Shown here: positions 1 to 64,000 of the stretch, piece by piece
Layout of the letters: the number at the start of each line of letters is the position of its first letter
Position numbering within the stretch: position 1 is the stretch's first letter
Assembly: GCA_041651155.1 (NCBI GenBank)
Contig: JBAZJU010000001.1
Coordinates: forward strand, 167,619-231,618
Origin: Patescibacteria group bacterium
Lineage (GTDB): Bacteria > Patescibacteriota > Patescibacteriia > CAIXNZ01
Reading direction: 5' to 3'
Length of the DNA: 64,000 nucleotides
Notes under the pieces: generated by a model
Database searches by the model: none
What the model was told of the DNA's origin: nothing
The model's input: the letters and a program-made list of their open reading frames with translations, nothing else
Position numbers and translations under genes: made by a program

Positions 1-564
1 GCAATATATTACATTGTAATCAAGACAAAAAATAATTACCCATATTTTAAAGAGAATATTTTTTGCGATTCGTTTATTGAGGATTTGAAAATTTGTAAAT
101 CATTGAAAGGTTTTAAGTTATACGCCTTTTCTATTATTTACGATCATGTGAATTTGATAATTAAACCGAATAATCAATTTAATATTTCCAAGATCATTAA
201 ATCATTGAAAGAAAACGTGTCAAGGAATATAAATATTATAATGGGTTATACGTTTAATCAAAATTCCCCGCTCTTCGTAGGCGAAACGACGTCGTTTCGC
301 CTACGAAGGAAGAGGATGAGACTATTTAATCTATTTAAGGGGAATTTTGATGATTCAAATGAAGGGAAAATAGATATTGCTCATTATAAAAAAGGATTTA
401 TAACGAAATTTGGTGATAAAAATAATTACCCAAAATTCAAATGGCAATTATCATTTTACGACCATTATATCCGTTTTCACGATAATCATTTGAAAAAGCA
501 AGGGGATTGGCCTTCGCCAACCGAAGTTGGCTTCGGCCAACGAAGGTTGGGATTATCATTTTGA
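1..564 (+). CDS. IS200/IS605-family Y1 (HUH) transposase / RAYT-like; 5' end lies off-window; probably degenerate
   Basis: Frame is open from base 1 (AIYYIVIKTKNNYPYF resembles the N-terminal beta-strand YHxVxxxKYR). YDHVNLII is a HuH-like motif with the second His replaced by Asn. WQLSFYDHYIRFHDNH matches the catalytic-Tyr region of IS200 TnpA. The ORF is interrupted in-frame by a 36-bp palindrome and ends in a REP-like palindrome. Confidence 0.5.
   Translation, partial: AIYYIVIKTKNNYPYFKENIFCDSFIEDLKICKSLKGFKLYAFSIIYDHVNLIIKPNNQFNISKIIKSLKENVSRNINIIMGYTFNQNSPLFVGETTSFRLRRKRMRLFNLFKGNFDDSNEGKIDIAHYKKGFITKFGDKNNYPKFKWQLSFYDHYIRFHDNHLKKQGDWPSPTEVGFGQRRLGLSF
273..308. repeat. 36-bp perfect palindrome inside the RAYT-like ORF
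   Basis: cttcgtaggcgaaacgacgtcgtttcgcctacgaag is self-complementary, read directly. Confidence 0.85.
507..550. repeat. REP-like compound palindrome (family B); inverted copy at 26943-26986
   Basis: ttggccttcgccaaccgaagttggcttcggccaacgaaggttgg equals the reverse complement of 26943-26986 with 2-3 mismatches. Confidence 0.75.
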
Positions 565-672
565 ATACACGGTTTATAACCATTTAAAGCACGGTTTGCC
601 GGGAAATTGGCAATATACAAGTTTAAATTATCCGGAGTTAATTGATAATATTGAAATTTAATTTTAAAAATT

Positions 673-945
673 ATGTCTGAAAAAAAATTTGGGGAAACTC
701 CGATAGATGCAAAAAATATCATTGAAGCAATCTTTGCAGAGAAGAAAAAGGAAGGTTTTATTTATGCAACAGACGAAAGTTTGACTGGATTTGTGAAGCA
801 AGATGACGGAACTTTTAAAGAAATGCAAACGCAATCCTTGGAAGACATTAAGGCAAGATATAGAAAAATAGATGGTGTCAAAGATGTGAGCCTGGTGAGA
901 ATTTCTGGAGATAACAATTTAATCTGGGTATTTCTTAAATATTAA
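673..945 (+). CDS. hypothetical protein
   Basis: ORF only; no recognised motif. Confidence 0.3.
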   Translation: MSEKKFGETPIDAKNIIEAIFAEKKKEGFIYATDESLTGFVKQDDGTFKEMQTQSLEDIKARYRKIDGVKDVSLVRISGDNNLIWVFLKY

Positions 946-972
946 TACATTTAACAATTTATCATTAACATT

Positions 973-1389
973 ATGCCCAACGAAGACTGCTTGTTTTGCC
1001 AGATCGTGGCAGGCGAAGTGCCCTCAATCAATGTCGCTGAAAGCGAAAGCTGCATCGCTATCTTGGATACAAATCCAGTCAATCCCGGCCATACGCTGAT
1101 TATTCCCAAAAAACATTCAATAAATATGCTTGATGCAGATGAAGAAACGCTTAAGGACATGATTGTTTTTACCAAGAGAGTTGCGCAGGCTATTTTGAAC
1201 GGACTTGGCTATGATGCTTTTAATTTAGAATTAAATAATGGCCGTATTGCCGGCCAGATTATTCCGCATTTGCACTGGCATATTGTGCCCCGGATTGCAG
1301 AAGACGGGTTAACCCATTGGCCAGGGAAAAAATATAAAGCTGGAGAAGCGGAAGAAATTGCGGAAAAAATTAGGGCGGATCTAAAATAA
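973..1389 (+). CDS. HIT-family (histidine triad) hydrolase
   Basis: HLHWHIVPR histidine-triad motif and a CxxC N-terminus. Confidence 0.85.
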   Translation: MPNEDCLFCQIVAGEVPSINVAESESCIAILDTNPVNPGHTLIIPKKHSINMLDADEETLKDMIVFTKRVAQAILNGLGYDAFNLELNNGRIAGQIIPHLHWHIVPRIAEDGLTHWPGKKYKAGEAEEIAEKIRADLK

Positions 1390-1396
1390 TTTTTTT

Positions 1397-1458
1397 GTAA
1401 GATGATTGTAATACAATTGTAAAACAATTGTATTGCTACTGTCTTACTATTGTTTTAC
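1397..1458. repeat. ~60-bp imperfect dyad element, copy A (copy B at 22403-22463)
   Basis: gtaagat..caattgtattgctactgtcttactattgttttac is shared with 22403-22463. Arms are near-complementary. Confidence 0.7.
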
Positions 1459-1464
1459 ATTTTT

Positions 1465-1869
1465 ATGATAAGAATACCGGAAAAAGAGTTAGAAATAACC
1501 TTTTCCCGTGCAGGGGGAAAAGGGGGACAGAATGTCAACAAAGTTGAGACCAAAGCAACTTTGCGCTGGGATGTTTATAATTCTTTGGTTTTGTCGCCTG
1601 CCCAAAAATACTTGATTTTACACAAATTAGCGAATAAGATAACTGAAAAAGGCGATTTGATTTTATGGTCGCAGGCTGAACGCTCCCAGGCGCAAAATAA
1701 AGAGCAGGTAATTGCCAGATTGAATCACTTGATAAATCAGGCCTTGGTCCCTGAGAAGATGAGGTTTAAAACCAAACCAACGAGAGCGTCAAAAGAAAAA
1801 AGAATTCAAACCAAAAAAAGAGTTTCTGAAAAAAAGAAATTAAGGAAAATAAGAATTAATAGCTATTAG
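1465..1869 (+). CDS. arfB: peptidyl-tRNA hydrolase ArfB (alternative ribosome-rescue factor, RF-1 domain)
   Basis: GGKGGQNVNKVETK GGQ motif; basic C-terminal tail; ATG at 1465. Confidence 0.8.
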   Translation: MIRIPEKELEITFSRAGGKGGQNVNKVETKATLRWDVYNSLVLSPAQKYLILHKLANKITEKGDLILWSQAERSQAQNKEQVIARLNHLINQALVPEKMRFKTKPTRASKEKRIQTKKRVSEKKKLRKIRINSY

Positions 1870-1913
1870 CCAATAAGCCATTGGCCATTAGCTATTGGAT
1901 AATTTATATAATT

Positions 1914-2432
1914 ATGGAAACTTTAGAATGCATAAAAACCAGGAGGTCAAGGCGTAAATTTTTAAAGCAGGAAGTCATAGAGGATTTGATTAATAAAATT
2001 ATTGAGGCTGGCAAGTGTGCGCCGTCTTCTGAAAATTCGCAACCCTGGCAATTTTTCATTGTTAAAAATAAAAGTTTAAAAGATAAATTTGCAGGGACAA
2101 ATTATAAAGAGAATGAAGAGTCAATTTTATCTTGTAATTTTATATTAGTTATCTGCGTTGATAAAGAAAAAACTCCAACGAGATTCGTTGAAGACGGTGT
2201 TTTAGCTGCTGCTAATATGATGATGGCTATCCATGATTTAGGCTTGGGTGCTGTTTATTTATCAGCTTATAAAGCAGATGATCAGACTAAAGAGGAAAAT
2301 GTTAAACGCATATTTAACATCCCAGCGAACCTGATGCCGATTTGTTTGCTTTTAGTAGGTTATTCTGATCCAGATGAAAAATTGGAAACAAAAAAATTGA
2401 GAGATAATAAAGATTTGATTGAATACAGATAA
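1914..2432 (+). CDS. nitroreductase-family protein
   Basis: ECIKTRRSRRKF..SSENSQPWQFFIV are nitroreductase N-terminal motifs. Confidence 0.75.
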   Translation: METLECIKTRRSRRKFLKQEVIEDLINKIIEAGKCAPSSENSQPWQFFIVKNKSLKDKFAGTNYKENEESILSCNFILVICVDKEKTPTRFVEDGVLAAANMMMAIHDLGLGAVYLSAYKADDQTKEENVKRIFNIPANLMPICLLLVGYSDPDEKLETKKLRDNKDLIEYR

Positions 2433-2446
2433 ATTTAAAAATTTTT

Positions 2447-2884
2447 ATGACAGAGAAAAAATATCCTAAAGTGGGCATTGGCGTGATGATCCAAAATGAA
2501 AATGGCCAGGTTCTGCTTGGTTTAAGAAAGGGTTCTCATGGAGAAGGTGAATGGAATTTTCCAGGCGGACATTTGGAATTTGGGGAAACTGTTTTTGAAA
2601 CAGCTGCCAGGGAAACAAAAGAGGAAACCGGTTTAGATGTTGATCCTTTTGCTTTAATTTCTGTGGCTGATGAAATGCGCTATATTGAATCTGATGACAA
2701 ACATTTTTTAAATATAGGTGTCAAGGCAAATTATAAAGGCGGCGATCCAGTTGTAATGGAGCCGAATAAATGCGAAAAATGGCAATGGTTTGATTTAGAC
2801 AATTTGCCTGACAAAATATTAGATGGTACGTCCCAGATTATTCAAAATTTTAAAGCCAAAAGAATTTATAAACCGGCAAGATAA
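2447..2884 (+). CDS. NUDIX hydrolase
   Basis: Nudix box GGHLEFGETVFETAARETKEETGL. Confidence 0.85.
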   Translation: MTEKKYPKVGIGVMIQNENGQVLLGLRKGSHGEGEWNFPGGHLEFGETVFETAARETKEETGLDVDPFALISVADEMRYIESDDKHFLNIGVKANYKGGDPVVMEPNKCEKWQWFDLDNLPDKILDGTSQIIQNFKAKRIYKPAR

Positions 2885-2887
2885 TTT

Positions 2888-3346
2888 ATGATAATTACTA
2901 TCTGTTCCACAATTAAATTCTGGCCCCAGATTTTGGAAGTTAAAAAACAGCTGGAAGATATGGGTCATGAAGTTTTAATCCCGCCTCATGAGGTGAAAAA
3001 TGAAACGGGTGATTTTATTCCCGTTGAAGAATATTATAAAATCCGCAGAGAAATGATGGCTAAAGATGGCCAAGAACACGATTGGATTTGGCAGCGTAAA
3101 AAAGAGGCCATCAATTGTCATTTTGCCAAAGTAGACAAGGCTGACGCTGTTTTAATTTTGAATTATGAGAAAAATGGGATTGACAATTACATCGGCGGCA
3201 ATACTTTTTTAGAAATGGGTTTGGCCTTTTGGCTTAATAAACCAATTTATTTAATCAATCCAATCCCCACGGAATTAAGCTACACCGAAGAAATAAAAGG
3301 CATGCAGCCGATTGTGATTAATGGGGATTTAAATTTGATAAAATAA
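2888..3346 (+). CDS. hypothetical protein (possibly nucleoside 2-deoxyribosyltransferase-like fold)
   Basis: Only a weak resemblance; assignment tentative. Confidence 0.3.
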   Translation: MIITICSTIKFWPQILEVKKQLEDMGHEVLIPPHEVKNETGDFIPVEEYYKIRREMMAKDGQEHDWIWQRKKEAINCHFAKVDKADAVLILNYEKNGIDNYIGGNTFLEMGLAFWLNKPIYLINPIPTELSYTEEIKGMQPIVINGDLNLIK

Positions 3347-3351
3347 TTTAT

Positions 3352-3439
3352 GCCCTGCTTTCCTGTCCGCTCGCCTCGGCGAAGCGGGCCAAAGCTTTTG
3401 CGACGGCGGAAGCAGGCTACTTGCCCACTGAAGTGGGGT
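3352..3439 (+). repeat. partial copy (GC-rich core plus cccact..gtggg hairpin) of the structured repeat family seen at 35401-35665 and 36755-37017
   Basis: Shares ctttcctgtccgctcgcctcggcgaagcgggccaaagc..gcgacggcggaag. Closing helix is cctgctttcc/ggaagcagg, which covaries against the other copies. Confidence 0.7.
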
Positions 3440-3452
3440 GTAAAGATATATT

Positions 3453-4115
3453 ATGATAATTTTAAGGCCATTAATTAATAAGATTGAACTTGAAGCGAAA
3501 AAGTACTTTAATAAAGCCAGCGGCTGTCATGATTGGACTCATGTTGAGCGGGTGAGAAATTTAGCTTTACATATCGGTCAAAAAGAAAAAGCTAATTTGG
3601 GCATAATTGAACTCGCAGCCTTACTCCATGATATTGCCAGGAAAGCTGAAATGGATTCTAAGGGTAAATTATGCCATGCCAAACAGGGCGCAAAATTGGC
3701 CAAAAAGATTTTACAGAAATATAAAATTAATCCAAAAATTATTGAGGCGGTTGTGCATTGTATTGCAACTCATCGTTTTCGCAACAATAACCGACCCAAA
3801 ACAATTGAAGCTAAATGTCTATTTGACGCAGACAAATTAGATTCCATAGGCGCTATAGGAATAGGGAGGACTTTTCTTTTTGCCGGCTATCATAAGGTGG
3901 CGCTTTATACTGGCAAAGAAAAATATTATGCCAAAAAAGGGATTGACCGTTCGTACACTGAAGATGATTCCGGCATTATGGAATATGAATTTAAGCTGAA
4001 AAAAATTAAAAATAAGATATTAACTAAAGCAGGTAAAAAATTTGCCCAAGAACGGCACCAATACATGGTTGAATTTTTTAACCGTTTTTGGCAGGAAGTT
4101 AAAGGTTTGAAGTAA
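3453..4115 (+). CDS. HD-domain phosphohydrolase
   Basis: HDWTHVERV .. LLHDIAR HD motifs. Confidence 0.75.
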   Translation: MIILRPLINKIELEAKKYFNKASGCHDWTHVERVRNLALHIGQKEKANLGIIELAALLHDIARKAEMDSKGKLCHAKQGAKLAKKILQKYKINPKIIEAVVHCIATHRFRNNNRPKTIEAKCLFDADKLDSIGAIGIGRTFLFAGYHKVALYTGKEKYYAKKGIDRSYTEDDSGIMEYEFKLKKIKNKILTKAGKKFAQERHQYMVEFFNRFWQEVKGLK

Positions 4116-4119
4116 AAAT

Positions 4120-5133
4120 ATGAGATTATTAGTCACCGGCGGAGCCGGGTTTATTGGCTCCAATTTTATTCGCTACTGGTTAAATAAATATCCAGAGGAT
4201 TTTATAGTTAATCTGGATAAGCTGACTTATGCCGGCAATTTGGAAAATTTGAAAGATATTGAAAGTAATCCCAATTATAAATTTGTTAAAGGCGATATTG
4301 GGGATTTAGAAAAAAATAAGAAATTACTTAAGGAGGAGAAAATTAATGTGATTGTTAATTTTGCTGCTGAATCGCATAATGGCAGAGCAATGGTTGAACC
4401 AGATATCTTCGTGAAAACCAATGTCTTGGGCACGCAAATGCTATTGGAAGCTGCTAAAGATGCGGGTATTGATCGTTTTCATCATATTTCAACTTGTGAG
4501 GTGTTTGGCGATTTAGCATTAGATGAAAAACGGGCGTTTAAAGAAACTGATCCATATTTGCCCAAAACTCCTTACAATGCTTCTAAAGCCGCAGCTAATC
4601 ACGAAGTTATGGCGTATTATCATACTTTTAAATTGCCCGTGACAATCAGCCATTGTTCAAATAATTATGGTCCATACCAATTCCCGGAAAAAGTTATTCC
4701 ACGATTTATTACCAATGCGTTGCAGGATCAAGAATTGCCTTTATTTAAAAGTAGTTTGAATAAAAGGGAATGGTTGCATGTCTTGGATCACTGTCAGGCT
4801 ATTGATTTAATTATAAAAAAAGGCAAAGTGGGGGAGGCCTATAATATAGGTAGCGGGATTGAAAAAAACATAGAAGAAATAGCAGATGCTGTTTTAAGGC
4901 GTTTAAATAAACCCGAAACTTTGAAAGTTTATGTTGAAGACAGGCCAGGACATGATCGACGTTATTTGCTAGATACCGCGAAAATTCAAGCCGAATTAGG
5001 TTGGCGGTCGGAAATTGAATTTGAAGCAGGTATTGACGAAGTTGTTGATTGGTATGTAAAAAATGAAAAGTGGTGGAGGCCATTACTGGGGAAGGGATTT
5101 GTTGAAAATTATAAAAAACAATACCTTAATTGA
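4120..5133 (+). CDS. rfbB: dTDP-glucose 4,6-dehydratase
   Basis: LVTGGAGFIGSNF Rossmann motif; YxxxK; full-length similarity pattern of RfbB. Confidence 0.9.
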   Translation: MRLLVTGGAGFIGSNFIRYWLNKYPEDFIVNLDKLTYAGNLENLKDIESNPNYKFVKGDIGDLEKNKKLLKEEKINVIVNFAAESHNGRAMVEPDIFVKTNVLGTQMLLEAAKDAGIDRFHHISTCEVFGDLALDEKRAFKETDPYLPKTPYNASKAAANHEVMAYYHTFKLPVTISHCSNNYGPYQFPEKVIPRFITNALQDQELPLFKSSLNKREWLHVLDHCQAIDLIIKKGKVGEAYNIGSGIEKNIEEIADAVLRRLNKPETLKVYVEDRPGHDRRYLLDTAKIQAELGWRSEIEFEAGIDEVVDWYVKNEKWWRPLLGKGFVENYKKQYLN

Positions 5134-5215
5134 TAAATTCCAATAACCAAACACCAAATTCCAAATAAATTTCAAATCACAAATTCTAAATTCTAAACAG
5201 TTTGAAATTTGTAAT

Positions 5216-5707
5216 TTGAATATTGTGGTTTATTTGAGAATTGGGATTTGCGATTTGGTGCTTATAAATATGGTTTTCAAAAAAATAGAACACAAAATAA
5301 GAAGGATAATTAGCCATCGCCATTTTCAGAAATATGAAAAATACATCAGTTTGATTTTTTGGCTGGCGGCTATTTATTATCTCTCAAATAATTCTTTGCA
5401 AGAATTTGTGATTGTGGCTGACTGGTGGGAATTTATCATCCGCAAGCTGGCGCATATGTTTGAGTATGGCGTTTTAACCTATTTAATTTTCAGAATTTTA
5501 AGCCAGACTGAAAAAAGGCATGTGAACTGGAATTTATTCTGGTCTTTTATTTTTACAGTTTTGTATGCGATTTCTGATGAATATCACCAGACCTTTACTC
5601 TTGGCAGAACTGGCGTTTATACTGATGTGCTGATTGATGCTGCTGGCAGTTTAATTGCGATCTGGCTGATTTATTTAAATTACCGAGATAGAAAGAAATT
5701 AAAATAA
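5216..5707 (+). CDS. VanZ-like membrane protein
   Basis: Multi-TM protein with FEYGVLTYL VanZ-like motif. Confidence 0.45.
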   Translation: MNIVVYLRIGICDLVLINMVFKKIEHKIRRIISHRHFQKYEKYISLIFWLAAIYYLSNNSLQEFVIVADWWEFIIRKLAHMFEYGVLTYLIFRILSQTEKRHVNWNLFWSFIFTVLYAISDEYHQTFTLGRTGVYTDVLIDAAGSLIAIWLIYLNYRDRKKLK

Positions 5708-5718
5708 TTTTTCAAAAC

Positions 5719-5751
5719 AAAAAAGGAACCCCGCGTGCGGGATCCTTTTTT
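5719..5751. terminator. bidirectional intrinsic terminator between convergent genes
   Basis: aaaaaaggaaccccgcgtgcgggatcctttttt hairpin, with an A-run before and a T-run after. Confidence 0.6.
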
Positions 5752-5763
5752 GTTTTTATTAAT

Positions 5764-6348
5764 TTAATGTCTTAAAGTTCTTATTGCCTTTTCTAAATTA
5801 TCAGCTTGTTCAATTAAATCTGTAAATTTTTTGATTTCGGCTTGCTTCCTTTGCATTTCCAAACTGTTGCCTTCTTTTTCAGATTCATCTCTGGCCGCAA
5901 TTAATTCGTCTAACCTTGCTCCAAAAAGATTCCTTAATGTTTCAACATCAATTAGTCCTTTGTCGCCCGCTAAATTATGTGAAATATTTTCTATTTTAAG
6001 TTTAGCAAGCATTAGTTCTCCGGCTTCTCTTTGCATGTCTCTATATTCAGCTATATAATTCTTGTCTTTTATCATGCCTTCTTCGCAAAAGCTCATGAAA
6101 CTTTTTAATTTCTCAAGTGAAGAATCTTTCATTTTGTCCCGATACTCTTGAAATTTCATTTTTTTAGAGACATCTTCAGTCGTTTCTGTTTCGCCCATAA
6201 ATCCCTTTGGCTTTTGGCCAGTATATATCTCTTTTTCCGGCTTTGGTTCTTTGCCTTCCATTTCAAAAATAGCCCTCCGGCCTTCCTCTTCAGTTATTAA
6301 GCCTGGTACTTTTTCATGGCCATTTTGTGACATTTCTGGTGAATTCAT
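5764..6348 (-). CDS. hypothetical charged/coiled-coil protein
   Basis: ORF only. Confidence 0.4.
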   Translation of the reverse strand: MNSPEMSQNGHEKVPGLITEEEGRRAIFEMEGKEPKPEKEIYTGQKPKGFMGETETTEDVSKKMKFQEYRDKMKDSSLEKLKSFMSFCEEGMIKDKNYIAEYRDMQREAGELMLAKLKIENISHNLAGDKGLIDVETLRNLFGARLDELIAARDESEKEGNSLEMQRKQAEIKKFTDLIEQADNLEKAIRTLRH

Positions 6349-6468
6349 AAAATTAAATTTTAACTTGTTATGTTTGAATTATAGCATATTTGATCAATTA
6401 AGTCAACTCTTGACATTTTTTATTTTTATTGCTATGATTTAATGTAAATTCAAAAAAGGAGGTGTAAC

Positions 6469-6816
6469 TTGCTTATCTTATCTAATGAGCTAAAAGCAAA
6501 ATTGGGATTTGAAATTTCCGAATTAAACGTTAATTTTGAGCCACAAAAATTTTTAGAACTCTTTCAGACAGTCAAAGAATTATGTGAGAAAGGTCACGTT
6601 GAAGAAGTTGAACAAATGTTACTCCAGGCTTTGGCTGAAGGAGTGGACATAGCCAACGGTTATCTTTATCTCTTGTACTTTAATTTCGGACCGCGTGAAA
6701 AATCAAGGCAATATTTTGACCAAGTAAAGAAAATGTTTCCAGCTGAAGAGTTTTGGTCGGGTTTGGCCAAAGCATCTATCTGGGATGAATTTTCCCAAGC
6801 GGAAAAATGCAATTAG
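6469..6816 (+). CDS. hypothetical protein (TTG start)
   Basis: Shine-Dalgarno aaggagg lies 6 nt upstream of the TTG start. Confidence 0.4.
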   Translation: MLILSNELKAKLGFEISELNVNFEPQKFLELFQTVKELCEKGHVEEVEQMLLQALAEGVDIANGYLYLLYFNFGPREKSRQYFDQVKKMFPAEEFWSGLAKASIWDEFSQAEKCN

Positions 6817-6887
6817 CCAGCCCTTTGTTTGTAAAAATAAAGGGCTTTTTAGTTGATTAAAATTGTAATTTAAGCTAAATTTAAGAT

Positions 6888-7736
6888 ATGAATAAAGACA
6901 CTAAAATTTTAATCTTAGGCGCTCAGGGAATGTTGGGACAAGACTTGTCCAAGGTTTTTTTTGATTTTGATTTAACTTTGTGGGATAGGTCTGAAATTGA
7001 CATAAGCGATGAATATCAAGTCATAAAGAAAATTTCAGACTTAAAGCCTCGGATAATAATTAACTGTGCGGCTTATACTGCTGTTGATGATTGTGAAACT
7101 CATAAAGATCAGGCTTTGCGCATTAATAATCAAGCTGTGAGTTATTTGGCTTTGGCCGCCAAAAACATTGGCGCGATTTTAGTCCAGATTTCCACTGATT
7201 ATGTTTTTGACGGGAAGAATAAAAAAGGGTATTCAGAAGATTCTCAAGAATTTGGGCCGGTAAATTTTTATGGCGAATCAAAATTATTAGGGGAAAAATC
7301 CTTGCAAAATATTGCTGATAAATATTATTTAATCCGGACTTCCTGGCTTTACGGTAAAAACGGCAAGAACTTTGTGGAGACAATGTTACGATTTGGCAAA
7401 GAGAAAAAAGAAATTAAAGTAGTCAATGACCAGTTTGGCAAGCCGACTTATACAGTTGACTTGGCCAGGCAAATTTTATATATTTTAAATAATGCTTTGC
7501 CGTTTGGAATTTATCATGCGACTAATGAGACAAAAGAAGGCGGCATTAGCTGGAATGAATTTGCTCAAAAAATTTTTGAACTCGCAAAATTAGATGTTAA
7601 GATTATCCCTTGTACTAGCCAAGAATTTATCCGGCCAGCCAAACGGCCTCAATATTCAGCCTTGATTAATACTAAACTGCCATTAATGCGCAATTGGGAT
7701 GAGGCGCTTAAGGAATATCTTGATAATAAGTCTTAA
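6888..7736 (+). CDS. rfbD: dTDP-4-dehydrorhamnose reductase
   Basis: ILILGAQGMLGQDL N-terminal Rossmann motif; RmlD-length protein. Confidence 0.85.
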   Translation: MNKDTKILILGAQGMLGQDLSKVFFDFDLTLWDRSEIDISDEYQVIKKISDLKPRIIINCAAYTAVDDCETHKDQALRINNQAVSYLALAAKNIGAILVQISTDYVFDGKNKKGYSEDSQEFGPVNFYGESKLLGEKSLQNIADKYYLIRTSWLYGKNGKNFVETMLRFGKEKKEIKVVNDQFGKPTYTVDLARQILYILNNALPFGIYHATNETKEGGISWNEFAQKIFELAKLDVKIIPCTSQEFIRPAKRPQYSALINTKLPLMRNWDEALKEYLDNKS

Positions 7737-7828
7737 GTTATTAGTCATAAGTGCTGAGTTGAATTACCAATGACCATAGACCAAAGACAAAACTGGCAGC
7801 TCTGATCTAAAACATAAAATTTTATATT

Positions 7829-8602
7829 ATGAAAGGCATTATTTTAGCAGGCGGGACAGGCTCACGCCTTTATCCCTGCACTGCGGTTACTAATAAACAG
7901 CTGCTACCGGTTTTTAATAAACCAGTCATTTATTATCCGTTAAATACTTTAATTAAGGCCGGCATAAAGGATATTATGATAGTTTCCGGTCAAGAACACG
8001 CAGATCAGATTAAAAGATTATTTGAAAATAATGAGCATTTCCCAGGGATAAGTTTTAATTACGCGGTCCAAAAAGAAGCGGGGGGCATTGCCCAGGCATT
8101 GGGATTATGTCGAGATTTTGCCGGTCAGGAAAAAATAGTGGTTATCCTGGGTGATAATATATTTGAGGATGATATTTCAGGCTCAGTGATTGATTTTCAG
8201 AAACAGGCCAAAGGCGCTAAAATTTTTCTAAAAAAAGTTAAAGACCCGGAAAGATTTGGCGTGGCTGCCATTGAAGGGGAGCGCATTATAGAGATTGATG
8301 AAAAACCGGTTTCTCCCAAATCCGATCTGGCAGTGACTGGCTTGTATATGTACGATCCTCAGGTTTGGGAGATGATCTCCAGTTTACAGCCATCTGGCAG
8401 GGGCGAACTGGAAATAACCGATGTAAATAATTATTATGTCAGGCAAGGAACAATGACTTATGAAATTATTAATAATATTTGGACTGATGCCGGAACCTTC
8501 CCTTCTCTTTTAAGAGCAAATTTACGCGCGGCCATGATAGAAGGTTTTGATTTGAAAAGTTTAATTAAAGAAATCTTCGGCGATGAAATTGAATTTAAAT
8601 AG
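7829..8602 (+). CDS. rfbA: glucose-1-phosphate thymidylyltransferase
   Basis: MKGIILAGGTGSRLYP nucleotidyltransferase motif. Confidence 0.8.
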   Translation: MKGIILAGGTGSRLYPCTAVTNKQLLPVFNKPVIYYPLNTLIKAGIKDIMIVSGQEHADQIKRLFENNEHFPGISFNYAVQKEAGGIAQALGLCRDFAGQEKIVVILGDNIFEDDISGSVIDFQKQAKGAKIFLKKVKDPERFGVAAIEGERIIEIDEKPVSPKSDLAVTGLYMYDPQVWEMISSLQPSGRGELEITDVNNYYVRQGTMTYEIINNIWTDAGTFPSLLRANLRAAMIEGFDLKSLIKEIFGDEIEFK

Positions 8603-8622
8603 TTTGCAAATTAACGCATAAA

Positions 8623-8656
8623 AAAAATCCCCCGTTGTTATTGAGGGATTTTTTTG
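8623..8656. terminator. intrinsic terminator
   Basis: aaaaatccc..gggattttttt hairpin followed by a T-run. Confidence 0.55.
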
Positions 8657-8671
8657 TTTTGACATTTTGTG

Positions 8672-8893
8672 TCATTGGCAATTTTTACGCTTTTTGAGAG
8701 ATCTATCAATTACATCTGCCAGGCATGGGATAAGCAAGACGCATATCCAAAAAAGCAGGCCTGGCAAATATTGTATAATAATGCCGTAAATTACAATGCC
8801 AAGAGCTAGAATTATACCGAGTAATGACAAAAAAATAGTTATTTTGACTTGATTTAAGCCAAAAACGATCAAGGACAATTTTTTAATGTTCAT
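8672..8893 (-). CDS. small membrane protein
   Basis: Two hydrophobic helices. Confidence 0.35.
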   Translation of the reverse strand: MNIKKLSLIVFGLNQVKITIFLSLLGIILALGIVIYGIIIQYLPGLLFWICVLLIPCLADVIDRSLKKRKNCQ

Positions 8894-8917
8894 TTTTCCC
8901 TCCTTAGAATGTTTTTT

Positions 8918-10297
8918 TTACCTTATTATTAATTGATAAAGACCTTGCTGTTTGCCGATTTGGCCGTTGAAGAAAATGTTTTCACCTTTAGAATCTAAAT
9001 AAAAATTCCCCAGGTTATCAAATTTTGCAATTTCAATAGAATTATGGCTGCTGTTGTTTTCGGTCAGGTCAATTATTTGCAGGCTGTTTTTAAATAAAAT
9101 TACCACATGATGCAGATCAGTATACCAGTCAGCTTTTAATATAGGCTGGCCAAAACGGTTGATAAATGTTTTTTCTCTGGAGTCAGAATTATAGGAATTT
9201 AAGGCAAAATCATCATAAACCAAAAGTTGTTTTTCCTTGCTGTCCCAGACCGCTGCTTTGGCATCAAATTCAATTATTGGCTCTTCAGGCATTATGCTGA
9301 TTTCGGCTTCAGCATTTATTTTTTTTATAAGCTTTAATTTGCTTTGGTCTAAATCTATCAGCCCGATATAATTATTGGTGCTTTTAATAAAATGATAATT
9401 ATTAGATTTAGATAATTCCAGAACTTTTTTGGCAGTTTTGAAATTCAAATTATATTTGGCTAAAACGTTCTGAGTCTCTGCCTGTTGAATGTAGAAAATA
9501 TCATTGCCTTCAATAAAAAATTCTTTATTGATTTTTTCGCTTGTTTTAAAAATATTCTGGCTGGCTTTAACCAATAAGTCTATTTCATAAAAAGAATTTT
9601 GCTTTAAGGCGTAAAGCAGATTGTCGCTTTGCAAGTCCCAGATGACATTGTCAGGCACAAATTCCAATAGTTCCGAAATATCTTGCACATCTTTGAGGTT
9701 TTGCAGATTACTTACTATATAGCTATTATCATCTTTGATTAGCGCTTTTTTACTGCTGGCTGCCCATGTAAGCGTGAGTTTTTTTTGCGCGGAGACCCGG
9801 TATATAAGGCTTTTCTCCCGGGTAATAAAATCATAAAGATATAATTCCAAAAAAGGCCCATTGACCTGCTGGTATATTAGTTTTTGGCCGTCAGGAGATA
9901 AAGAGAAATCATTAATCTGGCCTTCTATGATTTGCAAGGGAACTTCTTTTTTAAATAGAATAATATCAGCCGCGAATGTTGTGATGCTGCTTGCTACGGT
10001 TAATTTTTTTTCCCAAGAATAATAGCCTTCTTTGCTAATTTTGATCGCATACTCTTGCGGCAATAAATTATAGATAAAAATCTTTTCATCAAAAGGCTTG
10101 TCATAGAGCTTATCATTGAGATAGACGCTGGCTTTCTTTAAATTTTTTGCTTCCAGCATTAAGGTTCCGGTTTTTAAGATTTTATTGCGTTTAAGGTCAT
10201 AGCGATAGCCTGAAGCGTAGAAAATTAAAAGCGGACCTAAAATAAAAAAGGCTGAAATAAAGCTAAACATGATGATTCTTCTGATTCTGAGGCTCAT
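8918..10297 (-). CDS. hypothetical protein with N-terminal TM helix; possible PD40/TolB-like beta-propeller repeats
   Basis: SPDGQKLIY PD40-like motif; N-terminal hydrophobic helix. Confidence 0.4.
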   Translation of the reverse strand: MSLRIRRIIMFSFISAFFILGPLLIFYASGYRYDLKRNKILKTGTLMLEAKNLKKASVYLNDKLYDKPFDEKIFIYNLLPQEYAIKISKEGYYSWEKKLTVASSITTFAADIILFKKEVPLQIIEGQINDFSLSPDGQKLIYQQVNGPFLELYLYDFITREKSLIYRVSAQKKLTLTWAASSKKALIKDDNSYIVSNLQNLKDVQDISELLEFVPDNVIWDLQSDNLLYALKQNSFYEIDLLVKASQNIFKTSEKINKEFFIEGNDIFYIQQAETQNVLAKYNLNFKTAKKVLELSKSNNYHFIKSTNNYIGLIDLDQSKLKLIKKINAEAEISIMPEEPIIEFDAKAAVWDSKEKQLLVYDDFALNSYNSDSREKTFINRFGQPILKADWYTDLHHVVILFKNSLQIIDLTENNSSHNSIEIAKFDNLGNFYLDSKGENIFFNGQIGKQQGLYQLIIR

Positions 10298-10423
10298 AAA
10301 TAATTATTAAAAATAAAAGTTGAACTGATCTTATCATACTCCAATCTTTAGGCCGAATCAAGCTTTGACTTTTGAATTTTTTTGGATTATCTGTTATGAT
10401 GATAACAAAGTTTTTAGCTATTA

Positions 10424-11701
10424 ATGACTTGTCATATGAATCAACCGAGATTATTTGCCATAAAAGAACTGCAAAATAAATTTTTTAGAAAATTTCTAAA
10501 ATATTATGTGGTTTTGTTTTTGATTTTTGTCGCCTTTATTTTGGGCATGCTTTTTGGCCGGCAAGAAAATAAAGTAATTGTCGCTGAGAGTGAAAAGAGC
10601 GGCGCGGTTTTTAATAAAAAAGCTAAGCCTGAATTTTTATCCAAAGATATAAATTTTAACCTTTTTTGGGATGTCTGGGATACAATTGAAAAAAATTACG
10701 TTCATCAGCCTGTGGCTGAAAATGAACTATTTTACGGGGCGATGGCTGGCAGCGTGGCAGCTTTGGGCGACCCTCATTCTGTATTTTTTGATCCAAAAAC
10801 AACAAGTGATTTTACAGCTGAATTAAAAGGAAGTTTTGAAGGGATTGGCGCGGAAATTGCCATAAAAAATAATGCTATCACCATTGTGGCGCCGTTGCCA
10901 GATTCACCGGCTGAAAAAGCAGGTTTGAAAACAAATGATAAGATTTTAGCTATCAATGGCGAAGATACGGCTGGTATGAGCCTGGATTACGCGGTCAGCA
11001 AGATCAGAGGGCCAAAAGGCACTGATGTTGATTTGACTATCGGACGCGAGGGGACTGAAAAACCTTTAGAAATTAAAATTGTCAGGCAGACGATTAAAAT
11101 TCAGAGTGTTAAATGGCAAATGCTGGATAATAATATCGCCCTGATAAATTTAAGATATTTCAATGAAGATACAAGCGATGCTTTTAAAAAAGCTGTTTTA
11201 GATATTGTGGCCAAAAATCCAAAAGGCGTAATTTTGGATATGCGCAATAATCCTGGCGGTTTTCTGGACACTGCTATTGATGTAGCCAGTGAATGGGTAG
11301 ATAACAATGTAGTGGTTTATGAAAAATCAAGTACTGGGCAATTAAAGGAAAATAAATCCACTGGCTTGCCTAGATTAAAAGATTTCCCGACAGTTGTTTT
11401 AATTAATGGGGGCAGCGCGTCAGGTTCTGAAATAGTGGCCGGGGCATTAAAAGATTATAAATTAGCAACCTTAGTTGGTGAAAAATCTTTTGGCAAAGGT
11501 TCTGTCCAGAGTTTATTCCCTTTATCAGACGGTTCATCAATTAAGCTGACTGTTGCTTTATGGCTGACTCCCAATGAAAATACAATTGACGGCGAGGGGA
11601 TTGAGCCAGACGTGAAAGTTGATCTGACCGATGCTGATTTTAGCGCCAATAAAGATCCGCAGTTGGATAAGGCGATTGAGATTTTAAGTGCTAAAAAATA
11701 A
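10424..11701 (+). CDS. ctpA: carboxy-terminal processing protease (S41 peptidase with PDZ domain)
   Basis: PDZ region GLKTNDKILAING and S41 motifs MRNNPGGFLD, GSASGSEIVAGALKD, FGKGSVQ. Confidence 0.85.
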   Translation: MTCHMNQPRLFAIKELQNKFFRKFLKYYVVLFLIFVAFILGMLFGRQENKVIVAESEKSGAVFNKKAKPEFLSKDINFNLFWDVWDTIEKNYVHQPVAENELFYGAMAGSVAALGDPHSVFFDPKTTSDFTAELKGSFEGIGAEIAIKNNAITIVAPLPDSPAEKAGLKTNDKILAINGEDTAGMSLDYAVSKIRGPKGTDVDLTIGREGTEKPLEIKIVRQTIKIQSVKWQMLDNNIALINLRYFNEDTSDAFKKAVLDIVAKNPKGVILDMRNNPGGFLDTAIDVASEWVDNNVVVYEKSSTGQLKENKSTGLPRLKDFPTVVLINGGSASGSEIVAGALKDYKLATLVGEKSFGKGSVQSLFPLSDGSSIKLTVALWLTPNENTIDGEGIEPDVKVDLTDADFSANKDPQLDKAIEILSAKK

Positions 11702-11718
11702 TAAAATTTTTTTTAAAA

Positions 11719-11749
11719 AAGAAGGCGAACCATAAGGTTCGCCTTTTTA
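11719..11749. terminator. intrinsic terminator
   Basis: aaggcgaacc ataa ggttcgcctt followed by ttt. Confidence 0.7.
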
Positions 11750-11769
11750 GCAAAAGAATTTTTAGGGAG

Positions 11770-12906
11770 TTAGAGGGTAATGGGTGTACCGCGAGTGTCT
11801 CCTCCCTGGTTGACACAGTTCGAGGTAGTGTTGATACCCTGGATTTCCATTCCTATCCAGTAATCAGCACCAATCGTGAAGTCAATGTAGTGTACGAGCT
11901 GGGTCGTGCAGAGAGTTGATCCTCCGGTTGAGGCTATCACATCTGCATAGACGCCGTAGCCATGTTCATAAGTTCCTGGAGGAGCAGTTACATCGCGGGC
12001 CGGATGGTGGATAGTCAGCCATGCGCTTTGTCCGCTCAGCACAGAAAAGAAGGTTTCGGAATAGGAGAGAGTCGGTACATCCCATAAGAGCCTTTGCCAT
12101 ATGCCGCCGGGCGTGGGTGTCCTCCAGTACGAAGTCTGAATTCGGATGTCTTCACCAGCTTGCAACCCTGTATACGGTATGATGGGATCATCGAAAGTGA
12201 GAGGGTCATAGACATTATTGCCATTGGTATCGCCAGTCACTCGGACTCGCAAACGATAAAGCGTTTCAGTGCAGGTCGGATTGCTGCCCACGGTAACCGC
12301 ATTGTTTTCGTCTACGTTTATGATAAAACACGCTACGGGATATTGGTCTAGCGCAGTCCCTAAGGTTTTATACCCTGTAAGCAAAACCGAGTTAAGCCTG
12401 ATATTGTCAACCCGATTCTGGTTGGCGAGACTGTATCCGATTGACAGGTAGGTGTTTTTCGGCACGGTAATGGAGACACTGAGTACTCCACCTACGACTT
12501 GTGCGGAATAATTGATGCCGTGCATCGGGTCCGTATTCTGTCTGTTTACAATGCTTGAGTAAATGTAGATCTCTGCGGGAGGCGAGCCTGGCGTTACCAA
12601 ATTGGCACTGTATTTCTGGATTGTTTCCTTGTAAGTCTTTCCGTTGATAACCACATTTTTTACCGCAACAGTGCCATCGTCGACCAACTTGGAGGTTAAG
12701 GTAGATCCCTCAGGAATCGGGATTTCGAATTTGACAGCGCATCCGCCGTTTGCGTCACAGGTAATCGGGGTCGGAGGGACTACGGGTGTGTCAAACGCAC
12801 CGACGCTGGGACTCGCCTGGTGGGTGCCGCAACCGAGCAAGCTTAGAAAGCCGAGGCTGAGCACTATCAAAATGATAGCCATCCAGTTAAAGGTTTTCCC
12901 TTTCAT
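11770..12906 (-). CDS. secreted lipoprotein, function unknown
   Basis: Shine-Dalgarno aaggaga precedes the ATG at 12906; signal peptide with LLGC lipobox. Confidence 0.45.
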   Translation of the reverse strand: MKGKTFNWMAIILIVLSLGFLSLLGCGTHQASPSVGAFDTPVVPPTPITCDANGGCAVKFEIPIPEGSTLTSKLVDDGTVAVKNVVINGKTYKETIQKYSANLVTPGSPPAEIYIYSSIVNRQNTDPMHGINYSAQVVGGVLSVSITVPKNTYLSIGYSLANQNRVDNIRLNSVLLTGYKTLGTALDQYPVACFIINVDENNAVTVGSNPTCTETLYRLRVRVTGDTNGNNVYDPLTFDDPIIPYTGLQAGEDIRIQTSYWRTPTPGGIWQRLLWDVPTLSYSETFFSVLSGQSAWLTIHHPARDVTAPPGTYEHGYGVYADVIASTGGSTLCTTQLVHYIDFTIGADYWIGMEIQGINTTSNCVNQGGDTRGTPITL

Positions 12907-13246
12907 TTCTTCTCTCCTTTTGGGTATTTTTAGCCTGACCAAGCTTGCTACTGCGAAGCTTTAGCCATGACTTTTATCTCGTTGGTTTTTCGGTTGACCT
13001 TTTCCCTTGATTTTTTGCTATTTTAAATCAATTTATAAAAAGAACATCAAAGCAACTGCCAATTATTTGGTCAGGTGCTCTTAAAGATTATCTCACATTA
13101 ACATAACTGTAAAATTTTGTCAAGGTCTCTTGTCAAGACTTGAAATTTAGGCGAATTTTAGAGGAAAAATTACAGGTTGACAAAATAATAAAATAATAGC
13201 CTTATTTTTTTTGTTTTTATTGTATTATCATGGTAAAATATAACGT

Positions 13247-13621
13247 ATGAAGATAAATTTTTCTCAAAAATTTAACCAAAATCCTGACCATTTAATTCGC
13301 CGTTGCGGTTATGGTTTGGTGCGCGATCCGCGTGCAGAGGAAGTTAGTTATTCTCGCAGGTTAGGAGGCGGTTTATATCCACGCTTTCATTTGTATATTA
13401 ACTCAGTTGACCCATTGGTTTTAAACTTGCATTTGGACCAAAAGCAGGCGTCTTATGAAGGCTATACTAAACATAGCGGTGATTATGATTCGGAATTGGT
13501 AAAACAAGAAGCGGATAAGCTATATGATTTAATAATGCAACAGGTTAATGAAGTTGACGAAGTTAGCAAAGTTGATGAGGACGGGCATAAAGGATTTTTT
13601 AGGCGGCTATTTGGAAAATAA
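13247..13621 (+). CDS. hypothetical protein
   Basis: ORF only; extended -10 TGgTAAAAT lies immediately upstream, so the transcript may be leaderless. Confidence 0.3.
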   Translation: MKINFSQKFNQNPDHLIRRCGYGLVRDPRAEEVSYSRRLGGGLYPRFHLYINSVDPLVLNLHLDQKQASYEGYTKHSGDYDSELVKQEADKLYDLIMQQVNEVDEVSKVDEDGHKGFFRRLFGK

Positions 13622-13751
13622 AATTTTTTGTAGTAAAATAGTCAATAAGGGGATTAAGATTTGAAGCTTAATTTTTTTATTAAGAAAATAGAATAAAGAA
13701 TGCAGAATATAGGATTAAGTCAGTATTCTTTCTTCTTAATTCGTACAAAAT

Positions 13752-14198
13752 ATGAAAGTGATTTTAATAAAATTTGTGCCCAATTTAGGGCAAACAGGCG
13801 ATATTAAAGATGTCTCAGAAGGCTATGCCCGCAATTATTTAATGCCGCGAGGCCTGGTTAAAATCGCTAATGATAAAACGATAATGGAACTGCAAAATTT
13901 TAAAGCTAGAAAGATAAAAGCAGCAGCCAATAAGGGCAAAAAGTTTAAAGAATTGGCTAAGAAGTTAAATAATATTAAAATTATCATTAAGGTTAAGGCA
14001 GACGAGAAAAAAACTTTATTTGGTTCGGTTAATATACAAAAAATAGTTGAAGAATTGAAAAATAGAAATTATATTGTTGAATCAAAATATATTAAATTAG
14101 ATCAGCCGATCAAAGCTTTGGGTTATTATGATGTAAATCTGGATTTTGGCGCTGGGGTAACTGCAAAAATTGGACTAACAATTGTCAGAGAGGAGTAG
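13752..14198 (+). CDS. rplI: ribosomal protein L9
   Basis: MKVILIKFVPNLGQTGDIKDVSEGYARNYLMPRGL is the L9 N-terminal domain. Confidence 0.9.
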   Translation: MKVILIKFVPNLGQTGDIKDVSEGYARNYLMPRGLVKIANDKTIMELQNFKARKIKAAANKGKKFKELAKKLNNIKIIIKVKADEKKTLFGSVNIQKIVEELKNRNYIVESKYIKLDQPIKALGYYDVNLDFGAGVTAKIGLTIVREE

Positions 14199-14294
14199 TG
14201 TCCTCTTTTTTTGAAATAGGAAATAGGTAATAGGTAATAAGGATTTGAATATTTTTCCATATTACTTGTTACTTATTACTTATTTCATACAAAT

Positions 14295-15914
14295 ATGTCT
14301 CCAAAATTCATCTTCGTTGCCGGTGGCGTGATGTCAGGCGTGGGCAAAGGCGTATCCTGCGCGTCCATTGGCAAGATTTTACAAAGCAAGGGCTATAAAG
14401 TCACGGCCATTAAAATTGACCCTTACATTAATGTTGATGCCGGCACTATGAATCCGACTGAGCATGGCGAGGTTTTTGTGACTGATGATGGCGATGAGAC
14501 AGATCAGGATATTGGCAATTATGAAAGATTTTTAGACCAGGATATTTTGTCTACTAATTACATGACCACTGGCCGCGTTTATTTAAGCGTGATTCAGCGC
14601 GAAAGGAATCTGGAATATGGCGGCAAGTGCGTGGAAGTTGTGCCGCATGTGCCAGAGGAAGTGATTAATCGCATTAAAAAAGCAGCTGAATTAGCCAAGG
14701 CAGATTTTACTATTGTGGAAATTGGCGGCACAGTTGGTGAATATCAAAATATATTATTTTTGGAAGCAGTCCGTTTAATGCGCACAAAGACTCCAGAGGA
14801 TGTGATTGTAATTTTGGTCAGCTATTTTCCCATTCCTTCAAAAATTGGTGAAATGAAAACAAAGCCCACTCAGTATGCGGTCAGAACTTTAAACTCAGCT
14901 GGCATATTCCCTGATTTTATTTTATGCCGCGCTGATGTGCCCTTGGATGAGGTAAGAAAAGAAAAATTGGCCACGTTTTGTAATATTCCGAAAGAGAATG
15001 CAATTTCTGCGCCAGATATTGATACGATTTATGAGGTTCCGCTTAATTTTGAAAAAGAAAAATTAGGCGATAAGATTTTGGAAAAATTTTGTTTGAAAGC
15101 TAAAGGCAAGGATTTGAAAGAATGGAGCGAGTTGGTGGATAAAATTAAAAAGACTAAAGAAAAAGTGAATATTGGCATTGTGGGCAAATATTTTGCCACT
15201 GGTGATTTTACTTTGGCTGATTCATATATTTCAGTGATTGAGGCAATCAAGCATGCAGCCTGGGCTAATGACCGTCAACCGATTTTATGCTGGATAAATT
15301 CTGAGGAATTTGAAAAAGATCCCGGCAAATTGTCTGAATTAAAAAAATATGACGGCATTATTGTGCCTGGTGGTTTTGGCAGCAGGGGAGTTGAAGGCAA
15401 AATTTCAGCCATTAAATATTGCCGAGAAAATAATATTCCTTATTTTGGCTTATGCTATGGCATGCAATTAGCCACTATTGAATTTGCTCGCAATGTAGCA
15501 GGTTTAATAGGCGCAAATACGCCAGAGGTTGATGAAAAAACACCTTATCCGGTTGTTCACACTATGGCAGATCAGGTCAGCAAGATTAAGGAAAAGAAAA
15601 TGGGCGGCACAATGCGCTTGGGCGCTTATCCTTGCGTTTTGGCCAAGGATTCCGTCAGTTATAAAGCTTATGGCCAAAAAGAAATTTCCGAACGCCATCG
15701 CCATCGTTATGAGTTTAATAATGAATATAGAGAACTTTTGGAACAAAAAGGACTAAGAATTGCCGGCACTTCGCCAGATAATAATTTGGTGGAAATAATT
15801 GAAGTGCCTAACCATAAATTTTTCGTGGGCACGCAGTTTCATCCTGAATTTAAATCCAGGCCATTAAAGCCACATCCTTTATTTAAAGAATTTATTAAAG
15901 CGGCGATAAGTTAA
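14295..15914 (+). CDS. pyrG: CTP synthase
   Basis: FVAGGVMSGVGKG N-terminus; glutamine amidotransferase GLCYGMQ; HPEF. Confidence 0.95.
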   Translation: MSPKFIFVAGGVMSGVGKGVSCASIGKILQSKGYKVTAIKIDPYINVDAGTMNPTEHGEVFVTDDGDETDQDIGNYERFLDQDILSTNYMTTGRVYLSVIQRERNLEYGGKCVEVVPHVPEEVINRIKKAAELAKADFTIVEIGGTVGEYQNILFLEAVRLMRTKTPEDVIVILVSYFPIPSKIGEMKTKPTQYAVRTLNSAGIFPDFILCRADVPLDEVRKEKLATFCNIPKENAISAPDIDTIYEVPLNFEKEKLGDKILEKFCLKAKGKDLKEWSELVDKIKKTKEKVNIGIVGKYFATGDFTLADSYISVIEAIKHAAWANDRQPILCWINSEEFEKDPGKLSELKKYDGIIVPGGFGSRGVEGKISAIKYCRENNIPYFGLCYGMQLATIEFARNVAGLIGANTPEVDEKTPYPVVHTMADQVSKIKEKKMGGTMRLGAYPCVLAKDSVSYKAYGQKEISERHRHRYEFNNEYRELLEQKGLRIAGTSPDNNLVEIIEVPNHKFFVGTQFHPEFKSRPLKPHPLFKEFIKAAIS

Positions 15915-15968
15915 AATTTTATACCTGACTTTAGTCAGCCCACTAAAGTGGGGTATAAATTAAATTTT

Positions 15969-16358
15969 ATGCCTGAAAAATTTGGAGAAAAAATTGAAAC
16001 TAAAAAATTTAATGACTTGACAGAATATTTAAAAAATAATTCTCAGCTTTTAGCTGAGGAAAAAGATATTGATAAGAGTTACAAGAGAATTTTAGGTGAG
16101 ATGAAAGCCTGTACAACTTATTATGATACTGAAAATATTAAAGTTAATCTCGATGGCTATAATTTGGTTTTTACAAATAAAAAAGGAGATTTGCTGCACT
16201 CTTTCCTTGTGCCGAAATTGATTCCTTCCTTGATCAAGGCCGGTAATTTGGGTGAAAGAAAAGAATTAGAAGGAAAATTAGAAGCAATTGGTTATAAAAT
16301 TGATGACTCGGACGAATTCAGAAATGTAATAGAAAAAGTATTGAGAAAAAGCAAATAG
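15969..16358 (+). CDS. hypothetical protein
   Basis: ORF only; ATG taken at 15969 (the ORF-track start at 15948 is a GTG inside a hairpin). Confidence 0.35.
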   Translation: MPEKFGEKIETKKFNDLTEYLKNNSQLLAEEKDIDKSYKRILGEMKACTTYYDTENIKVNLDGYNLVFTNKKGDLLHSFLVPKLIPSLIKAGNLGERKELEGKLEAIGYKIDDSDEFRNVIEKVLRKSK

Positions 16359-16362
16359 GAAT

Positions 16363-17043
16363 ATGAAATTAAATAATTTTCAATTTAACAATAAAGATTT
16401 TGCAATTTATACTCGCAGCCAGGCGGATAAAAGCATAATGAAAGAAATTTTTGAATTGCGGGAATATAAAGAAGTTGAAGCAATTATTAAGTCAGCCAAA
16501 CATCCAATCATAGACGCAGGAGCGCAGGCTGGCTTTTTTGTTTTGTACTGCAGGGCTTTAAATCAAGAAGTTAAAATTCTGGCCATTGAACCTGATGAGA
16601 ATAATTTGGAATTACTTAATCAGCATTTGGAAATTAATCAAATTAAAAATGTTGAGGTGATACCAGCTGCGCTGGCTGGCAAAAATGGTTTGCGGGATTT
16701 TTTTATTTCAAATGATACTCATAACCATGGGCTATTTAAAATTTTGGTACCAAAGATAAATAGGGTCAGTAAAGTTAAAACTTTTAGTTTGGATGATTTA
16801 TTGGAGGAGCAGGGAATTGAGAAGGTTGGTTTATTAAAATTAGATATTGAAGGCGCGGAATTTGAAGTATTAGAAAATTTTATTCATTGGGAGAAAATAA
16901 AAAACATTGCTTTGGAATACCACGATTTTAATGGTTTTAAGCATCAAGAAATAGAAAAGATTTTGGCAGAAAATGGTTTTAAAGTGAAAATAAGAAGTTC
17001 AAAGTTTGAGCAGAATTTAGGGTTTATTTTCGGTTTGAAATAA
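16363..17043 (+). CDS. FkbM-family methyltransferase
   Basis: SAM-methyltransferase fold motifs (IIDAGAQAGFF, LAIEPD), FkbM-like length. Confidence 0.65.
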   Translation: MKLNNFQFNNKDFAIYTRSQADKSIMKEIFELREYKEVEAIIKSAKHPIIDAGAQAGFFVLYCRALNQEVKILAIEPDENNLELLNQHLEINQIKNVEVIPAALAGKNGLRDFFISNDTHNHGLFKILVPKINRVSKVKTFSLDDLLEEQGIEKVGLLKLDIEGAEFEVLENFIHWEKIKNIALEYHDFNGFKHQEIEKILAENGFKVKIRSSKFEQNLGFIFGLK

Positions 17044-17141
17044 AAAATTCCCTCTTTGTCATTCCGAGAGTAACGAGGAGTCTATTACATCGGTGTAACA
17101 GATCCTTCACTTCGTTCAGGATGACAAAGAGGGAATTTTTT
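17043..17141. repeat. ~100-bp long hairpin (~20-27 bp stem) between convergent genes; terminator or structured element
   Basis: aaaaattccctctttgtcattcc pairs with ggatgacaaagagggaatttttt; an inner ttacatcggtgtaa hairpin sits in the loop. Confidence 0.6.
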
Positions 17142-17152
17142 ATTTGAGAAGA

Positions 17153-17437
17153 TTATTTGATTGCTGGAAGGACGTGGACAAATTTGGTCTTAATCAGATC
17201 ACCATTGAATTTCTTTACTTTTTTTTCTGTAAATTTAATAATGCCATTGGCCACGGCAAATAAAGTATAATCTCTGCCAACCATGACATTTTGGCCTGGT
17301 CTGATCTTGGTTCCTCTTTGGCGCACAATAATATTGCCAGCTTTAACTTTCTGGCCAGCATATAATTTAACGCCTAATCTTTTGCCTTGTGAATCGCGGC
17401 CTAAGGCTGTGGAGCCGCCTGCTTTTTTATGTGACAT
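17153..17437 (-). CDS. rpmA: ribosomal protein L27
   Basis: [24 protein letters not shown]. Confidence 0.9.
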
Positions 17438-17658
17438 ATTGTTCTAGTTATGAATTATGAAATATGAATTATGAAATTAGTTTAGCAAAGGAGTTAGGGT
17501 TTGTCAACAGATTACTTGACTTGGGGAAAAAACATGGTATAATGTAAATACCGACTAAATTGGTTGGTCTTTACTACAGATTACAGATAGTTACAGATAT
17601 ACGGATTTGATCGGAGAAGCTATTTGTAAATCTGTATTGATCCGTAATCTGTAAAATT

Positions 17659-18057
17659 ATGAAGTTTAGCACTAAATCTGAATATGGGTTAAGGGCATTG
17701 ATTTCCTTAGCCCAGCATCATAAAGAACAGCCTTATTCATTGGCTAAAATTGCCCAAGGACAAAAGATTTCTCTGGCATATTTGGAGCGCTTGTTTGCTA
17801 AGTTAAAAAAGGCTAACATTATTAAAAGCGCAAAGGGAATAAAAGGCGGTTATAGTTTAGCTAAGCCGGCGAACAAGATTTCAGTTAAAGAAATCCTGAC
17901 TGCGCTTGAAGGCAGTCTGGCGCCTTACCTTTGTGCGGGGTTTGGCAATTTGTGCAAATTAAATTGTGATTGTTCGGTCAAAATTGTCTGGCAGAAATTG
18001 GAAAGTGCGATGAATAAGACGCTCGAAGAAATTAAATTATCGCAATTAATTAAATAA
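17659..18057 (+). CDS. Rrf2-family transcriptional regulator (IscR-like)
   Basis: MKFSTKSEYGLRALISLA winged-helix N-terminus; Cys cluster. Confidence 0.8.
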   Translation: MKFSTKSEYGLRALISLAQHHKEQPYSLAKIAQGQKISLAYLERLFAKLKKANIIKSAKGIKGGYSLAKPANKISVKEILTALEGSLAPYLCAGFGNLCKLNCDCSVKIVWQKLESAMNKTLEEIKLSQLIK

Positions 18058-18130
18058 GATGATAGATTTTAGATTATAGGTTATAGTATATTCAATCTAA
18101 AATTTAACATCTATAATCTAATCAAAAATT

Positions 18131-18562
18131 ATGCAATACACAGAAATTTTAATGGATCATTTTAAAAATCCACGTAATCAGGGCGAAATTGAAAAACCCG
18201 ATGGCGTGGGTGATGTTGGTAATCCAGTTTGCGGAGACATGATGAAGATTTATATTAGGGTTGGAAAAAATACCCAAGGCGAAGAAGTATTGGAAGATAT
18301 AAAATTTCAGACACTGGGCTGTGGCGCTGCCATTGCCTCATCTTCAATGTTAACTGAATTAGCCAAGGGCCAGAAATTAGAAGATGCTTTAAATATTACT
18401 CGCGAGCAGATTGCGGAAAAGTTAGGTGGTTTACCTAAGGAAAAAATACATTGCTCTGTTTTGGCTGCTGAAGGCTTGAAAAAGGCTGTGGCTAATTATA
18501 GAGGAGAAAAATTTGAGGAAACTCATGAGGAGGAGCATGTTGATTCTGAAGAAAAGTGTTAA
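18131..18562 (+). CDS. iscU: Fe-S cluster assembly scaffold IscU/NifU
   Basis: NPVCGDMMKI, GCGAAIASSS, HCSVLAAEGL. Confidence 0.9.
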   Translation: MQYTEILMDHFKNPRNQGEIEKPDGVGDVGNPVCGDMMKIYIRVGKNTQGEEVLEDIKFQTLGCGAAIASSSMLTELAKGQKLEDALNITREQIAEKLGGLPKEKIHCSVLAAEGLKKAVANYRGEKFEETHEEEHVDSEEKC

Positions 18563-18626
18563 ACTGAATTATGAATTATGAGATATGAACTCTGAGATTT
18601 TTAAATTAATTAGAATTTAAATACAT

Positions 18627-18851
18627 ATGAAAGAGGAAGTAAGAAAAATACTTGAAAAAATACGGCCTTCATTGCAAATGGATGGGGGTGATGTTGAATT
18701 AGTGGAGGTTGATGAGAAAAAGGGGATTGTTAAAGTGCGATTGCAAGGTTCTTGTTCACATTGCCCAATGTCGCAAATGACTTTGAAAATGGGGATTGAG
18801 GCAGAACTTAAAAAGGAAGTTAAGGGAGTAAAAGAAGTTATGGCAGTTTAA
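18627..18851 (+). CDS. NifU C-terminal (Nfu) domain protein
   Basis: GSCSHCPMS CxxC motif. Confidence 0.7.
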   Translation: MKEEVRKILEKIRPSLQMDGGDVELVEVDEKKGIVKVRLQGSCSHCPMSQMTLKMGIEAELKKEVKGVKEVMAV

Positions 18852-18862
18852 TTTAATAAAAT

Positions 18863-19441
18863 ATGAAAAAAATAATTTTAGCTTCTGGTTCGCCGCGTCG
18901 GCGTGAGCTATTAAAACAAATCGGTGTAAAGTTTAAAGTTGTGCCCAGTAATTATGAGGAAGATATGAGTTTGAAAATGTCACCAAAGAAATTGGCTGAA
19001 TTTCTATCTTTAAATAAGGCTTTGGATGTAGTTAAAAGAATAAAAGGTAATGGAATAGTTATTGCGGCTGATACCTTTATAGTTTATAAAAATCATCGTT
19101 TGGGAAAGCCGCACACTAAAGCTCAAGCTTTTAAAATGTTAAATAAGTTAAATGGCAAAACTCATTCTGTTATCACAGGTTTTACCATTGTAGATTTGAA
19201 AAATAAAAAGAAAGTTACTAAATCAGTTGTCACAAAAATTTATTTTAGAAAATTAAGTTCTCAACAAATTTATAATTATATTAATACAGGCGAACCTCTA
19301 GATAAAGCCGGAGCTTATGCGATTCAGGGCAAGGGCGCCAGTTTAATTAAAAAAATTGAAGGAGATTATTTTAATGTTGTGGGGCTTCCTTTGGGAGCAG
19401 TTTTAGATGAATTTAAAAAATTTAATATTAATGTTTTATAA
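18863..19441 (+). CDS. maf: Maf-like nucleoside triphosphate pyrophosphatase
   Basis: IILASGSPRRRELL. Confidence 0.85.
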   Translation: MKKIILASGSPRRRELLKQIGVKFKVVPSNYEEDMSLKMSPKKLAEFLSLNKALDVVKRIKGNGIVIAADTFIVYKNHRLGKPHTKAQAFKMLNKLNGKTHSVITGFTIVDLKNKKKVTKSVVTKIYFRKLSSQQIYNYINTGEPLDKAGAYAIQGKGASLIKKIEGDYFNVVGLPLGAVLDEFKKFNINVL

Positions 19442-19443
19442 TT

Positions 19444-20691
19444 ATGCAAAAAATATATTTAGATCATTCTGCGACTACGCCGCTTGATCCCGCGGTCTTG
19501 AAAAAAATGCAGCCGTATTTGACTGATGTTTTTGGCAATGCGTCTTCAGTGCATTCTTTTGGTCAGGAAGCCATGAAAGGCGTTGATTGGGCGAGAGAAC
19601 AGCTAAGTAAATTATTTGGCTGTAAAATTAAAGAAGTGATTTTTACATCTGGCGCGACTGAAAGCAATAATTTAGCTTTGCGTGGGTTAGTTATGGCCTT
19701 CCGAAAAAAAGATGATAAAAAATATCACATTATAACTTCAAAAATTGAGCATCCTGCTATTTTAGAAACATGCCAGGCTTTGGCCAAAGAAGGTTTGGTT
19801 GAGCTGACTTATATTGGAGTAAATAAATTAGGTTTGGTTGAAGTTGAGGAAATTAAAAAGGTGATTAAAGATAATACAATATTAGTTTCTATCATGTACG
19901 TTAATAATGAAACAGGCGTGATTCAGCCGATTCGGGAAGTTGGGAAAATGTTGGAAAAGGTTAATAAAAGCCAAAAAGCCAAGAAGCCAGAAAGCCAGAA
20001 GCCTGGCCTCGGCCAAGGCGGGCTAAATGACGTTTATAATAAAATTTATTTTCACACTGATGCGGTTCAGGCAGTTAATTATTGCAAAATGCAGGCCGAC
20101 TATTTAGGCGCTGATCTAATTACTATTTCCGGCCATAAAATTTACGGGCCAAAAGGCATTGGCGCTTTATATATAAAAGAGGGTACGCCAATTAAATCAA
20201 TTACTTTTGGCGGTCATCAGGAATATAATATCAGGCCAGGGACTTATAATGTGCCTGGAATTGTTGGCTTGGGAGCGGCTGTTGAGCTCGTCAATAATCA
20301 ATCGCCAATAATAAATGACAAAATTAGGGAGTTAAGGGATAAATTGATCGCAGGTATTAAAAAGGAAATTCCTGATATTCAGATTAATGGTGATTTGGAA
20401 AATCGTTTGCCGAGCAACGCTAATGTAAGTTTTTTAAATGCTGAAGGCGAAAGCATGCTCTTAATGTTAGACATGGAGGGCATTGCTATTTCAACTGGTT
20501 CAGCCTGTGCTTCTGGATCTTTGGAGCCCTCGCATGTTTTACGAGCAATGAACATTCCAGCAGAAACCTGCCATGCCTCCTTGCGTTTTACTTTGGGTAA
20601 GGGGACAACTGAAAAGGAAATTGATAAGGTGCTTGAAGTATTGCCAAAGATTGTGGAGCGGCTGCGTAAAATGTCTCCTATAAAAAAATAA
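19444..20691 (+). CDS. iscS: cysteine desulfurase (IscS/NifS class)
   Basis: PLP-lysine motif SGHKIYGPKGIGALY; class-V aminotransferase pattern; low-complexity insert KSQKAKKPESQKPG. Confidence 0.9.
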   Translation: MQKIYLDHSATTPLDPAVLKKMQPYLTDVFGNASSVHSFGQEAMKGVDWAREQLSKLFGCKIKEVIFTSGATESNNLALRGLVMAFRKKDDKKYHIITSKIEHPAILETCQALAKEGLVELTYIGVNKLGLVEVEEIKKVIKDNTILVSIMYVNNETGVIQPIREVGKMLEKVNKSQKAKKPESQKPGLGQGGLNDVYNKIYFHTDAVQAVNYCKMQADYLGADLITISGHKIYGPKGIGALYIKEGTPIKSITFGGHQEYNIRPGTYNVPGIVGLGAAVELVNNQSPIINDKIRELRDKLIAGIKKEIPDIQINGDLENRLPSNANVSFLNAEGESMLLMLDMEGIAISTGSACASGSLEPSHVLRAMNIPAETCHASLRFTLGKGTTEKEIDKVLEVLPKIVERLRKMSPIKK

Positions 20692-20709
20692 TGCGAATCT
20701 TCGAATAAT

Positions 20710-20731
20710 GCCTGCCTGCCGGCAGGCAGGC
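20710..20731. repeat. GC-rich perfect palindrome gcctgcctgccggcaggcaggc (second copy at 33566-33585)
   Basis: Read directly; flanked by cgaat..ttcgaataa direct words. Confidence 0.8.
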
Positions 20732-20851
20732 GAATGTTTCGAATAAAATTCCTTAGAAATAGGGGCTTTTATTTTTATATAAAATGTGATAAAATATAAT
20801 CAAAATATACCTAAGTTATAAATTTTAAATTAAAAATTAAAAATTAATTCC

Positions 20852-21238
20852 GTGATATTCTATAATATTTCTAAATTTTTAGAGCATCCTTTTCGCGAGG
20901 ATTTAATGGTAAAAATTAATTTTTTTGCCAGTATTTTTTTAAACATTATAACTTGGTTTATACTTTGGTATAAATTGCATGGCTTTGCTTATTCCACGGA
21001 ATTAGGGCAGATTTATCTGCATTACAATATTTATTTTGGCATTGATAATGTCGGCGACTGGACCCAGGCTTTTGTTCTTCCAATTCTTGGATTATTTGTC
21101 ATAATTTTTAATAATTTTTTGGCTTACATTTTTTATATCAGAGAAAAATTAATAAGTTATTTTTTAATTTTTACCCAGACGCTTCTGCAGGTCATTTTAT
21201 TTGCGGCAGCGATTTTTTTAATTTTACTTAATATATAA
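20852..21238 (+). CDS. hypothetical membrane protein
   Basis: Hydrophobic ORF. Confidence 0.3.
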   Translation: MIFYNISKFLEHPFREDLMVKINFFASIFLNIITWFILWYKLHGFAYSTELGQIYLHYNIYFGIDNVGDWTQAFVLPILGLFVIIFNNFLAYIFYIREKLISYFLIFTQTLLQVILFAAAIFLILLNI

Positions 21239-21314
21239 TTAGTAGAAAGTTTATAAAGTTAGTAAAGTTAAAAGATAGTACTTTATAACTTTATACTTTT
21301 AACTTTAAACTTAT

Positions 21315-22361
21315 ATGGACACATTTATTATTATCAAAATTTTCTTTTTAACTGCTTTGGCTTTTATAATTACAATTTTGTGGACACCGGCTCTGACTTA
21401 TTTTTTATACAAATTTAAATTAGGCAAAAAAATTCGCACGGCTGATAATGCCCCGATTATGGCCGGATTGCATGAACACAAAGCAGGTACGCCGACAATG
21501 GGCGGAGTTCTAATCTGGGGCACTACTTTAGTTTTGGCATTATTTTTTTATTTTCTGTCTCAATGGAGCGGCTTGGAAATTTTTTCCCAGCTGAATTTTT
21601 TAACTCGTTCCCAAACTCTTCTGCCTTTGGGCGCTTTGGTAGCTTCGGCTCTCGTTGGTTTGCTTGATGATGTATTAAATATTCGGGGCATAGGCCCAAA
21701 TGGCGGGGGATTAAAAATTCGTTATAAGCTGCTGATATATTCTGCGATTGCACTAATCGGCGCTTTGTGGTTTTATTTTAAATTAGACTGGGATTTAATG
21801 CGCATACCATTTGTCGGCGATTTTCAGATCGGCTGGTGGTATATCCCAATTTTTGTATTTATAATTGTTGGCGCGGCTAATGCGGTAAATATTACCGACG
21901 GCTTAGACGGCTTGGCCGGCGGACTTTTGGCTTCAGCTTTCGGCGCATTTGCAATTATTGCATTTACTCAAGGCAGATATGATCTGGCAACTTTTTGCGG
22001 AGTGATTGTTGGCGCACTTTTGGCCTTTCTGTGGTTTAATATCAATCCGGCGCGATTTTTTATGGGGGATACTGGCTCAATGAGTTTGGGCGTGACTTTG
22101 GGTATTGTCGCCATGCTGACTAATTCTGCCTTAATTTTGCCAATCATTGGCTTTTTATTTGTCCTGGAAGCTTTGTCTGTGTTAATTCAGATAACTTCCA
22201 AAAAGTTATTTAAAAGAAAAGTTTTTTTATCAGCGCCTTTGCATCATCATCTTGAAGCGCAAGGCTGGCCAGAGTGTAAAATTGTAATGAGGTTTTGGCT
22301 GATTGCGACAGTGATGGCGGTAATTGGGGTGATAATGGTTTTGATGGATAAGATATATTAA
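21315..22361 (+). CDS. mraY: phospho-N-acetylmuramoyl-pentapeptide transferase
   Basis: LLDDVLNIRG, NAVNITDGLDGLA; multi-TM protein. Confidence 0.9.
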   Translation: MDTFIIIKIFFLTALAFIITILWTPALTYFLYKFKLGKKIRTADNAPIMAGLHEHKAGTPTMGGVLIWGTTLVLALFFYFLSQWSGLEIFSQLNFLTRSQTLLPLGALVASALVGLLDDVLNIRGIGPNGGGLKIRYKLLIYSAIALIGALWFYFKLDWDLMRIPFVGDFQIGWWYIPIFVFIIVGAANAVNITDGLDGLAGGLLASAFGAFAIIAFTQGRYDLATFCGVIVGALLAFLWFNINPARFFMGDTGSMSLGVTLGIVAMLTNSALILPIIGFLFVLEALSVLIQITSKKLFKRKVFLSAPLHHHLEAQGWPECKIVMRFWLIATVMAVIGVIMVLMDKIY

Positions 22362-22402
22362 TTCTGAATTCTGAAAGCTGAATTATGAAATCTGGTAGTT
22401 AA

Positions 22403-22463
22403 GTAAGACCATAGTAATATAGTTGTAAGACAATTGTATTACTATGTCTTACTATTGTTTTAC
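22403..22463. repeat. ~60-bp imperfect dyad element, copy B (copy A at 1397-1458)
   Basis: gtaagaccatagtaatatagttgtaagacaattgtattactatgtcttactattgttttac; arms are near-complementary. Confidence 0.7.
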
Positions 22464-22473
22464 CTTCGTTTCC

Positions 22474-22505
22474 TTGACAGGCGCTTTTATTTTTGTTAAG
22501 TTGAA
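22474..22505 (+). promoter_or_regulatory. promoter-like motif TTGACA-N11-TTTTTGTTAAGTTG, shared with 52955-52986
   Basis: Same word string upstream of two unrelated genes, both followed by Shine-Dalgarno GGAGGTTTA; a leader hairpin ttccttgg..ccaaggaa plus T-run lies at 22527-22556. Confidence 0.4.
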
Positions 22506-22574
22506 GTATCTAGCTGTATAGTTAGATTCCTTGGTGTATGCCAAGGAAAAGTTTTTTCACAGGAGGTTTACTGT

Positions 22575-23024
22575 ATGGTAAACGAAGGCAAGGTAAAGTC
22601 TGATGAGGTGAGAATCGTTGGCGGGCCAAATAAGTGGGATTTGGTGATAAAGGCGCTGGCTGATTCACAAACAGTGTTTTTTGATGCTGAAAGAAAAAAT
22701 TGTGCTTTGGGTACAGATTTCGGGAAAAATCGTCTTAAAATTGAAATCAGGGTGCGGGTTGAAGGACTTATTAGGATTGTGATTGATGGTGACTCTTGGC
22801 GAGTATTAGGTCGCGTACTTGGTGATTTTCGAGATTTGTACGAAATTTTTCCTCATGAACAGAGGTATTTTTTAAGAGGAAAATCAGCACCAGCTGAAAA
22901 ATCTGTTGATCCCGTTTACTTTTGGGCAACTTATGATTGCCAATCAAGAACTGGTGAAATGCGGATTGCCATAATTGACCAAAATGAGGATTATCCTTTT
23001 GACCCGAAATATTTTCCTTTCTAA
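22575..23024 (+). CDS. hypothetical protein
   Basis: ORF with strong Shine-Dalgarno caggaggttta; no recognised motif. Confidence 0.4.
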   Translation: MVNEGKVKSDEVRIVGGPNKWDLVIKALADSQTVFFDAERKNCALGTDFGKNRLKIEIRVRVEGLIRIVIDGDSWRVLGRVLGDFRDLYEIFPHEQRYFLRGKSAPAEKSVDPVYFWATYDCQSRTGEMRIAIIDQNEDYPFDPKYFPF

Positions 23025-23157
23025 AAATGGGAAATAACTCCTAGGAAACTGCGAGCAATGCCCTGAACACAATGTTGTTCGGGGCTTTTTAATTTTATTG
23101 AGCTCTTGTGTATTTTTTGGCATATTATGCTATAATATATATACTTAATTTAAACAT

Positions 23158-24006
23158 ATGCGCAGATCAAATTTGTATAAATTTTCCATATTATTAAACA
23201 TTATTCTGATCCTATTTTTGATCGGGTATTTTTTGGTGCCATTTGCCAATGTCGGGATTTTGGCTAAAACTTTTTCTCCACTTTGCTATTTAATTGATAC
23301 TATTCAAGGCGATAATTATCTGCCTCCCTGGTGTGAGGATGTTTTAATTCCTCCAGTACCAGCGCAAAATACAAATAATAATGCGAATGCAAACGTAAAT
23401 GCAAATACCAATGTTGCGAATACTAATACTGCCATAGCTAATCCAGCAGCAGTAAAGTGCGTTACAGATGGCGGTACGACTGAAGCCTATGCAACTGCAG
23501 GTGGGGAAGCAGCAATCTGTATTTTTAAAGACAATAGCATCTGTGAGGAATGGGCTTATTTTCGCGGAGAGTGCAAGGTCGGCCAATGCCAAAAGGTCTG
23601 CCAGAAGGCAGGCACAGCTGATGAAGGCTGGTATAATTCCTGTTCTAATGAACTTCTGAAATTAGAAAAATGTTCTTCAGTTCAGCCCGCGCCGGCAGTC
23701 ACTGCTCAAAATATTGAAGTCACAAATCCCCTTGTTAATCAACAGCTTGTTTCGCCATTTAAGGTTGAAGGCCGTGCCAGAGTTTTTGAAAACCAGGTTA
23801 ATGTCAGAGTCAAAGGCAAGGACGGCAAGGTCTTAATCCAAGAGGCAACAATTGTAAAATCACCAGAAGTCGGCCAGTGGGGAGATTTTAGCCTGGATAT
23901 AAGTTATGACTTTACTTTAACCAAAGAAGGTTTTGTAGAAGTATATTCAACCAGCGCAAAAGATGGCAGTGAAGAAAATTTAGTCAGCATTCCTGTTAAA
24001 TTTTAA
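23158..24006 (+). CDS. secreted protein: DUF333 (Cys-rich) domain plus C-terminal Gmad2 immunoglobulin-like domain
   Basis: N-terminal TM helix, Asn/Ala-rich linker, VKCVTDGG..CIFKDNSICEEWAYFRGEC (DUF333 pattern), VSPFKVEGRARVFENQVNVRVKGKDGKVL (Gmad2 pattern). Confidence 0.5.
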   Translation: MRRSNLYKFSILLNIILILFLIGYFLVPFANVGILAKTFSPLCYLIDTIQGDNYLPPWCEDVLIPPVPAQNTNNNANANVNANTNVANTNTAIANPAAVKCVTDGGTTEAYATAGGEAAICIFKDNSICEEWAYFRGECKVGQCQKVCQKAGTADEGWYNSCSNELLKLEKCSSVQPAPAVTAQNIEVTNPLVNQQLVSPFKVEGRARVFENQVNVRVKGKDGKVLIQEATIVKSPEVGQWGDFSLDISYDFTLTKEGFVEVYSTSAKDGSEENLVSIPVKF

Positions 24007-24105
24007 AAGTTAGTATATTATATTATATTAATATAAGTGACCTCTCCCAAGGGGAGGCCATTGGCCTTAGGGGGCAAAAATCAAAACTAATAATTAAAAA
24101 AAATT

Positions 24106-24327
24106 ATGCATCTAGTTTTATTTGACTATGTCTTAATTTTAGGCTGGGTTTTAGCTTTGGCAGTCGTGCTAGCCGGCGGAACTGCGATTTTAGCCTGGCT
24201 ATTAAATTTTTTCAGCGGAGAAATAAATGTGTGGAAGGAAATTAGAAGAAAAAATCTGGCCATGGCCATTGTTTTTGGCTCAATTGTTTTAACTCTTGGC
24301 CTGATTGTCGCCTTGATAAATAAATAA
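24106..24327 (+). CDS. small membrane protein (DUF350-like)
   Basis: Two TM helices. Confidence 0.35.
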   Translation: MHLVLFDYVLILGWVLALAVVLAGGTAILAWLLNFFSGEINVWKEIRRKNLAMAIVFGSIVLTLGLIVALINK

Positions 24328-24406
24328 AATTTTTTTTGAAAATCCCTTCTTGTTTCACAGGAGGGGATTTTTGATTTAAACAAGCCCAAATGTTATAATT
24401 ATTTAT

Positions 24407-25792
24407 ATGTTTGATTTTAAAAATAAGAAGATCACGGTAATGGGTTTGGGTCTGCATGGCGGCGGTTTGGCCATTACAAAATTTTTAGCCAAACAGGGCG
24501 CTGTCCTGACTGTGACTGATTTAAAAAATCAAAAGCAGCTTAAACCTTCAATTGAAAAATTGAAGGCTTTTAGAATTAAATATGTCTTGGGCAAACATCA
24601 TCTGGAAGATTTTAGAAATGCGGATATGATTATCCAGAATCCAGGCGTGCGCCGTGATTCAAGATTTTTAGCAGTCGCTAGAAAACAGGGAATACCAATA
24701 GAGACAGACTTGAGTCTTTTTTTGAAACTTTGCCCCTCGGCTGAAATCATTGGAATTACAGGCACAAAAGGCAAAAGTACCACAAGCAGTTTGGCCTATC
24801 AGATTATTAAAGCCTGGAAAAAAGACACAATTTTGGGAGGGAATATCAGGATTTCACCCTTGGACTATTTGCCAAAAATAAAAAAAGATACGCCTGTTGT
24901 TTTGGAATTATCTTCCTGGCAACTGGAAGGTTTAGAAGCCAGTAAATTTAGCCCGCGTTTTTCATTAATTACAAACGTTTTAATAGATCATTTGAATACT
25001 TATAAAAATATAAATGATTATGCCCAGGCCAAATCTTTGATTTTTAAATTTCAAAAACCAGATGATGTTTTAGTATTAAATAAAGATAATAATCGGACGC
25101 GCCAAATGGCAAAAACTGCTGAAGAAAAAGTTTATTTTTATAGCCTGCAAAAATTGAATAAAAATGAAAACGGTTCTTTTTTGGAAAAAAATTGGCTAAT
25201 TTTTCAGGATAAAGGTAATAGGCAAAGGATTATCCGTCAGAATGAAATTCAGGTGCCAGGCAGCCATAATTTATCTAATATATTAGGAGCCATAACTTTG
25301 GTTAAAAATTTTGGCGTGCCAAACCCCATAATTAAAAAAGTTATCCGGCAATTTAAAGGAATTGAAGGCCGGTTGCAATTAGCCAGAGAATTTAAAGGAA
25401 TAAAATATTATAATGATACAACCGCCACTACTCCAGATGCGGTTATCGCTGCCTTGAATTCATTTGAACAAAAGGTTGTCCTCTTGGCTGGCGGAACTGA
25501 TAAGAAATTAATTTTTAAGGATCTGGCCAGAGTCGTAAAAGAAAAAGTAAGAGCCTTGATTTTGTTTGAAGGCACAGCTACTGACAAATTAGTTGCAGAA
25601 TTGAAAAAGATAAATTTTAATCAGGAATTAGTTTTTGTGGATTCAATGCCTGAAGCATTTAAGCAAGCCAAATATATTTTAAGAGAAGGCGATATCTTTC
25701 TATTATCGCCGGGGGCAGCCAGTTTTGGCTTATTTATCAATGAATTTGACCGCGGCGACCAATTTAATAAAGCAGTGGAAAAAATCAAATGA
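24407..25792 (+). CDS. murD: UDP-N-acetylmuramoylalanine--D-glutamate ligase
   Basis: MGLGLHGGG and GITGTKGKSTT; Mur ligase layout. Confidence 0.9.
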   Translation: MFDFKNKKITVMGLGLHGGGLAITKFLAKQGAVLTVTDLKNQKQLKPSIEKLKAFRIKYVLGKHHLEDFRNADMIIQNPGVRRDSRFLAVARKQGIPIETDLSLFLKLCPSAEIIGITGTKGKSTTSSLAYQIIKAWKKDTILGGNIRISPLDYLPKIKKDTPVVLELSSWQLEGLEASKFSPRFSLITNVLIDHLNTYKNINDYAQAKSLIFKFQKPDDVLVLNKDNNRTRQMAKTAEEKVYFYSLQKLNKNENGSFLEKNWLIFQDKGNRQRIIRQNEIQVPGSHNLSNILGAITLVKNFGVPNPIIKKVIRQFKGIEGRLQLAREFKGIKYYNDTTATTPDAVIAALNSFEQKVVLLAGGTDKKLIFKDLARVVKEKVRALILFEGTATDKLVAELKKINFNQELVFVDSMPEAFKQAKYILREGDIFLLSPGAASFGLFINEFDRGDQFNKAVEKIK

Positions 25793-26904
25793 GATTTATA
25801 GCAAAAACCTGGCATCGGGCAGATTATCGTTTTATTATCACTCTGGCAGTGATTATAATTTTTGGTTTAATCATGCTGTCATCGGCCAGCGTTTCTTTGG
25901 CCTATGAAAAATTTAATAATAGCTATCATTATCTGCAGCATCAGATTATTTTTGGCTTAATTCCCGGCGTAATTTTGTTTTTTATATTTTCACTGATTGA
26001 TTATCGGACGTGGAAAAAAATGGCTTTTTGGTTTTTAGTCAGCTCTGTAGTTCTCTTAGTTGCGGTGTTTGTCCCGGGTATTGGCGCTGACTATGGCAAT
26101 GCGAAAAGTTGGCTGGACATCTTGGGTTTTTCTTTTCAGCCTTCAGAATTAGTAAAATTAACTTTTTTAATTTATCTCTCAGCCTGGCTGGAAAACAGGG
26201 GTCAAAAAAAAGCTAGTGATTTTACCGAGGGGTTAAAGCCCTTTTTATCGGTATTAAGTTTAATTACGCTATTATTGCTTCTCCAGCCGGATTTGGGGAC
26301 AATGACAATAATCCTTTTAGTGTCCCTGGTTGTTTATTATATTGGCGGCGCGAAAATTTCGCATCTTTTAGGAATTGGCCTGGCCTCTTTGCTCGGCCTT
26401 TTTGTTTTAATAAAAATCGCGCCTTATCGCACTGCGCGTTTAATGACCTTTTTACACCCGGAACTTGATCCGCAAGGCATTGGCTATCATATTAATCAAG
26501 CTTTTTTAGCCATTGGTTCTGGCGGTTTTTGGGGCAGGGGCTTTGGCATGTCGCGCCAGAAATTCCAATATCTGCCTGAGGTAGCAGGTGATTCTATCTT
26601 TGCGATCATTGCCGAAGAATTAGGCTTTATTGTGTCCGCTTTATTAATTTTAGGCCTTCTCTATCTGGTTTATCGCGGCTTTAAAATCGCCCAAAATGCG
26701 CCTGATAATTTCGCTAAGCTTCTGGTCGTTGGCGTCATGGCCTGGATTATTGTGCAAACTTTTGTTAATATTGGAGCCATGGTCGGCTTATTGCCGTTAA
26801 CTGGCGTGCCCTTGCCATTTGTAAGTTATGGCGGCACTTCTATGACAGTATTATTGGCAGCTTGCGGTATAGTGGTAAATATTTCCAGGCAGACAAGGGA
26901 ATAA
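25789..26904 (+). CDS. ftsW: cell-division/elongation lipid II flippase-polymerase FtsW/RodA (SEDS)
   Basis: SEDS-family multi-TM protein; start overlaps the murD stop. Confidence 0.8.
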   Translation: MRFIAKTWHRADYRFIITLAVIIIFGLIMLSSASVSLAYEKFNNSYHYLQHQIIFGLIPGVILFFIFSLIDYRTWKKMAFWFLVSSVVLLVAVFVPGIGADYGNAKSWLDILGFSFQPSELVKLTFLIYLSAWLENRGQKKASDFTEGLKPFLSVLSLITLLLLLQPDLGTMTIILLVSLVVYYIGGAKISHLLGIGLASLLGLFVLIKIAPYRTARLMTFLHPELDPQGIGYHINQAFLAIGSGGFWGRGFGMSRQKFQYLPEVAGDSIFAIIAEELGFIVSALLILGLLYLVYRGFKIAQNAPDNFAKLLVVGVMAWIIVQTFVNIGAMVGLLPLTGVPLPFVSYGGTSMTVLLAACGIVVNISRQTRE

Positions 26905-26942
26905 ATATGAAATTGTAAATTACAAATTACAAGCATCAAGTT

Positions 26943-26986
26943 CCAACCTACGTTGGGCGAAGCCAACTTCGGTTGGCGAAGGCCAA
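26943..26986. repeat. REP-like compound palindrome (family B), inverted copy of 507-550
   Basis: ccaacctacgttgggcgaagccaacttcggttggcgaaggccaa. Confidence 0.75.
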
Positions 26987-27126
26987 ATAAATTACAATGT
27001 TCAAGTCCTAATTTCCAAACGTTTGTTATTTAGAATTTGGTATTTGAATTTTGTTTGATATTTGTTATTTGGTATTTGTGATTTGAAAAAATAAGAGAAA
27101 ATTATAATTATTTTAACTTAGAATAT

Positions 27127-28227
27127 ATGAGAATTATTTTTTCAGGTGGGGGAACAATGGGTTCTGTGGCTCCTTTAGTCGGTATTTACGAAGAATTAAA
27201 ACAAAAAGATCCAAGTCTTGAGGTCTTATGGCTGGGAACCAAAACAGGACCTGAAAAAAATTTTTTAGTCAATTATCAAATTCCTTTTAAACCGATAATC
27301 AGCGGCAAACTAAGGCAATATTTTAGTTTAGCCAATATCTTTACTCCACTTTTGGTTTTTTTAGGTACTGTCCAGGCCATATTTATTTTGCGGAAATTTA
27401 AACCTGAAGTAGTGGTGACAGCTGGCAGTTTTATTTCTGTGCCAGTTTTCTACGCTGCCAGGATTTTGAGAATTCCGCGTTTTGTCCATCAGCAAGATTT
27501 AGAGATTGGTTTGGCGAATAAAATAATGGCCAAGAAAGCCACGGCGATTACAGTTGCTTTTGGCGATTCCTTGCAATATTTTGATGTTAAAAAAACTTTT
27601 CATATCGGCAATCCTGTGCGCTCTGAAATTTTTGGCGGCAGCAGGCAAAAAGCCATGGAATTTTTTAAGCTCAATCCTAATTTAAAAACTATTTTGATTT
27701 TAGGCGGGGGTACTGGATCTCAAACTATTAATCAAATGGTTTTAGAAACAATCGGAAATTTATCTGAGAATTTTCAGGTTCTCCATATTACCGGCCAAGG
27801 CAAAGGGATAAGTCAGTTTTTTGGAGATTATTATAACCACCAGACAAACAATCGGCTTGAAGAACGTTATAGGGCTTATGAATTTTTAAATCAAGAAATT
27901 TTTGATGCATATGCTGCAGCTGATTTGGTGGTCAGCCGCGCTGGATTTTCAACTCTGACTGAATTATCTGTTTTGGGCAAACCGGCGTTAGTAATACCTT
28001 TGCCAGGCCACCAGGAATTAAACGCCCAATATTTTGCCAAATATAACGCGGTCAAAGTTTTAAATCAAAATAATTTAACTCCCCAAACTTTTTCCGAAGC
28101 TATTTTATATTTAATAAACAACCCTGGAGAATTAATTACCTTATCGCGCAATATCTCAACTTTAATTGATAAAGACGCGGGAAAAAGGTATGTGGATTTA
28201 ATCTATAAGGTGCTAGGTAAATCTTAA
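27127..28227 (+). CDS. murG: undecaprenyldiphospho-muramoylpentapeptide beta-N-acetylglucosaminyltransferase
   Basis: MRIIFSGGGTMGSVAPL glycosyltransferase-28 N-terminus and C-terminal domain. Confidence 0.85.
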   Translation: MRIIFSGGGTMGSVAPLVGIYEELKQKDPSLEVLWLGTKTGPEKNFLVNYQIPFKPIISGKLRQYFSLANIFTPLLVFLGTVQAIFILRKFKPEVVVTAGSFISVPVFYAARILRIPRFVHQQDLEIGLANKIMAKKATAITVAFGDSLQYFDVKKTFHIGNPVRSEIFGGSRQKAMEFFKLNPNLKTILILGGGTGSQTINQMVLETIGNLSENFQVLHITGQGKGISQFFGDYYNHQTNNRLEERYRAYEFLNQEIFDAYAAADLVVSRAGFSTLTELSVLGKPALVIPLPGHQELNAQYFAKYNAVKVLNQNNLTPQTFSEAILYLINNPGELITLSRNISTLIDKDAGKRYVDLIYKVLGKS

Positions 28228-28237
28228 ATTAAAAAAT

Positions 28238-28888
28238 ATGGATGCCATAATTTTAGCCGGAGGCAAAGGCAATCGCATGGAGGATGTTTTGCCAAAGGCA
28301 CTTGTTAAGGTAAAAGATAAAGCAATCTTAGCTTATCAGCTGGATTATCTTTTGAATTCAAAAAAGATTGAAAAAATTGTCTTATCATTAGGGTATAAGG
28401 CTGAGGAAATTATTGATTATGTAAAAAAAAATTATCCCACACAGCCAATTGATTTTGCAGTTGAAAATGAGCCGTTGGGCACAGCTGGAGCATTTAAACT
28501 CGCATTACAAAAAACTAACGCTGATTATGTCCTTGGTTTAAATGGCGATGATATTACTGATATTGATTTGGGAAAATTGGGAGAAAATTATTATAATACA
28601 ATTTGCGTGGCACATCTGCGCTTGCTTTTTGGCTTGATAAAAGAAAGAGATGGTTATGCGATTTTTGAGGAAAAGCCAATGCTAAGTGATTGGGTTAGTT
28701 GCGGCTGGTATCTATTTAAAAGAGAAGATTTAATGCCAGTTTTGCCAGATAAGGGCAGTTTGGAATATGAAGTATTCCCCAAATTAAAATTAAAACTTTT
28801 TAAACACGAAGGCTTTTGGCGGGCATTGAACACTAAGAAGGATTTAATTGAATTTGAAACCGAAGAATTGCCAGAAGTTTTGCAATAA
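28238..28888 (+). CDS. sugar-phosphate nucleotidyltransferase
   Basis: MDAIILAGGKGNRM. Confidence 0.7.
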   Translation: MDAIILAGGKGNRMEDVLPKALVKVKDKAILAYQLDYLLNSKKIEKIVLSLGYKAEEIIDYVKKNYPTQPIDFAVENEPLGTAGAFKLALQKTNADYVLGLNGDDITDIDLGKLGENYYNTICVAHLRLLFGLIKERDGYAIFEEKPMLSDWVSCGWYLFKREDLMPVLPDKGSLEYEVFPKLKLKLFKHEGFWRALNTKKDLIEFETEELPEVLQ

Positions 28889-28902
28889 TATTCTCAATTA
28901 TA

Positions 28903-28946
28903 AAGCCCCAGAGCGATTTTTTCACTCTGGGGTTTTTGTTTTTTAC
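28903..28946. terminator. bidirectional intrinsic terminator
   Basis: gccccagagcgattttttcactctggggttttt. Confidence 0.65.
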
Positions 28947-29788
28947 TCGGGTTTTTTGGCAAGATGTCTGCTGCCGCAGTGTTCGCAGACAACCATTATT
29001 TCTTCCTGGCGGTTAAATTCCCGATTCAGTTCTTTGGAAATTTTCATGCTTTTTTGGCAGTTGCCGCACCGGAAATAACCTTTGCCCAAAAACTGAAATT
29101 CAGGTCCGTCTTTGATGCCGACTGAAAATAAATACTCCAGCCAGGCGGCAATTGCAAGAACGTAAGATTGCCAGTTGCCCTCGAAATTTCTCCACAGCCT
29201 GTCAATCAGCTTTTCCTGTTTTTCGTTTCTGGCTTTTTTGGATGCATCCCAGTAGGTTTTTACACTGGGGACAGCGACAGACTCCATCAAGGTAATAGTT
29301 TCCTTGAGGCCAAGCTCATCACTGAGTATTTGTTGCGCTAATTTTTCAATTTCATGCGCAGTCTCAAGATTGTCAATGTGGCGCAGGATGGGCGCATAAA
29401 AGTCGCGTTCTTTTTCTTCGGCTGTTTTTTGCTTGGCTGTCAGGTTTTCTATAAGCCTGACTTTAAGCACTCCCCGGTGAGGATTTTCAGGCAGAGTATC
29501 TTGAATCACACGACAGCGCCATTCTTCCTCATCTCGCGGTAAATAACCTTCCCAGTTTACGGCTTTTTCCGGCCCGTAGCCATAGATAAAAACTATTTTT
29601 GTTCTGGCCGGATCATGTTTGGCAGAATCCTGCTTTACAATACCTTTAATTTGGGTTTCCTCTGCGCGATAAAAAACAACTGTAACGATTTCATCTTCCT
29701 GAGGTTGGGGTCTCATTTTTTCTTTTCCTCGGTATTCAGAAAAGGGTTCTACGACTCCATTTTCCCCAATTCCATACACTTCCATCAC
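28943..29788 (-). CDS. hypothetical protein with C-terminal CxxC..CxxC zinc ribbon; visibly GC-richer than neighbours
   Basis: CGNCQKS..CEHCGS; no family recognised. Confidence 0.4.
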   Translation of the reverse strand: MMEVYGIGENGVVEPFSEYRGKEKMRPQPQEDEIVTVVFYRAEETQIKGIVKQDSAKHDPARTKIVFIYGYGPEKAVNWEGYLPRDEEEWRCRVIQDTLPENPHRGVLKVRLIENLTAKQKTAEEKERDFYAPILRHIDNLETAHEIEKLAQQILSDELGLKETITLMESVAVPSVKTYWDASKKARNEKQEKLIDRLWRNFEGNWQSYVLAIAAWLEYLFSVGIKDGPEFQFLGKGYFRCGNCQKSMKISKELNREFNRQEEIMVVCEHCGSRHLAKKPE

Positions 29789-29849
29789 TTCCTCCTTAAA
29801 TTAATTTTAAATTTACGATTTTTTAGTATAGCAAGATTTTTTTAAACTG

Positions 29850-29888
29850 TCAATGATTATTAATAATTTGATCATTAATAATTATTGC
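29850..29888. promoter_or_regulatory. direct repeat of TGATYATTAATAAT in the upstream region of the 28943-29788 gene (operator-like)
   Basis: atgattattaataat / tgatcattaataattatt read directly. Confidence 0.3.
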
Positions 29889-29896
29889 TTAAATAA

Positions 29897-29930
29897 AAAG
29901 AACATGCCACTCTTGGCATGTTCTTTCTCT
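29897..29930. terminator. hairpin gaacatgccactcttggcatgttc (shares the tgccactcttggca core with the hairpin at 30229-30262)
   Basis: A-run upstream and T-rich downstream, so bidirectional terminator-like. Confidence 0.5.
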
Positions 29931-29932
29931 TG

Positions 29933-30164
29933 TGACCCGGCCCCAAAGGGGAGCCTTCGGCTTTGGGGTAGGATGTTTCGTTTTTGATTTATTTATGACC
30001 CGGCCCCAAAGGGGAGCCTTCGGCTCTGGGGTAGGATATTTCGTTTTTGATTTATTTGTGACCCGGCCCCAAAGGGGAGCCTTCGGCTCTGGGGTAGGAT
30101 ATTTCGTTTTTGATTTATTTGTGACCCGGCCCCAAAGGGGAGCCTTCGGCTCTGGGGTTCGAAC
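29933..30164 (-). repeat. tandem array of 4 x 63 bp: decayed tRNA 3'-end remnants each carrying GC hairpins (gagccttcggctc, ccccaaagggg)
   Basis: Units start at 29933, 29996, 30059 and 30122. On the minus strand each ends CCGGGTCA, identical to the tRNA-Lys acceptor 3' end; unit 4 additionally retains a GTTCGAA T-loop. Confidence 0.8.
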
Positions 30165-30198
30165 TCCCACCTTCGCTTTGCTACTGCGGGCAGGCAGG
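30165..30198. repeat. inverted repeat, left arm (partner at 30416-30452), flanking tRNA-Lys
   Basis: tcccaccttcgctttgctactgcgggcaggcagg versus the reverse complement of 30416-30452, gctcccgccttcgcaccttgtgctatggcgggcaggcag. Confidence 0.65.
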
Positions 30199-30228
30199 AC
30201 TAATACATTTTCATTAAAACAGAGGGTC

Positions 30229-30262
30229 TAAAAAAGCTTGCCACTCTTGGCAAGCTTTTTAA
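30229..30262. terminator. bidirectional intrinsic terminator downstream of tRNA-Lys
   Basis: aaaaaagcttgccactcttggcaagcttttt. Confidence 0.7.
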
Positions 30263-30265
30263 ATA

Positions 30266-30338
30266 TGACCCGGCTGGGGTTCGAACCCAGGACCCTCTGC
30301 TTAAAAGGCAGATGCTCTACCAGCTGAGCTACCGAGTC
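30266..30338 (-). tRNA. tRNA-Lys (anticodon UUU)
   Basis: Minus-strand sequence GACTCGGTAGCTCAGCTGGTAGAGCATCTGCCTTTTAAGCAGAGGGTCCTGGGTTCGAACCCCAGCCGGGTCA folds as a canonical cloverleaf; no CCA encoded. Confidence 0.9.
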
Positions 30339-30415
30339 GTATATGTAATTTTATAACTTCTCATTATTAAAAGTAAAGGTAGCGAAGCTGGCTGTCAATC
30401 ATAAATAATTTAAAG

Positions 30416-30452
30416 CTGCCTGCCCGCCATAGCACAAGGTGCGAAGGCGGGA
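30416..30452. repeat. inverted repeat, right arm (partner at 30165-30198)
   Basis: See left arm. Confidence 0.65.
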
Positions 30453-30466
30453 GCTACCAAGTCGTA
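30453..30466 (-). pseudogene. tRNA 5' fragment (acceptor plus D-stem 5' strand, GACTTGGTAGCTC), similar to the tRNA-Lys 5' end
   Basis: The reverse complement of 30453-30466 resembles GACTCGGTAGCTC of tRNA-Lys; the rest of that tRNA is absent. Confidence 0.35.
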
Positions 30467-30575
30467 AAAATTTAAAATGCAAAATGCAAAGTTTAAAGTT
30501 ACAGTTTTAAATTAAAAATTTTTAATTTTTGTTTGTAATTTTTAATTTCGCATTTTGAATTTTTAATTTTTTTGT

Positions 30576-30647
30576 TGCGGGGGCCGGACTTGAACCGGCG
30601 ACCTCCAGGTTATGGGCCTGGCGAGCTGCCAACTGCTCTACCCCGCG
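30576..30647 (-). tRNA. tRNA-Met (anticodon CAU); C1·A72 mismatch suggests initiator tRNA-fMet
   Basis: CGCGGGGTAGAGCAGTTGGCAGCTCGCCAGGCCCATAACCTGGAGGTCGCCGGTTCAAGTCCGGCCCCCGCAA; the anticodon loop is CCCAUAA with C at position 33, which is unusual. A tRNA-Ile2 (lysidine) role cannot be excluded. Confidence 0.75.
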
Positions 30648-30769
30648 ACGCTGAAATAAAAAATAACCATTTTGTGGTTAATAGAAGCATATCAAAAACA
30701 ACAAAACTTGTTAAGTATAGATTAATACTTTTTTTGAAAATTGTCAAGATTTTTGCTATAATTTAAAAT

Positions 30770-33193
30770 ATGCATCAAGGATTAAGCAGCAAAAAAGTTA
30801 AAATATTACAAAGGAAATACGGCTTAAATTTAATTTTAGCCAAGGAGAAACCGTCTTGGCTGATTATTTTATGGTCGCAAGTAAAAAGTCCTTTAACTTA
30901 TATTTTAGTCCTGGTTGGCTTAATTTCCATAATTTTGGGTGAATATATCAATGCTATCCTTGTTTTGGTTGTTACTGCGTTAAATGTATTGATTGGTTTT
31001 TTTCAGGAATATAATGCCCAAAAAACTTTGGTGGCTTTGAAAACATATTTAAAACCTTTAGCCATAGTAATGCGCGACAATAAGCGCCAAGAAATAGAGG
31101 CTAAATATTTAGTGCCTGGCGATATTGTGATTTTAAATACTGGTGATAAAGTGCCAGCTGATGGCAAATTGCTGGAATGCCAAAATCTTTTGGTTAGCGA
31201 AGCGATTTTGACCGGCGAGGCAGAAGCAGTTGAAAAAAAATTAAGTCCTGACAGCAGCCGGCTTTTTATGGGCACCAGCGTTTTGCTTGGCCATGGCATA
31301 ATGCGAGTGGAGAAAATAGGGACTGAAACTGAAATTGGAAAAATTGGGCAGTCGCTTGCTGAGATCAAAGAAGCTAAAACTCCGATTCAAATTAAATTGG
31401 AGAATTTTTCTAAATCATTGGCAAAATTAATTTTAGTTATTTGTTTTTTTATTTTAGTTTTAGGTTTGTCTTACGGAGAGAATTTTTTAAAAATGTTAGA
31501 GGTGGCAATTGTTTTGTCAGTATCTGCCATCCCTGAAGCCTTGCCAATTGCTATTACAGTAATCATGGCTTTGGGTATGAGAAGAGTTTTGCAACGTCAT
31601 GGTTTAGTTAAAAAATTAATTTCCATTGAAACTTTGGGCTCAACTTCTATTATTTGTACTGATAAAACAGGCACTTTGACAGAGGGGAACATGAGAATAA
31701 TTAAAGCCGATTTAGCAGATAAAAAATTGGCGACTTTAGGTTTGATTTTAACAAATAACCAAAAAAGCAATGTGGAAGTAGGATTGTGGGAATATGCAAA
31801 ACAAAATAGCAAGCAAGATCCGGTTCAAATTTTGGAAAAATATCCGCGCCTGGAAGAAGAAATTTTTGATCCGGCTAAGAAATATTCCCTGACTATAAAT
31901 AATATTGAGGATAAGCGCTATGCATTTATTTTGGGCGCGCCAGACATTATTATTAATTTTTGCGCTTTAGGCGAACAAGAACGGAAAGAGCATTTGAAGC
32001 AAATTGAAACCTGGGCAGATGAAGGCTTGAAAATTATTGCCTTGATTTACAAAGAAGAAAATGATTTGCAAGACAAAAAAGATTTTATCTGGCTTGGTTT
32101 GTTTGGGATCGCAGATCCAATCCGCAAAGAAGCCAGGGAAATGATAAGCATTGCCCATAAGGCCGGAATTGAAGTTAAAATTGTGACCGGGGATTACCGC
32201 CTGACAGCTGAAAGAGTGGCTAAAAATTTAGGCTTTAAAATAACCGGTAATAGTGTGCTTGAAGGCCGAGAATTGGAAGTTTTAACTGGCCATAATTTAA
32301 TTAAGGCAGTTAAAAATGCAGTTGTTTTTACCAGGGTTACGCCTTTGCAAAAATTAAAAATTGTTTCAATCTTACAGCAGGAAGGGGAGATTGTAGCCAT
32401 GACTGGAGATGGCGTTAATGATGCGCCAGCTTTAAAAAAAGCCAATATTGGCGTGGTAGTTGGCAGCGCCACAGAAGTCGCCAAAGAAACAGCGGATCTA
32501 ATTTTGCTGGATAATAATTTTAAAACTATTGTCGCTGCAATTGAAGAAGGCCGTTTGATTATCGCTAATATAAAAAAGGTCGTCGGTTATGTCCTATCCA
32601 ATTCTTTTGCCGCTATAACTCTTATTTTTTCAGCCATGCTTTTAAATTTACCGGCGCCTTTAACTGTTGTCCAGATTTTATGGATAAATTTAATCTGTGA
32701 TGGCCCGCCTGATTTAGTTCTGGGATTTGAACCAAAAGAAAGGGGCTTAATGCTGGAAAAACCTAAAGATTTGAACAAGGAAAATATTTTGAGTAAATAT
32801 ATGAAGTTTTTAATTTTTGCAGTCAGCTTGACAATTGGTTTAATGGCGTTAGGTGTTTTTATCTATTATTATAAAACAGCCAATAATTTACTTTTGGCGC
32901 GAACAATAACTTTTGCCGCTTTTTCTTTGGTTAGCTTGGTTTACTTGTTTTCCTTTAAAAATTTAAAGAAATTTGTTTTGGCCAGTGAAAATTTATTTAC
33001 CAACCCTTATCTTTACCTCTCGGTATTATATGGCTTAATTTTAATTTTTGCCTCAGTTTATCTGCCCAGTTTAAACAAAGCTTTGGGCACGGTTCCTTTA
33101 GCAGTCCAACATTGGTTTTGGGTAATTTTAATCGCTTTGGCTGCCACAGCCTGGGTGGAAATAGTTAAATATTTTAGCAAAAAGAAAATATAA
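30770..33193 (+). CDS. cation-transporting P-type ATPase (P2-type)
   Basis: DKTGTLT phosphorylation site, TGDGVNDAPAL, PEALP; 807 aa with 8-10 TM helices. Confidence 0.9.
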   Translation: MHQGLSSKKVKILQRKYGLNLILAKEKPSWLIILWSQVKSPLTYILVLVGLISIILGEYINAILVLVVTALNVLIGFFQEYNAQKTLVALKTYLKPLAIVMRDNKRQEIEAKYLVPGDIVILNTGDKVPADGKLLECQNLLVSEAILTGEAEAVEKKLSPDSSRLFMGTSVLLGHGIMRVEKIGTETEIGKIGQSLAEIKEAKTPIQIKLENFSKSLAKLILVICFFILVLGLSYGENFLKMLEVAIVLSVSAIPEALPIAITVIMALGMRRVLQRHGLVKKLISIETLGSTSIICTDKTGTLTEGNMRIIKADLADKKLATLGLILTNNQKSNVEVGLWEYAKQNSKQDPVQILEKYPRLEEEIFDPAKKYSLTINNIEDKRYAFILGAPDIIINFCALGEQERKEHLKQIETWADEGLKIIALIYKEENDLQDKKDFIWLGLFGIADPIRKEAREMISIAHKAGIEVKIVTGDYRLTAERVAKNLGFKITGNSVLEGRELEVLTGHNLIKAVKNAVVFTRVTPLQKLKIVSILQQEGEIVAMTGDGVNDAPALKKANIGVVVGSATEVAKETADLILLDNNFKTIVAAIEEGRLIIANIKKVVGYVLSNSFAAITLIFSAMLLNLPAPLTVVQILWINLICDGPPDLVLGFEPKERGLMLEKPKDLNKENILSKYMKFLIFAVSLTIGLMALGVFIYYYKTANNLLLARTITFAAFSLVSLVYLFSFKNLKKFVLASENLFTNPYLYLSVLYGLILIFASVYLPSLNKALGTVPLAVQHWFWVILIALAATAWVEIVKYFSKKKI

Positions 33194-33202
33194 ATTTAAA
33201 AA

Positions 33203-33236
33203 AGGCCGATTCCGTGTTGCGGAACCGGCTTTTTTA
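33203..33236. terminator. bidirectional intrinsic terminator
   Basis: aaggccgattccgtgttgcggaaccggctttttt. Confidence 0.6.
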
Positions 33237-33246
33237 TTGGGACAAA

Positions 33247-33369
33247 TTATCTGCAGCCATGGCAGCCGGAACATTGACGACAAACAACTTCCCATTTGTC
33301 ACGTAATGGCCGCCAGATAAAGTCCAGTCCTTTTACATGTTTGTAATAGGGCTTTTGATATTTTCTCAT
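33247..33369 (-). CDS. small Cys-rich protein (40 aa) with strong Shine-Dalgarno
   Basis: aaggagg lies 7 nt upstream of the ATG; MRKYQKPYYKHVKGLDFIWRPLRDKWEVVCRQCSGCHGCR. Below the ORF-track length cutoff. Confidence 0.35.
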   Translation of the reverse strand: MRKYQKPYYKHVKGLDFIWRPLRDKWEVVCRQCSGCHGCR

Positions 33370-33565
33370 TTTCTGTCCTCCTTAATTTAATAATAAATAC
33401 ATAATTGCTTTTAGTCAACCTCGCTTTTTGCGAAGTGAAGTGCAGGATCAAGGTTGATTTGGCTAAATAATTATGTTAGAATGCTTATATCTTTAATTGA
33501 AACGAATATACTAATCTCATACTAATGATACTAATATTTATTACTTTTTTGATTAGTATTATTAG

Positions 33566-33585
33566 CCTGCCTGCCGGCAGGCAGG
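33566..33585. repeat. GC-rich perfect palindrome cctgcctgccggcaggcagg (copy of 20711-20730)
   Basis: Read directly; flanked by an AT-rich dyad of tactaat / attagta words. Confidence 0.8.
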
Positions 33586-33611
33586 CAAAATATTAGTAAA
33601 TTAGTATCCTT

Positions 33612-34931
33612 ATGAAAGCATTACTCAAAAAATTAATACCAAGAAATTTAATTCTGAAATTCCATAAAGCGGAAGCTGTTATGGCTAATTATCGTTATGG
33701 CTTTCCATCCAACGAATTGATTGTGATTGGCGTAACCGGCACCAATGGCAAATCAACAACTTGCAATTTAATTGCCAAGATCTTGGAAGAAAGCGGGGCC
33801 AAAGTCGGCTTAATGACCACGGTTAATTTTAAAATTGCCGGCCAGGAATGGTTAAATGATACGCACATGACCATGCAGGGCAGAGTTACTTTGCAAAAAA
33901 TGCTGTGGCAAATGGTTAAAGCCGGCTGTCAGTATGCAATCATAGAAACTTCGTCTGAGGGAATTATGCAGCACAGAAATTGGGGGATTAATTATGATGT
34001 GGCCGTCTTTACCAATTTAACTCCGGAGCATATAGAAGCCCATGGCTCGTTTGAAAATTATAAAAAAGCTAAAGGAACATTATTCGCCAATTTATTTAAA
34101 TTTCGCCGTAAGAAAATTAATGGCCAGCTAATCCCCAAAACTTCAGTGGTTAATTTAGATGACGAACATTGGCAGTATTATTTTGATTTCTCAGCTGATA
34201 AAAAATACCTTTATGCCATTAACCACCAGGGTAAATTACCAGAGGCAGAAGTGCTGAGGGCAGGGGATATTTCCTTAAAAATGGATGGCACATTTTTCAG
34301 AATCGGGCTTGATGATATACAGACCAATTTAATCGGTAATTTTAATGTTTATAATTGTTTAGCTGCGATTTGCGTAGCGCGTAATTTTGGCATCTCAATG
34401 GAGCAATGTAAACAAGCCTTGGTTAAAGTGACCGGCGTGCCTGGCAGAATGGAAGCCATTAATGAAGGCCAGAATTTCAATGTTTTAATTGATTACGCGC
34501 ATGATCCGGCATCTTTTGCCATTATTTTTGAAACAATAAAATTTTTTCCTAAAAAAAGAATTATTCATGTCTTTGGTTCAGCCGGCGGCGTGCGCGATCA
34601 TGTTAAACGTCCGGTTTTGGGCAAACTTTCTGGACAGCATGCTGACGTGACAATTATTACTGATGAGGATTCTTATGATGAACCGACAGAGAAGATTTTA
34701 AATGAAATTGCAGCTGGTGCGATTGAGGCAGGGAAAATTGCCAATGAAAATTTATTTAAAATTCCTGATCGCCGCGAGGCCATAAAATTTGCCTGCCAGA
34801 TGGCACAAGCAGGGGATTTGGTTTTGATTACTGGCAAGGGCACTGAACAAAGCATTAAATCAAATGGGCAGGAAATGCCATGGGATGATCGGTATGTAAC
34901 GAGGGAGGTTTTGAAAGAAATTCTTGGTTAA
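33612..34931 (+). CDS. murE: UDP-N-acetylmuramoyl-tripeptide ligase
   Basis: GVTGTNGKSTT; Mur ligase central and C-terminal domains. Confidence 0.85.
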   Translation: MKALLKKLIPRNLILKFHKAEAVMANYRYGFPSNELIVIGVTGTNGKSTTCNLIAKILEESGAKVGLMTTVNFKIAGQEWLNDTHMTMQGRVTLQKMLWQMVKAGCQYAIIETSSEGIMQHRNWGINYDVAVFTNLTPEHIEAHGSFENYKKAKGTLFANLFKFRRKKINGQLIPKTSVVNLDDEHWQYYFDFSADKKYLYAINHQGKLPEAEVLRAGDISLKMDGTFFRIGLDDIQTNLIGNFNVYNCLAAICVARNFGISMEQCKQALVKVTGVPGRMEAINEGQNFNVLIDYAHDPASFAIIFETIKFFPKKRIIHVFGSAGGVRDHVKRPVLGKLSGQHADVTIITDEDSYDEPTEKILNEIAAGAIEAGKIANENLFKIPDRREAIKFACQMAQAGDLVLITGKGTEQSIKSNGQEMPWDDRYVTREVLKEILG

Positions 34932-35026
34932 TTCCGGATGACGAAAGCCGAAATCTGAATTATTAATAATTTGCTTGATATTTAATTTTAAGTTATAATA
35001 AAGATGATTTAAATTAAATTTATTTT

Positions 35027-35371
35027 ATGGAAGAAAAAGATTTAAAACAAATTAAAGAAGTTGTAGACCAATCTTTTGAAGATAAATTTGGTCAAATTTG
35101 GGATAAGAATCTCTCTCCTGCTTTAGACGTTGTTTGTGAGAGATTAGATAAGGTTGATCAAAGGTTAAATAGCGTAGAATCGCAAATGGTAACAAAGTCT
35201 TATCTGGATGACAAATTAGCAGATTTGGAAGGCGGGGTAATTTCTAAACTTAGGAAAGAAGATGAAAAGGTGAATAGAATAATTTCTTTATTGAAAAAGC
35301 ATAAAGTTGTGCCATCAGCAGATTTGGAAGATTTGGATAATTTGCAGATTTTTCCCAGAATTCAGGTTTAG
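35027..35371 (+). CDS. hypothetical coiled-coil protein
   Basis: ORF only. Confidence 0.3.
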   Translation: MEEKDLKQIKEVVDQSFEDKFGQIWDKNLSPALDVVCERLDKVDQRLNSVESQMVTKSYLDDKLADLEGGVISKLRKEDEKVNRIISLLKKHKVVPSADLEDLDNLQIFPRIQV

Positions 35372-35400
35372 AGTCTTTTGATTTAGGTTAAATTATAGTC

Positions 35401-35665
35401 GCCAGGCAATGGGCGATTTTTTGATTGGTAATGTGATTCTCCGACGAAGAAGCGATTGGCCAATCGCTCCTTCAATGCGGGGGAATTAATCAAAAAATCG
35501 CCTGTTAAAATTTATACCCCACTTTCTTGTCCGCTCGCCTCGGCGAAGCGGGCCAAAGCATAACGACAGCGGAAGTGGGTTTTTTATTTGGCCTGCTAAA
35601 GCAGTGTATAATTTTGTAAATAAAAAATCCTGAACCATATTGGGTCCAGGATATAAGAGCCGCGA
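35401..35665 (+). repeat. ~265-bp structured multi-hairpin element, copy 1 (candidate structured ncRNA / terminator-associated repeat)
   Basis: Nested long hairpin (caggcgattttttgattgg .. ccaatcaaaaaatcgcctg around the palindrome gaagaagcgattgg/ccaatcgcttcttc). GC-rich core gtccgctcgcctcggcgaagcgggccaaagc closed by cccacttt/aagtggg plus T-run; two further small hairpins follow. 90% identical to 36755-37017. Confidence 0.8.
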
Positions 35666-35693
35666 CAGGTACTTTGGCTCTATCTTAATTTTT

Positions 35694-35975
35694 TTACTTG
35701 TCGTAATAGCAGATATATGTGGCTGGTTCTGTTGCTTCGAAGATGATGGGATCGCCGACTTTGATATCACAGTCCTGGGATGAAATGGCGCGATATTCAG
35801 TGCCATTGATTGTGATTTTGTTGTGAATAACGGTAATACTTTCAGGGGCTTTGGCGATACCAAAATCGTATTTACCGGGAAGAACAACACCAATTGTTGC
35901 TTTTTTACCCAAGAAAGTGGTAAAGCCCAGCGATTGGACTTGTCCATCAAAGTAAGTATTGTGTTTGATTTCCAT
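35694..35975 (-). CDS. ppnP: pyrimidine/purine nucleoside phosphorylase PpnP (DUF1255 cupin)
   Basis: MEIKHNTYFDGQVQSLGF..GVVLPGKYDFG..YICYY aligns along its length with E. coli YaiE/PpnP. Confidence 0.8.
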   Translation of the reverse strand: MEIKHNTYFDGQVQSLGFTTFLGKKATIGVVLPGKYDFGIAKAPESITVIHNKITINGTEYRAISSQDCDIKVGDPIIFEATEPATYICYYDK

Positions 35976-35986
35976 TCAATCCTCCT

Positions 35987-36343
35987 TTACTTATTATCAA
36001 GATATTTCTTGGCCAGCATTGCCCAGGTCGGATCGCCATAACGAATGATTTTCTCAACTTGCGGCGCCCAGTATTCTAGGCGCATGCGGTAAGGTTCATG
36101 GGTTAAATTATATCCGATTTGGAGCTGTAGCTCGCATTTTTTGGGATTATTGGTCTCACACCAGATATTATAGACGACCATTAATCGGCCGTCTTTTAGC
36201 TGGATAAAATCGCTTTTTTGGACTGAAGCGAGCTCCTTAATAAGGCTCGGATCATATGTGGCTTGACCCTGGCTGTTGCAGCCAACAAGCATACACAGAA
36301 ACAGGGAAAAGATTATTACTGACAAGAGACATCTTTTTTCCAT
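35987..36343 (-). CDS. lipoprotein, unknown function
   Basis: Signal peptide with LVGC lipobox. Confidence 0.45.
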   Translation of the reverse strand: MEKRCLLSVIIFSLFLCMLVGCNSQGQATYDPSLIKELASVQKSDFIQLKDGRLMVVYNIWCETNNPKKCELQLQIGYNLTHEPYRMRLEYWAPQVEKIIRYGDPTWAMLAKKYLDNK

Positions 36344-36367
36344 CTTTTTCTCCTTTCAAAGTTCTTG

Positions 36368-36604
36368 TTATGGTTTTTTGTAAAACCATTGGTAAATACC
36401 GTAAATCCAGCTGCCAGTGTAAACCACATTCATTAACATTATGCCCCATTGATGATTATGATACGTGGTTATGTACCAGAAGGGTTGCGAGGCTAAACCG
36501 CAAACAAAACCCCACTTGTTTTTTCGGGAAATGAGAATTATTGCCAAGATGCCAAAGATACAGATGGCTATTTGGCTTATATTTTCCCAATTAAGATATT
36601 GCAT
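36368..36604 (-). pseudogene. truncated PnuC-like nicotinamide riboside transporter fragment (78 aa; full PnuC is ~190-230 aa)
   Basis: ISRKNKWGFVCGL..WYITTY resembles the PnuC N-terminal helices; the ORF ends after ~2 TM helices. Confidence 0.4.
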
Positions 36605-36754
36605 TTTTAAAGAACCTCCTTGTAGTTTGCCTTAATTTAAGCGCAGATTAGAGATTTTGTCAACCCAGTCTTAATAGTTCAATAGCTTGGAAACGTTTAT
36701 GATAAGATAAAATGGCTACAATTAAAAGTTTTATGAAAGATTAAGTGAAATTTC

Positions 36755-37017
36755 GCCTAGACAGGCGATTTTTTGATTGGCATTTTTTTGACCCGACGAA
36801 GAAGCGATTGCCAATCGCTTCTTCAATGTGGGGGAATTAATCAAAAAATCGCCTGCCAAATTTATGTCCCACTTTCTTGTCCGCTCGCCTCGGCGAAGCG
36901 GGCCAAAGCATAGCGACGGCGGAAGTGAGCTTTTTTATTTGGCCTGCTAAAGCAGGGTATAAATTTTTAAATAAAAAATCCCGAACCACATTGGGTCCAG
37001 GATATAGAGTTGCGGAA
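36755..37017 (+). repeat. ~265-bp structured multi-hairpin element, copy 2
   Basis: Same architecture as 35401-35665; the inner palindrome is perfect here. Confidence 0.8.
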
Positions 37018-37042
37018 AGTCAGCGGTTTTTAGACGGCTGAT

Positions 37043-37324
37043 TCAGTCATGGATTTTATATCTCATGGCATTTCTCTGATCAACAATTTCTCTGATGATA
37101 AGGTAGATCCAAATCATGACTGTGTTGAGGCAAAAGCAAATCAAGATTTGGACATTCGTCCAATTGCCACTTTTTGATAAGTGGTCCATAAGTACTTGAA
37201 TGGTAGTGAATATTAGACCACCCGAAATGGCAACCACGAAGGTTAGAAGAACGATTTTAATGTAGTTAATTTTGTCTTTCATGTCTTTCCTCCTTTGTTT
37301 GGGGCTATATGATATATTTATCAT
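37043..37324 (-). CDS. small membrane protein
   Basis: ORF with TM helices. Confidence 0.3.
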   Translation of the reverse strand: MINISYSPKQRRKDMKDKINYIKIVLLTFVVAISGGLIFTTIQVLMDHLSKSGNWTNVQILICFCLNTVMIWIYLIIREIVDQRNAMRYKIHD

Positions 37325-37414
37325 ATTTTATTCAATCTGTCAATGGTTGGCGAAAATGGAAATTTTTGTTAAAATAATAGTAAGATTAAGAATAAAGAAA
37401 ATACAATTAAGAAT

Positions 37415-38569
37415 ATGGACGGGTATATTATTATTCACTATGGGGAAATTGCGTTAAAGGGCGGGAACCGCAGTTTTTTTGAAAATAAACTAATTGCCAA
37501 TATCAAACTGGCTTTAGCTGATTTGGGCGAACTTTGGCTAAAACAAGTTGCTGGCAGGATTATTGTTAAAATTGAGGAAGATTATGATTTAAACTTGATC
37601 AAAGCCCAGTTGCAAAAGGTTTTTGGTATTGAGTATTTTGCCTTTGCCTGGAATTCATCCCAGGATTTGAAAGAGCTGGAAAAAGATTTGCTTTCTTTGA
37701 TAAAAACAAAAAAATTTAAAACTTTTAGAATTACTTCGCGAAGAACTAATAAAGAGTTTCCTTTGGATTCTCAAAAGTTAAGCGGGGAATTGGGCGCTAT
37801 GGTAGTTAAGAAATTAAAGAAAAAAGTTGATTTGGAAAATTTTGATTTGAATTGTTATGTTGATATAGTGGAAAATTTTGCATTTTTATATTTTGAAAGA
37901 TTTGAATGCCGGGGCGGGTTGCCTGTTGGCGTGTCTGATAAATTGCTGTGTTTAATTTCTGGCGGCATTGATTCGCCAGTGGCTGCTAATTTAATGCAAA
38001 AAAGGGGAGCGCCCATTGTTTATATCCATTTTGATTCCTATCCTTCCACGCCCAAAGAAAATCAGGAAAAGGTTAAGGACTTGGTTAAGGTCTTAAACGA
38101 TTATCAGTTTGAATCTAAATTATATATAGTACCATTTTTGGAAATTCAAAAAGAAATTTTACAAAAAGCGCCAGAAGATTATCGCGTAATTTTTTATCGC
38201 CGGATGATGTTAAGAATTGCTAAAAAAATTGCGTTCAAAGAAAATGTTTTGGCTTTAGTTACGGGTGAAAGCTTGGGTCAGGTGGCTTCGCAAACTGTTG
38301 AGAATATTCGCGCGATTTCTGAAGCAATTGATTTGCCGATTTTAAGGCCCTTGATCGGTTTTAATAAGGAAGAAATAATTGAAATCGCGGCCAAGATAGG
38401 GACTTATGAACTTTCAATCCAACCTTTTGGAGATTGCTGTTCACTTTATGTCCCTAAACATCCGGTTACCCGCGCGGATTTAAATTTAATTTTGGATACT
38501 GAAAAGGACTGGGGATTTGGGAAATTACTAGAGGAGGTAGTTAGTAAAGCGGAGATTATTAAATTTTAA
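37415..38569 (+). CDS. thiI: tRNA 4-thiouridine synthase ThiI
   Basis: THUMP N-terminus; PP-loop SGGIDSPVAA. Confidence 0.85.
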   Translation: MDGYIIIHYGEIALKGGNRSFFENKLIANIKLALADLGELWLKQVAGRIIVKIEEDYDLNLIKAQLQKVFGIEYFAFAWNSSQDLKELEKDLLSLIKTKKFKTFRITSRRTNKEFPLDSQKLSGELGAMVVKKLKKKVDLENFDLNCYVDIVENFAFLYFERFECRGGLPVGVSDKLLCLISGGIDSPVAANLMQKRGAPIVYIHFDSYPSTPKENQEKVKDLVKVLNDYQFESKLYIVPFLEIQKEILQKAPEDYRVIFYRRMMLRIAKKIAFKENVLALVTGESLGQVASQTVENIRAISEAIDLPILRPLIGFNKEEIIEIAAKIGTYELSIQPFGDCCSLYVPKHPVTRADLNLILDTEKDWGFGKLLEEVVSKAEIIKF

Positions 38570-38640
38570 CTCTGAGATATGAATTATGAGATATGAGATG
38601 ATTTCATAATTCATAGTTCATAATTCGTAATTCAAATATT

Positions 38641-39435
38641 ATGTCTGACAAATATTTTGCCAAAAAAATAAGTTTGCGGCCAGATGAAGAACTGGTGGTT
38701 GTTTTACATCATCATCTGGTGACCTATGCCAAACAAGTTTTGATCACCGCAATTTTAATTTTAGGCGCATTTTTTTTAATGTTTGAGCTTTTTAGCTGGG
38801 GTTCAGCGGGAGTAGCCTTATTTTTGGCCATATTGGGTACGGGCATATTTTACGGAGGTAGAGAATTTTTTATCTGGTATAATAATGTTTTTATTGTAAC
38901 TACCGGCCGGCTGATTGATATTGACCAAAAGGGTTTTTGGCATAAGACAGTTTCAGAAATTGGCTATGACAAAATTTTGGATATTTCTTATTCGGTCAAA
39001 GGATTTATCCAGACTATTTTCCAATTAGGCATTATTAAAATTCAGGCGACAGGCGCGGCTTTGGTTTTACAAAACCTCAAAGAACCGGCCAAAATCAACC
39101 AGCTTTTGGCTGATCTGATAAAAGAGCAGACTGGCAAAAAAATTGAGATTAAAGAAGTAACGGGTATTAATAATAAGCATAAAGAGCAATTAACAGACAA
39201 CTGGCTTAATCAGGAAGAATTGGAAGAATATGAGGATTACAATTTGCCAGAATTGCTTGAAGAATATAAAGAAACATTGGGTGAATTAAGCCTGAAAAAA
39301 TTATTGGTTGATGAGCTCTCAAAGTATGATGAAGATGAGGAGTTTGAAGAGGAAATTGAGCCCGCAGATGCTAAAAAACAAGTAAATAAAGATGAAGACG
39401 AAATTATTGGAAATTTTACGAAAAAAAGGCTATAA
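38641..39435 (+). CDS. membrane protein with bacterial PH (bPH_2/DUF304-like) domain and acidic C-terminal tail
   Basis: Two TM helices followed by a YdbT-like beta region. Confidence 0.45.
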   Translation: MSDKYFAKKISLRPDEELVVVLHHHLVTYAKQVLITAILILGAFFLMFELFSWGSAGVALFLAILGTGIFYGGREFFIWYNNVFIVTTGRLIDIDQKGFWHKTVSEIGYDKILDISYSVKGFIQTIFQLGIIKIQATGAALVLQNLKEPAKINQLLADLIKEQTGKKIEIKEVTGINNKHKEQLTDNWLNQEELEEYEDYNLPELLEEYKETLGELSLKKLLVDELSKYDEDEEFEEEIEPADAKKQVNKDEDEIIGNFTKKRL

Positions 39436-39438
39436 TAT

Positions 39439-39834
39439 ATGCATATGAGAGAAAGAAGAAAAAACAAATTCCTTCCGGATTTATTTTTCTCCAAATTTTT
39501 TCTAATTGCCTGCGTGGCTTTATTTCTGGCAATTTTATTTGGTTTGGCGCAGGGCACAATTAAAAATTATCGCGTGGATTCGGAAATCACCGATTTACAA
39601 AAAGAAATTGCCAATTTAGGCAGGCAGAATCAGGAATTTAGCCAGCTCATTGATTATTTTAAATCAGATAGTTTTATAGAACAGGAGGCAAAATTAAAAA
39701 TGGGTCTTAAAAAACCAGGTGAAAATTTGGTGGTCATCCCGCAAGCCGGGGATGTTTCCAAATCAAGAGAAAATGCAGAGACTGAAAATTTGTCAAACCC
39801 AATGAAATGGTGGCTTTATTTTTTTAAATCATAA
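39439..39834 (+). CDS. septum formation initiator (FtsB/DivIC-like)
   Basis: N-terminal TM helix, coiled coil, and PGENLVVIP motif. Confidence 0.5.
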   Translation: MHMRERRKNKFLPDLFFSKFFLIACVALFLAILFGLAQGTIKNYRVDSEITDLQKEIANLGRQNQEFSQLIDYFKSDSFIEQEAKLKMGLKKPGENLVVIPQAGDVSKSRENAETENLSNPMKWWLYFFKS

Positions 39835-39843
39835 TCATTATCT

Positions 39844-40782
39844 ATGAAGTTTAAATTTTTAGACAAAGCTCGAAAAATAAAATGGAATTCAAAATTTAGA
39901 AATATTTTTATTGCCGGAATATTGATTCTGGCAGTGCTTTTAATCGCAGCCGCTGGAGTTTTAAGCTGGGGGATTTATAAGCTGGCTTGGCAGGGCCCAT
40001 TTATTGAACAGATTTTATCTATTATTCCTTTGCCGGCAGCCAAGGTGAATGGCGCTTATATAACTTATCCGGAATTTTTGCAGAATTTAAAACCTGCGAT
40101 TAAATTTTACACCAAGCAAAAAGAAGCAGGCTTTGGCAATATTCCTACGCCTGAGCAACTTAAAAAAATCGTATTGGAAGATCGTTTGGTCGTTAATATC
40201 TTAGTTAAACAAATTGCTAAGCGCTACAATATCACTGTTAGCCCTGCAGAGATTGAGGCTAAAACTCAGGAAATAATCCAAAATAAAGGCAGCCAGGCTG
40301 AAGTGGAGAAGTTTTTGCAAGATTATTATGGATTGAGCTTGGAAGAATATAAGAAAATTTTTATCGTGCCTAATTTATATTATGATCAGACAAGCGGGGC
40401 TGTAATTGATGATGAAAATATCAATGGAGCGGCCAAAAATAAAATTCAGGAAGCTTTGAGCAAATTAAGGGATGGGGAAGCTTTTGAAGAAGCCGCCAAG
40501 ACTTATAGCGAAGATCCGCTGGCAACCAATAATGCTTCCCAGGAGAATTTTTTAAGAGGAGAACTGCCAAAAGATATAGAGGATCAGCTTTTTGCCATGT
40601 CAGCGGGCGAGTTCACGGATGTATTAACTTTGCCAAACAGCTATGCGATTTTAAAATTAGAGCAAAAAGATGAGGATAAAGGAGTTTTAACAGTGAGAAA
40701 AATTATTGTGAAAATAAAAATCCTGGATGATTTAATCCAGGCAGAAAAGCAAAAATCAAAGATTGAGATTTATGCTTATTGA
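39844..40782 (+). CDS. SurA/PrsA-like peptidyl-prolyl isomerase (parvulin domain, degenerate)
   Basis: N-terminal TM helix, SurA_N-like helical region, and PpiC-like segment FEEAAKTYSEDP..GELP. Confidence 0.45.
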   Translation: MKFKFLDKARKIKWNSKFRNIFIAGILILAVLLIAAAGVLSWGIYKLAWQGPFIEQILSIIPLPAAKVNGAYITYPEFLQNLKPAIKFYTKQKEAGFGNIPTPEQLKKIVLEDRLVVNILVKQIAKRYNITVSPAEIEAKTQEIIQNKGSQAEVEKFLQDYYGLSLEEYKKIFIVPNLYYDQTSGAVIDDENINGAAKNKIQEALSKLRDGEAFEEAAKTYSEDPLATNNASQENFLRGELPKDIEDQLFAMSAGEFTDVLTLPNSYAILKLEQKDEDKGVLTVRKIIVKIKILDDLIQAEKQKSKIEIYAY

Positions 40783-40901
40783 TTTGCTATTGCCATAAAG
40801 CTCGGCCTAGGCCGAAGCCTGGCCATTAGGCCATAAAGCCATAAAGCCATTCTGCCATTAGGCCATAAAGCCTTAGGCATTAGCTAAATGAAGATAAATT
40901 G

Positions 40902-40974
40902 AGCCAACGGTGGGGATCGAACCCACGACCCGCAGTTTACGATACTGCTGCTCTGCCAGCTGAGCTACGTTGGC
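40902..40974 (-). tRNA. tRNA-Thr (anticodon CGU)
   Basis: GCCAACGTAGCTCAGCTGGCAGAGCAGCAGTATCGTAAACTGCGGGTCGTGGGTTCGATCCCCACCGTTGGCT forms a cloverleaf. Confidence 0.85.
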
Positions 40975-41053
40975 GAATTTGAGCGGGATAGGAGAATCGG
41001 ACATGAATTAGGTATATTCTCAATTGCCTGCCCGCCGTAGCAATTAAGTTGTA

Positions 41054-41124
41054 AGCGATGGACGGGAATCGGACCCGCATTATCTGCTTGGGAAGCAGAT
41101 GTACTACCACTGTACTACCATCGC
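41054..41124 (-). tRNA. tRNA-Gly (anticodon CCC)
   Basis: GCGATGGTAGTACAGTGGTAGTACATCTGCTTCCCAAGCAGATAATGCGGGTCCGATTCCCGTCCATCGCT; T-loop is TCCGATT, slightly atypical. Confidence 0.75.
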
Positions 41125-41187
41125 ATAAAATATTGCGAAGGCGGGGGAAGGTCATGTACTGCCACTATACTAATCCCGCAGGGCGAA

Positions 41188-42165
41188 ATGACAAATAACA
41201 AATATCAAATGACAAATAAAATCCAAAATTCAAAACTCAAATTACAAACTTTCAGATTTTGTTTTATTTTGTTATTTATTTTAGCAGTAATTGGCTTGCC
41301 GGTCAATTCTGTTTTTGCTGTTGAAAATCCTTTCGGTAACGAAGCAGACAATCAGCCTGATTTAAGACAAATTCAGTTTATTGATTCTAATGTCCAGCCA
41401 GTTGTTCAACCTGCTAGTGATTTAGCGCCAGAACAAAACGAAGTTCAGGTTGATGGCTCAAATAGCGCAAACGTGATTGTTCTAAATCCTGATGCTTATA
41501 AAATTACCGCTGCTGAGGCAAAAGCCGGCAAAAAATTCAAAGTTTTTGATAATAAATTCATTTTTCAAATTGATAAAAATACTTTTTCTGACAAAGCGAC
41601 TTTGGATTTGACTGAAATGATTTTAACTCCAGGCAGTAAAATGAGTCCGCCTTTGGGTTTTCAAATGGCCAGTAAAATTTACGAGTATAATTTAAAAACC
41701 GAACCTGGAGTAAAATTTAACGAGCCGTTTTGGTTTTCTATTAAATATGACAGCAGCGATTATTTTCGTAAAAATCTTTATTATTATGATGAATTGAAAG
41801 CAGAATGGGTTGGCTTGCCTTCTCTTATTAAAAATGGGGAGAGCAAAATAGTTTCTAATTTTTCTTTGCCTTATGCTAAAGTTGCAATTTTAGAAGATAT
41901 CAGCATTATGACCGAAGGCACTGCTTCCTGGTACAAATATAAAGGCTGTAATTGCGCAGCTTCTCCCGATTATCCCAAAGGCACAAAATTAAAAGTTACT
42001 AATATAGATAATGGCAAATCAGTCATTGTTAAAGTAAATGACTGGGGACCGGATCGTTCTGTCCATCCTACCCGGGTCATTGATTTAGATGTCGTGGCTT
42101 TTAAACAAATTGCCAAAAAATCAGCTGGACTGTGCAAAGTTAAAGTTGAACCTGCAGTCAAATAA
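41188..42165 (+). CDS. secreted protein with C-terminal RlpA-like double-psi beta-barrel domain
   Basis: Signal/TM helix; SWYKYKGCNCAASPDYPKGTKLKVTNIDNGKSVIVKVNDWGPD is an RlpA/DPBB motif. The first ~20 codons are translated from the AT-rich CAAAT-word spacer, so the true start may be downstream. Confidence 0.65.
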   Translation: MTNNKYQMTNKIQNSKLKLQTFRFCFILLFILAVIGLPVNSVFAVENPFGNEADNQPDLRQIQFIDSNVQPVVQPASDLAPEQNEVQVDGSNSANVIVLNPDAYKITAAEAKAGKKFKVFDNKFIFQIDKNTFSDKATLDLTEMILTPGSKMSPPLGFQMASKIYEYNLKTEPGVKFNEPFWFSIKYDSSDYFRKNLYYYDELKAEWVGLPSLIKNGESKIVSNFSLPYAKVAILEDISIMTEGTASWYKYKGCNCAASPDYPKGTKLKVTNIDNGKSVIVKVNDWGPDRSVHPTRVIDLDVVAFKQIAKKSAGLCKVKVEPAVK

Positions 42166-42288
42166 TTATCTCTGCAAATAATTAAATTTTAGATTTAAAT
42201 TAGTGCCTGCCCGCCGACCTGTCCACCGAAGCAATAGCGCAGGTGGAAGTTTAAACGAAGGCAGGATAAATAATCCGTGTTTTAACAC

Positions 42289-42969
42289 ATGATAAATTTT
42301 AAAAAAGTCAGTAAAATATATTATCCCAAGTCAGTGGCTTTAAAGGATATATGCCTGCAGATTATGCCCAAAGAATTTATTTCCATTGTTGGCCAGAGCG
42401 GGGCAGGCAAAAGCACGCTGATTAAAATTTTGACTGCCCAGGAAAAGCCCGAGCAAGGCAGAGTGATTGTCGGCGGCTGGGATATTACGGACATTGGGCA
42501 GAAAGATATTCCTATCTTAAGGCGGCAAATCGGCGTAGTTTATCAGGATTTTAAATTATTGCCGAAAAAAACTGTGTTTGAAAATGTGGCTTTTGCCTTG
42601 GAGGTATGCGGCATTAGCTCTAATAAAATCTGCAATATTATACCTCAGGTTTTAAAAATCGTGGGTTTAAAAGATAAGACTGACCGTTATCCTCACCAGC
42701 TATCCGGGGGAGAGATACAGCGTGCGGCTATTGCCCGCGCCTTGGTGCATCGCCCCAAGATTTTGCTGGCAGATGAGCCCACGGGCAATTTGGACAGCTT
42801 GAACACCAAAGATATTATTGATTTGCTTTTAAAAATAAATGAATTCGGCACCACTGTAATGCTGGTGACCCACAATAAGGACGTGGTAAATCGCATTAAA
42901 AAAAGAGTGGTGCTTCTGGACGCAGGGCAGGTGATTAGTGATCAGGAAGAAGGGAAGTACGTGTTGTAA
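42289..42969 (+). CDS. ftsE: cell-division ABC ATPase FtsE
   Basis: Walker A GQSGAGKST, signature LSGGE, Walker B ILLADEPTG. Confidence 0.9.
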   Translation: MINFKKVSKIYYPKSVALKDICLQIMPKEFISIVGQSGAGKSTLIKILTAQEKPEQGRVIVGGWDITDIGQKDIPILRRQIGVVYQDFKLLPKKTVFENVAFALEVCGISSNKICNIIPQVLKIVGLKDKTDRYPHQLSGGEIQRAAIARALVHRPKILLADEPTGNLDSLNTKDIIDLLLKINEFGTTVMLVTHNKDVVNRIKKRVVLLDAGQVISDQEEGKYVL

Positions 42970-43045
42970 ATGACAAATAACAAATGCCAAATTTCAAATA
43001 AAATTCAAATATAAAATAACAAATTCCAAACATAATTATTTTACG

Positions 43046-43957
43046 ATGCTGACTTCTACATTTAGAGTAATCAAGTTTTCTTTCCAGGATTTTTTTAGGA
43101 ATTTCTGGCTGTCTTTTGTGACTCTGACAATTTTAATCTTGGCTTTGTTTTCCATAAACATGCTGATTATTTTCAATATCACAGCTAAAACTGCCATCGC
43201 CTCAATTGAAAATAAAATTGATATCAGCCTTTACTTTAAGCCTACGGTTTCTGAGGATCAGGTGATGAACGTGCAAAAATATTTGCAGGGCTTAAGCCAG
43301 GTCAAGGAAGTCATTTATATTTCTCAGGTTCAAGCTTTGGAGAACTTTAAGATAAAACATGAGGATAATCCTAAGATTATAGAATCTTTAGCTGAAATTG
43401 AAAAAAATCCTCTGGGTGCCAGCCTGGTGATTAAAGCCAATTCTACGGCTGATTATCCCGTGATTTTAGACAGTTTAAAAGATCCGCAATATAACAATAT
43501 GATTGAGAGCAAGGATTTTGATGACCATAAGCTGGTGATAGACAGAATTTCTGGCATTACCCGCAAGGTTAATTATGGCGTTTTTATCATTGCCGCCATC
43601 TTTACTTTGATTTCTATTTTGATAATTTTTAATGCCATCAGAATGGCGATTTATACTCACCGTGAGGAAATAGCGGCCATGAAGCTGGTGGGCGCAACCA
43701 ACTGGTTTGTGCGCGCGCCTTATTTATTGCAGGGAGTAATTTTTTCCGTCTTAGCTGTTTTAATTACAATCATTATAATTTATCCGCTTTTGGGTTTTAT
43801 CCAGCCATATTTAGCCACGGTTTTGGAGAGCGATTTTAATCTGGTCAGTTATTTTAACCAAAATTTTGCTTTTATTTTTGGCTTAGAACTTTTGGGTGCC
43901 ATTGTTTTAAATCTGATCAGCAGCTATTGGGCGGTTAATAGGTATGTGAAAGTTTAA
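43046..43957 (+). CDS. ftsX: cell-division permease FtsX
   Basis: 4-TM FtsX topology directly downstream of ftsE. Confidence 0.85.
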   Translation: MLTSTFRVIKFSFQDFFRNFWLSFVTLTILILALFSINMLIIFNITAKTAIASIENKIDISLYFKPTVSEDQVMNVQKYLQGLSQVKEVIYISQVQALENFKIKHEDNPKIIESLAEIEKNPLGASLVIKANSTADYPVILDSLKDPQYNNMIESKDFDDHKLVIDRISGITRKVNYGVFIIAAIFTLISILIIFNAIRMAIYTHREEIAAMKLVGATNWFVRAPYLLQGVIFSVLAVLITIIIIYPLLGFIQPYLATVLESDFNLVSYFNQNFAFIFGLELLGAIVLNLISSYWAVNRYVKV

Positions 43958-44190
43958 GGTGAAATTCAAAAATCAAAATCAAAAAACTCGTCTCGGCTTC
44001 GCAGGAAAATTGTTTACATAGTTTTGTGAATTAGCCGAGCCGAAGTCGGAGAAAATAAATTTAAAATCTAAATTTTAAAATAATAAAAATACTTGCGCAA
44101 GCAGGTTTTTTGTTTTTGGACTATTGACTTTTTGGTGATAATACTCTATCTTAAAATCAAGTAGCTAGTAAATTCTAAAAGGAGGAAAGA

Positions 44191-44337
44191 ATGGCCCCTG
44201 AGAAAGAAAAAAAATGCATTATCTGCGGTGAAACCGAGGGCGAATTGCGCAAGATTTTTGAAGAAAAAGACACGTATATTTGCCCTGGCTGCCTGCAGAA
44301 ACTTAGCGACTTTTTAAAAACATATACAGATAAATAG
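44191..44337 (+). CDS. 48-aa zinc-ribbon microprotein resembling the ClpX N-terminal zinc-binding domain
   Basis: Shine-Dalgarno aaaggagg; CIICGETEGELRKIFEEKDTYICPGCL matches the ClpX zinc-binding-domain pattern C-x2-C..RKLI..YIC-x2-C; terminator hairpin at 44346-44376. Below the ORF-track length cutoff. Confidence 0.4.
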   Translation: MAPEKEKKCIICGETEGELRKIFEEKDTYICPGCLQKLSDFLKTYTDK

Positions 44338-44384
44338 CAGATAAAAAAGGCGTTCTATGAATAGGACGCCTTGTTTTTTTTAAA

Positions 44385-44528
44385 TGCTCCTGAAGGGAAT
44401 TGAACCCCCATCTCCAATTGTTTGAATTCCTTTTGTTTAGCCTATGTACACTTAGCTAAGCCGGGATCAAACAATCTCCCAGTTGGGAGGCGTGCCTAGC
44501 CGTTGTTTTGCCATTAAACTACAAGAGC
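44385..44528 (-). ncRNA. 144-nt tRNA-like gene: intact acceptor stem, D-arm and T-arm, anticodon arm replaced by ~85 nt folding into two hairpins
   Basis: 5' GCTCTTG-TA-GTTT-AATGGCA-AAAC .. 3' GGGGG-TTCAATT-CCCTT-CAGGAGC-A. Insert hairpins: ctccc-aact-gggag, and ttgtttga..tcaaacaa enclosing ttagc..gctaa. No canonical anticodon stem-loop found. Confidence 0.4.
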
Positions 44529-44555
44529 ATTAATATTAATTAAATTAACACAGCG

Positions 44556-44795
44556 CTAATTTAGTGTCAAGACCCTACTCTTTTTTAGCATAATGGCGCT
44601 TAGGACAAAAGCCAGGGTGAAGAAAATCGCGCCGTAAAAGCAGGGAGTGTAAACGGGATTAACCACGCCAATAGCGCAGCCAGTTGAGCAGGCGCGCTGG
44701 TTTAAATAGTCAATTAATTCAATAGTGAAGTTTGTCCAGGCAAAAATCGTGCCGCCTAAAAGAATGATAAATTGAGCGATGATGAATTTTTTCAT
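44556..44795 (-). CDS. small membrane protein
   Basis: ORF with two TM helices. Confidence 0.3.
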   Translation of the reverse strand: MKKFIIAQFIILLGGTIFAWTNFTIELIDYLNQRACSTGCAIGVVNPVYTPCFYGAIFFTLAFVLSAIMLKKSRVLTLN

Positions 44796-44810
44796 AAATT
44801 TAGATTTATA

Positions 44811-45683
44811 TTATTTAGAAGTTAAAGCTGATAAGATTAAGACGCCTAAGATTGCCACAATGATGCCGATAATTTGATGCGGTTTCAATTTTTCACGATT
44901 AATAAAAATACCAAGCAGTGTTGCCAAAATGATATAGCTTTCCGAGATCGTAGCGGCAATGGAAATTTTAACATAAATAGTGGCATAGGCATAAGCTAGC
45001 CAGGCGATATTATTAATAAGGCCAAGGCTGCAAATAAGCCAGAGATTTTTTTTAAAATTAACGGCCACGGTACGGAAATTTCCCTGAAAGATGATAACTA
45101 GGGCTGAAGCTGCTGCTATCACGACATGCATGAACCAGACTGTAGTTATGGGCGAGATCTGCTGGCTGGAGAGGCCTATTAATACATTATTTAAGGCCAA
45201 ACCAGCAACATTAAGCCCGGCCAATAAGACTCCTGCTTCAAAAAATATTTTAGTGCGCCATCCTTTCAGATTAGCAGTAACAACAAGCAGAATTCCTAAA
45301 AAAATTAAGATAATTAAAACTGCCTCATAGTTCATTAATCTTTCTCTGGCGAGAATGATGCTGAAAATTACAGTCAGCGGCAGTTCCAGGCCAAAGACAG
45401 GTTCAACTACGCTGATTTTGCCCCGCCTCAGAGCTTCCAGGCCTAAAGGCGCATTGATTATAACTAGAGCGCCTAAAATAGCCAGTAAGCTCCAATTGTC
45501 TACAGCCAATTTGGCCTGGTCATTGATTACAAAAGGCAGAAACAAAATAGCGCCGGCTGTGCCGATAAAAAAGAGTGTTTGCCAGCCGCCGATTTTCCGT
45601 GTTAGTTTTTGCGTGAAAAAGTCGCCAAAGCCCCAGCCAAATAGTGCGATTAGGGCGAAGACGACGCCTAAATATGAGTACAT
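44811..45683 (-). CDS. EamA/DMT-family transporter
   Basis: 10-TM duplicated EamA pattern. Confidence 0.7.
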   Translation of the reverse strand: MYSYLGVVFALIALFGWGFGDFFTQKLTRKIGGWQTLFFIGTAGAILFLPFVINDQAKLAVDNWSLLAILGALVIINAPLGLEALRRGKISVVEPVFGLELPLTVIFSIILARERLMNYEAVLIILIFLGILLVVTANLKGWRTKIFFEAGVLLAGLNVAGLALNNVLIGLSSQQISPITTVWFMHVVIAAASALVIIFQGNFRTVAVNFKKNLWLICSLGLINNIAWLAYAYATIYVKISIAATISESYIILATLLGIFINREKLKPHQIIGIIVAILGVLILSALTSK

Positions 45684-45701
45684 TGTATTTATTTTTTATT
45701 G

Positions 45702-45773
<72 letters not shown>

Positions 45774-45982
45774 ATGGTGATTAATGACAAATGATCAATA
45801 ATCAATAATCAAACAATTTTTAAATTCAAAATTCAAATGTTTAAACTTTGTGTAATTAGTAATATTTATTCAACAAAAATAAAAAAAGAACAAGGTTCTA
45901 TTATTGATATTATAGGGTAAAAATTAGGGAAAGTCAATGGTAGTTGGCGTTTTTTCATATTAAGAATTCATTAAATTTTCAA

Positions 45983-46011
45983 TTGACTTAGCGAGTTTTT
46001 GGGCGTAAAAT
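45983..46011 (+). promoter_or_regulatory. sigma70-like promoter (TTGACT-17-TAAAAT) upstream of the R-M cluster
   Basis: Hexamers and spacing read directly. Confidence 0.45.
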
Positions 46012-46274
46012 GAGATTAAATAAATAAAATTTTAAGTTCTAAAATATGGACAAAAAACGCATTATGCAAAATAAAACTGATGTTGAGCTGGCCAATGATA
46101 AATTGAAGAAAAGCGCTGGCTAAGCTGGCGGCTAATTTTAAAGTTGTTAACGGCTGGCAAAAAAGTGAGCAGGATATTGAAACCAGCTTTACTTTCGAAG
46201 TAAAAAACTATAAAATATAAGTACAATATATACTCCGTTAGGTTCAATTTGGAGCCTATAAAGCTTATCTTATA

Positions 46275-47156
46275 ATGGCTAAAAAAAATAAAAAATTTAC
46301 ATTTATAGACCTATTCGCTGGTATAGGCGGTTTTCATTTTGCTTTCCATAATTCAGGAGCAGAATGTGTTTTTGCAAGTGAGTGGGATAAATATGCAAGG
46401 CAAACTTATGAACGTAATTTCGCTAAAATTCAGCCCGAACTTTTTAAATCAGGAAATTTCGCAGGTGATATTACTAAGGTGAAACCAAAAAATATCCCCG
46501 ACTTTGATATAATTTGCGGCGGATTTCCGTGTCAGCCTTTCAGTCAGGCAGGATTCAAAAGAGGTTTTGAAGATAATAGAGGAAGCCTTTTTTTTCATAT
46601 AGCGGAATTAATCAGGAATAAGAAACCCAAGGCATTTTTTCTTGAAAATGTAAGGCATCTTTTTAAACATGATGACGGAAAAACATTTTCTGCAATAAAA
46701 AACGTAATTGAAAAAGATTTGGGTTATTCTTTTTATTATAAAATTGTTAAGGGCACAGATTTTAATGTTCCTCAACACAGGCCGCGTTTGTTTATGGTCG
46801 GTTTTAGAAATAAAAAAATCCCCTTTAATTTTCCTGAGCCGAAGAAACTAACAAAAACAATGTCTGATATCTTCGGTGCGCCATGTGAAAAAAATGTCGG
46901 TTATACTTTAAGAGTAGGCGGTCGGGGATCTGCTATAACCGATAGGCGAAATTGGGATTCTTATAAGGTAAACAGTAAAATTGTAAGATTAGGAGTTAAA
47001 GAAGGTAAAAAAATGATGGGGTTGCCTTACAATTTTGTTTTTCCCGTTTCTGATGCACAAGCAATGAAACAACTGGGAAATGCCGTTGTCGTACCTGCAA
47101 TAAGCGCTGTTGCACAAGAGATTATAAAGACATTAAATAAATATTATGCCGATTAA
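46275..47156 (+). CDS. DNA (cytosine-5)-methyltransferase
   Basis: Motif I FAGIGGF, IV GGFPCQPFSQAG, VI ENVRHL, VIII QHRPRLFMVGF, X LGNAVVVP; a short target-recognition domain implies a short recognition site. Confidence 0.9.
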   Translation: MAKKNKKFTFIDLFAGIGGFHFAFHNSGAECVFASEWDKYARQTYERNFAKIQPELFKSGNFAGDITKVKPKNIPDFDIICGGFPCQPFSQAGFKRGFEDNRGSLFFHIAELIRNKKPKAFFLENVRHLFKHDDGKTFSAIKNVIEKDLGYSFYYKIVKGTDFNVPQHRPRLFMVGFRNKKIPFNFPEPKKLTKTMSDIFGAPCEKNVGYTLRVGGRGSAITDRRNWDSYKVNSKIVRLGVKEGKKMMGLPYNFVFPVSDAQAMKQLGNAVVVPAISAVAQEIIKTLNKYYAD

Positions 47157-48234
47157 AGGTAATAAGGGGGAATGGAGCGAATTTTACGCTTTTATTAAAA
47201 TTTTAGCGGATAAATATTTACACGCCGCCGATGAAGACCTGAACGTTCTTGAGCAGGTCTTTTATCCCGTTTATAAAATAATCAGGGAAGAGGCTGCAGC
47301 AGGTAAAATAGAATTTGATATCAAGGCAGATACAGATAATATAAAAATTACGGACTCTTCTAATAATATTATGTTGGTTCATGTTACTGATCTTGATAAA
47401 AAGGCAAAGAAATTGTTTTCAGTCATAAAAAATTCAGATAAAAGGACATTCTCCATCCCTTTGGGAGCAGAGTTGATGGAAAAATTAAAATGTACTCAGA
47501 TAAAGGCCAATAGCGGAAGAAAATCAGATATAAAATTGTTAATACATGATTTTAGGTATGAACAGGATACAGAAGTAGGATTTAGCATTAAATCTCTGGT
47601 AGGCTCTCCCGCAACTCTTTTAAATGCGTCTGGATCTACTAATTTTGTTTATCGGGTTGAAAATATTTCCGATGTTGATGTTAAAGCAATTAATAATATT
47701 AAAACCAGGTCAAAAATAAAAGATCGATTGCAGGCAATTATTACGCGACATGGAAAGTTGTCTTTCACATCTTTAACATCTGATATTTTTGAACATAATT
47801 TAAGAAATATTGATACGATTTTACCTGAAATTTTATCCAATTTATTGTTGGCAAATTTTATGGGTCACGGTTCCTTACTTACTGAGTTAACTGAATATTT
47901 AGGAGCCAACGTTAATGAGTTAAGGGGATTTAGTCTTGATGAGACGGGATATAAAATTAAGTTAAAAAATTTTTTACATAATATAGCCTTGGGAATGATG
48001 CCTAATACTGAATGGGACGGATTATTGCAGGTTCATGGAGGTTATATAATAGTTAAAGAAAACGGTGAAATCGTATGTTATCATATTTTTAACCAGGATG
48101 AATTTCAGAATTATTTATTTAAAAATACGAGGCTGGATACGCCAAGTACTACCAGGCACGGATTTGGTGAAATATACAAAGAAGGAGAAAATTATTTTAT
48201 TAAACTTAATCTGCAGATTAGGTTTAATCACTAG
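47146..48234 (+). CDS. putative type II restriction endonuclease; HpaII-like is my from-memory guess at the family
   Basis: 11-nt overlap with the methyltransferase stop, followed by vsr; the N-terminus NKGEWSEFYAF resembles the HpaII REase family as I recall it. Confidence 0.5.
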   Translation: MPIKGNKGEWSEFYAFIKILADKYLHAADEDLNVLEQVFYPVYKIIREEAAAGKIEFDIKADTDNIKITDSSNNIMLVHVTDLDKKAKKLFSVIKNSDKRTFSIPLGAELMEKLKCTQIKANSGRKSDIKLLIHDFRYEQDTEVGFSIKSLVGSPATLLNASGSTNFVYRVENISDVDVKAINNIKTRSKIKDRLQAIITRHGKLSFTSLTSDIFEHNLRNIDTILPEILSNLLLANFMGHGSLLTELTEYLGANVNELRGFSLDETGYKIKLKNFLHNIALGMMPNTEWDGLLQVHGGYIIVKENGEIVCYHIFNQDEFQNYLFKNTRLDTPSTTRHGFGEIYKEGENYFIKLNLQIRFNH

Positions 48235-48237
48235 TTT

Positions 48238-48651
48238 ATGACTGATCGTATTACAAAAGAACAAAGATCCAGGAATATGTCCGCAGTTAAAGCCAAGGGA
48301 AACAAAACAACTGAAATTAAAGTAGTTAAATATTTTAAAAATAAAGGGATAACGGGCTGGAGAAGACATAATAAGAAAATATTCGGTAATCCGGACTTTG
48401 TCTTTTTAAAGGACAAAGTCGTTATATTTATTGACGGATGTTTTTGGCATGGTTGTCCTTACCATTATCATGTCCCGAAAACAAACAAAAAATTCTGGAA
48501 TGCAAAAATAAAGGCTAATAAAAAAAGGGGTAAAATCGTGAACAGCGTTTTAAGAAAAAACAATTGGACGGTTGTGAGAGTCTGGGAACATCAGCTAAAA
48601 AAAGATCAGCCATTTTATCTTGAGAAAATAAGAAAACTTTTACTAAAATAA
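48238..48651 (+). CDS. vsr: very-short-patch-repair endonuclease Vsr
   Basis: TKEQRSRNMSAVKAKGNKTTE..FVFLKDKVVIFIDGCFWHGCP. Confidence 0.85.
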   Translation: MTDRITKEQRSRNMSAVKAKGNKTTEIKVVKYFKNKGITGWRRHNKKIFGNPDFVFLKDKVVIFIDGCFWHGCPYHYHVPKTNKKFWNAKIKANKKRGKIVNSVLRKNNWTVVRVWEHQLKKDQPFYLEKIRKLLLK

Positions 48652-48711
48652 GTTGTATAAATTGGGATGAGGGATTAAATTAGTTGAGGATAAATAAAAT
48701 AATGGTTATTA

Positions 48712-48742
48712 AGCGCCCCGCTCAGCATTACGGGGCATTTTT
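48712..48742. terminator. intrinsic terminator after vsr
   Basis: gccccg ctcagcatta cggggc followed by attttt. Confidence 0.65.
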
Positions 48743-48756
48743 AGATTAAAAATTGA

Positions 48757-48933
48757 TTAAATTTTTGCTTGACTTGGGAGCATGTAAAGAATAAAATTGA
48801 AGTAATGTTATTAAACAAAACTCCTGAATCCCGCGAGAAAAACAAGACCAGGATTGAGGCAGTGGATTATGAGATTGATAAGATGGTAAGTAAACTATAT
48901 GGTTTGAGTGAGAAAGATATGAAGATTATCTAG
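48757..48933 (+). pseudogene. C-terminal remnant of an N6-adenine methyltransferase with TaqI_C-type tail (type IIG / PglX / Eco57I-like)
   Basis: ..REKNKTRIEAVDYEIDKMVSKLYGLSEKDMKII* matches the conserved C-terminal pattern IDxLVYxLYGLTEEEIxIIE; no upstream catalytic domain is present. Confidence 0.45.
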
Positions 48934-48944
48934 GGAAAATTTTT

Positions 48945-51209
48945 ATGAAAATAAACTTAAATCAGAAGCAAAGAATAATTGTGGCAATTATATATCTAGC
49001 CATACTGTCTTTAATTTTTTATCTACTTGGTGGAAACTTAAAGCAATTAGCTTGGGACAGTAGTTATGACTCTAGTATTTGGTTTTATGCTGGAGCGTTT
49101 ATGATAATACTTGGGACTTATATCGTTGAACCATATTTCACTAAGCCTTCCGACGCAATAGCTAATTCAACGGCTATTCTTATAGCATTGTTTGGGCTAT
49201 CTGCAAAGCAAGATCTATTGGGATATTCTTTTATATTTTACTATGCTGTTAGCATCTTGATTCTGAGCATATTAACCATTTTCCTAAAAGACTCAAAGAA
49301 TATATTCTGGTTAAAATTTTCAAAGGTGACTTATTGGATTGTTGAAACATTCGGAACCTCAAAAGTAATTTTTTCTATTATATATTTATCTGCAAGTTAT
49401 TCATATTTCGCACAACAAAATAAAATAATCCCATTCATTAGTATCGTAGCTTTTTGGATTTGCTTAACTTTTTTTGATGTTATCAGTTTAATTGTTGAAA
49501 ACTTTTCAAGATTTATCAATTTAATTAAAAACAAACCTGGGGAGGAATTAGGCCAGGCTATTGGCTGTGAAAATCCGCTTCTTTATAAGGTGGAAATAGA
49601 TTATTTAAAGCATAAACCATGTGCGATAAAATATGGCGATTTAGTTGCCTTGGAAACATCTATCAATGTTGGCTCAATAGGTATGGTTGTAGATATACAG
49701 TATCTCTTAAACAAAAGATGGTTAAGTATATATCTTTTGCAAGACGAAAATGGCGACATTCTAGAAATAAATTTAAAAGATAAGAAATTGATAACGGAGC
49801 CAAAATCAATTTTTACAAAAGAAAATCTCGTATATCTTTTAGACATCTCTACAATTACAGATGAATCTCTGAAAACAAAAATTGGAAGTAACCCTCTATA
49901 CAAAAATAAAGAGCAATTTATTGGGTATGTTTCCAGCGGTTCAAACATAAATACACTAAATTTTTCAATTATCAGAGAAACAAACAAGCTCGAGCAGAAA
50001 ATTAGTGAAGGGGTGATTCTAAAAACTTTAATTTACGGACAAGAAACGCTTTATCAAGTTATAAATGGCAATGCAAAGGAAGAACAGCTTGAGAATTTTG
50101 ATCGACATGGTTTCATAATCGGCATCGCTAGAAAATTAGGCAAATACAAAAAAGACACTAAGGATTTAGATGTAAGTAAATGGATGCCTTCGAATTTCTC
50201 CCCACTTTTCTATGCATTTTCTGGTAGTGTTTCGGAAACGAGAGTAAAAGAAATTGCACAGAATTCTATTGGTCGTCTTCCTGATACGGATTTAGAAATT
50301 CCACTTAAAGATCCAAATGCTATTGTTACTCACAATACTGCGATTTTAGGAATTTTAGGAATAGGTAAGTCCTGCCTCACCTTTGAGATTATTAAGAAAA
50401 TAATTGCAAATACAGAAAGTAAGGTTATTTGTCTTGATATAACAAACGAATATTTTGATGAGCTTGTTGCTTATGGATGTGAACCCCAGATACTACCTGA
50501 CGTAGAGATCCAACTGGTATTAAATCCTAATTATGAAGCAATAAATAAAGACATTTACAAAGGCGGTAATCATGCCCAGTTTAGACAAAAAATAACTGAG
50601 TTGATTAAAACATTTTTTGACGGAGCAAATAAGCTATTGATTATAAATCCTGAGGTCTACGATGTTAGTAAGCAAACAAATGATGTAAAAGCAAAAAAAA
50701 TTGGTCCTGGCCCAAATGACTGGCAGGATCAAGCACCAATGGTAGATCTTACTTTGGTTGAGAAAACCAGAATTATAGCAGAAGTAATTTTAGAATATTC
50801 AAAAGGGAGGGGAAAATCCCAAAGTGCTAGATGTCTTTTAGTTTTTGAGGAAGCTCATTCCCTTGTTCCTGAATGGAACTCAGTCGCAAGCGAAGGTGAT
50901 AAAAGTGCTACAAATGGAACAGCTAAAGTTATATTGCAAGGTAGAAAATATGGCTTGGGAAGCATGGTTGTCACTCAAAGAACTGCGAATGTAAGTAAAA
51001 GCATCCTCAACCAATGCAACACAATTTTTGCTTTACGAGTTTTCGATGACACAGGAAAGGGATTTTTGGAAAATTATATTGGCAAGGATTATGCCGATAC
51101 TCTGGCAACTCTTGAGGAGAGACACGCTATTGCTATTGGCAAAGGGTTAAAATTAAAACAACCCGTTATAATCCAATTAAATAATAGAGAGGATATTATA
51201 GAGAATTAG
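48945..51209 (+). CDS. multi-TM membrane-anchored HerA/FtsK-like P-loop ATPase (DUF87-type)
   Basis: ~190-aa N-terminal region with 5-6 hydrophobic helices; Walker A AILGILGIGKS; Walker B / HerA-type LLVFEEAHSLVP; VVTQRTANVS. Confidence 0.6.
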   Translation: MKINLNQKQRIIVAIIYLAILSLIFYLLGGNLKQLAWDSSYDSSIWFYAGAFMIILGTYIVEPYFTKPSDAIANSTAILIALFGLSAKQDLLGYSFIFYYAVSILILSILTIFLKDSKNIFWLKFSKVTYWIVETFGTSKVIFSIIYLSASYSYFAQQNKIIPFISIVAFWICLTFFDVISLIVENFSRFINLIKNKPGEELGQAIGCENPLLYKVEIDYLKHKPCAIKYGDLVALETSINVGSIGMVVDIQYLLNKRWLSIYLLQDENGDILEINLKDKKLITEPKSIFTKENLVYLLDISTITDESLKTKIGSNPLYKNKEQFIGYVSSGSNINTLNFSIIRETNKLEQKISEGVILKTLIYGQETLYQVINGNAKEEQLENFDRHGFIIGIARKLGKYKKDTKDLDVSKWMPSNFSPLFYAFSGSVSETRVKEIAQNSIGRLPDTDLEIPLKDPNAIVTHNTAILGILGIGKSCLTFEIIKKIIANTESKVICLDITNEYFDELVAYGCEPQILPDVEIQLVLNPNYEAINKDIYKGGNHAQFRQKITELIKTFFDGANKLLIINPEVYDVSKQTNDVKAKKIGPGPNDWQDQAPMVDLTLVEKTRIIAEVILEYSKGRGKSQSARCLLVFEEAHSLVPEWNSVASEGDKSATNGTAKVILQGRKYGLGSMVVTQRTANVSKSILNQCNTIFALRVFDDTGKGFLENYIGKDYADTLATLEERHAIAIGKGLKLKQPVIIQLNNREDIIEN

Positions 51210-51253
51210 TATCTTTTGAAAGCAAGGTTAGATACATAAGAAATTCTTTTATT

Positions 51254-52642
51254 ATGAAACAAAAAGATGCTCTAGAAATTTTAAAGATGGGGTATAATGT
51301 TTACTTAACCGGAGCGGCCGGCAGCGGCAAAACTTATTTATTAAATAAGTACATTGAATATTTAAGGGGAAATAATATTCCCGTGGCCGTTACGGCTTCT
51401 ACTGGTATTGCAGCTACTCATATGAATGGACGTACTGTTCATTCGTGGTGTGGTATGGGTATAAACATGAAAATGAATAAGAGCCAGATTAGCGAATTAG
51501 CTGATAAAGACTATATCTATAGTAATATTACCAATACCAAGGTATTGATTATTGATGAAATTTCAATGCTTCATGCATCACAACTGGACTTGGTTAACAA
51601 TATCTGTAAAAATTTAAGAGATAATGATATTCCATTCGGCGGTATGCAGGTTATACTATGCGGTGATTTTTTTCAGTTACCTCCAGTTAGCAAGGGGAAT
51701 GATCTTGGAAAATTTATTACAGAATCAGATATCTGGAGTGAAATGGACTTAAAAGTTTGTTATTTATCTGAACAATACCGGCAAGATGACCATCAATTTA
51801 TTAAAATTTTAAAAAATGTAAGAGCCAATCAGGTCGATCAAGAAGCCTTAAAATTACTTAAAAGTAGAATAAACGCTGAAATCAAAACTGATTTACAAAT
51901 AACAAAATTATATTCGCACAATATCGATGTAGATCGAATTAATGATATGGAGCTGAATAAGATTTCCCAGGAACCGAAAGAATTTGAGATGCATAGTGAA
52001 GGCAAGAATCAGAAAATAATTGAAACCCTGAAGGGCTCCTGCCTGGCTCCAGAAAAATTAATATTGAAAAAAGGGGCTATGGTCATGTTTGTAAGGAATA
52101 ATTTTTCCAATGGTTATGTAAATGGAACCTTAGGTAAAGTAATTAACTTTGACGATGATACCGGCTGTCCTATCATTAAAACTTTTAAGGGCGATAGGAT
52201 TATTGCTTATCCCGAAACATGGAAAATTGAAGAAAATTATAATGTACTCGCCCAAATAAGCCAAATACCTCTTCGATTGGCATGGGCAATAACAATTCAC
52301 AAAAGTCAAGGTATGAGTTTGGATGTAGCTGAAATTGATTTAAGCAAATCTTTCGCTTACGGCATGGGATATGTTGCATTATCTAGAGTAAAATCTTTAT
52401 CAGGAATAATCCTTAAAGGTTTGAATGATATGGCTTTGAAAATTGATGAAAATATTTTAAGAATTGATAAAGATTTGATGGAAATGTCCCAAAATTTTTT
52501 AAAAGAATATCTATGTATGTCAAAGAAAGGTATTAAACAGATTCAGGATAATTTTATTAAAGAAAATGCCGAGATACCAGGGGATTGTGAAAATGAATAT
52601 TGTGATTGTGACGAAGTAAAGTTAGAAGATATCCCTTTTTAA
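51254..52642 (+). CDS. Pif1/RecD-family SF1B helicase
   Basis: Walker A LTGAAGSGKT; VTASTGIAATHMNGRTVHSW; LIIDEISML; ILCGDFFQLPPV; C-terminal ITIHKSQGMSLD. Confidence 0.75.
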   Translation: MKQKDALEILKMGYNVYLTGAAGSGKTYLLNKYIEYLRGNNIPVAVTASTGIAATHMNGRTVHSWCGMGINMKMNKSQISELADKDYIYSNITNTKVLIIDEISMLHASQLDLVNNICKNLRDNDIPFGGMQVILCGDFFQLPPVSKGNDLGKFITESDIWSEMDLKVCYLSEQYRQDDHQFIKILKNVRANQVDQEALKLLKSRINAEIKTDLQITKLYSHNIDVDRINDMELNKISQEPKEFEMHSEGKNQKIIETLKGSCLAPEKLILKKGAMVMFVRNNFSNGYVNGTLGKVINFDDDTGCPIIKTFKGDRIIAYPETWKIEENYNVLAQISQIPLRLAWAITIHKSQGMSLDVAEIDLSKSFAYGMGYVALSRVKSLSGIILKGLNDMALKIDENILRIDKDLMEMSQNFLKEYLCMSKKGIKQIQDNFIKENAEIPGDCENEYCDCDEVKLEDIPF

Positions 52643-52954
52643 AATATTTATCCTTACCAAATCCGATTTTTTAAAATACGCCTGATGTTACTGCTATTTG
52701 CACCCTATCAGTATTTAGACTTAAAATCTGACCGAATTTACACACAAATATTTAGTTTAGAAAAAATCGTCCCGTGCGCGGGGCGTTTTTTATTCTTGAC
52801 AAAATTAAATATCTATGAGAAGATTTCAATCAACAGCGTCTTAGCTTAAGTTGGCGGACAGCATCACCATTTTATGGCATTAAAAATTATAGAATGCCTT
52901 AATTACAATGGAGATGCATCCCCAACACAAAGCGTTTCTAGGCCGCTTTTTTAT

Positions 52955-52986
52955 TTGACAAATTTAACATTTTTGTTAAGCTGTGA
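52955..52986 (+). promoter_or_regulatory. promoter-like motif TTGACA-N10-TTTTTGTTAAGCTG (same string as 22474-22505)
   Basis: Read directly; followed by Shine-Dalgarno aaggaggttta and an ATG at 53011. Confidence 0.4.
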
Positions 52987-53010
52987 GTAATTTAAAGAAG
53001 GAGGTTTAAA

Positions 53011-53490
53011 ATGGACGTTAAGGAAATACCATGGAAGATCTTTGAAAAAATTTCCAGTAATTGCGGCATGGCAGCCCCAGCCTGGTCTTACAAAGGCAAG
53101 GACTACCAAGTGAGCCAGCTTCTTGATCCTGAAAAAAAGAAAGTGATTGGCTTTATGTGCTATCGCCAGGATAAAGAAGAGTGCTTTACCATCCTCTATT
53201 TCTGGTGGAAACTACCGGGAAAGGATGATACTAGCACAGAGCCAGCCCTGTTCATTAAAGCCGGGCCAGTTGATATCGGTGTTTGGGCCTTTGGGAAGGG
53301 CCGTCAAATGCAAGAAAGATTGGTTTTACACTTTCCTCATCGCGAAATTCCCGGAAGTTTGGCTTTAAACAGGCCCCTGGGCTTTGCCATAAGTTATGGC
53401 GCGGAATTGATCCAAGTGCACGACTGCAGAGGCGTGGAATTTTGGGAAAAAGACAGGTTTCCCGAAGGCATCTTCGTGACCCCGCCATAA
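53011..53490 (+). CDS. hypothetical protein
   Basis: Strong Shine-Dalgarno; no motif recognised. Confidence 0.4.
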   Translation: MDVKEIPWKIFEKISSNCGMAAPAWSYKGKDYQVSQLLDPEKKKVIGFMCYRQDKEECFTILYFWWKLPGKDDTSTEPALFIKAGPVDIGVWAFGKGRQMQERLVLHFPHREIPGSLALNRPLGFAISYGAELIQVHDCRGVEFWEKDRFPEGIFVTPP

Positions 53491-53507
53491 GCAGGTTATT
53501 TTGATTT

Positions 53508-53534
53508 AAGGCCCACTCAAAGGGCCTTTTTTAT
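53508..53534. terminator. intrinsic terminator
   Basis: ggccc actcaaa gggcc followed by ttttttatttg. Confidence 0.6.
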
Positions 53535-53585
53535 TTGTAAAACCACCAGCTAAATGTTAAAATAATAACAAATAAATATAACAAT

Positions 53586-54062
53586 ATGAAGGAAAAACAA
53601 TTAGAAAAAGCAGATTTTGCCGCAGGTTGCTTTTGGGGAGTACAGGCTGATTTTGATAAACTAAAGGGCGTAAAAGAAACAACCGTTGGTTATGAAGGCG
53701 GAGATTTTAAAAACCCGACCTATGAAGATGTTTCTTCAGGCAAAACAGGCCAGGCTGAAACAATTCAGATTAAATATGATCCCACAGAAATATCATATCA
53801 GGATCTGCTTAATGCTTTTTGGAAAATGCATAATCCCACGACTTTAAACCGCCAGGGCCTAAATGTGGGCACAAATTACAGGTCAGTGATTTTTTATCAT
53901 AATGAAGAACAAAAAATATTGGCAACTAAAGCTATTGCAGATTTGGAACACGCTGGCACATATAAAAAAATTGTAACTGAAGTTGTCCCAGCCAAAGAAT
54001 TTTGGCCAGCTGAAGAATATCACCAGAAATATTATTTAAAACATAAACATCTGGTTTGTTAA
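53586..54062 (+). CDS. msrA: peptide methionine sulfoxide reductase A
   Basis: GCFWGVQADFDKLKGV active-site motif. Confidence 0.9.
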   Translation: MKEKQLEKADFAAGCFWGVQADFDKLKGVKETTVGYEGGDFKNPTYEDVSSGKTGQAETIQIKYDPTEISYQDLLNAFWKMHNPTTLNRQGLNVGTNYRSVIFYHNEEQKILATKAIADLEHAGTYKKIVTEVVPAKEFWPAEEYHQKYYLKHKHLVC

Positions 54063-54066
54063 AAAT

Positions 54067-54585
54067 ATGGTAATTAAAACAAAACAATTTACAATTAGGC
54101 CGTTTAAAATGTCTGATGCTAAAGATATTGTCAAAAATATTAATAATAAAAAAGTGTCGCAATATCTTTCAACAGTGCCATATCCTTATGGGATTAAAGA
54201 TGCAAAAACATATTTAAATAAAGTAATTACTCAATATAAAGTAAAGGAGCCTGCTACTTATGCTTGCGGGATTGAAATAAATGGTGAGATTTGCGGAAGC
54301 ATAGGCTTGCATCGCATTAAAATCGGTCATAAAGCAGAGCTGGGTTATTGGCTGGCAGAAAAACACTGGGGCAAAGGCATTATGAGCAAAGCCGTGAGCT
54401 TATTTGTTGCCCAGGGTTTTAAAAAGTTTAAGCTGATCAGGATTTATGCCTATGTCTTTGCCCAAAATAAAGGTTCAAAAATCGTCCTGGAAAATAATGG
54501 ATTTAAGTTAGAAGGCTATTTAAAGAAACACGTTAAAAGCAATAATAAAATTTACGATGCTTATCTATTTGCTAAAGTAAAATAA
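54067..54585 (+). CDS. GNAT N-acetyltransferase (RimJ/RimL-like)
   Basis: FTIRPFKMSDAKD.. acetyl-CoA-binding fold pattern. Confidence 0.75.
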   Translation: MVIKTKQFTIRPFKMSDAKDIVKNINNKKVSQYLSTVPYPYGIKDAKTYLNKVITQYKVKEPATYACGIEINGEICGSIGLHRIKIGHKAELGYWLAEKHWGKGIMSKAVSLFVAQGFKKFKLIRIYAYVFAQNKGSKIVLENNGFKLEGYLKKHVKSNNKIYDAYLFAKVK

Positions 54586-54586
54586 T

Positions 54587-54880
54587 ATGCCGTATAAATT
54601 TGAATTAAAGCCAGTTGGAAAAATTGAGAAAGCAAGCGTGGCAGATGAAGACGTGCTTGCTTGGATTAAGACACTACAAAAGGAAGGTTTTTCTAATGAA
54701 GAAATTGACGCCCTGATGTCTAAGATGAATAAACTCTACCGCCAAAAACGTCGGCCAAATTTTATTGCTGAAGAATTGGAAAAGTTTAAGGCTGAGTATA
54801 GAAAAAAGAATGGGTTTGAAATGCCCCAAGAAATGGAAGATTATTTTATAAAAGGTTTGCAGCAAAGATTTGAAAAATAA
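54587..54880 (+). CDS. hypothetical protein
   Basis: ORF only. Confidence 0.3.
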   Translation: MPYKFELKPVGKIEKASVADEDVLAWIKTLQKEGFSNEEIDALMSKMNKLYRQKRRPNFIAEELEKFKAEYRKKNGFEMPQEMEDYFIKGLQQRFEK

Positions 54881-54912
54881 AAATTAATTAATCTTAATTT
54901 AAGTAAAATAAT

Positions 54913-55395
54913 ATGGCCAAAATTAATTGGTTTAGATTAATTTTTTCATTTCTAATCTGCCAGGCGGCTGGGGGGATTGGCGCGATTTTTACCATGCCGG
55001 GCATCAGTACCTGGTATGCGACTTTGCAAAAGCCGGCCTTTAATCCGCCTAATTGGATTTTCGGGCCTGTCTGGACAATGCTTTTTGTTTTAATGGGCAT
55101 TGCCTTATATTTAGTTTGGAATAAGAGCAAGGAAAAAGAGGGGAAAAATAAGGCGATCATATTTTTTTGTATTCAGCTGGTTTTGAATATTGGCTGGTCT
55201 TTTTGTTTTTTCTATTTGCAAAGTCCCTTAGCAGGCTTAATTGAAATTTTTGTACTGTGGATTTTTATTTTACTGACCATTGTTTATTTTTATAAAATTT
55301 CCAAAATTGCATCATATTTATTAATCCCATATATTCTGTGGGTTTCTTTTGCAGTAGTTTTGAATTATTTTCTTTTTATTTTAAACAAGATTTAA
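54913..55395 (+). CDS. tspO: TspO/MBR tryptophan-rich sensory protein
   Basis: PPNWIFGPVWTMLFVLMG; 5 TM helices. Confidence 0.8.
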   Translation: MAKINWFRLIFSFLICQAAGGIGAIFTMPGISTWYATLQKPAFNPPNWIFGPVWTMLFVLMGIALYLVWNKSKEKEGKNKAIIFFCIQLVLNIGWSFCFFYLQSPLAGLIEIFVLWIFILLTIVYFYKISKIASYLLIPYILWVSFAVVLNYFLFILNKI

Positions 55396-55452
55396 AATAT
55401 CTTGCCAAATGATTTTTGTTATGATATAAAACAGTACAAGGAGGTGCTGCCA

Positions 55453-55665
55453 ATGAGGTATCTGCTTCAGATTTTTGTGATGTTAGCAGAGGTCGGAATT
55501 ATAGTAGTAGCTGGCTTTATGATATATGAAAATCCCAGAGAACCCCTAACCTGGGCATTGGTAATTTTGGGTTATATGGCCTGGGAAGATGTGGGCGGTT
55601 TTATGGCCTGGAATCCCCAAACCATTAAGGAATTCCTAGCCAATGCTAAAAAAGCCGGCTTATAA
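55453..55665 (+). CDS. small membrane protein
   Basis: Shine-Dalgarno aaggagg precedes the ATG at 55453. Confidence 0.35.
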   Translation: MRYLLQIFVMLAEVGIIVVAGFMIYENPREPLTWALVILGYMAWEDVGGFMAWNPQTIKEFLANAKKAGL

Positions 55666-55686
55666 CCACAGCAAAATTTCCCGCAA

Positions 55687-55718
55687 AACTGCGTCATTCG
55701 TGACGCAGCTTTTTTTAT
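55687..55718. terminator. intrinsic terminator
   Basis: ctgcgtca ttcg tgacgcag followed by ctttttttattt. Confidence 0.7.
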
Positions 55719-55774
55719 TTGCCATTTGGCTAAAGTTTGCAAAAATGATAAAATATAAGCAATAAACCAAATTT

Positions 55775-56365
55775 ATGCTAAAACAAAAATTGCCTGATTT
55801 AATTGCTTATTCGGTAATTCAACTGCCCAAGAAATTACCGCGAGAAATTACGAATAAGCCAGAAATATTATTTAAATTAGCCCAAGATTTATTGGCAAAG
55901 TGTGCCAATGACGCCATTATTTTACAGGGAAACGGGTCTTTGGAATTAGCCATGGCTATTTATTGGATGGCCAGAGTCGTTTTTTGGGAGATTGTCTGGC
56001 AGCCGGCTGAAAAAAAACCAGGTTTGATTGTTTATTCTGATTTTGAACCAGAGGAAATTATTCATCCGCACTTTATTTTAAAACCATTAATCTGGACAGA
56101 CAAAGAAATTAAAACTTTAAAAAAACAAAGAGCTAAAGATAAACAAACAGAAATCAGCCTTGATCTGGCCAAAACATGGGAGCAGGCCAAGATCAAGCAA
56201 AATCCTCTTAAGGCATTTTTGCGCCAACTTTATGCGATTGAGCCGGCCAAAAAGTCAGTGATCTTAAAAAACACTTGTCCGCTTGGGCCTGCGCTTTTTG
56301 CTTTTAAATGGTTTATAAATAGAGCCGAGAATGTTTATTACGAAAATATAAAATTTCAAATATGA
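55775..56365 (+). CDS. hypothetical protein, translationally coupled to the downstream helicase
   Basis: Its stop overlaps the start at 56362. Confidence 0.3.
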   Translation: MLKQKLPDLIAYSVIQLPKKLPREITNKPEILFKLAQDLLAKCANDAIILQGNGSLELAMAIYWMARVVFWEIVWQPAEKKPGLIVYSDFEPEEIIHPHFILKPLIWTDKEIKTLKKQRAKDKQTEISLDLAKTWEQAKIKQNPLKAFLRQLYAIEPAKKSVILKNTCPLGPALFAFKWFINRAENVYYENIKFQI

Positions 56366-59300
56366 TAAAAATTTCTTCGGAACTTTTAATTGAAGAAGAA
56401 GCTGAAAATCTGGCTGAAAAAATAGCTACTATTAATGGCGGAGTTGATTTGACTAAAGATGAAGATTTGGAAGCATATGCCAATAAATATCAGGAGAGAC
56501 TAAAGCAAATTATTGAATCTCAGCCTTTGCCAATCAAGGAGAAATTTGGGGAATTGGTTAACCGCTTGAGTAATGCCTTTAAATTGGACAAGGCTTTTTT
56601 GCTGCAAGGTGAAACAGGCTCGGGCAAATCCGTTTATTCACCCTTGGCAATTCTGGAAGCTTTAAAAATTTTGAATCTGCCAGAGAAAGTTGTGGTCATG
56701 CAGCCAAGGCGCGATGCCTGCCGCAATGTGGCCAGAGCCATAGCCGCCTTGACTGATTCAAACTTGGGCGGGGAAGTCGGTTTTTCTACTTCTGAAGAAA
56801 AAAAGTTTAATGACCAGACAAAAATCAGGGTGGTGACGCCCGGTATTTTTAACCAATATCTGGCCAACGGAGAATTGACCAAAGATAAAGTGGGCGCTGT
56901 TTTAATTGATGAAATGCACGAAGCCAGCAGCGAGTATCATTTGGCTATTGGCTTGCTGAAATTATTACAACAGGCGCATCATGCGCCACAAATCATGCTG
57001 ACTAGTGCAACTATCAATAAGGAGCAGATACTGAATTTTTTTCAGATTGATAGCCATGAATATTTAAATGTCAGTGGCCGTTCTTTCCCGGTCAACCGTC
57101 ATTATTCTGAGCAGGTTAATTATGAAAAAGATACTGATTATTTTTTTGAGATAAATAACATAGCAAAAAAGATATGTTCATCGGGTGAAAGCGGGGATAT
57201 CCTGGTTTTTTTGCCGGGTCTTTATGAAATTAATGAAATGGCCGATGACTTGAGCAAATTGCCAGAGGTTGAAGTGTTAAAATTGCACAGCACGCTTAGT
57301 CCGGCTGAAAGAGATAATGTGATTATGGGTAAAAATGGCAAAAAAGGCCCTCGCCGCATAATTTTAAGCACTAATATAGCCGAAACATCTGTGACTGTGC
57401 CCGGCATAAAATTTGTCATTGATTCTGGCCGGCAAAGGTCTGTAAGTTATAATCCAAATTTGGGCATAAACGATTTTGTGACTGAATATATTTCCAAGGA
57501 CCAAGTCGCCCAAAGAGCCGGCAGAGCCGGACGGCTTGAGCCAGGTGAATATTTTTCGGTTTTAAGTGAAGATGACTATGATCAATTGGCAGAGCATCCA
57601 AAAGCCGCGATTCATAAAGAAAACCTGGCGCATTTTGTGCTGGTGCTTAAATCAATGGGTATTAGTCCTGAAGAATTTCCTTTTATAGATCCACCAGCCA
57701 AAGATAAGCTTAAAGCGGCTGAAGATGAGCTGCAGATTTTGGGAGTTTTTGACGAGCAGGGGAAAATAAGCGCTATTGGCAAAGAAATGATGGAATTATC
57801 TCTGTCTTTTGAACCCAGAATGGCCAGGATGATAATTGAAGCCAGGAAATTAGGTTGTTTGAACGAGACTTTAATCATGGCGGCTTTTGACAGAGAGCGT
57901 TCATTATTCACTTTGCCCAGCCAGGAGGATGAGAAAAAATATGGCAGCCGTAAAATGGCCAATGTGCATTATCAGGAAATGCGTGCAAAATTTAACAGTG
58001 GCGGTTCTGATTATTTCCGTTCGTTAAATGTTTTTAAAGAGGCTTTGGAAAAAGGCTTGCTTGAAGCACACCACTGGGATAAATCTCAAGAAGGCCAGGC
58101 AATTTATGAAGATTTTATAAGTTGGTGCGATGATTACAGAATTTCAGCCAAAGCTTTAAAACGCATTGCCTTTGATGTAAAAAAATATCTTAAATATTTG
58201 GGACAAAACGAACCAAACCTAGAGAATATTTTAAAAACCAAGCCAAGACTTTTTGACGAGTCAGTAAAAACATTGGATCTTGATGAAAATAGCCTTTCCA
58301 AAGTTTTATTGTCAGGGTTTCCAGACAGGCTAATGCATCAAGTCAGTTTCAGGCCGCCGACTTTTGCCAGCCTGGGGAATAAAGAATTGGACAGGATTTT
58401 TATTTCGCCCGGGTCTGCAGCCTTTTCAAGTTCTGGTTTGGATTTTAGCTTGGGCTCTATTACGTACAATGAACGCTCTGAAAAAAATTATGCTGCCAAT
58501 ATCCATCCCTTGAATATTAAAGCGCTTTATGAAGCCAGGCCGGAATTATTTGCGGACAGGAAGCCGCCTAGGTTACTTTTTGACCCCAGAACAGGAGGCG
58601 TGTCGCAAATTAAATTTTTAAGCCTTAAAGATAAGCCGGAAATTATTGCGGGTGAAATTGAATTGCCCACAAACGGTCCTGAGGCAGAAGAAATTATTAA
58701 ACATTTTCCCAGGCAGATAAAATTGGATTCGGTTGAATGCCAGGTGCATTATTTTTTTGAAATATTCGGATCAGAAGAATTAACTGCCAAAGTTATCGTG
58801 CCGCCTGGTAATATTTTTGGGATAAAAGAATTTTCTTTGCCCGAGCTGGGTACAAAAGACCAGAAAGTTTCCGTCAGATTTGCTTCAAGTGAAGATAGCC
58901 CGGCAATATTTTTTAGTCTGGACTCTCTGAAATATAAAGTTGAAGAAGATTTGCTCCATGAAAAATGGAAAAAATGGGACAATGAAAATAATAAGGGAAA
59001 AAATATTTTTATAAATAATGAGGACAGCCTGCCTGAAGTTGAGCAATTAGGCTTCAAACCAAAAGTCTATGCCATGGATCAGCAGGGAAATGAGCATTAT
59101 GCCTATCCTGCAGTAGTTTTGGCAGGCTTGGATTTATTACAGCCCAAGCAAAATTTGAAAGTAACATATTTTCAGACTGAAGAACAAGCACAAAGCGCGC
59201 AAAGCCGGGCTTTGGCTCAATGGCAGGAATTTGGCTTTAACCTGGGGAGGATCAAAAAGAGCAAAGAACTGGCCACCAAATACAAATCAAGTTTTGATTT

Positions 59301-60297
59301 GGTTAGGGATATTAATGAAAAATTAGAAAAAATGGAAATGAAAGAGACTTCTGATTTAGGACAAGAGGCAAAGTACTTGGAGCAAGAGCTGCTTAATGAT
59401 ACTATGAGAAATTCAGAAAAAAGCATTGAAAGTACGACTGTTTTATTAAAGAGATTAAAACATGCAATTGAGGTCAAAGAAAATGACAATAAATTGAAGG
59501 GAAAATACGCCGCTGAGTGGCAGGATATTCTCGGCCAATATCAAAAAATGCAAGCTGAACATTCCTCTGTTCCATTTTATAATTCCCAATGGCGCAAGCT
59601 CATAGAAAAAATTGATCTTGTAGTGAGTGGCGATTATGATTTTGAACAGAGCCTAAAAAAAGCCATTGAGCTGGAAGCTGAATCAGCCAAGCCGGAATTG
59701 ATCCAATTTTTACCTGCGGAATTTATAAGCGGCTTTAAAGGCAGAAAAGAGGCTTTGGAAAAGATGCTGGCCGAAGTTAAGGCTTTTAGAACAGGCCCGA
59801 AAAAAGAAAAACCAAAAGCTAAAGAGTTGACACCCGAACAAATGGAGCAGGAATTGAAGGAGGAAATGGAATTTTATGACATTATTTTACAGGAGCAGCT
59901 GCGCGATAAAAATTACTTGACAGCCGGAATTAATCTGGAAAAGCGCCAGAAAAATTTAGGCATTCTAAAGGATCAACGCAAAGAATTAAATTCCATCAGA
60001 AATGATTTAGGCAAAATTACGCTCAACAGCTCAAAGAGCAAATTTGGCGCAATCAGGCGTTCTATTGATAAAGCTGTTTCCGAATTAGCCAAGCAAACGA
60101 ATTATAATCCAAAATGGCCGGCAGTTTATACCGCTATTACCGATGAATACGTCCCTCAGCTGGAAGAATTTTTAGGCCAGAAATTTGAAGCCTCGGACTT
60201 AAAACGTAATTTTGAGAAGCTGGTTGCTGTAGCTAAAAATCCATATTTATCTGCAAATGATATTAAAAAACAAGTTGAAGATATTTTAACTTCTTAA
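56362..60297 (+). CDS. DEAH-box (HrpA/HrpB-like) helicase with ~600-aa coiled-coil/low-complexity C-terminal extension
   Basis: Motif I GETGSGKS, II DEMHE, III TSAT, V TNIAETSVT, VI QRAGRAGR. Confidence 0.8.
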   Translation: MIKISSELLIEEEAENLAEKIATINGGVDLTKDEDLEAYANKYQERLKQIIESQPLPIKEKFGELVNRLSNAFKLDKAFLLQGETGSGKSVYSPLAILEALKILNLPEKVVVMQPRRDACRNVARAIAALTDSNLGGEVGFSTSEEKKFNDQTKIRVVTPGIFNQYLANGELTKDKVGAVLIDEMHEASSEYHLAIGLLKLLQQAHHAPQIMLTSATINKEQILNFFQIDSHEYLNVSGRSFPVNRHYSEQVNYEKDTDYFFEINNIAKKICSSGESGDILVFLPGLYEINEMADDLSKLPEVEVLKLHSTLSPAERDNVIMGKNGKKGPRRIILSTNIAETSVTVPGIKFVIDSGRQRSVSYNPNLGINDFVTEYISKDQVAQRAGRAGRLEPGEYFSVLSEDDYDQLAEHPKAAIHKENLAHFVLVLKSMGISPEEFPFIDPPAKDKLKAAEDELQILGVFDEQGKISAIGKEMMELSLSFEPRMARMIIEARKLGCLNETLIMAAFDRERSLFTLPSQEDEKKYGSRKMANVHYQEMRAKFNSGGSDYFRSLNVFKEALEKGLLEAHHWDKSQEGQAIYEDFISWCDDYRISAKALKRIAFDVKKYLKYLGQNEPNLENILKTKPRLFDESVKTLDLDENSLSKVLLSGFPDRLMHQVSFRPPTFASLGNKELDRIFISPGSAAFSSSGLDFSLGSITYNERSEKNYAANIHPLNIKALYEARPELFADRKPPRLLFDPRTGGVSQIKFLSLKDKPEIIAGEIELPTNGPEAEEIIKHFPRQIKLDSVECQVHYFFEIFGSEELTAKVIVPPGNIFGIKEFSLPELGTKDQKVSVRFASSEDSPAIFFSLDSLKYKVEEDLLHEKWKKWDNENNKGKNIFINNEDSLPEVEQLGFKPKVYAMDQQGNEHYAYPAVVLAGLDLLQPKQNLKVTYFQTEEQAQSAQSRALAQWQEFGFNLGRIKKSKELATKYKSSFDLVRDINEKLEKMEMKETSDLGQEAKYLEQELLNDTMRNSEKSIESTTVLLKRLKHAIEVKENDNKLKGKYAAEWQDILGQYQKMQAEHSSVPFYNSQWRKLIEKIDLVVSGDYDFEQSLKKAIELEAESAKPELIQFLPAEFISGFKGRKEALEKMLAEVKAFRTGPKKEKPKAKELTPEQMEQELKEEMEFYDIILQEQLRDKNYLTAGINLEKRQKNLGILKDQRKELNSIRNDLGKITLNSSKSKFGAIRRSIDKAVSELAKQTNYNPKWPAVYTAITDEYVPQLEEFLGQKFEASDLKRNFEKLVAVAKNPYLSANDIKKQVEDILTS

Positions 60298-60298
60298 T

Positions 60299-61165
60299 AT
60301 GAACGGCAAAAGTCGTAAGATTATTTTGGATATTGCAATCGTTATTTTGATAATTGCGCTGGTTGTGATTGCTGATATTGTTATTAGCAAATTTCGTTCA
60401 AATCCGGCTGAAGAAAAGATTGCTAAAAATGGCCAGTCAGCGGCAACTGATAGTTTGGCCTTGCTGCCCATTGCTGCCAATGAAAAAGTTTTTCTTCCGA
60501 TTCTAAATTTTCACCACATTGACAAAGCACCTGCTAATTTAAGCGCGGTTGATAAAAGTTTTTACATTGAACCAGCAAAATTTGAAGACATTTTAAATAA
60601 GCTGATTGCCGCTGATTACAGGCCGGTATTTACCAGTGAAATTGTTAATGGCCTAAAAGATCTGAAAATTCCCGATGAAAAAATCATAGCCATTACCTTT
60701 GATGACGGCAATGAGGATTTTTACACTCAGGCCTGGCCGATTTTGCAAAAATTAAAAATTATATCCAATATCTATATTATGACCGGGGTTAAAGGCAAAA
60801 GCTGGCTTACGCCAGAGCAGATTATTGAACTGGATAAAAGCGGCCTGGTGGAAATTGGTTCGCACACAGTTTATCATCAGAAATTAACAAAAATTACCTC
60901 AACCGAAGCTCTTAAAGAATTAATAAACAGTAAAAAATCTCTGGAAGATTTGTTGGGCAAGGAAATAAATATTATTTGTTATCCTTTTGGTTTGTATAAT
61001 CAACAGATTGAAGATCTGGCTCAAAAAGCCGGCTATGAAGCTGGTCTGACCTTTGATCAAGACGCCTGGCAAAATCCCGACAATTTATTTGAGCTCAAAA
61101 GAATCAGCGTTTATCCGGGTTTGGATGTGATGAAATTTTTGGAAAAATTAAGGGATAACAAATAA
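60299..61165 (+). CDS. polysaccharide deacetylase (NodB homology domain), membrane-anchored
   Basis: TFDDGNEDFYTQAWP, GSHTVYH. Confidence 0.8.
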   Translation: MNGKSRKIILDIAIVILIIALVVIADIVISKFRSNPAEEKIAKNGQSAATDSLALLPIAANEKVFLPILNFHHIDKAPANLSAVDKSFYIEPAKFEDILNKLIAADYRPVFTSEIVNGLKDLKIPDEKIIAITFDDGNEDFYTQAWPILQKLKIISNIYIMTGVKGKSWLTPEQIIELDKSGLVEIGSHTVYHQKLTKITSTEALKELINSKKSLEDLLGKEINIICYPFGLYNQQIEDLAQKAGYEAGLTFDQDAWQNPDNLFELKRISVYPGLDVMKFLEKLRDNK

Positions 61166-61214
61166 AGAATTTCATCTCGTCTAAAGCCGAAGCCGGACTA
61201 AAATATTTTTAAAT

Positions 61215-61844
61215 ATGGCCTATATATTTTTAGACGAAAGCGGTGATTTAGGGTTTAGTAGCCGTTCTAGCCAATGGTTTATTTTAACCATTGTTTTAAC
61301 CAATAAGCATAGAAAAATTGAGAAATGCGTCAAGAAAGTACATAAGGGATTAAAAAAGAAGTATAAGAAAATCAAAGAACTTCATGCTTATCATTCTGAT
61401 GCAACAACTAAAAAGAGGATATTAAAATTGCTTTCAGACGCAGACGATTTAAAAGTATTATGTATTATTTTAAATAAAAAGAAAGTCTACACGGACCTAA
61501 TAAATCAAAAAAGTTTTCTTTACAATTATACTGCCAATATTTTATTGGAGAGACTGCATAACAGGAATTTAATTAAAACAAATGAAAGAATCAATATTTT
61601 TATTGACCAGAGAGAAACAAATAAATTTTTAAAGAAAAATTTCGAGGACTATTTGAGGAGTAATTTAGTTAAAAGAGGGAATAATGATTTTGATATAAAA
61701 ATCAAACCTTCGCACACGGAAAAATGCCTTCAGGCCGTTGATTTTATATCTTGGGCAATATTCAGGAAATATGAGCAGGGTGAATACGAATATTATGAAA
61801 TTATAAAGAATAAAATTATTGAAGAAAACTTGCTTTTTCCATAA
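61215..61844 (+). CDS. DUF3800-family protein
   Basis: N-terminal IFLDESGDLGF is the DUF3800 signature. Confidence 0.55.
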   Translation: MAYIFLDESGDLGFSSRSSQWFILTIVLTNKHRKIEKCVKKVHKGLKKKYKKIKELHAYHSDATTKKRILKLLSDADDLKVLCIILNKKKVYTDLINQKSFLYNYTANILLERLHNRNLIKTNERINIFIDQRETNKFLKKNFEDYLRSNLVKRGNNDFDIKIKPSHTEKCLQAVDFISWAIFRKYEQGEYEYYEIIKNKIIEENLLFP

Positions 61845-61973
61845 ATAAGAAAACCCCCGGCTTTAGCGGGACGCCTTACGGTATCCCAATGCAGGAGGAT
61901 TTACTTCTATGATTAAAGTATATCAAAGGTTATGCACGTTGTCAATATAGCCTAACTCATCTAAAATAACTTT

Positions 61974-62342
61974 ATGACCAAACAATTTTTAAGAGACTCT
62001 TTAATTTGGGGCGTGGCTTTATGGTTAATTGGCTATATTTTAGGCTTTATTTTTTTTGCCATGGCTCCGGCTAATTTAATCGGCTGGTATATAATGCCGT
62101 TTGGTATTGTTATCACTCTGTTTGTCGCTTACAAATTTATTAAAAGCAATAATTTGCAGGATTATTTGAAAGTCGCTTGCATCTGGACAATTTTGGCGAT
62201 TGTTTTAGATTATATTTTTTTAGTTAAACTGCTTAACCCAACAGATGGTTATTATAAGCTGGATGTTTATGTGTATTATAGCTTAACTTTTATTCTGCCG
62301 ATTTTAGTCGGTTGGTACAAAATTGCCAAATTTGCCAAATAA
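61974..62342 (+). CDS. hypothetical membrane protein
   Basis: Three TM helices. Confidence 0.3.
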   Translation: MTKQFLRDSLIWGVALWLIGYILGFIFFAMAPANLIGWYIMPFGIVITLFVAYKFIKSNNLQDYLKVACIWTILAIVLDYIFLVKLLNPTDGYYKLDVYVYYSLTFILPILVGWYKIAKFAK

Positions 62343-62349
62343 AAAACTT

Positions 62350-63618
62350 ATGAAATATGATGTCTCAATTATTGGCGGGGGTCCAGCCGGATTAATGGCC
62401 GCGGCGCGAGCAGCCGAGCTTGGCGCTAAGGTTATTTTAGTGGAAAAAAATCCTGGGCTCGGAGTTAAGCTTCTTTTAACCGGCGGCGGCCGTTCAAATT
62501 TGACCAATAATATCACAGATCCGCGGGTTTTTGCGGCACGCCTTGGCAAAAATGGTAAATTTCTACTGGCTGCTTTATATAAATTTGGCGTTACAGAAAC
62601 TTTGGATTTTTTTCACAGTCGCGGTTTATTGACAAAAGTGGAGAATAACAACAGGGTTTTTCCGGTTAGTAATAAAGCCGCTGATGTGTTAGCTGTTTTT
62701 TTAAAAGAATTGCAGAAATATCAGGTGGTAATCAGCGCTAAAAGCCAAGTTAAAAAAATTGTCAGCCAAAATAATAAAATTGTTAAAATCGTTTTGGCTA
62801 GTGGCCGGGAAATCCTGGCTAATAATTTTATTCTGGCGACCGGCGGTAAATCATATCCGCAAACCGGTTCCAGCGGCGATGGCTATAAATGGCTTGTGCA
62901 ATTGCACCATACCATAATTTCTCCTCAGCCTTGCCTAGCGCCGCTTTTAGTTGAAGCTGCTTTTATTAAAGACCTGGAAGGCTTAAGTATTATTGGAGCG
63001 AAGCTAAATCTTTATTTTGGGGCAAAAAAGATTGCCAGCACAAGCGGCGATATTATTTTTACCTCAAGTGGTTTAAGCGGTCCGGCGGCTTTAGATTTGA
63101 GCCGTTTGATTGCTCCCGAAGCAATCAAGGATTTATATGTGGAGGTTGATTTTTTACCGCAGCTGGAATCATCTTTTTTGGACAAAAAATTACAGCAAGC
63201 TTTGGCCTGCGGAACTAAGCAGATTAAAAATTGTCTTGATGGCTTGGTCGCGCCAAAATTTAAGCCGGTTTTATTTAAACTGAGCCAAATAGATCCAGCC
63301 AAAAAATCCAGCCTTATCAGCCGTCAGGAAAGATTAGCCCTGGTAAAATTATTGAAAAATTTTAAACTTAAAATAAAAGCTCTGGCTGGTTTTGAGCGCG
63401 CCATGATTACCAGCGGCGGAGCGGTTTTAACTGAAATTGATCCCAGGACAATGCGTTCTGAAATAATAAGTAATTTATTTATTTGTGGTGAGATTCTGGA
63501 TCTGGCTGGCCCGACCGGCGGTTTTAATCTGCAAATTTGCTGGTCAAGCGGCTATTTGGCGGGTGAGTCAGCAGCAACCGGTATAATAATAAAAAGCCAA
63601 AGAACAAAGCTCAAATAA
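62350..63618 (+). CDS. HI0933-family FAD-dependent flavoprotein
   Basis: YDVSIIGGGPAGLMAAARAAELG dinucleotide-binding motif; TGGKSYPQTGSSGDGY is HI0933-like. Confidence 0.8.
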   Translation: MKYDVSIIGGGPAGLMAAARAAELGAKVILVEKNPGLGVKLLLTGGGRSNLTNNITDPRVFAARLGKNGKFLLAALYKFGVTETLDFFHSRGLLTKVENNNRVFPVSNKAADVLAVFLKELQKYQVVISAKSQVKKIVSQNNKIVKIVLASGREILANNFILATGGKSYPQTGSSGDGYKWLVQLHHTIISPQPCLAPLLVEAAFIKDLEGLSIIGAKLNLYFGAKKIASTSGDIIFTSSGLSGPAALDLSRLIAPEAIKDLYVEVDFLPQLESSFLDKKLQQALACGTKQIKNCLDGLVAPKFKPVLFKLSQIDPAKKSSLISRQERLALVKLLKNFKLKIKALAGFERAMITSGGAVLTEIDPRTMRSEIISNLFICGEILDLAGPTGGFNLQICWSSGYLAGESAATGIIIKSQRTKLK

Positions 63619-63795
63619 CAAACCTTTGTCCTGCGTGGCGGGACTATGGCTGGCGAAGGCAAAATAATACCAAAATCTAAAATTAAAAATTTAAATTTCT
63701 GGATTAAATCAGCTTCTTGAGACTAAGTGCGACTTTTTTAAATTAAAAAAGGCAGAGATGACTCTGCCCTTTAATTTTGAAGCTAATGAAGAGTT

Positions 63796-64000
63796 CTATT
63801 CCAGTCCGCCGGGATCTTTCCAGCAGTCTGGCTCCAGATGGAAAACTGCCAGCGGAAGCTTGAGTCCGGTTTGTGTGAAGATACATAGGAACGGCCGATT
63901 GATGATAAGCTTTTTTTTCGGAATTGTTACGCAGGCACGTATCAATGTCATGGCTGCTGCATCCTGAACCCTGGCGCCGTTTTCATTCAGGCGCAGTTTT
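63796..64000 (-). CDS. 3' end of an unidentified gene running off the window; visibly GC-richer than the rest
   Basis: Open frame to the window edge, ..ACVTIPKKKLIINRPFLCIFTQTGLKLPLAVFHLEPDCWKDPGGLE* with stop at 63796-63798. Confidence 0.3.
   Translation of the reverse strand, partial: KLRLNENGARVQDAAAMTLIRACVTIPKKKLIINRPFLCIFTQTGLKLPLAVFHLEPDCWKDPGGLE

What the first reader, a model, noticed from the sequence alone, without database searches (positions are those of the whole stretch)
1..564. Degenerate RAYT/IS200-like Y1 transposase ORF riddled with palindromes, one of them a REP copy recurring at 26943-26986
The ORF, open from the window edge, has the N-terminal strand, a HuH-like motif (HVN, second His lost) and the WQxxFYDHxIR catalytic-tyrosine region of IS200/RAYT proteins.
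It also contains a 36-bp perfect palindrome (273-308) in-frame and ends in a 44-bp GC-rich compound palindrome (507-550) whose inverted copy lies 26 kb away in the ftsW-murG spacer.
RAYTs are the enzymes thought to disseminate REPs; here a REP-like element appears to have invaded the transposase gene itself.
Basis: partly seen in the sequence, partly recalled or inferred. Interest (0 to 1): 0.5.

Follow-up and report, generated by a model that had tools for sequence, protein, structure and literature searches.

The report
REP-carrying RAYT gene, freshly broken
The window starts inside a domesticated RAYT-type tyrosine nuclease gene of a Patescibacteria (CPR) bacterium. Like almost all its relatives it carries a GTAG-footed palindromic repeat (REP) in frame, and in this genome a 40-base insertion of a second small hairpin repeat has just broken it. 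This is a clear but largely already described kind of arrangement.

Summary

**The gene.** Window 1-661 is the 3' 93% of a single-copy, syntenic RAYT-like Y1 (HUH-superfamily) gene of a Patescibacteria genome.
- Pfam Y1_Tnp scores above its cut-off.
- The best match among solved structures, by sequence and by fold, is E. coli TnpAREP (4ER8).

**The 36-bp palindrome (273-308).** It is not a chance palindrome or a recent invader.
- Its core is a "double-foot" REP, GTAGGCG-N14-CGCCTAC.
- It sits at the same loop position in nearly every family member (33-85% amino-acid identity).
- It keeps a fixed 28-bp geometry and stays palindromic through two-sided changes.
- It has identical or similar copies beside the gene or dispersed in other CPR genomes.
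- REPs inserted in frame between HuH and Tyr of tnpAREP genes are already described (subclass 2.4, Quentin 2018), though not in CPR.

**The 44-bp element.** It is a true recent insertion.
- Four syntenic orthologues have an exact 40-nt gap at 511-550.
- The insertion shifts the frame six codons before the real catalytic Tyr (codon 566-568).

**"HVN".** This is a conserved clade trait (45/58 sequences, dN/dS about 0.1), not decay.

Verdict: a new CPR variant of a known kind, of moderate interest.

The parts
1..510 (+). RAYT-like Y1 gene, residues 16-185, frame 1. The first 15 codons lie upstream of the window (L001 10001-10045).
142..153 (+). D-H-V-N: HuH motif with Asn in place of the second His, a conserved clade trait.
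   Evidence: the HUQ precedent in circovirus Rep is from PMC9973303
273..308 (.). Perfect 36-bp palindrome. Its core at 277-304, GTAGGCG-N14-CGCCTAC, is a double-foot REP. It encodes LFVGETTSFRLR in the low-confidence loop between HuH and Tyr.
442..474 (+). WQLSFYDHYIR: counterpart of the TnpAREP W94/Q95/E100/H101/R104 GTAG-guide binding motif. It is not the catalytic Tyr.
511..550 (+). 40-nt insertion, absent from syntenic orthologues. TTGG at 507-510 is repeated at 547-550, so the boundaries are ambiguous by 4 nt. It consists of three mini-hairpins and causes the frameshift.
562..564 (+). Premature TGA of the shifted frame; end of the annotated 202-aa product P0003.
551..661 (+). Displaced 3' end of the gene in frame 2: DYHFEYTVYNHLKHG...EI*. 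It holds the catalytic Tyr codon at 566-568, the metal ligands Asn at 578-580 and His at 590-592, and the native stop at 659-661.
26943..26986 (-). Second copy of the 44-nt mini-hairpin repeat (42/44, inverted), in the FtsW-MurG spacer.

Best explanation
**What it is (shown).** Window 1-661 is a single-copy, vertically inherited RAYT-type (TnpAREP-like) Y1 nuclease gene of a Patescibacteria genome. It contains two unrelated palindromic repeats.

1. **The double-foot REP at 273-308.** Its form is a 5' G(T/A)AG foot, a hairpin, and the complementary foot.
   - It lies in frame in a structurally disordered loop between the HuH and Tyr motifs.
   - It is at the same site in nearly all family members.
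   - Its geometry is fixed (7 + 14 + 7 bp).
   - It remains a perfect palindrome while its sequence changes on both arms.
   - The same 28-mers occur just upstream or downstream of the gene, and at other loci, in related genomes.
2. **The 40-nt insertion at 511-550.** It belongs to a different three-mini-hairpin repeat family.
   - Related copies are at 26943-26986 and in three other CPR genomes.
   - It is absent from syntenic orthologues.
   - It shifts the frame six codons before the catalytic Tyr.
   - This genome's copy is therefore a very recent pseudogene, or at most a catalytically dead DNA-binding remnant.

**How it works (inferred, by homology with E. coli TnpAREP).**
- The intact enzyme binds the G(T/A)AG foot plus hairpin on single-stranded DNA through the invariant W-Q..D-H..R motif.
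- It cleaves and rejoins with the Tyr of EYTVYN.
- The metal is held by H-u-N together with the Asn and His of the Tyr helix.
- The intragenic REP is an old, tolerated insertion of the enzyme's own substrate type. It is kept palindromic by recognition on either strand and/or by conversion from sister copies.
- The 44-nt repeat presents GAAG next to a short hairpin on both strands. It may be mobilised by the same class of enzyme; I put this at about 0.4.
For: **Family and fold**
- Pfam Y1_Tnp scores 35.2 bits against a cut-off of 23.
- 4ER8 is the best PDB hit by profile.
- AlphaFold model: pLDDT 82.9, with low confidence only at residues 1-6 and 102-133, the segment that holds the REP-coded peptide.
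- Foldseek top hit is 4ER8, E 2.6e-6.
- Catalytic and guide residues come from Messing 2012 and Quentin 2018. They are invariant in 58 relatives.

**Domestication**
- The same neighbours (FdtA-like | Y1 | HIT | RF-1) are found in four genomes at 58-85% identity.
- All four places shown of the 24 contigs carrying P0040 have one context.
- dN/dS is 0.06-0.22 with dS 0.85-1.9.

**Intragenic REP**
- An unbiased best-hairpin scan finds a 14-19 bp perfect stem at the same site in 20 of the 28 metagenome homologues scanned, plus this genome's own copy.
- The geometry is fixed.
- 36 distinct copies: the 14 core pairs are paired in about 99% of cells, with 175 two-sided changes against 71 in shuffles. 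Slid controls give 33-44% paired.
- L019 reads the palindrome in another frame.
- There are 0/36 differences among four orthologues whose remaining positions differ by 16-23%.
- Extragenic copies lie next to the gene in L052, L023, L005, L011 and L115.
- The genome scan gave 62 sites, almost all in Patescibacteria MAGs. 14 are in or beside the Y1 gene and 48 elsewhere, with up to 5 per genome.

**Insertion**
- The orthologues show an exact 40-nt gap.
- The truncated ORF P0003 is on contigs of two different lengths.
- Related copies with compensatory stem changes are in L053, L049 and L117.
Against: - In the 74 kb available for this genome there is only the one intragenic canonical REP and no flanking REP. 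A REPtron arrangement is therefore not shown for this genome.
- The window's genome was not among the GTDB representatives, so its genome-wide copy numbers are unknown.
- NCBIfam REP_Tyr_transpos scores 47 bits, below its cut-off of 80.
- The foot is GAAG more often than the canonical GT[AG]G.
- E. coli TnpAREP needs an imperfect, bulged hairpin, whereas these palindromes are perfect.
- HuN activity is untested.
- The covariation set was picked with a pattern and a palindromy filter, which inflates the pairing in the outer 7 bp.
- Nothing shows which enzyme moved the 44-nt element.
Confidence: 0.75

Rival explanations
1. The internal palindrome is primarily a cis-regulatory element of the gene, not a passenger REP. 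For example, it could be an mRNA or ssDNA hairpin used for autoregulation by the protein or for attenuation of translation. This partly overlaps with the best explanation.
For: - It is retained at one site across the whole family, with zero substitutions among orthologues at near-saturated dS.
- The stem is strong: -20.4 kcal/mol, z -6.4.
- The gene sits in co-directional housekeeping gene arrays with short spacers.
- Di Nocera 2013 proposes that REP hairpins could down-regulate RAYT expression.
Against: - The same 28-mers occur in intergenic regions and inside unrelated ORFs.
- Complementarity extends through the central 4 nt, which cannot pair in a hairpin.
- No U-tract follows the stem.
- No expression data exist.
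Confidence: 0.2
2. The 44-nt element is an independent MITE- or terminator-like repeat that has nothing to do with RAYT activity. It would have been inserted by another transposase or by a replication or repair accident. Alternatively the insertion is a minority variant or an assembly artefact.
For: - TTGG occurs at both ends, which is compatible with a 4-bp target duplication.
- It has no canonical GTAG foot in this copy.
- Its other copies are in operon spacers.
- It folds as three tetraloop hairpins.
Against: - GAAG lies directly 5' of a hairpin on both strands, and the L053 copy has GTAG...CTAC.
- Concerted TTGG/CCAA to TTTG/CAAA or TCGG/CCGA changes show a structured, evolving family.
- The identical truncated ORF is on contigs of 348 kb and 294 kb.
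Confidence: 0.4
3. It is a live or decaying IS200/IS605-type insertion sequence.
For: - Pfam Y1_Tnp hit.
- IS200/IS605 TnpA structures follow 4ER8 in the fold search.
- Some relatives have hairpins on both flanks, for example L011.
Against: - NCBIfam transpos_IS200 scores 24.8 bits against a cut-off of 55.
- There is one copy per genome, in conserved synteny, across dS > 1.
- The W-Q..D-H..R and Y---N..H motifs are of the TnpAREP type.
- There are no conserved element ends.
Confidence: 0.03
4. The conservation at 273-308 reflects a conserved peptide (VGETxxxRLR), and the palindrome is a by-product.
For: G109, R115 and L116 are nearly invariant in the protein alignment.
Against: - Amino-acid pairs follow base complementarity: E(GAA)/F, D(GAC)/C, E(GAG)/S, H(CAC)/G.
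- L019 translates the palindrome in another frame.
- The segment is predicted to be disordered.
- There are no synonymous changes in 12 codons.
- Identical copies lie in non-coding DNA.
Confidence: 0.02

Closest known systems
TnpAREP / RAYT subclass 2.4 (RAYT group 4) with 'double-foot' REPs inserted inside the tnpAREP gene (Quentin et al. 2018, PMC6006769)
   Same: - REP with a 5' GT[AG]G-type foot and its complement at the 3' end.
- REP inserted in frame between the HuH and Tyr motifs, in a peripheral variable loop.
- Enlarged HuH-Y spacing.
- Low gene copy number.
- REPs also flank the gene in some genomes.
   Different: - The host clade is Patescibacteria, which that paper does not mention.
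- HuN replaces HuH in 45/58 sequences.
- The Tyr signature is Y---NH/F rather than Y---NP in most.
- The foot is G(A/T)AG.
- The palindromes are perfect with a strict 28-bp geometry.
- The HuH-Y distance is 92-136 aa, against a median of 88.
- Sequence membership in 2.4 could not be tested.
E. coli TnpAREP-REP (REPtron), PDB 4ER8 (Messing et al. 2012, PMC3479197)
   Same: - Best sequence-profile and fold match.
- The counterparts of Y115, N119 and H123 and of W94, Q95, H101 and R104 are conserved.
- GTAG foot plus hairpin substrate type.
- Single-copy domesticated gene.
   Different: - E. coli REPs are imperfect, bulged, extragenic and present in hundreds of copies. Here they are perfect palindromes, few per genome, and one lies inside the gene.
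- The second His of HuH is Asn.
Rickettsia palindromic elements and other intragenic REPs (discussed in Di Nocera et al. 2013, PMC3733652)
   Same: Small palindromic repeats are inserted in frame into protein-coding genes and tolerated in loops. This is also seen here in other ORFs of CPR genomes.
   Different: - RPEs carry a CGTC tag and have no dedicated transposase.
- Here the host gene is the presumptive mobilising enzyme itself.
- The second repeat breaks the frame.
IS200/IS605 TnpA (IS608, ISDra2)
   Same: Y1 HUH fold, and ssDNA hairpin plus guide-tetranucleotide logic.
   Different: Not mobile, no left or right element ends, single copy in synteny, and below the NCBIfam IS200 cut-off.

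Membership tests
Y1_Tnp / TnpAY1 superfamily (PF01797) | Profile match above the curated cut-off | tested here: met
   35.2 bits against a cut-off of 23; the fold search returns only Y1 transposases at E < 1e-3.
Y1_Tnp / TnpAY1 superfamily (PF01797) | His-hydrophobic-His motif | tested here: not met
   The window has H-V-N at 145-153. 45/58 relatives have HuN and 13/58 have HuH. The first His is invariant. HUQ is functional in circovirus Rep, so activity is plausible but unproven.
Y1_Tnp / TnpAY1 superfamily (PF01797) | Catalytic Tyr on the C-terminal helix, in frame with the rest | tested here: not met
   The Tyr is invariant in the family (Y191). In this window its codon (566-568) is out of frame, behind the 40-nt insertion and the TGA at 562-564.
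RAYT / TnpAREP (class 2 TnpAY1) | Y---NP signature of class 2 | tested here: inconclusive
   Y and N are invariant. The next residue is H (35), F (14) or P (5) among 58 sequences.
RAYT / TnpAREP (class 2 TnpAY1) | GTAG-guide binding residues W94, Q95, E100/D, H101, R104 | tested here: met
   W 58/58, Q 56/58, D 57/58, H 58/58, R 57/58; the residue list is and the alignment to 4ER8.
RAYT / TnpAREP (class 2 TnpAY1) | Single or low copy, not an IS, vertically inherited | tested here: met
   Conserved synteny in four orthologous loci; one context for P0040 in the four places shown; purifying selection.
RAYT / TnpAREP (class 2 TnpAY1) | Gene flanked by cognate REPs (REPtron) | tested here: inconclusive
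   There is no flanking REP in this genome. Flanking copies exist in the relatives L052, L023, L005, L011, L054 (degenerate) and L115.
RAYT / TnpAREP (class 2 TnpAY1) | Cognate REPs dispersed in the same genome | tested here: inconclusive
   Relatives have 2-5 exact-pattern sites per MAG. This genome has 1 site in 74 kb, and the rest of the genome is not available.
RAYT / TnpAREP (class 2 TnpAY1) | NCBIfam REP_Tyr_transpos equivalog cut-off | tested here: not met
   47.1 bits against a cut-off of 80.
TnpAREP subclass 2.4 (RAYT group 4) | Double-foot REP, and REP inserted in frame between HuH and Y | tested here: met
   the definition is.
TnpAREP subclass 2.4 (RAYT group 4) | Clustering with subclass 2.4 sequences or profile | not testable with these tools
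   No labelled subclass 2.4 sequences or profiles were available.
IS200/IS605 insertion sequence | NCBIfam transpos_IS200 cut-off; multiple copies with conserved ends | tested here: not met
   24.8 bits against a cut-off of 55; fixed synteny.
REP (applied to the 44-nt element) | Repeated, palindromic, with a 5' GT[AG]G foot at a hairpin | tested here: inconclusive
   There are two copies in 74 kb, plus relatives in L049, L053 and L117. It forms three mini-hairpins. The foot is GAAG here and GTAG in L053. Genome-wide copy number is unknown.

The most novel reading that the evidence does not exclude
The intragenic REP is not a tolerated passenger but a functional partner. On this reading, Patescibacteria RAYT genes carry the master copy of their own substrate. 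Its perfect two-fold symmetry, right through the centre, is actively regenerated by the HuN enzyme or by hairpin-templated conversion. From this copy, low-copy REPs are seeded next to the gene, into spacers and in frame into other proteins. That would make the gene-plus-REP a self-contained replicator unit, in contrast to the classical REPtron.
Probability: 0.15. Interest if true: 0.7.

Novelty: new variant of a known kind. Interest (0 to 1): 0.45.

Why it matters
RAYT/REP systems are the best example of a domesticated transposase co-evolving with a population of non-autonomous repeats, yet how REPs are made and maintained is still unclear.

This CPR family offers an unusually clean comparative data set:
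- one gene;
- one fixed site;
- a 28-bp palindrome of invariant geometry whose sequence turns over by two-sided changes;
- very small genomes with only a few REP copies.

It also shows three further things:
- An HuN active-site variant is under strong purifying selection.
- REP-type palindromes are written in frame into CPR proteins.
- The RAYT itself can be knocked out by a sister repeat.

For annotation, the practical point is that the '202-aa transposase' called here is a frameshifted pseudogene. The peptide VGETTSFRLR is repeat-encoded.

Tried and rejected
- **Single-sequence PDB search:** it gave only a marginal hit, 2FYX at E 0.43. The profile search was needed.
- **Rfam:** at gathering score it finds only tRNAs in the window. 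At E <= 1 on 1-700 it finds only meaningless sub-threshold miRNA-precursor hits on the hairpin.
- **Promoter and terminator scan around the gene:** promoter-like sites are at shuffle level. The terminator-like hits are just the 44-nt element.
- **Structure string for pair counting:** the first string had the wrong length.
- **Genome-collection scan:** it did not recover the window's own genome, so genome-wide copy counts for this organism could not be made.
- **Search for protein columns that track the GAAG versus GTAG foot:** it gave only the trivially encoded V/E codon and one N-terminal position (Q versus P/I). That position is confounded with phylogeny, so it is kept only as a lead.
- **Short AGGCG...CGCCT hairpin at 11721-11746 (GAAGGCGAACC-ATAA-GGTTCGCCTT + T-run):** considered as a second REP copy but not counted. 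Its geometry is N12, its 3' foot is incomplete, and it looks like an ordinary terminator between convergent genes.
- **Literature searches for RAYT or REP in CPR/Patescibacteria:** nothing relevant was found.
Full report
**Observation**

Frame 1 is open from base 1 to the TGA at 562-564 and encodes a Y1-type protein.
- DHVN is at 142-153 and WQLSFYDHYIR at 442-474.
- 273-308 is a perfect 36-bp palindrome. It is the longest in the window: stem 18, against 8-12 in 20 shuffles, with about 4e-6 expected.
- 507-550 and 26943-26986 are 42/44 complementary.
- The second copy lies between an FtsW-family ORF and a MurG-type ORF.

So the described features exist. Two points of the description are wrong, as shown below: the location of the catalytic tyrosine and the true end of the gene.

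**The gene**

- The translated ORF matches Pfam Y1_Tnp above its cut-off (35 bits against 23).
- It matches NCBIfam REP_Tyr_transpos best but below its cut-off (47 against 80). The IS200 model scores far lower (24.8 against 55).
- A database search gave 70 relatives. All that carry a source name are from Patescibacteria-type MAGs (Uhrbacteria, Parcubacteria, Peregrinibacteria).
- P0003 is this genome's own call: 202 aa, on contigs of 348 and 294 kb.
- Extending upstream (L001) gives an intact start, MKLHKNSPKRIYFPG....
- A profile of the family hits E. coli TnpAREP (4ER8) as the best solved structure.
- An AlphaFold model of the orthologue P0002 (pLDDT 82.9, pTM 0.81) has 4ER8 as its top Foldseek match (E 2.6e-6), followed by IS200/IS605 TnpA structures.

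In the alignment to 4ER8, WQxSFYDHxIR corresponds to W94-Q95...E100-H101...R104. Quentin et al. 2018 list these as the residues that bind the GTAG guide. The catalytic Y115, with the metal ligands N119 and H123 (Messing et al. 2012), corresponds to the Y, N and H of E-Y-TVY-N-HLK-H-G. Across 58 relatives these positions are invariant or nearly so.

**The gene is domesticated, not an insertion sequence**

- In four other genomes (58-85% amino-acid identity) the gene sits between the same neighbours: an FdtA-like sugar isomerase, then Y1, then HIT, RF-1-domain and nitroreductase or NUDIX genes.
- The four places shown, of the 24 contigs that carry P0040, share one context (PDZ protease | Y1 | PGK).
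- Pairwise dN/dS among orthologues is 0.06-0.22 at dS 0.85-1.9. This includes the in-silico repaired window copy, at 0.09-0.14.
- The second His of HuH is Asn in 45 of 58 relatives. 'HVN' is therefore a selected clade trait, not decay.
- Circovirus Reps use HUQ, with the Gln coordinating Mn2+ (PMC9973303). An amide ligand at this position is therefore compatible with catalysis. That this extends to Asn is an inference.

**The 44-bp element is a recent insertion that breaks the gene**

- A DNA alignment of the five syntenic genes shows an exact 40-nt gap in all four orthologues. They read ...GAT TGG | GAT TAT CAT..., whereas the window has CCTTCG...GGTTGG at 511-550.
- TTGG occurs at both junctions, so the boundaries are ambiguous by 4 nt.
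- Removing the 40 nt restores ...KKQGDWDYHFEYTVYNHLKHGLPGNWQYTSLNYPELIDNIEI*, which is the family consensus.
- The insertion lies six codons before the catalytic Tyr codon (566-568). That codon, with the Asn and His ligands and the native stop (659-661), now sits in frame 2 behind a premature TGA.
- The displaced part is still an open frame, and the repaired gene shows no excess of non-synonymous change. The event is therefore recent.

The element itself has these properties.
- It folds as three adjacent 5-6 bp hairpins with tetraloops, z about -4.
- It is built as TTGG-CCTTCG-CCAA-CCGAAG-TTGG-CTTCGG-CCAA-CGAAGG-TTGG.
- Related copies exist in the atpD-atpC spacer of L053, with GAAG/CTTC changed to GTAG/CTAC.
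- A copy in a spacer of L049 has every TTGG/CCAA changed to TTTG/CAAA.
- A copy in L117 has TCGG/CCGA and sits inside the reading frame of a glycosylase-like ORF (sequence-based guess, not profile-tested).
- It is thus a structured repeat family shared by distant CPR genomes.
- It presents GAAG directly 5' of a hairpin on both strands, which resembles a short REP. Which enzyme moves it is unknown.

**The 36-bp palindrome is the more informative feature**

Conservation across the family:
- In the protein alignment the encoded peptide is conserved as (V/E)G(E/D)T...(F/C/S)RL.
- Its amino-acid pairs follow base complementarity: E(GAA)/F(TTT), D(GAC)/C(TGT), E(GAG)/S(TCT), H(CAC)/G(GGC).
- I fetched 46 metagenome loci and asked, without any motif, for the best hairpin in each homologous ORF. 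In 20 of the 28 metagenome homologues scanned this gave a perfect stem of 14-19 bp at the same position, nearly always with no loop.
- All share G(T/A)AGGCG-N14-CGCCT(A/T)C, a strict 28-bp geometry with a variable palindromic centre.
- In L019 the palindrome is translated in a different frame.

Pairing statistics, on 36 distinct copies:
- The 14 core pairs are paired in about 99% of cells.
- There are 175 two-sided changes, against 71 ± 6 in shuffles.
- Slid controls give 33-44% paired.
- Caveat: these copies were selected with a pattern and a palindromy filter.

Constraint at the nucleotide level:
- Among four orthologues whose other positions differ by 16-23%, the 36 bp show no difference (P about 1e-3 to 1e-4 per pair).
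- L051 and L052 differ by double, compensating changes.
- The encoded segment falls in the only low-confidence stretch of the model, residues 102-133.

**These palindromes are REPs**

- GTAG followed by a hairpin is the signature of RAYT substrates.
- A 5' foot plus its complement at the 3' end is the 'double-foot' REP of Quentin et al. 2018.
- Copies lie outside the gene:
  - an identical 28-mer in the spacer just upstream of the start codon in L052;
  - similar ones upstream in L023 and, degenerate, in L054;
  - downstream in L005;
  - on both sides in L011;
  - 4 kb away in L055.
- I scanned one genome per species for GWAGGCGANACGNNNNCGTNTCGCCTWC. This found 59 stretches (62 sites), almost all in Patescibacteria MAGs.
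  - 14 sites are in or beside a Y1 gene.
  - 48 are elsewhere, in spacers or inside other large ORFs.
  - Several MAGs have 3-5 sites, usually identical within a genome. The Kuenenbacteria MAG JABMRF01 has five identical copies, including the intragenic one.
  - The Uhrbacteria orthologue DSBA01 has the window's exact 28-mer once in the gene and once in a spacer.
- In the 74 kb available for the window's own genome, only the intragenic copy is present. That genome was not in the scanned collection.

**Comparison with what is known**

Quentin et al. [quoted passage not shown] The insertions are in frame, generally between HuH and Y, in a peripheral variable region. Double-foot REPs occur in that subclass. 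The central phenomenon is therefore already described.

What differs here:
- the host clade, since Patescibacteria are not mentioned in that paper and I found no paper on RAYT or REP in CPR;
- the HuN motif;
- Y---N followed by H or F rather than P;
- a foot that is GAAG more often than GTAG;
- perfect rather than imperfect palindromes with a fixed length;
- an HuH-Y distance of 92-136 aa;
- a low REP number.

Whether the family belongs to subclass 2.4 by sequence could not be tested.

**Mechanism**

- Shown: gene identity and fold; domestication; the insertion and its consequence; the family-wide, nucleotide-level conservation of the palindrome; and its repeat nature.
- Inferred from TnpAREP: the intact enzyme binds foot plus hairpin on ssDNA and cleaves and rejoins with Tyr.
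- Inferred: the intragenic REP is an old insertion of its own substrate type into a permissive loop.
- Open: why symmetry reaches the very centre, where bases cannot pair in a hairpin. The central tetranucleotide is self-complementary in 47 of 60 scan sites.
- Open: why 12 of 60 copies have 5 or more additional complementary flank bases unique to each copy, with no target duplication. These observations point to a DNA-level symmetric process: conversion, hairpin-templated repair, or insertion into existing palindromes. I could not discriminate among them.

**Verdict**

- Three corrections apply:
  - The gene family is not degenerate.
  - The catalytic Tyr lies beyond the insertion.
  - The canonical REP is the 36-bp palindrome, an ancient in-frame resident.
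- This is a new CPR variant of a known arrangement, of moderate interest.

Noticed in passing
window 20710-20731 and 33565-33586; L048 8729-8748; L021 1362-1383: A GC-rich perfect palindrome, GCCTGCCTGCCGGCAGGCAGGC, recurs in this window and in two other CPR genomes. It is another cross-genome palindromic repeat family, unrelated in sequence to the two studied.
   Followed up: no
L060-L118 (genome-scan sites), e.g. L092 307, L095 148, L084 6573, L065 13: 12 of 60 double-foot REP copies have 5 or more further complementary bases in their flanks. These bases differ from copy to copy, about 0.1 such copies are expected by chance, and there are no direct target duplications. This suggests insertion into existing palindromes or outward extension of the palindrome.
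   Followed up: partly
L064 2752, L070 3241, L075 1281, L098 1015, L113 3827, L115 4394 and 4725: Double-foot REPs lie inside large ORFs other than the RAYT gene in several Patescibacteria MAGs. REP-encoded peptides may therefore be common in CPR proteins.
   Followed up: no
L117 6117-6160 and 6656-6683: A TCGG/CCGA variant of the 44-nt mini-hairpin repeat lies inside an ORF (5994-6644, minus strand) that looks from its sequence like a 3-methyladenine-glycosylase gene (not profile-tested), without interrupting its reading frame. A double-foot REP identical to the window's 28-mer lies in the next spacer.
   Followed up: partly
window 3344-3421, 35508-35585, 36858-36935; 35412-37006: A 78-nt GC-rich repeat occurs in three copies, and there is a duplication of several segments at a spacing of about 1351 nt.
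   Followed up: no
window 17038-17089 / 17094-17145: A 52-nt inverted repeat contains TTGTCATTCCGAGAGTAACGAGGAGTC. A similar motif is seen in L117 near 5970.
   Followed up: no
window 5135-5216, 27003-27084, 41186-41260, 42968-43042: An AT-rich dispersed repeat family (AAATGACAAATAACAAAT...). One copy lies 17 nt from the 44-nt element in the FtsW-MurG spacer.
   Followed up: no
window 44385-44528 (-): Rfam reports a 144-nt tRNA match (39 bits) that ARAGORN does not call. It may be an interrupted or intron-containing tRNA.
   Followed up: partly
window 29930-30158: A 63-nt tandem repeat (copies 96-97% identical) lies just upstream of tRNA-Lys at 30266-30338.
   Followed up: no
window 673-945: A 90-aa ORF with no Pfam match sits between the RAYT gene and the HIT gene. 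It is absent from the orthologous loci L048, L049, L051 and L052, where HIT follows the RAYT gene directly.
   Followed up: no
family alignment, N-terminal motif H(K/R)NSxKR (L001 10010-10030 region): Residue x is Q in 15/15 genes whose internal REP has a GAAG foot. It is P or I in 9/12 genes with a GTAG foot. This may be a specificity determinant, but it is confounded with phylogeny.
   Followed up: partly
L022, L027, L028: Several metagenomic homologues have ORFs that stop early (66-96 aa) although the tblastn similarity continues. Frameshifted or broken copies of this gene may therefore not be rare.
   Followed up: no

What the first reader, a model, noticed from the sequence alone, without database searches (positions are those of the whole stretch)
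1397..1458. 60-bp imperfect dyad element present twice (1397-1458 and 22403-22463), each just upstream of a plus-strand gene
Copy B is gtaagaccatagtaatatagtt-gtaagac-aattgtattactatgtcttac followed by tattgttttac. Copy A has the same gtaaga..caattgtatt(g/a)ctactgtcttactattgttttac.
The arms are near-complementary (a ~21-bp stem with a bulge around a gtaagac loop).
Copy A overlaps the promoter/start region of arfB. Copy B sits ~110 bp upstream of the hypothetical gene at 22575 and immediately before its TTGACA motif.
The sequence identity is far higher than for neighbouring spacer DNA.
Basis: seen in the sequence. Interest (0 to 1): 0.5.

Follow-up and report, generated by a model that had tools for sequence, protein, structure and literature searches.

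The report
Head-to-head 11-bp repeat array
The two "dyads" are real copies of a small intergenic repeat found only in one group of Patescibacteria: six 7-base motifs (GTAAnAC) spaced one DNA turn apart, three facing three. The motifs and their spacing are conserved, not the hairpin, so it looks like a protein-binding DNA array whose binding protein is unknown.

Summary
Copy A (1397-1458) and copy B (22403-22463) are 82% identical, share an exact 19-mer, and fold far better than shuffles.

Each copy is six units of an 11-bp repeat, GTAADAC+AATW: three forward units, then three reverse-complemented. The dyad follows automatically from that layout.

Related arrays occur at orthologous sites in close relatives: L053 and L042 for A, L031 for B. 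They also occur at unrelated loci in other Patescibacteria contigs (L009, L022, L002).

Across these:
- The heptamer core and the 11-bp phase are kept. Orthologs differ at 6.5% of core positions, against 28-50% at the two degenerate positions.
- The hairpin is not kept. L042 and L002 have one arm only, L031 folds weakly, and the pairing register shifts between copies.
- No covariation is seen.
- Real arrays fold no better than random mixes of units.

No Rfam family matches. Presence is patchy among relatives. One copy lies between convergent genes.

Best reading (about 0.45): a DNA-level array of phased recognition sites for an unidentified DNA-binding protein. Rivals are a REP/MITE-like dispersed element, an RNA hairpin between genes, and a functionless repeat. 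Interest is modest: a new variant of a known kind.

The parts
1397..1458 (.). Copy A: six-unit array, GTAAGAT GTAATAC GTAAAAC | GTATTGC GTCTTAC GTTTTAC. Units start at 1397, 1408, 1419, 1430, 1441 and 1452.
   Evidence: (family D4, 11-nt spacing).
1397..1429 (+). Copy A forward half: three GTAADAC+spacer units. This half alone is kept in the ortholog L042 (9958-9986).
1430..1458 (-). Copy A reverse half: three units that read GTAADAC on the minus strand. Nearly identical to the reverse half of copy B.
22403..22463 (.). Copy B: six-unit array, GTAAGAC GTAATAT GTAAGAC | GTATTAC GTCTTAC GTTTTAC. Units start at 22403, 22414, 22425, 22436, 22446 and 22457, with one 10-nt step.
1412..1421 (.). TACAATTGTA, the palindromic junction between two forward units. 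It matches the 10-bp TACANNTGTA core of CopY/BlaI-type operators but not the extended 16-bp consensus.
   Evidence: Consensus taken from PMC7253601.
1387..1389 (+). Stop codon of the HIT-family gene, 7 nt (a T7 run) before copy A.
1465..1869 (+). arfB (RF-1 domain). Its ATG lies 6 nt after copy A, with no Shine-Dalgarno sequence and no room for a separate promoter.
22474..22502 (+). Promoter-like TTGACA, 17-nt spacer, TAAGTT, 10 nt downstream of copy B. Conserved in relatives with and without the array, so it belongs to the hyp149 gene unit and not to the array.
22575..23024 (+). Hypothetical 149-aa gene downstream of copy B. No Pfam or NCBIfam family; absent in the closest MraY relative, L054.

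Best explanation
What it is (well supported). It is a low-copy dispersed intergenic repeat of one Parcubacteria-like lineage of Patescibacteria. The unit is 11 bp: G-T-A-A-D-A-C followed by A-A-T-W. Three or four units in one orientation abut about three units in the opposite orientation, so all heptamers sit one helical turn apart. The dyad, and therefore the hairpin, is an automatic by-product of this head-to-head layout.

How it most likely works (inferred). The array acts as double-stranded DNA. The phased heptamers would be recognition sites for a sequence-specific DNA-binding protein that assembles cooperatively along one face of the helix, as two converging sets of three. Iterons, Pho/ArcA-box arrays and MraZ or centromere repeats are used in this way. 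In every case an upstream gene reads into the array. The bound complex would then act as a boundary or roadblock, or as a regulator, between the upstream transcription unit and whatever follows: arfB at site A, the hyp149 promoter at site B.

Shown: the repeat anatomy, the family, the position-specific conservation and the lack of structural covariation.
Inferred: that binding is on DNA, that a protein is involved, and what the effect on transcription is.
For: Anatomy.
- 48 units from 8 arrays give the consensus GTAADAC-AATW.
- Position 5 is never C.
- Unit spacing is 11 nt in most steps of the arrays listed, with occasional 9- or 10-nt steps.

The family is real.
- The left halves of L009, L022, L031 and L053 match although they were not part of the search pattern.
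- A profile built from four arrays scores the others at E-values of about 1e-7 to 1e-11.

Position-specific constraint.
- Between orthologous arrays, heptamer core positions differ at 7/108 (6.5%).
- Position 5 differs at 5/18, position W at 8/16 and the AAT spacer at 8/47.
- Third codon positions of the flanking genes are only 46-79% identical, whereas the arrays are 82-90% identical.
- Forward and reverse units are conserved alike. That fits recognition of duplex DNA, not of one RNA strand.

The hairpin is not what is kept.
- One-armed arrays exist in L042 and L002.
- The fold is weak in L031.
- The pairing register differs between A/B and L009.
- Two registers fit equally well, with covariation no higher than in shuffles.
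- Real arrays are no more stable than random unit combinations; the fraction of random arrays at least as stable is 0.12-0.98.

Orientation. All four independent two-armed loci are forward-then-reverse, never reverse-then-forward, although either order would make a hairpin.

Position. Copy B and its ortholog L031 end 10 bp upstream of a conserved -35 element.
Against: - No candidate binding protein was found. The only transcription factor seen among the roughly 30 window proteins scanned against Pfam (mostly the small ORFs) is an Rrf2 protein, which has its own different repeats upstream.
- The neighbouring genes are unrelated: arfB, hyp149, folD, a convergent PDZ-domain gene and type IV coupling protein fragments. 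No regulon is visible.
- Presence is patchy. The array is missing at the same spacers in L044, L045, L046, L052, L032, L054 and L056. A regulatory site of any importance would be expected to persist.
- The order of the degenerate base (G, T, A) recurs at non-orthologous loci. That points to copying of whole arrays, not independent selection of sites.
- The 11-bp period could simply be inherited from tandem duplication.
- The ortholog comparisons are few, and the three pairs for site A share phylogeny.
Confidence: 0.45

Rival explanations
1. A selfish or semi-selfish dispersed repeat, REP/BIME-like or MITE-like. The two arms would be the ends of a miniature element, each carrying three binding sites for a transposase or recombinase. 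The nearby RAYT-like Y1 transposase is one possible candidate. Whole arrays are copied to new intergenic sites.
For: - The head-to-head arms look like terminal inverted repeats with internal sub-repeats.
- The G, T, A order of the degenerate base recurs in non-orthologous copies: A, L009, and cyclically in L022.
- The reverse halves of A and B are almost identical.
- Presence and absence are patchy among close relatives.
- A gene best matching the REP-associated tyrosine transposase model (NF047646, 46-60 bits) lies 0.4-0.8 kb upstream of site A. It is present in exactly the three genomes that carry the array there (window, L042, L053) and absent at that locus in the four that lack it.
Against: - There are no target-site duplications.
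- There are no clean filled-versus-empty boundaries; the whole spacer is hypervariable.
- The outermost units are not each other's complement in most copies (GTAAGAC versus GTTTTAC).
- Copy number is low: 2 in 64 kb, and none beyond the orthologous sites in about 170 kb of relatives.
- The RAYT-like gene scores below the family cut-off of 80 bits. It is not directly flanked by the arrays, is interrupted by other palindromes in the window, and is absent near copy B.
- Inherited copies keep the heptamer core while neutral positions diverge. Decaying relics would not do this.
Confidence: 0.2
2. An RNA-level hairpin in the transcript of the upstream gene. It could be an intercistronic or 3'-end stabiliser, a processing site or a weak terminator. 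This genome has many AT-rich hairpins built from tandem repeats in co-directional spacers, and this would be one of them.
For: - The predicted hairpins are strong, z -5.6 to -7.0 in A, B, L053 and L009.
- A and B are 6-8 kcal/mol more stable on the sense strand because of G-U pairs.
- In A, B and L053 a U-rich tail (UAUUGUUUUAC) follows the stem.
- The window has a class of similar forward-then-reverse AT-rich hairpins that fill whole co-directional spacers: 14199-14294, 18058-18130, 21239-21314 and 38570-38640. None of them lies in a divergent spacer.
- Relatives that lack array B carry another hairpin after mraY.
Against: - Orthologs lose the stem (L042, L031) while keeping the units.
- The pairing register is not conserved and there is no covariation.
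- Stability is no better than for random unit combinations.
- In L009 the other strand folds better, and in L022 and L053 the two strands are equal.
- L009, L022 and L031 have no U-tract.
- The genome uses canonical GC-stem plus T-run terminators elsewhere, and L009 has one 20 nt after the array.
- The degenerate positions lie within the stem yet evolve freely.
- A strong terminator at A would leave arfB without a promoter.
Confidence: 0.15
3. A functionless by-product of repeat dynamics. Slippage would expand an 11-bp unit, template switching would copy one arm into the other, and concerted evolution would keep the units alike.
For: - Almost every spacer in the window holds short tandem repeats, mostly of 7-bp period.
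- At the same orthologous spacer, different relatives carry different repeat units, such as GTAATTA, GTCATTA, GTATTAA and TACGAAT.
- The number of units varies between copies.
Against: - The same unit, and even the same order of units, recurs at unrelated loci in different genomes.
- The unit order is unchanged between window, L053 and L042, so there has been no recent homogenisation. The core is nevertheless kept while positions 5 and 11 drift.
- Only the forward-then-reverse orientation is seen.
Confidence: 0.15

Closest known systems
Multi-repeat binding sites of OmpR/PhoB-family response regulators (Pho box; ArcA box with 2-5 direct repeats)
   Same: A conserved element of about 7 bp plus an A/T-rich 4-bp spacer, repeated with 11-bp centre-to-centre spacing, in variable numbers over 30-60 bp (ArcA: PMC3798270; Pho box from my own knowledge). 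Copy B sits just upstream of a -35 element.
   Different: Here two sets of repeats face each other. No response regulator or matching regulon was seen. Copy A abuts a start codon, and the L009 copy lies between convergent genes.
Plasmid iterons and type II centromeres, for example parC of plasmid R1 with two sets of five 11-bp repeats (own knowledge)
   Same: Two blocks of 11-bp repeats. A small protein would coat them cooperatively along one face of the helix.
   Different: parC repeats are direct and flank the par promoter, next to parMR. The window copies are chromosomal and have no par or rep genes nearby. Only L002 lies near conjugation-type genes.
REP/BIME elements with their RAYT (Y1) transposase
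   Same: Imperfect palindromes in intergenic DNA, often just after stop codons. A RAYT-like gene is in the neighbourhood of copy A.
   Different: Low copy number. No GTAG head. Internal 11-bp periodicity. Not directly flanking the RAYT-like gene. The GC-rich nested palindromes in the same window are better REP candidates.
CopY/CopR/BlaI/MecI operators (TACANNTGTA)
   Same: Junctions between units read (D)ACAATTGTA. Copy A contains a perfect TACAATTGTA, and L. lactis CopR boxes read GTTTACAATTGTAAAC.
   Different: The extended 16-bp consensus RNYKACANNTGTMRNY is not met. No such repressor and no cop or bla genes were found in the window. The boxes would overlap at 11-bp spacing.
Intrinsic (Rho-independent) terminators
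   Same: A stem-loop right after a stop codon, with a U-rich tail in some copies.
   Different: The stem is AT-rich. The tail is inconsistent between copies. The stem is not conserved in orthologs. The genome has ordinary GC-rich terminators.
STRR-type short tandemly repeated intergenic heptamers of cyanobacteria (own knowledge)
   Same: The window's spacers are full of short tandem repeats of unknown role. The array shares that style.
   Different: The period is 11 bp, not 7. It has a fixed head-to-head layout. It is dispersed and conserved across loci and genomes.

Membership tests
Curated RNA family (Rfam) | Match to a covariance model at its gathering score | tested here: not met
   The gathering-score scan of the window finds only tRNAs. 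Permissive scans of both sites give only generic miRNA-hairpin models at 16-23 bits, against cut-offs of 48-91.
Structured cis-regulatory RNA | A conserved pairing register supported by compensatory changes | tested here: not met
   Two registers 11 nt apart pair 86% and 82% of cells. The covariation score equals the shuffled mean. Orthologs L042 and L031 lose the stem. Real arrays fold no better than random unit mixes.
Intrinsic terminator | GC-rich stem directly followed by a U-tract | tested here: not met
   The scan flags B only marginally (17 pairs, 3 of them GC) and does not flag A. The tail is U-rich in A, B and L053 but not in L009, L022 or L031.
Intrinsic terminator | Lies at the end of a transcription unit, with a promoter for the next gene downstream | tested here: inconclusive
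   B is followed by a promoter-like site. A leaves 6 nt before the arfB ATG. L009 is followed by a separate canonical terminator. No transcript data are available.
REP/BIME with RAYT | Many copies per genome in intergenic DNA | tested here: inconclusive
   There are 2 copies in 64 kb and none beyond the orthologous sites in about 170 kb of relatives. The rest of the source genome could not be fetched.
REP/BIME with RAYT | RAYT gene flanked by its own REPs; conserved GTAG head next to the hairpin | tested here: not met
   The RAYT-like gene (46-60 bits, cut-off 80) lies 0.4-0.8 kb from copy A with genes in between. Nothing comparable is near copy B. Units begin with GTAA, not GTAG.
MITE | Target-site duplication and clean filled-versus-empty sites | tested here: not met
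   The flanks show no duplication. Spacers without the array are non-homologous throughout, not precisely empty.
OmpR/PhoB-type repeat arrays | Recognition elements at 11-bp centre-to-centre spacing with an A/T spacer | tested here: met
   The unit is GTAADAC+AATW, and most steps between units are 11 nt. This is met in form only.
OmpR/PhoB-type repeat arrays | Cognate response regulator present and sites at regulated promoters | tested here: not met
   No response regulator was found among the window proteins scanned. Only B and L031 abut a -35 element. L009 has no downstream gene. The rest of the genome was not searched.
CopY/BlaI/MecI operator | TACANNTGTA core within RNYKACANNTGTMRNY | tested here: not met
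   The core is perfect once in A (1412-1421) and 9/10 in B. The outer positions of the 16-mer fail at 3 of 6. Consensus from PMC7253601.
Plasmid iteron or centromere | Adjacent rep or par genes whose product binds the repeats | tested here: not met
   No rep or par genes lie near A or B. L002 lies next to TraG/VirD4-type fragments only.

The most novel reading that the evidence does not exclude
The arrays are chromosomal landing pads for a still-unknown oligomeric DNA-binding protein of Patescibacteria. An AbrB/MraZ-fold or winged-helix protein is one possibility. The protein would load as two converging trimers on one face of the helix and act as a transcription-unit boundary or roadblock. 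That would be a compact protein-based substitute for terminators and operators in these tiny genomes, with the sites spread by copying of whole arrays.
Probability: 0.15. Interest if true: 0.6.

Novelty: new variant of a known kind. Interest (0 to 1): 0.33.

Why it matters
Almost nothing is known about cis-regulatory DNA or DNA-binding proteins in Patescibacteria. A short element with a clear grammar offers a concrete bait for finding its binding protein by pull-down or by phylogenetic co-occurrence. The grammar here is a 7-bp core, one-turn phasing, a fixed head-to-head layout, and base-by-base constraint in inherited copies.

There is also a methodological lesson. A striking dyad can be a by-product of repeat layout, and here comparison with relatives showed that the pairing is not what is conserved. 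If the element turns out to be only a dispersed repeat, it is still a useful marker of rapid spacer turnover in these genomes.

Tried and rejected
- Exact 18-mer scans of the genome and metagenome collections. Most hits (L001, L003, L004, L010-L021, L024-L030) were chance matches in coding or unrelated DNA. Only L002/L023, L009 and L022 were relatives.
- Three viral-contig scans. They returned generic 11-bp tandem repeats forced by the pattern, plus one weak forward-forward-reverse site (L036) upstream of a MazE/AbrB-like gene. That gene scores 20 bits, below its cut-off. This is a lead, not evidence.
- Sigma-70 promoter inside the array. The -35-like (TTGTAA) and -10-like (TACAAT/TACTAT) hexamers are spaced at multiples of 11 bp, never 16-18 bp. 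The scan found nothing on the + strand at A. Rejected as the main role.
- Orthologs of the genes flanking L009 and L022 in the window and related loci: none found.
- BirA, LacI/CcpA, GntR/FadR, MraZ, Fur/Zur, IHF, attC and TIGR-array resemblances, all recalled from memory. Either the half-site geometry or the sequence does not fit, or the partner genes are absent. None was pursued as a membership claim.
- Literature searches for intergenic repeats or hairpins in Patescibacteria/CPR found nothing relevant.
- Walking further along the 294-kb source contig was not possible with the look-up rules.

Full report
**Observation.**
Both sites exist as described. The cores align at 82% identity over about 62 nt while the flanks do not align. 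A 19-mer is shared exactly. An 18-mer from it, with up to 3 mismatches, hits 4 times against 0.06 expected. On the + strand the copies fold to -21.5 kcal/mol (A) and -27.0 kcal/mol (B), with z-scores of -6.2 and -7.0. The same sequences occur in independent assemblies of the same organism (L005-L008). The organism is a Patescibacteria MAG. Its nearest protein relatives are labelled Parcubacteria, and the cluster name of the hyp149 protein is 'Patescibacteria group bacterium'.

**Anatomy.**
Read in 11-nt steps, each copy is six units:
- Copy A: GTAAGAT GTAATAC GTAAAAC | GTATTGC GTCTTAC GTTTTAC
- Copy B: GTAAGAC GTAATAT GTAAGAC | GTATTAC GTCTTAC GTTTTAC

That is three forward heptamers (GTAANAC) followed by three reverse-complemented ones (GTNTTAC). 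The repeat finder independently reports the 11-nt register (family D4). The two-unit pattern is enriched, 14 hits against 3.5 expected, and 10 of the 14 hits lie in the two copies. Chains of three or more phased units occur only at these two places in the window, against a mean of 0.2 in shuffles. Three units facing three units is necessarily a long imperfect palindrome, so the dyad needs no separate explanation.

**Context in the window.**
- Copy A fills the spacer between a HIT-family gene and arfB. A T7 run precedes it, and the arfB ATG follows after 6 nt with no Shine-Dalgarno sequence.
- Copy B lies 41 nt after mraY. It ends 10 nt before a promoter-like TTGACA, 17-nt spacer, TAAGTT. Next come a leader with two small hairpins, AGGAGG, and a lineage-specific 149-aa gene with no family match.

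**Relatives at other loci.**
One exact-word scan of each large collection found three further arrays among many chance hits.
- L009: GTAAGAC GTAATAA GTAAAAC | GTCTTAC GTTTTAC GTCTTAC. It lies right after a DUF212 gene and before a convergent PDZ-domain gene. A canonical terminator follows 20 nt later.
- L022: three to four forward and four reverse units between glyA and folD.
- L002/L023: six units in one orientation only, next to TraG/VirD4-type fragments, with no hairpin at all (z about 0).

The search word lay in the right half of the element. The matching left halves are therefore independent evidence of homology.

**Orthologous sites.**
Site A (HIT-arfB spacer):
- L053 has the full six-unit array. 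It is 90% identical to copy A, while third codon positions of the flanking genes are 46% and 66% identical.
- L042 keeps only the three forward units, in the same G, T, A order.
- L044, L045, L046 and L052 have unrelated short repeats instead.

Site B (after mraY):
- L031 has four forward and three reverse units, with the pairing register shifted by one unit and a weak fold (z -2.8).
- L032/L033 and L056 keep the promoter, leader and gene but have other sequence upstream.
- L054, the closest relative by MraY, lacks the gene and the array and has an ordinary terminator there.

A profile of four arrays finds no further copies in 233 kb of window plus relatives.

**What is conserved.**
- Pooling 48 units gives G T A A D A C A A T W. 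Position 5 is never C, and the AAT of the spacer is strongly kept.
- Most steps between units are 11 nt, with occasional 9- or 10-nt steps.
- Between orthologous arrays the six core positions differ at 6.5%, the AAT spacer at 17%, position 5 at 28% and the last spacer base at 50%.
- The two degenerate positions therefore drift at roughly the rate of silent sites, while the core is held.
- Forward and reverse units behave alike.

**What is not conserved.**
- The hairpin. Two arrays have one arm only, and one ortholog folds weakly.
- The loop position. It sits in unit 3 in A, B and L053 but between units 3 and 4 in L009.
- On a five-sequence alignment the two registers pair 86% and 82% of cells. 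Covariation is no higher than in column shuffles.
- Arrays assembled at random from the pooled forward and reverse units fold as well as the real ones.
- No Rfam family matches.

**Interpretation.**
Base-specific constraint on a 7-bp core, equal in both orientations and held at one-turn phasing, is the signature of recognition on duplex DNA. Pairing, meanwhile, is free to change. I therefore favour an array of phased binding sites for an unidentified DNA-binding protein (about 0.45). The fixed forward-then-reverse order at all four independent two-armed loci also fits protein geometry better than a hairpin, which either order would give. Its effect is inferred only. An upstream gene always reads into the array, so a boundary or roadblock, or a regulatory complex in front of arfB and of the hyp149 promoter, would fit all contexts, including the convergent pair in L009.

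**Weaknesses of this reading.**
- No binding protein was found. The only regulator seen among the window proteins scanned is an Rrf2 protein with different repeats upstream.
- No common theme links the neighbouring genes.
- Presence is patchy among close relatives.
- The recurring G, T, A order at unrelated loci shows that whole arrays were copied.

The patchy presence and the whole-array copying keep a REP/MITE-like dispersed element alive as a rival (0.2). A RAYT-like Y1 transposase gene lies 0.4-0.8 kb upstream of site A in exactly the three genomes that carry the array there. Against this rival:
- There are no target duplications.
- There are no clean empty sites.
- Copy number is low.
- The gene does not flank the arrays.

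An RNA hairpin role (0.15) is suggested by the many AT-rich repeat-built hairpins in co-directional spacers of this window and by sense-strand G-U pairs in A and B. The comparative data argue against it for this family. A purely neutral repeat (0.15) fits the rapid turnover of spacers but not the core-specific constraint.

**Comparison with known systems.**
- The closest in design are the multi-repeat sites of OmpR/PhoB-type regulators, such as ArcA with two to five direct repeats at 11-bp spacing, and 11-bp plasmid iterons or centromeres.
- The unit junctions resemble the TACANNTGTA core of CopY/BlaI operators but fail the extended consensus.
- None of these memberships is met, because the partner proteins and gene contexts are absent.
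- No literature on such repeats in Patescibacteria was found.

**Verdict.**
This is a real, lineage-restricted, modular intergenic element. It is a new variant of a known kind (short dispersed repeats or iteron-like arrays), and its binding partner and function are unknown. Interest is modest. Its main value is as a defined bait for finding a DNA-binding protein in an unexplored group, and as a caution that a dyad can arise from repeat layout alone.

Noticed in passing
window 22474-22574: The promoter-like TTGACA/17/TAAGTT and a leader with two small hairpins, each with a GUAU-type loop, are conserved upstream of the hyp149 gene in L031, L032/L033 and L056, even where the array is absent. The second hairpin (22527-22548) is followed by a T-run just before the ribosome-binding site. 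This is a candidate attenuator or cis-regulatory leader for a gene of unknown function.
   Followed up: partly
window 14199-14294, 18058-18130, 21239-21314, 38570-38640, 5134-5260, 30466-30571: Most spacers carry 7-bp-period tandem repeats. Several are arranged forward-then-reverse as AT-rich hairpins that fill whole co-directional spacers up to the next start codon, which lacks a Shine-Dalgarno sequence. The hairpin at 14199-14294 is -31.8 kcal/mol on the sense strand against -15.7 on the other. None lies in a divergent or convergent spacer.
   Followed up: partly
window 507-550 and 26943-26986; window ~269-317; L031 1628-1668: GC-rich nested palindromes of the type CCTTCG-xxxx-CGAAG-xxxx-CTTCGG-xxxx-CGAAGG. 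The two window copies at 507-550 and 26943-26986 are 95% complementary. Two such palindromes lie inside the RAYT-like ORF, and a similar one is inserted after mraY in L031 but not in the window. They are REP-like or RPE-like insertions.
   Followed up: partly
window 1-564 (full gene in L007 1984-2592): This Y1 (HUH) transposase gene best matches the REP-associated tyrosine transposase model, but below its cut-off (46-60 bits against 80). In the window it appears to be interrupted by palindromic inserts. Intact versions are in L042 and L053.
   Followed up: partly
window ~17570-17655: TACAGAT repeats, three forward and then two reverse (ATCTGTA), lie directly upstream of an Rrf2-family regulator gene (17659-18057) and the following IscU/NifS genes. 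This is a likely operator of that regulator.
   Followed up: no
window 29930-30158: A 63-bp tandem repeat, 3.6 copies at 97% identity, with GC-rich mini-hairpins, lies next to tRNA-Lys.
   Followed up: no
window 44385-44528 (-): Rfam tRNA hit spanning 144 nt (39 bits) that ARAGORN did not call. It may be a tRNA with an insertion or intron.
   Followed up: no
window 35412-35655 and 36764-37006; also 3344-3421: A segment of about 240 bp is duplicated 1351 bp apart at 83-93% identity. It contains a GC-rich element (…GTCCGCTCGCCTCGGCGAAGCGGGCC…) that also occurs at 3344-3421.
   Followed up: no
window 17038-17145: A 52-nt-arm palindrome containing the motif GTCATTCCGAGAGTAACGAGGAGTC lies between convergent genes. 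A similar motif follows the array in L022.
   Followed up: no
L036 2463-2501 (IMG/VR contig): GTAAAAC / GTAATAC / GTCTTAC units lie about 40 bp upstream of a 58-aa MazE/AbrB-like gene (20 bits, below cut-off) and a 577-aa gene with no family. This is a weak lead that an AbrB-fold protein might bind such heptamers, and it could be a chance match.
   Followed up: partly
L056 11048-11100: In the relative that lacks array B, the same spacer carries TACGAAT repeats at 8-11-bp steps. This shows how quickly different short repeats replace each other at one site.
   Followed up: no

What the first reader, a model, noticed from the sequence alone, without database searches (positions are those of the whole stretch)
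29897..30466. Rearranged tRNA locus: 4 x 63-bp tandem tRNA-3'-end remnants, and an intact tRNA-Lys nested between ~35-bp inverted repeats inside what looks like a split older tRNA
Reading the minus strand in order:
- tRNA-Met, then a 14-nt tRNA 5' fragment (GACTTGGTAGCTC).
- Inverted-repeat right arm, then an intact tRNA-Lys, a terminator, and the inverted-repeat left arm.
- A pseudo-tRNA 3' part with a T-loop (GTTCGAA) and acceptor 3' end CCGGGTCA, then three further truncated copies of that 3' end at exact 63-bp spacing, then a second terminator sharing the tgccactcttggca core.

Details of the remnants and repeats:
- Every remnant carries the same two GC hairpins (gagccttcggctc, ccccaaagggg) inserted between the T-stem and acceptor 3' strand.
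- The inverted repeats (30165-30198 / 30416-30452; core cccRccttcgc..gcgggcaggcagg) bound a ~290-bp segment containing the functional tRNA-Lys.
- The segment is placed exactly between the 5' and 3' fragments of the decayed tRNA.

Interpretation:
- Duplicated tRNA 3' ends are the classical scars of integrase-mediated insertion/excision at tRNA genes.
- An inverted-repeat-bounded segment carrying a replacement tRNA inside a disrupted tRNA is unusual.
- The ORF-track entries 29889-30170(-) and 29932-30231(+) are artefacts of translating this array.
Basis: seen in the sequence. Interest (0 to 1): 0.65.

Follow-up and report, generated by a model that had tools for sequence, protein, structure and literature searches.

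The report
Recombination-scarred tRNA-Lys locus in Patescibacteria
The odd repeats next to this tRNA-Lys gene are real, but comparison with related genomes shows they are layered leftovers of several separate insertion and duplication events at tRNA genes, not one inverted-repeat cassette and not a conserved RNA gene.

Summary
The minus strand reads tRNA-Met, a 13-nt tRNA-Lys 5' fragment, a GC hairpin, an intact tRNA-Lys(UUU), a terminator, a second GC hairpin in inverted orientation, a T-loop/3'-end remnant, four 36-nt remnant cores at 63-bp spacing, and a second terminator.

The genome is a Patescibacteria MAG. Ten syntenic relatives show the locus is hypervariable:
- Two are clean (Met-Lys-terminator).
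- One has only the 5' fragment and right arm.
- Five have only a 3' remnant with the left arm.
- Two carry a different 3' insertion.

So the two "inverted-repeat arms" arose separately. They are copies of a dispersed GC-rich palindromic repeat, with six copies in the window, several of them absent at orthologous sites in relatives. The 63-bp array is unique to this genome.

Junctions fall at the T loop, the T/acceptor junction and the anticodon loop. These are the known crossover subsites of tRNA-targeting integrases, yet no integrase is present.

Eleven kb away a foreign tRNA-Gly(CCC) really is nested inside the disrupted ancestral tRNA-Gly. This recalls phage tRNA-dependent lysogency.

Best reading: miniature integration and recombination scars plus local tandem amplification. 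One 30-nt block is unexpectedly conserved and remains unexplained. Interest is moderate.

The parts
30574..30647 (-). tRNA-Met(CAU), intact; first gene of the tRNA operon
   Evidence: ARAGORN; Rfam 60.2 bits
30467..30573 (-). AT-rich imperfect palindrome (55-nt arms, 80% complementary) separating tRNA-Met from the tRNA-Lys 5' fragment. Relatives L001, L004 and L013 have only 4-6 nt here. It is 94% identical in L019.
   Evidence: (I1)
30451..30466 (-). TAC + GACTTGGTAGCTC: duplicated 5' end (nt 1-13) of tRNA-Lys. It forms a direct repeat with 30326-30341.
   Evidence: (D6); also present in L019 as GACCCGGTAGCTC
30416..30452 (-). Right arm: a GC hairpin repeat copy, CCCGCCTTCGC-ACCTTGTGCTATG-GCGGGCAGGCAG. 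It abuts the 5' fragment.
   Evidence: 91% identical insert in L019
30348..30398 (-). Promoter-like region brought in with the 5' insertion: TTGACA at 30398..30393, and TTTACT-18-TAAAAT at 30377..30348
   Evidence: sequence
30266..30338 (-). Intact tRNA-Lys(UUU), acceptor type GACTCGG/CCGGGTC
   Evidence: (72.3 bits)
30230..30260 (-). Terminator 1: the palindrome AAAAAGCTTGCCAAGAGTGGCAAGCTTTTTT
   Evidence: I11, D4
30199..30228 (-). Conserved block GACCCTCTGTTTTAATGAAAATGTATTAGT. It is 92-95% identical in four other lineages. Its first 14 nt are the reverse complement of tRNA-Lys nt 35-48.
   Evidence: (I10)
30166..30198 (-). Left arm: a GC hairpin repeat copy in the opposite orientation, CCTGCCTGCCCGC-AGTAGCAAA-GCGAAGGTGGG. 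It abuts the T-loop remnant.
30122..30165 (-). Displaced tRNA-Lys 3' fragment. It consists of the T loop and T-stem 3' strand (AGTTCGAACCCCAG), a 22-nt double-hairpin insert at the T/acceptor junction, and the acceptor 3' strand CCGGGTCA.
   Evidence: (D9)
29933..30158 (-). Tandem array: four 36-nt cores (CCCCAG + hairpins + CCGGGTCA) separated by three 27-nt AT-rich spacers. Period is 63 bp. The array is unique to this genome.
29894..29926 (-). Terminator 2, the ancestral-type trailer CAAGAGAAAGAACATGCCAAGAGTGGCATGTTCTTTTT. It aligns with the single terminator of L019.
40982..41179 (-). Parallel case. The locus reads, in order: ancestral tRNA-Gly(CCC) nt 1-35 (41179..41145); CCCGCCTTCGC; a foreign complete tRNA-Gly(CCC) (41124..41054); GGCGGGCAGGCA; the ancestral T loop and 3' end (41001..40982).
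42204..42265 (-). Another copy of the hairpin repeat, between the DPBB-domain gene and ftsE. These genes are 4-7 nt apart in relatives.
33565..33587 (.). Palindromic form of the repeat, GCCTGCCTGCCGGCAGGCAGGC, upstream of murE and flanked by ATTAGT/ACTAAT hexamers. Absent from L001 and L004.
20709..20732 (.). Second palindromic copy, 18 nt after the stop codon of an aminotransferase gene

Best explanation
The locus is a palimpsest of at least four separate DNA-level events at a tRNA gene. They happened in a Patescibacteria clade whose tRNA genes are recurrent recombination targets.

1. An old insertion at the T loop of tRNA-Lys left this order of parts: intact tRNA, terminator 1, a conserved ~30-nt block, a GC hairpin repeat, the displaced T-loop-to-3'-end fragment, and the original terminator 2. 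This is the signature of site-specific integration into a tRNA gene, here with the element reduced to about 100 bp.
2. A 22-nt double hairpin was then inserted at the T/acceptor junction of the displaced fragment.
3. That remnant plus 27 nt of trailer was amplified locally into four tandem 63-bp units, by slippage or unequal recombination.
4. Independently, on the 5' side, a ~110-bp insert carrying another copy of the GC hairpin repeat and a promoter duplicated the first 13-16 nt of the gene.

The remnants are most likely not functional RNAs. The intact tRNA-Lys is the working gene.

Shown here: the anatomy, the independence of the events, and the presence/absence polymorphism.

Inferred: integrase involvement, the order of events, and the lack of function.
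For: - States of the locus. Clean sites occur in L013 and L020. The 3' feature alone occurs in L001, L008, L014 and L016 (alignment). The 5' feature alone occurs in L019. A second kind of 3' insertion, with a 12-15-nt direct repeat CCAGCCGGRTCA, occurs in L004 and L028.
- Relation to phylogeny. These states are interleaved on the neighbour-gene tree.
- The array is private to this genome. Window 30265..~29935 is simply missing from L019, while the rest of the tRNA locus is 87-100% identical.
- Junction positions. They fall at the T loop (Lys, Gly, and Met in L028), at the T/acceptor junction (L004, L028, L001, and the window hairpin insert), and at the anticodon loop (Gly left junction). These match the three crossover subsites listed for tDNA-targeting integrases (PMC4383910).
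- Allele turnover. tRNA-Lys acceptor alleles do not follow the tree, and L014 carries a type-II gene with a type-I remnant.
- A parallel case. The Gly locus shows true replacement: the old 5' half is 35/35 identical to L024, the old 3' end is 19/20 identical to L026, and the new gene is only 45-50/71 identical to relatives.
- The arms are copies of a dispersed repeat. The motif occurs 9 times against 0.58 expected, and copies are absent at orthologous sites in relatives.
- No RNA-gene signal. There is no tRNA or ncRNA model hit on the remnants, and fold z-scores for the unit are only -1.5 to -1.8.
Against: - No tyrosine integrase, transposase or other recombinase is present in the 64-kb window or between any tRNA and its fragment.
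- The intervals are 100-330 bp, far below any known island.
- The ~30-nt block next to terminator 1 is 92-95% identical across lineages whose flanking genes are 50-85% identical. Decaying scars should not be this conserved.
- The 5' break after nt 13 fits no known integrase subsite.
- A perfect GC hairpin abuts every displaced fragment. The scar model does not predict this.
- No donor element was found in viral or phage collections.
Confidence: 0.55

Rival explanations
1. The GC-rich hairpin repeats are themselves small non-autonomous mobile elements, REP/MITE/PATE-like. They insert into the loops and junctions of tRNA genes, or of other GC hairpins, through a single-strand or hairpin-specific enzyme encoded elsewhere. 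The partial tRNA duplications are by-products of their insertion and repair, with no integrase involved.
For: - There are six copies in 64 kb.
- Copies are absent at orthologous sites in relatives: DPBB-ftsE, upstream of murE, and the Gly locus.
- Several inserts sit right after TTCG, either in a T loop or in the hairpin's own loop.
- One copy lies at the T/acceptor junction of L001.
- The hairpin terminus always abuts the tRNA fragment.
- Generic GC-rich perfect hairpins are otherwise rare in the window.
Against: - No RAYT, IS200/IS605 or IS110-type gene is present in the window.
- No clear terminal repeats or target duplications appear at the non-tRNA copies.
- The copies are heterogeneous in length and sequence.
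- This model does not explain why whole 3' ends plus terminators are duplicated, nor the foreign tRNA-Gly.
Confidence: 0.2
2. The region downstream of tRNA-Lys is a functional structured RNA co-transcribed with the tRNA operon. It would comprise the conserved block, GC hairpins, and a tRNA-like T-arm/acceptor 3' end. Possible roles are a tRNA-mimic (minihelix) module that titrates or recruits tRNA-processing enzymes, or an antisense partner of tRNA-Lys nt 35-48. The array would multiply that module.
For: - The block is 92-95% conserved in five lineages, while the adjacent terminator stems change by compensatory substitutions.
- There is 14-nt complementarity to an invariant part of tRNA-Lys (I10, 109).
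- The L001, L016 and L014 versions fold far better than shuffles, with z-scores of -8.3, -4.4 and -4.2.
- In the window, GACCC pairs with GGGUC to close a tRNA-like stem, and each unit folds as a small stem with a 3' CA tail.
Against: - The feature has been lost cleanly in L013, L019 and L020, and replaced by an unrelated insert in L004 and L028.
- The array is absent everywhere else.
- No promoter was found, and a strong terminator precedes the region.
- The proposed acceptor pairing is not maintained: there is a C-A mismatch in L001 and L014, and the first pair is lost in L008 and L016.
- The stems are perfect palindromes, as in young DNA insertions, not co-varying helices.
- There is no Rfam hit.
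Confidence: 0.13
3. One reading: one mobile segment bounded by ~35-bp inverted repeats, carrying tRNA-Lys with its own promoter and terminator, inserted into and split an older tRNA-Lys.
For: - The arrangement in the window fits formally.
- The Gly locus shows that a complete tRNA flanked by the two halves of the same hairpin motif can sit inside a disrupted ancestral tRNA.
- The other lineages could in principle derive from a window-like ancestor by deletions between direct repeats.
Against: - The right arm with the 5' fragment occurs without the left arm (L019). The left arm with the 3' remnant occurs without the right arm, in four lineages including the most basal.
- Old nt 14-53 are missing, so this is not a simple insertion.
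- L001-type genomes keep only 4-6 nt between tRNA-Met and tRNA-Lys. A window-like ancestor with its 107-nt spacer would not yield that.
Confidence: 0.06
4. The 63-bp array is a guide-RNA array (TIGR or CRISPR-like) serving the adjacent 281-aa protein.
For: - TIGR arrays occur in Patescibacteria and can be stem-loop arrays (PMC12045711).
- An uncharacterised protein with a zinc ribbon lies immediately downstream.
Against: - The units are 96-100% identical, with no variable spacers.
- The protein has no Nop domain, and its model matches nothing significantly (best TM 0.22).
- Genomes with the same protein lack the array.
Confidence: 0.01

Closest known systems
Genomic islands or prophages integrated in tRNA genes by tyrosine integrases (the Islander signature: intact tDNA plus displaced 3' fragment)
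   Same: - An intact tRNA is followed by a co-oriented displaced 3' end fragment.
- Fragment edges lie at the T loop, the T/acceptor junction or the anticodon loop.
- Occupied and empty sites both occur among relatives.
- Several fragments occur in series, as in tandem islands.
   Different: - The interval is 0.1-0.3 kb instead of 2 kb or more.
- There is no integrase and no cargo.
- The serial fragments are a 63-bp tandem repeat, not separate islands.
- Part of the remnant is conserved across lineages.
tRNA-dependent lysogeny (Guerrero-Bustamante and Hatfull 2024, PMC10865867)
   Same: - A host tRNA is disrupted and not rebuilt at the junction.
- A complete tRNA of the same isotype lies within the inserted DNA. 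This is clearly so for tRNA-Gly(CCC) at 41179..40982.
- The published case also concerns tRNA-Lys(UUU).
   Different: - There is no prophage, integrase or repressor here.
- The insert is only ~145 bp and holds little besides the tRNA.
- 17 nt of the old gene are missing.
- The host is a Patescibacterium rather than an actinobacterium.
REP/BIME, MITE and PATE-type dispersed palindromic repeats
   Same: - They are short GC-rich imperfect palindromes in intergenic DNA of an AT-rich genome.
- They are multi-copy.
- They are present or absent at orthologous sites.
- They occur singly, in inverted pairs and as perfect palindromes.
   Different: - No associated RAYT or transposase was seen.
- The copies are strongly associated with tRNA gene break points.
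- One copy encloses a whole tRNA gene.
CIMEs and site-specific accretion at tRNA-linked att sites (Streptococcus ICE literature; from my own knowledge)
   Same: - These are non-autonomous remnants flanked by att-like repeats.
- They persist next to the target and can be re-targeted, giving serial att copies.
   Different: - CIMEs are kilobases long and have defined att sites.
- Here nothing shows mobility in trans.

Membership tests
tDNA-integrated island (Islander criteria, PMC4383910) | Intact tRNA gene plus a co-oriented end fragment of the same tRNA on the correct side | tested here: met
   tRNA-Lys at 30338..30266 is followed downstream by AGTTCGAACCCCAG...CCGGGTCA on the same strand (D9). 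The same holds in L001, L008 and L016.
tDNA-integrated island (Islander criteria, PMC4383910) | Fragment edge at the anticodon loop, the T loop or the T/acceptor junction | tested here: met
   - T loop: Lys in the window, L001, L008 and L016; Gly in the window; Met in L028.
- T/acceptor junction: L004, L028, and the second insert of L001.
- Anticodon loop: the Gly left edge.
- Sources.
- The 5' fragment edge at nt 13 does not fit any subsite.
tDNA-integrated island (Islander criteria, PMC4383910) | Integrase gene inside the interval; interval of 2-200 kb | tested here: not met
   The interval is ~100-330 bp with no real ORF. No Phage_integrase or recombinase domain occurs in the window proteins tested.
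tDNA-integrated island (Islander criteria, PMC4383910) | Empty site in related genomes | tested here: met
   L013 and L020 have tRNA-Lys followed directly by a single terminator.
tRNA-dependent lysogeny | The host tRNA is split and not reconstituted, and the insert carries a complete tRNA of the same isotype | tested here: met
   At the Gly locus, old nt 1-35 and 54-73 flank a complete tRNA-Gly(CCC) that is 45-50/71 identical to relatives' genes. For the Lys locus itself the test is inconclusive, because the 5' and 3' events are separable.
tRNA-dependent lysogeny | A temperate phage with a tyrosine integrase lies between the junctions | tested here: not met
   Only ~145 bp (Gly) or ~290 bp (Lys) lie between the fragments, and there are no phage genes.
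REP/MITE-like dispersed repeat | Multiple similar palindromic copies, with presence/absence variation at orthologous sites | tested here: met
   The motif occurs 9 times against 0.58 expected. Copies at 33565, 42204 and the Gly locus are absent in relatives.
REP/MITE-like dispersed repeat | Cognate transposase (RAYT or an IS family), or terminal inverted repeats with a target-site duplication | tested here: inconclusive
   No such gene is present in the 64 kb. The rest of the genome was not available. No clear target duplication appears at 42204-42265.
TIGR/CRISPR-type guide array | Repeats interspaced with variable spacers, and an adjacent Nop-domain (Tas) or Cas protein | tested here: not met
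   The units are 96-100% identical. The neighbouring protein has no Nop domain and gives no significant fold match.
tRNA gene or pseudogene | Recognised by a tRNA covariance model or ARAGORN | tested here: not met
   Nothing is reported for 29897-30265 or 30400-30470, even at E<=10.
Conserved non-coding RNA gene | Own promoter, conservation of sequence and structure with covariation, and expression | tested here: inconclusive
   - No promoter was found.
- One 30-nt block is conserved, but the structured parts are not alignable between lineages.
- Expression is not testable with these tools.

The most novel reading that the evidence does not exclude
This Patescibacteria clade harbours a previously undescribed class of miniature tRNA-targeting cassettes. 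They are 100-300 bp units whose recombination site is the GC hairpin plus the ATTAGT-containing block. They insert at tRNA T loops and junctions, can be re-targeted and amplified, and can carry a complete replacement tRNA that supplants the essential single-copy host gene, as seen for tRNA-Gly(CCC). This would be a gene-replacement or addiction mechanism for tRNAs in minimal genomes, mobilised by an enzyme encoded elsewhere in the genome or by a phage.
Probability: 0.2. Interest if true: 0.7.

Novelty: new variant of a known kind. Interest (0 to 1): 0.48.

Why it matters
Patescibacteria have minimal, mostly single-copy tRNA sets, so any event that breaks a tRNA gene should be lethal unless a replacement arrives with it.

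This window shows that tRNA-Lys, tRNA-Gly and (in a relative) tRNA-Met loci of one clade are repeatedly broken, patched and even replaced by foreign alleles. The traces left are only a few hundred base pairs long.

If the process is site-specific, three things follow:
- It would extend tRNA-dependent integration beyond actinobacteriophages.
- It would show how far integrated elements can be reduced.
- It would warn annotators that standard island finders, which require an integrase and at least 2 kb, miss such scars.

It also documents a GC-rich palindromic repeat family in a CPR genome.

If the remnants are merely scars, the finding is a useful but ordinary example of tRNA-locus plasticity.

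Tried and rejected
- TIGR/CRISPR-like array: rejected. The units are identical and there is no Nop-domain neighbour.
- tmRNA, Y-RNA-like or any other Rfam family over the remnants: no hit.
- Real ORFs over the array: no family above cut-off, and the DNA is absent in relatives.
- Phage or viral donor:
  - The conserved 23-mer gave 0 hits in IMG/VR.
  - The hairpin motif hit only GC-rich chance matches.
  - The new tRNA-Gly 5' half gave 0 hits.
  - INPHARED blastn gave only generic tRNA similarity.
- Genome-collection scan with the block+hairpin pattern: one true relative (L008) and one chance hit inside purA.
- Metagenome scan with the terminator pattern: only contigs already known.
- Integrase or transposase in the window: none found by Pfam or PHROGs among 33 proteins tested.
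- Acceptor-stem pairing between the conserved block (GACCC) and the remnant 3' strand: not maintained across lineages.
- Conserved small ORF across the block: the reading frames are not conserved (by inspection).
- Folding of the whole array: uninformative, because the units pair with each other.
- General GC-hairpin terminators as an explanation for the hairpins: perfect GC hairpins are rare in the window.
Full report
**1. What is in the sequence**

Read on the minus strand, the region contains the following, in order:
- tRNA-Met(CAU) at 30647..30574.
- A 107-nt AT-rich imperfect palindrome.
- TAC+GACTTGGTAGCTC at 30466..30451. This is the first 13 nt of a tRNA-Lys, and it forms a 16-nt direct repeat with the start of the intact gene (D6).
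- A GC hairpin, CCCGCCTTCGC...GCGGGCAGGCAG, at 30452..30416.
- A promoter-like stretch.
- An intact tRNA-Lys(UUU) at 30338..30266.
- A palindromic terminator at 30260..30230.
- A 30-nt AT-rich block at 30228..30199.
- A second GC hairpin of the same family in inverted orientation, at 30198..30166.
- A T-loop/T-stem remnant, AGTTCGAACCCCAG.
- A 22-nt double hairpin, then CCGGGTCA.
- Three more copies of CCCCAG + hairpins + CCGGGTCA at exact 63-bp spacing. TRF gives period 63, 3.6 copies, 97% matches. The core occurs 4 times against 0 expected.
- A second terminator at 29926..29894, 81% identical to the first (D4).

Neither ARAGORN nor the Rfam tRNA model sees the remnants, even at E<=10.

**2. 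Organism and context**

The neighbouring proteins are FtsW, MurG, an NDP-sugar nucleotidyltransferase, a 281-aa hypothetical protein, a P-type ATPase and MurE. The 281-aa protein is recorded as WC460_01045 of a "Patescibacteria group bacterium" MAG on a 348-kb contig. GC content is 31-41%. No integrase, transposase or other recombinase domain was found among 33 window proteins tested against Pfam and PHROGs.

**3. Comparative series**

Using the neighbour genes, I fetched syntenic loci from ten related lineages. The states are:
- *Clean.* L013 has Met, 5 nt, Lys and one terminator, and nothing else. L020 is likewise clean.
- *3' feature of type alpha.* L001/2/3, L008, L014 and L016 have Lys, terminator 1, the conserved block, GC hairpin(s), a T-arm-like remnant, CCGGRTCA and terminator 2 (alignment). 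In L001 and L016 the remnant T loop carries a 39- or 51-nt insert of perfect GC hairpins right after TTCG. L001 has a further hairpin-repeat copy at the T/acceptor junction. L014 has lost the T arm.
- *3' feature of type beta.* L004/L006 and L028-L030 have an unrelated ~100-nt insert ending in CAATCGGCCCCGCACTTGAG..GCGAATAGTGCGRCGGCCAG. It is flanked by a 12-15-nt direct repeat, CCAGCCGGRTCA, and there is no extra terminator.
- *5' feature only.* L019/L018 have Met, the same AT-rich spacer (94% identical), GACCCGGTAGCTC, the right-arm hairpin and promoter (91% identical), Lys and a single ancestral-type terminator. There is no left arm and no remnant.
- *The window* has both the 5' and the alpha features, plus the 63-bp array.

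A pairwise profile of the window against L019 shows 87-100% identity across the tRNA locus and a clean ~330-nt gap covering window 30265..~29935. On a neighbour-gene tree the states are interleaved: L008 (alpha) is sister to L013 (clean), L001 (alpha) is sister to L004 (beta), and L016 (alpha) is basal.

**4.

The right arm with the 5' fragment, and the left arm with the 3' remnant, occur separately in different lineages. The [quoted passage not shown] is therefore a coincidence of two independent events, not one mobile unit.

The arms are two copies of a dispersed GC-rich palindromic repeat. GCGGGCAGGCAGG with up to 2 mismatches occurs 9 times in the window against 0.58 expected. Other copies are:
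- Between the DPBB-domain gene and ftsE, at 42204-42265. These genes are 4-7 nt apart in L024 and L026.
- As perfect palindromes at 20709-20732 and 33565-33587. The latter is absent from L001 and L004.
- Split around tRNA-Gly (see section 5).

Otherwise, perfect GC-rich hairpins are rare in the window. The end of the repeat is followed by (A)CTAATA.., so the GTATTAGT end of the conserved block belongs to the repeat.

**5. A true nested replacement 11 kb away**

On the minus strand, 41179..40982 reads as follows:
- GCGGGATTAGTATAGTGGCAGTACATGACCTTCCC.
- CCCGCCTTCGC AATATTTTAT.
- A complete tRNA-Gly(CCC), GCGATGG.., at 41124..41054.
- TACAACTTAATTGCTAC GGCGGGCAGGCA ATTGAGAATATACCTAATTCATG.
- TCCGATTCTCCTATCCCGCT.
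- 7 nt, then tRNA-Thr.

In L024, L026 and L029 the same position holds a single intact tRNA-Gly(CCC), 5-6 nt upstream of tRNA-Thr. The outer 5' piece is 35/35 identical to L024's gene, and the outer 3' piece is 19/20 identical to L026's. The inner gene is only 45-50/71 identical to any relative.

So an ancestral tRNA-Gly was broken in the anticodon loop and at the T loop, with nt ~37-53 lost, and a foreign same-anticodon tRNA sits inside it, flanked by the two halves of the hairpin motif. It parallels tRNA-dependent lysogeny, in which a phage disrupts a single-copy host tRNA (there tRNA-Lys-UUU) and supplies its own copy (PMC10865867). Here, however, no phage is left.

**6. Further signs of recurrent events**

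In L028, tRNA-Met is followed by a 61-nt GC-hairpin insert containing CCCGCCGGCAGGCAGG and then by a duplicate of its own 3' end, CAAGTCCGGCTCCCGCAA, which starts in the T loop.

tRNA-Lys acceptor alleles fall into two types: GGTCCGG/CCGGATC and GAC(C/T)CGG/CCGGGTC. They are interleaved on the tree. L014 has a type-II gene but a ..GGATCA remnant, which implies allele replacement.

**7. Mechanism**

The fragment edges lie at three kinds of position:
- The T loop: Lys alpha, Gly, Met.
- The T/acceptor junction: Lys beta, the second insert in L001, and the window's 22-nt hairpin.
- The anticodon loop: the Gly left edge.

These are the three crossover subsites reported for integrases that target tRNA genes, and an intact gene plus a displaced co-oriented 3' fragment is their signature (PMC4383910).

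I therefore favour site-specific integration events whose elements have been reduced to 0.1-0.3 kb. These were followed by secondary hits on the displaced fragment, which still carries the target core, and in this genome by tandem amplification of one remnant unit.

Integrase involvement is an inference. No integrase is present, the 5' break at nt 13 fits no subsite, and the intervals are far below any described island.

**8. What does not fit**

- The 30-nt block after terminator 1 is 92-95% identical among the window, L001, L008 and L014. Meanwhile the adjacent terminator stems differ by compensatory changes, and flanking genes are 50-85% identical at the DNA level.
- The first 14 nt of the block are the reverse complement of invariant tRNA-Lys nt 35-48 (I10).
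- A perfect GC hairpin abuts every displaced fragment.
- Some versions fold far better than shuffles. L001 has z = -8.3, but this comes from perfect palindromes rather than co-varying helices. The window unit has z of only -1.8.

These points keep two rivals alive: a hairpin-specific mobile repeat and a functional tRNA-linked RNA module. Arguing against function are the clean loss of the feature in three lineages, the absence of a promoter, and the failure of the putative acceptor pairing to be maintained.

**9. Other readings tested**

A TIGR-type guide array was considered, because such arrays occur in Patescibacteria (PMC12045711). It was rejected for three reasons:
- The units are identical.
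- The 281-aa neighbour has no Nop domain.
- Its AlphaFold model (pLDDT 67) has no significant PDB match; the best has TM 0.22 and is S1/eIF2alpha-like.

No viral or phage donor was found.

**10. Verdict**

The central claim of a single inverted-repeat-bounded cassette is wrong.

The locus is a new variant of a known kind, namely tRNA-gene integration and replacement scars. It is unusual for its miniature size, the 63-bp amplification, the associated GC hairpin repeat family, and the parallel tRNA-Gly replacement in a minimal genome. Interest is moderate at 0.48. The most novel reading not excluded is active miniature tRNA-replacing cassettes, which I put at about 0.2.

Noticed in passing
window 40982-41179 (-): The ancestral tRNA-Gly(CCC) is split. 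Its nt 1-35 and 54-73 are retained (35/35 and 19/20 identical to relatives). It encloses a complete foreign tRNA-Gly(CCC) that is only 45-50/71 identical to relatives' genes, flanked by the two halves of the CCCGCC..GGCGGGCAGGCA hairpin.
   Followed up: yes
window 44385-44528 (-): A 144-nt tRNA-like gene (Rfam tRNA 39 bits) has a normal acceptor stem, D arm and T arm, but 90 nt of hairpins where the anticodon arm and variable region should be. It has its own TTGACA-17-TAATTT promoter and a terminator. No counterpart was found at the same place in L024 or L026.
   Followed up: partly
window 33480-33625: The perfect palindrome GCCTGCCTGCCGGCAGGCAGGC lies 25 nt upstream of the murE start. It is surrounded by seven ATTAGT/ACTAAT hexamers, which looks like a protein-binding array. 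It is absent from L001 and L004.
   Followed up: partly
window 42204-42265 (-): A 62-nt hairpin-repeat copy is inserted between the DPBB-domain gene and ftsE. These genes are 4-7 nt apart in relatives.
   Followed up: yes
window 30467-30573: A 107-nt AT-rich palindrome (55-nt arms) lies between tRNA-Met and the tRNA-Lys 5' fragment. It is 94% identical in L019, although flanking genes are far more diverged. Relatives L001, L004 and L013 have 4-6 nt here.
   Followed up: partly
window 45701-52642; L024 8604-8936: tRNA-Gln is followed by an island with M.HpaII-type methylase, HpaII endonuclease, Vsr, a HerA/DUF87-like ATPase and a PIF1-like helicase. In relative L024 a 495-aa large serine recombinase abuts tRNA-Gln instead.
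   Followed up: no
L028 7200-7346 (-): tRNA-Met is followed by a 61-nt GC-hairpin insert and then by a duplicate of its own T-loop-to-3'-end sequence, CAAGTCCGGCTCCCGCAA. This is the same scar type on a third tRNA species.
   Followed up: partly
L008 1-118: The contig starts inside the tRNA-Lys locus with 118 nt of GC-rich structured sequence in the place where the tRNA 3' end is expected, just before terminator 1. It has no match to anything else fetched and could be the edge of a larger insert.
   Followed up: partly
window 28943-29788 (-): A 281-aa protein is conserved in only four clusters of the 5.8-billion-protein database. It has no Pfam family and a C-terminal CxxC..CxxC zinc ribbon. 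Its model faintly resembles an S1/eIF2alpha-like barrel plus a helical domain. The gene is present or absent independently of the tRNA scars.
   Followed up: partly
window 541-575; L024 6770-6805; L029 7310-7345: A second GC-rich hairpin family, CCAACCTTCGTTGGCCGAAGCCAACTTCGGTTGGC, recurs in intergenic regions of several of these genomes.
   Followed up: no
L014 1169-1202: A hairpin-repeat-like sequence, CCTGCCTTCGTTTACGCTTCGGCAGACAGGCAGGG, lies inside the called radical-SAM/UPF0004 gene.
   Followed up: no
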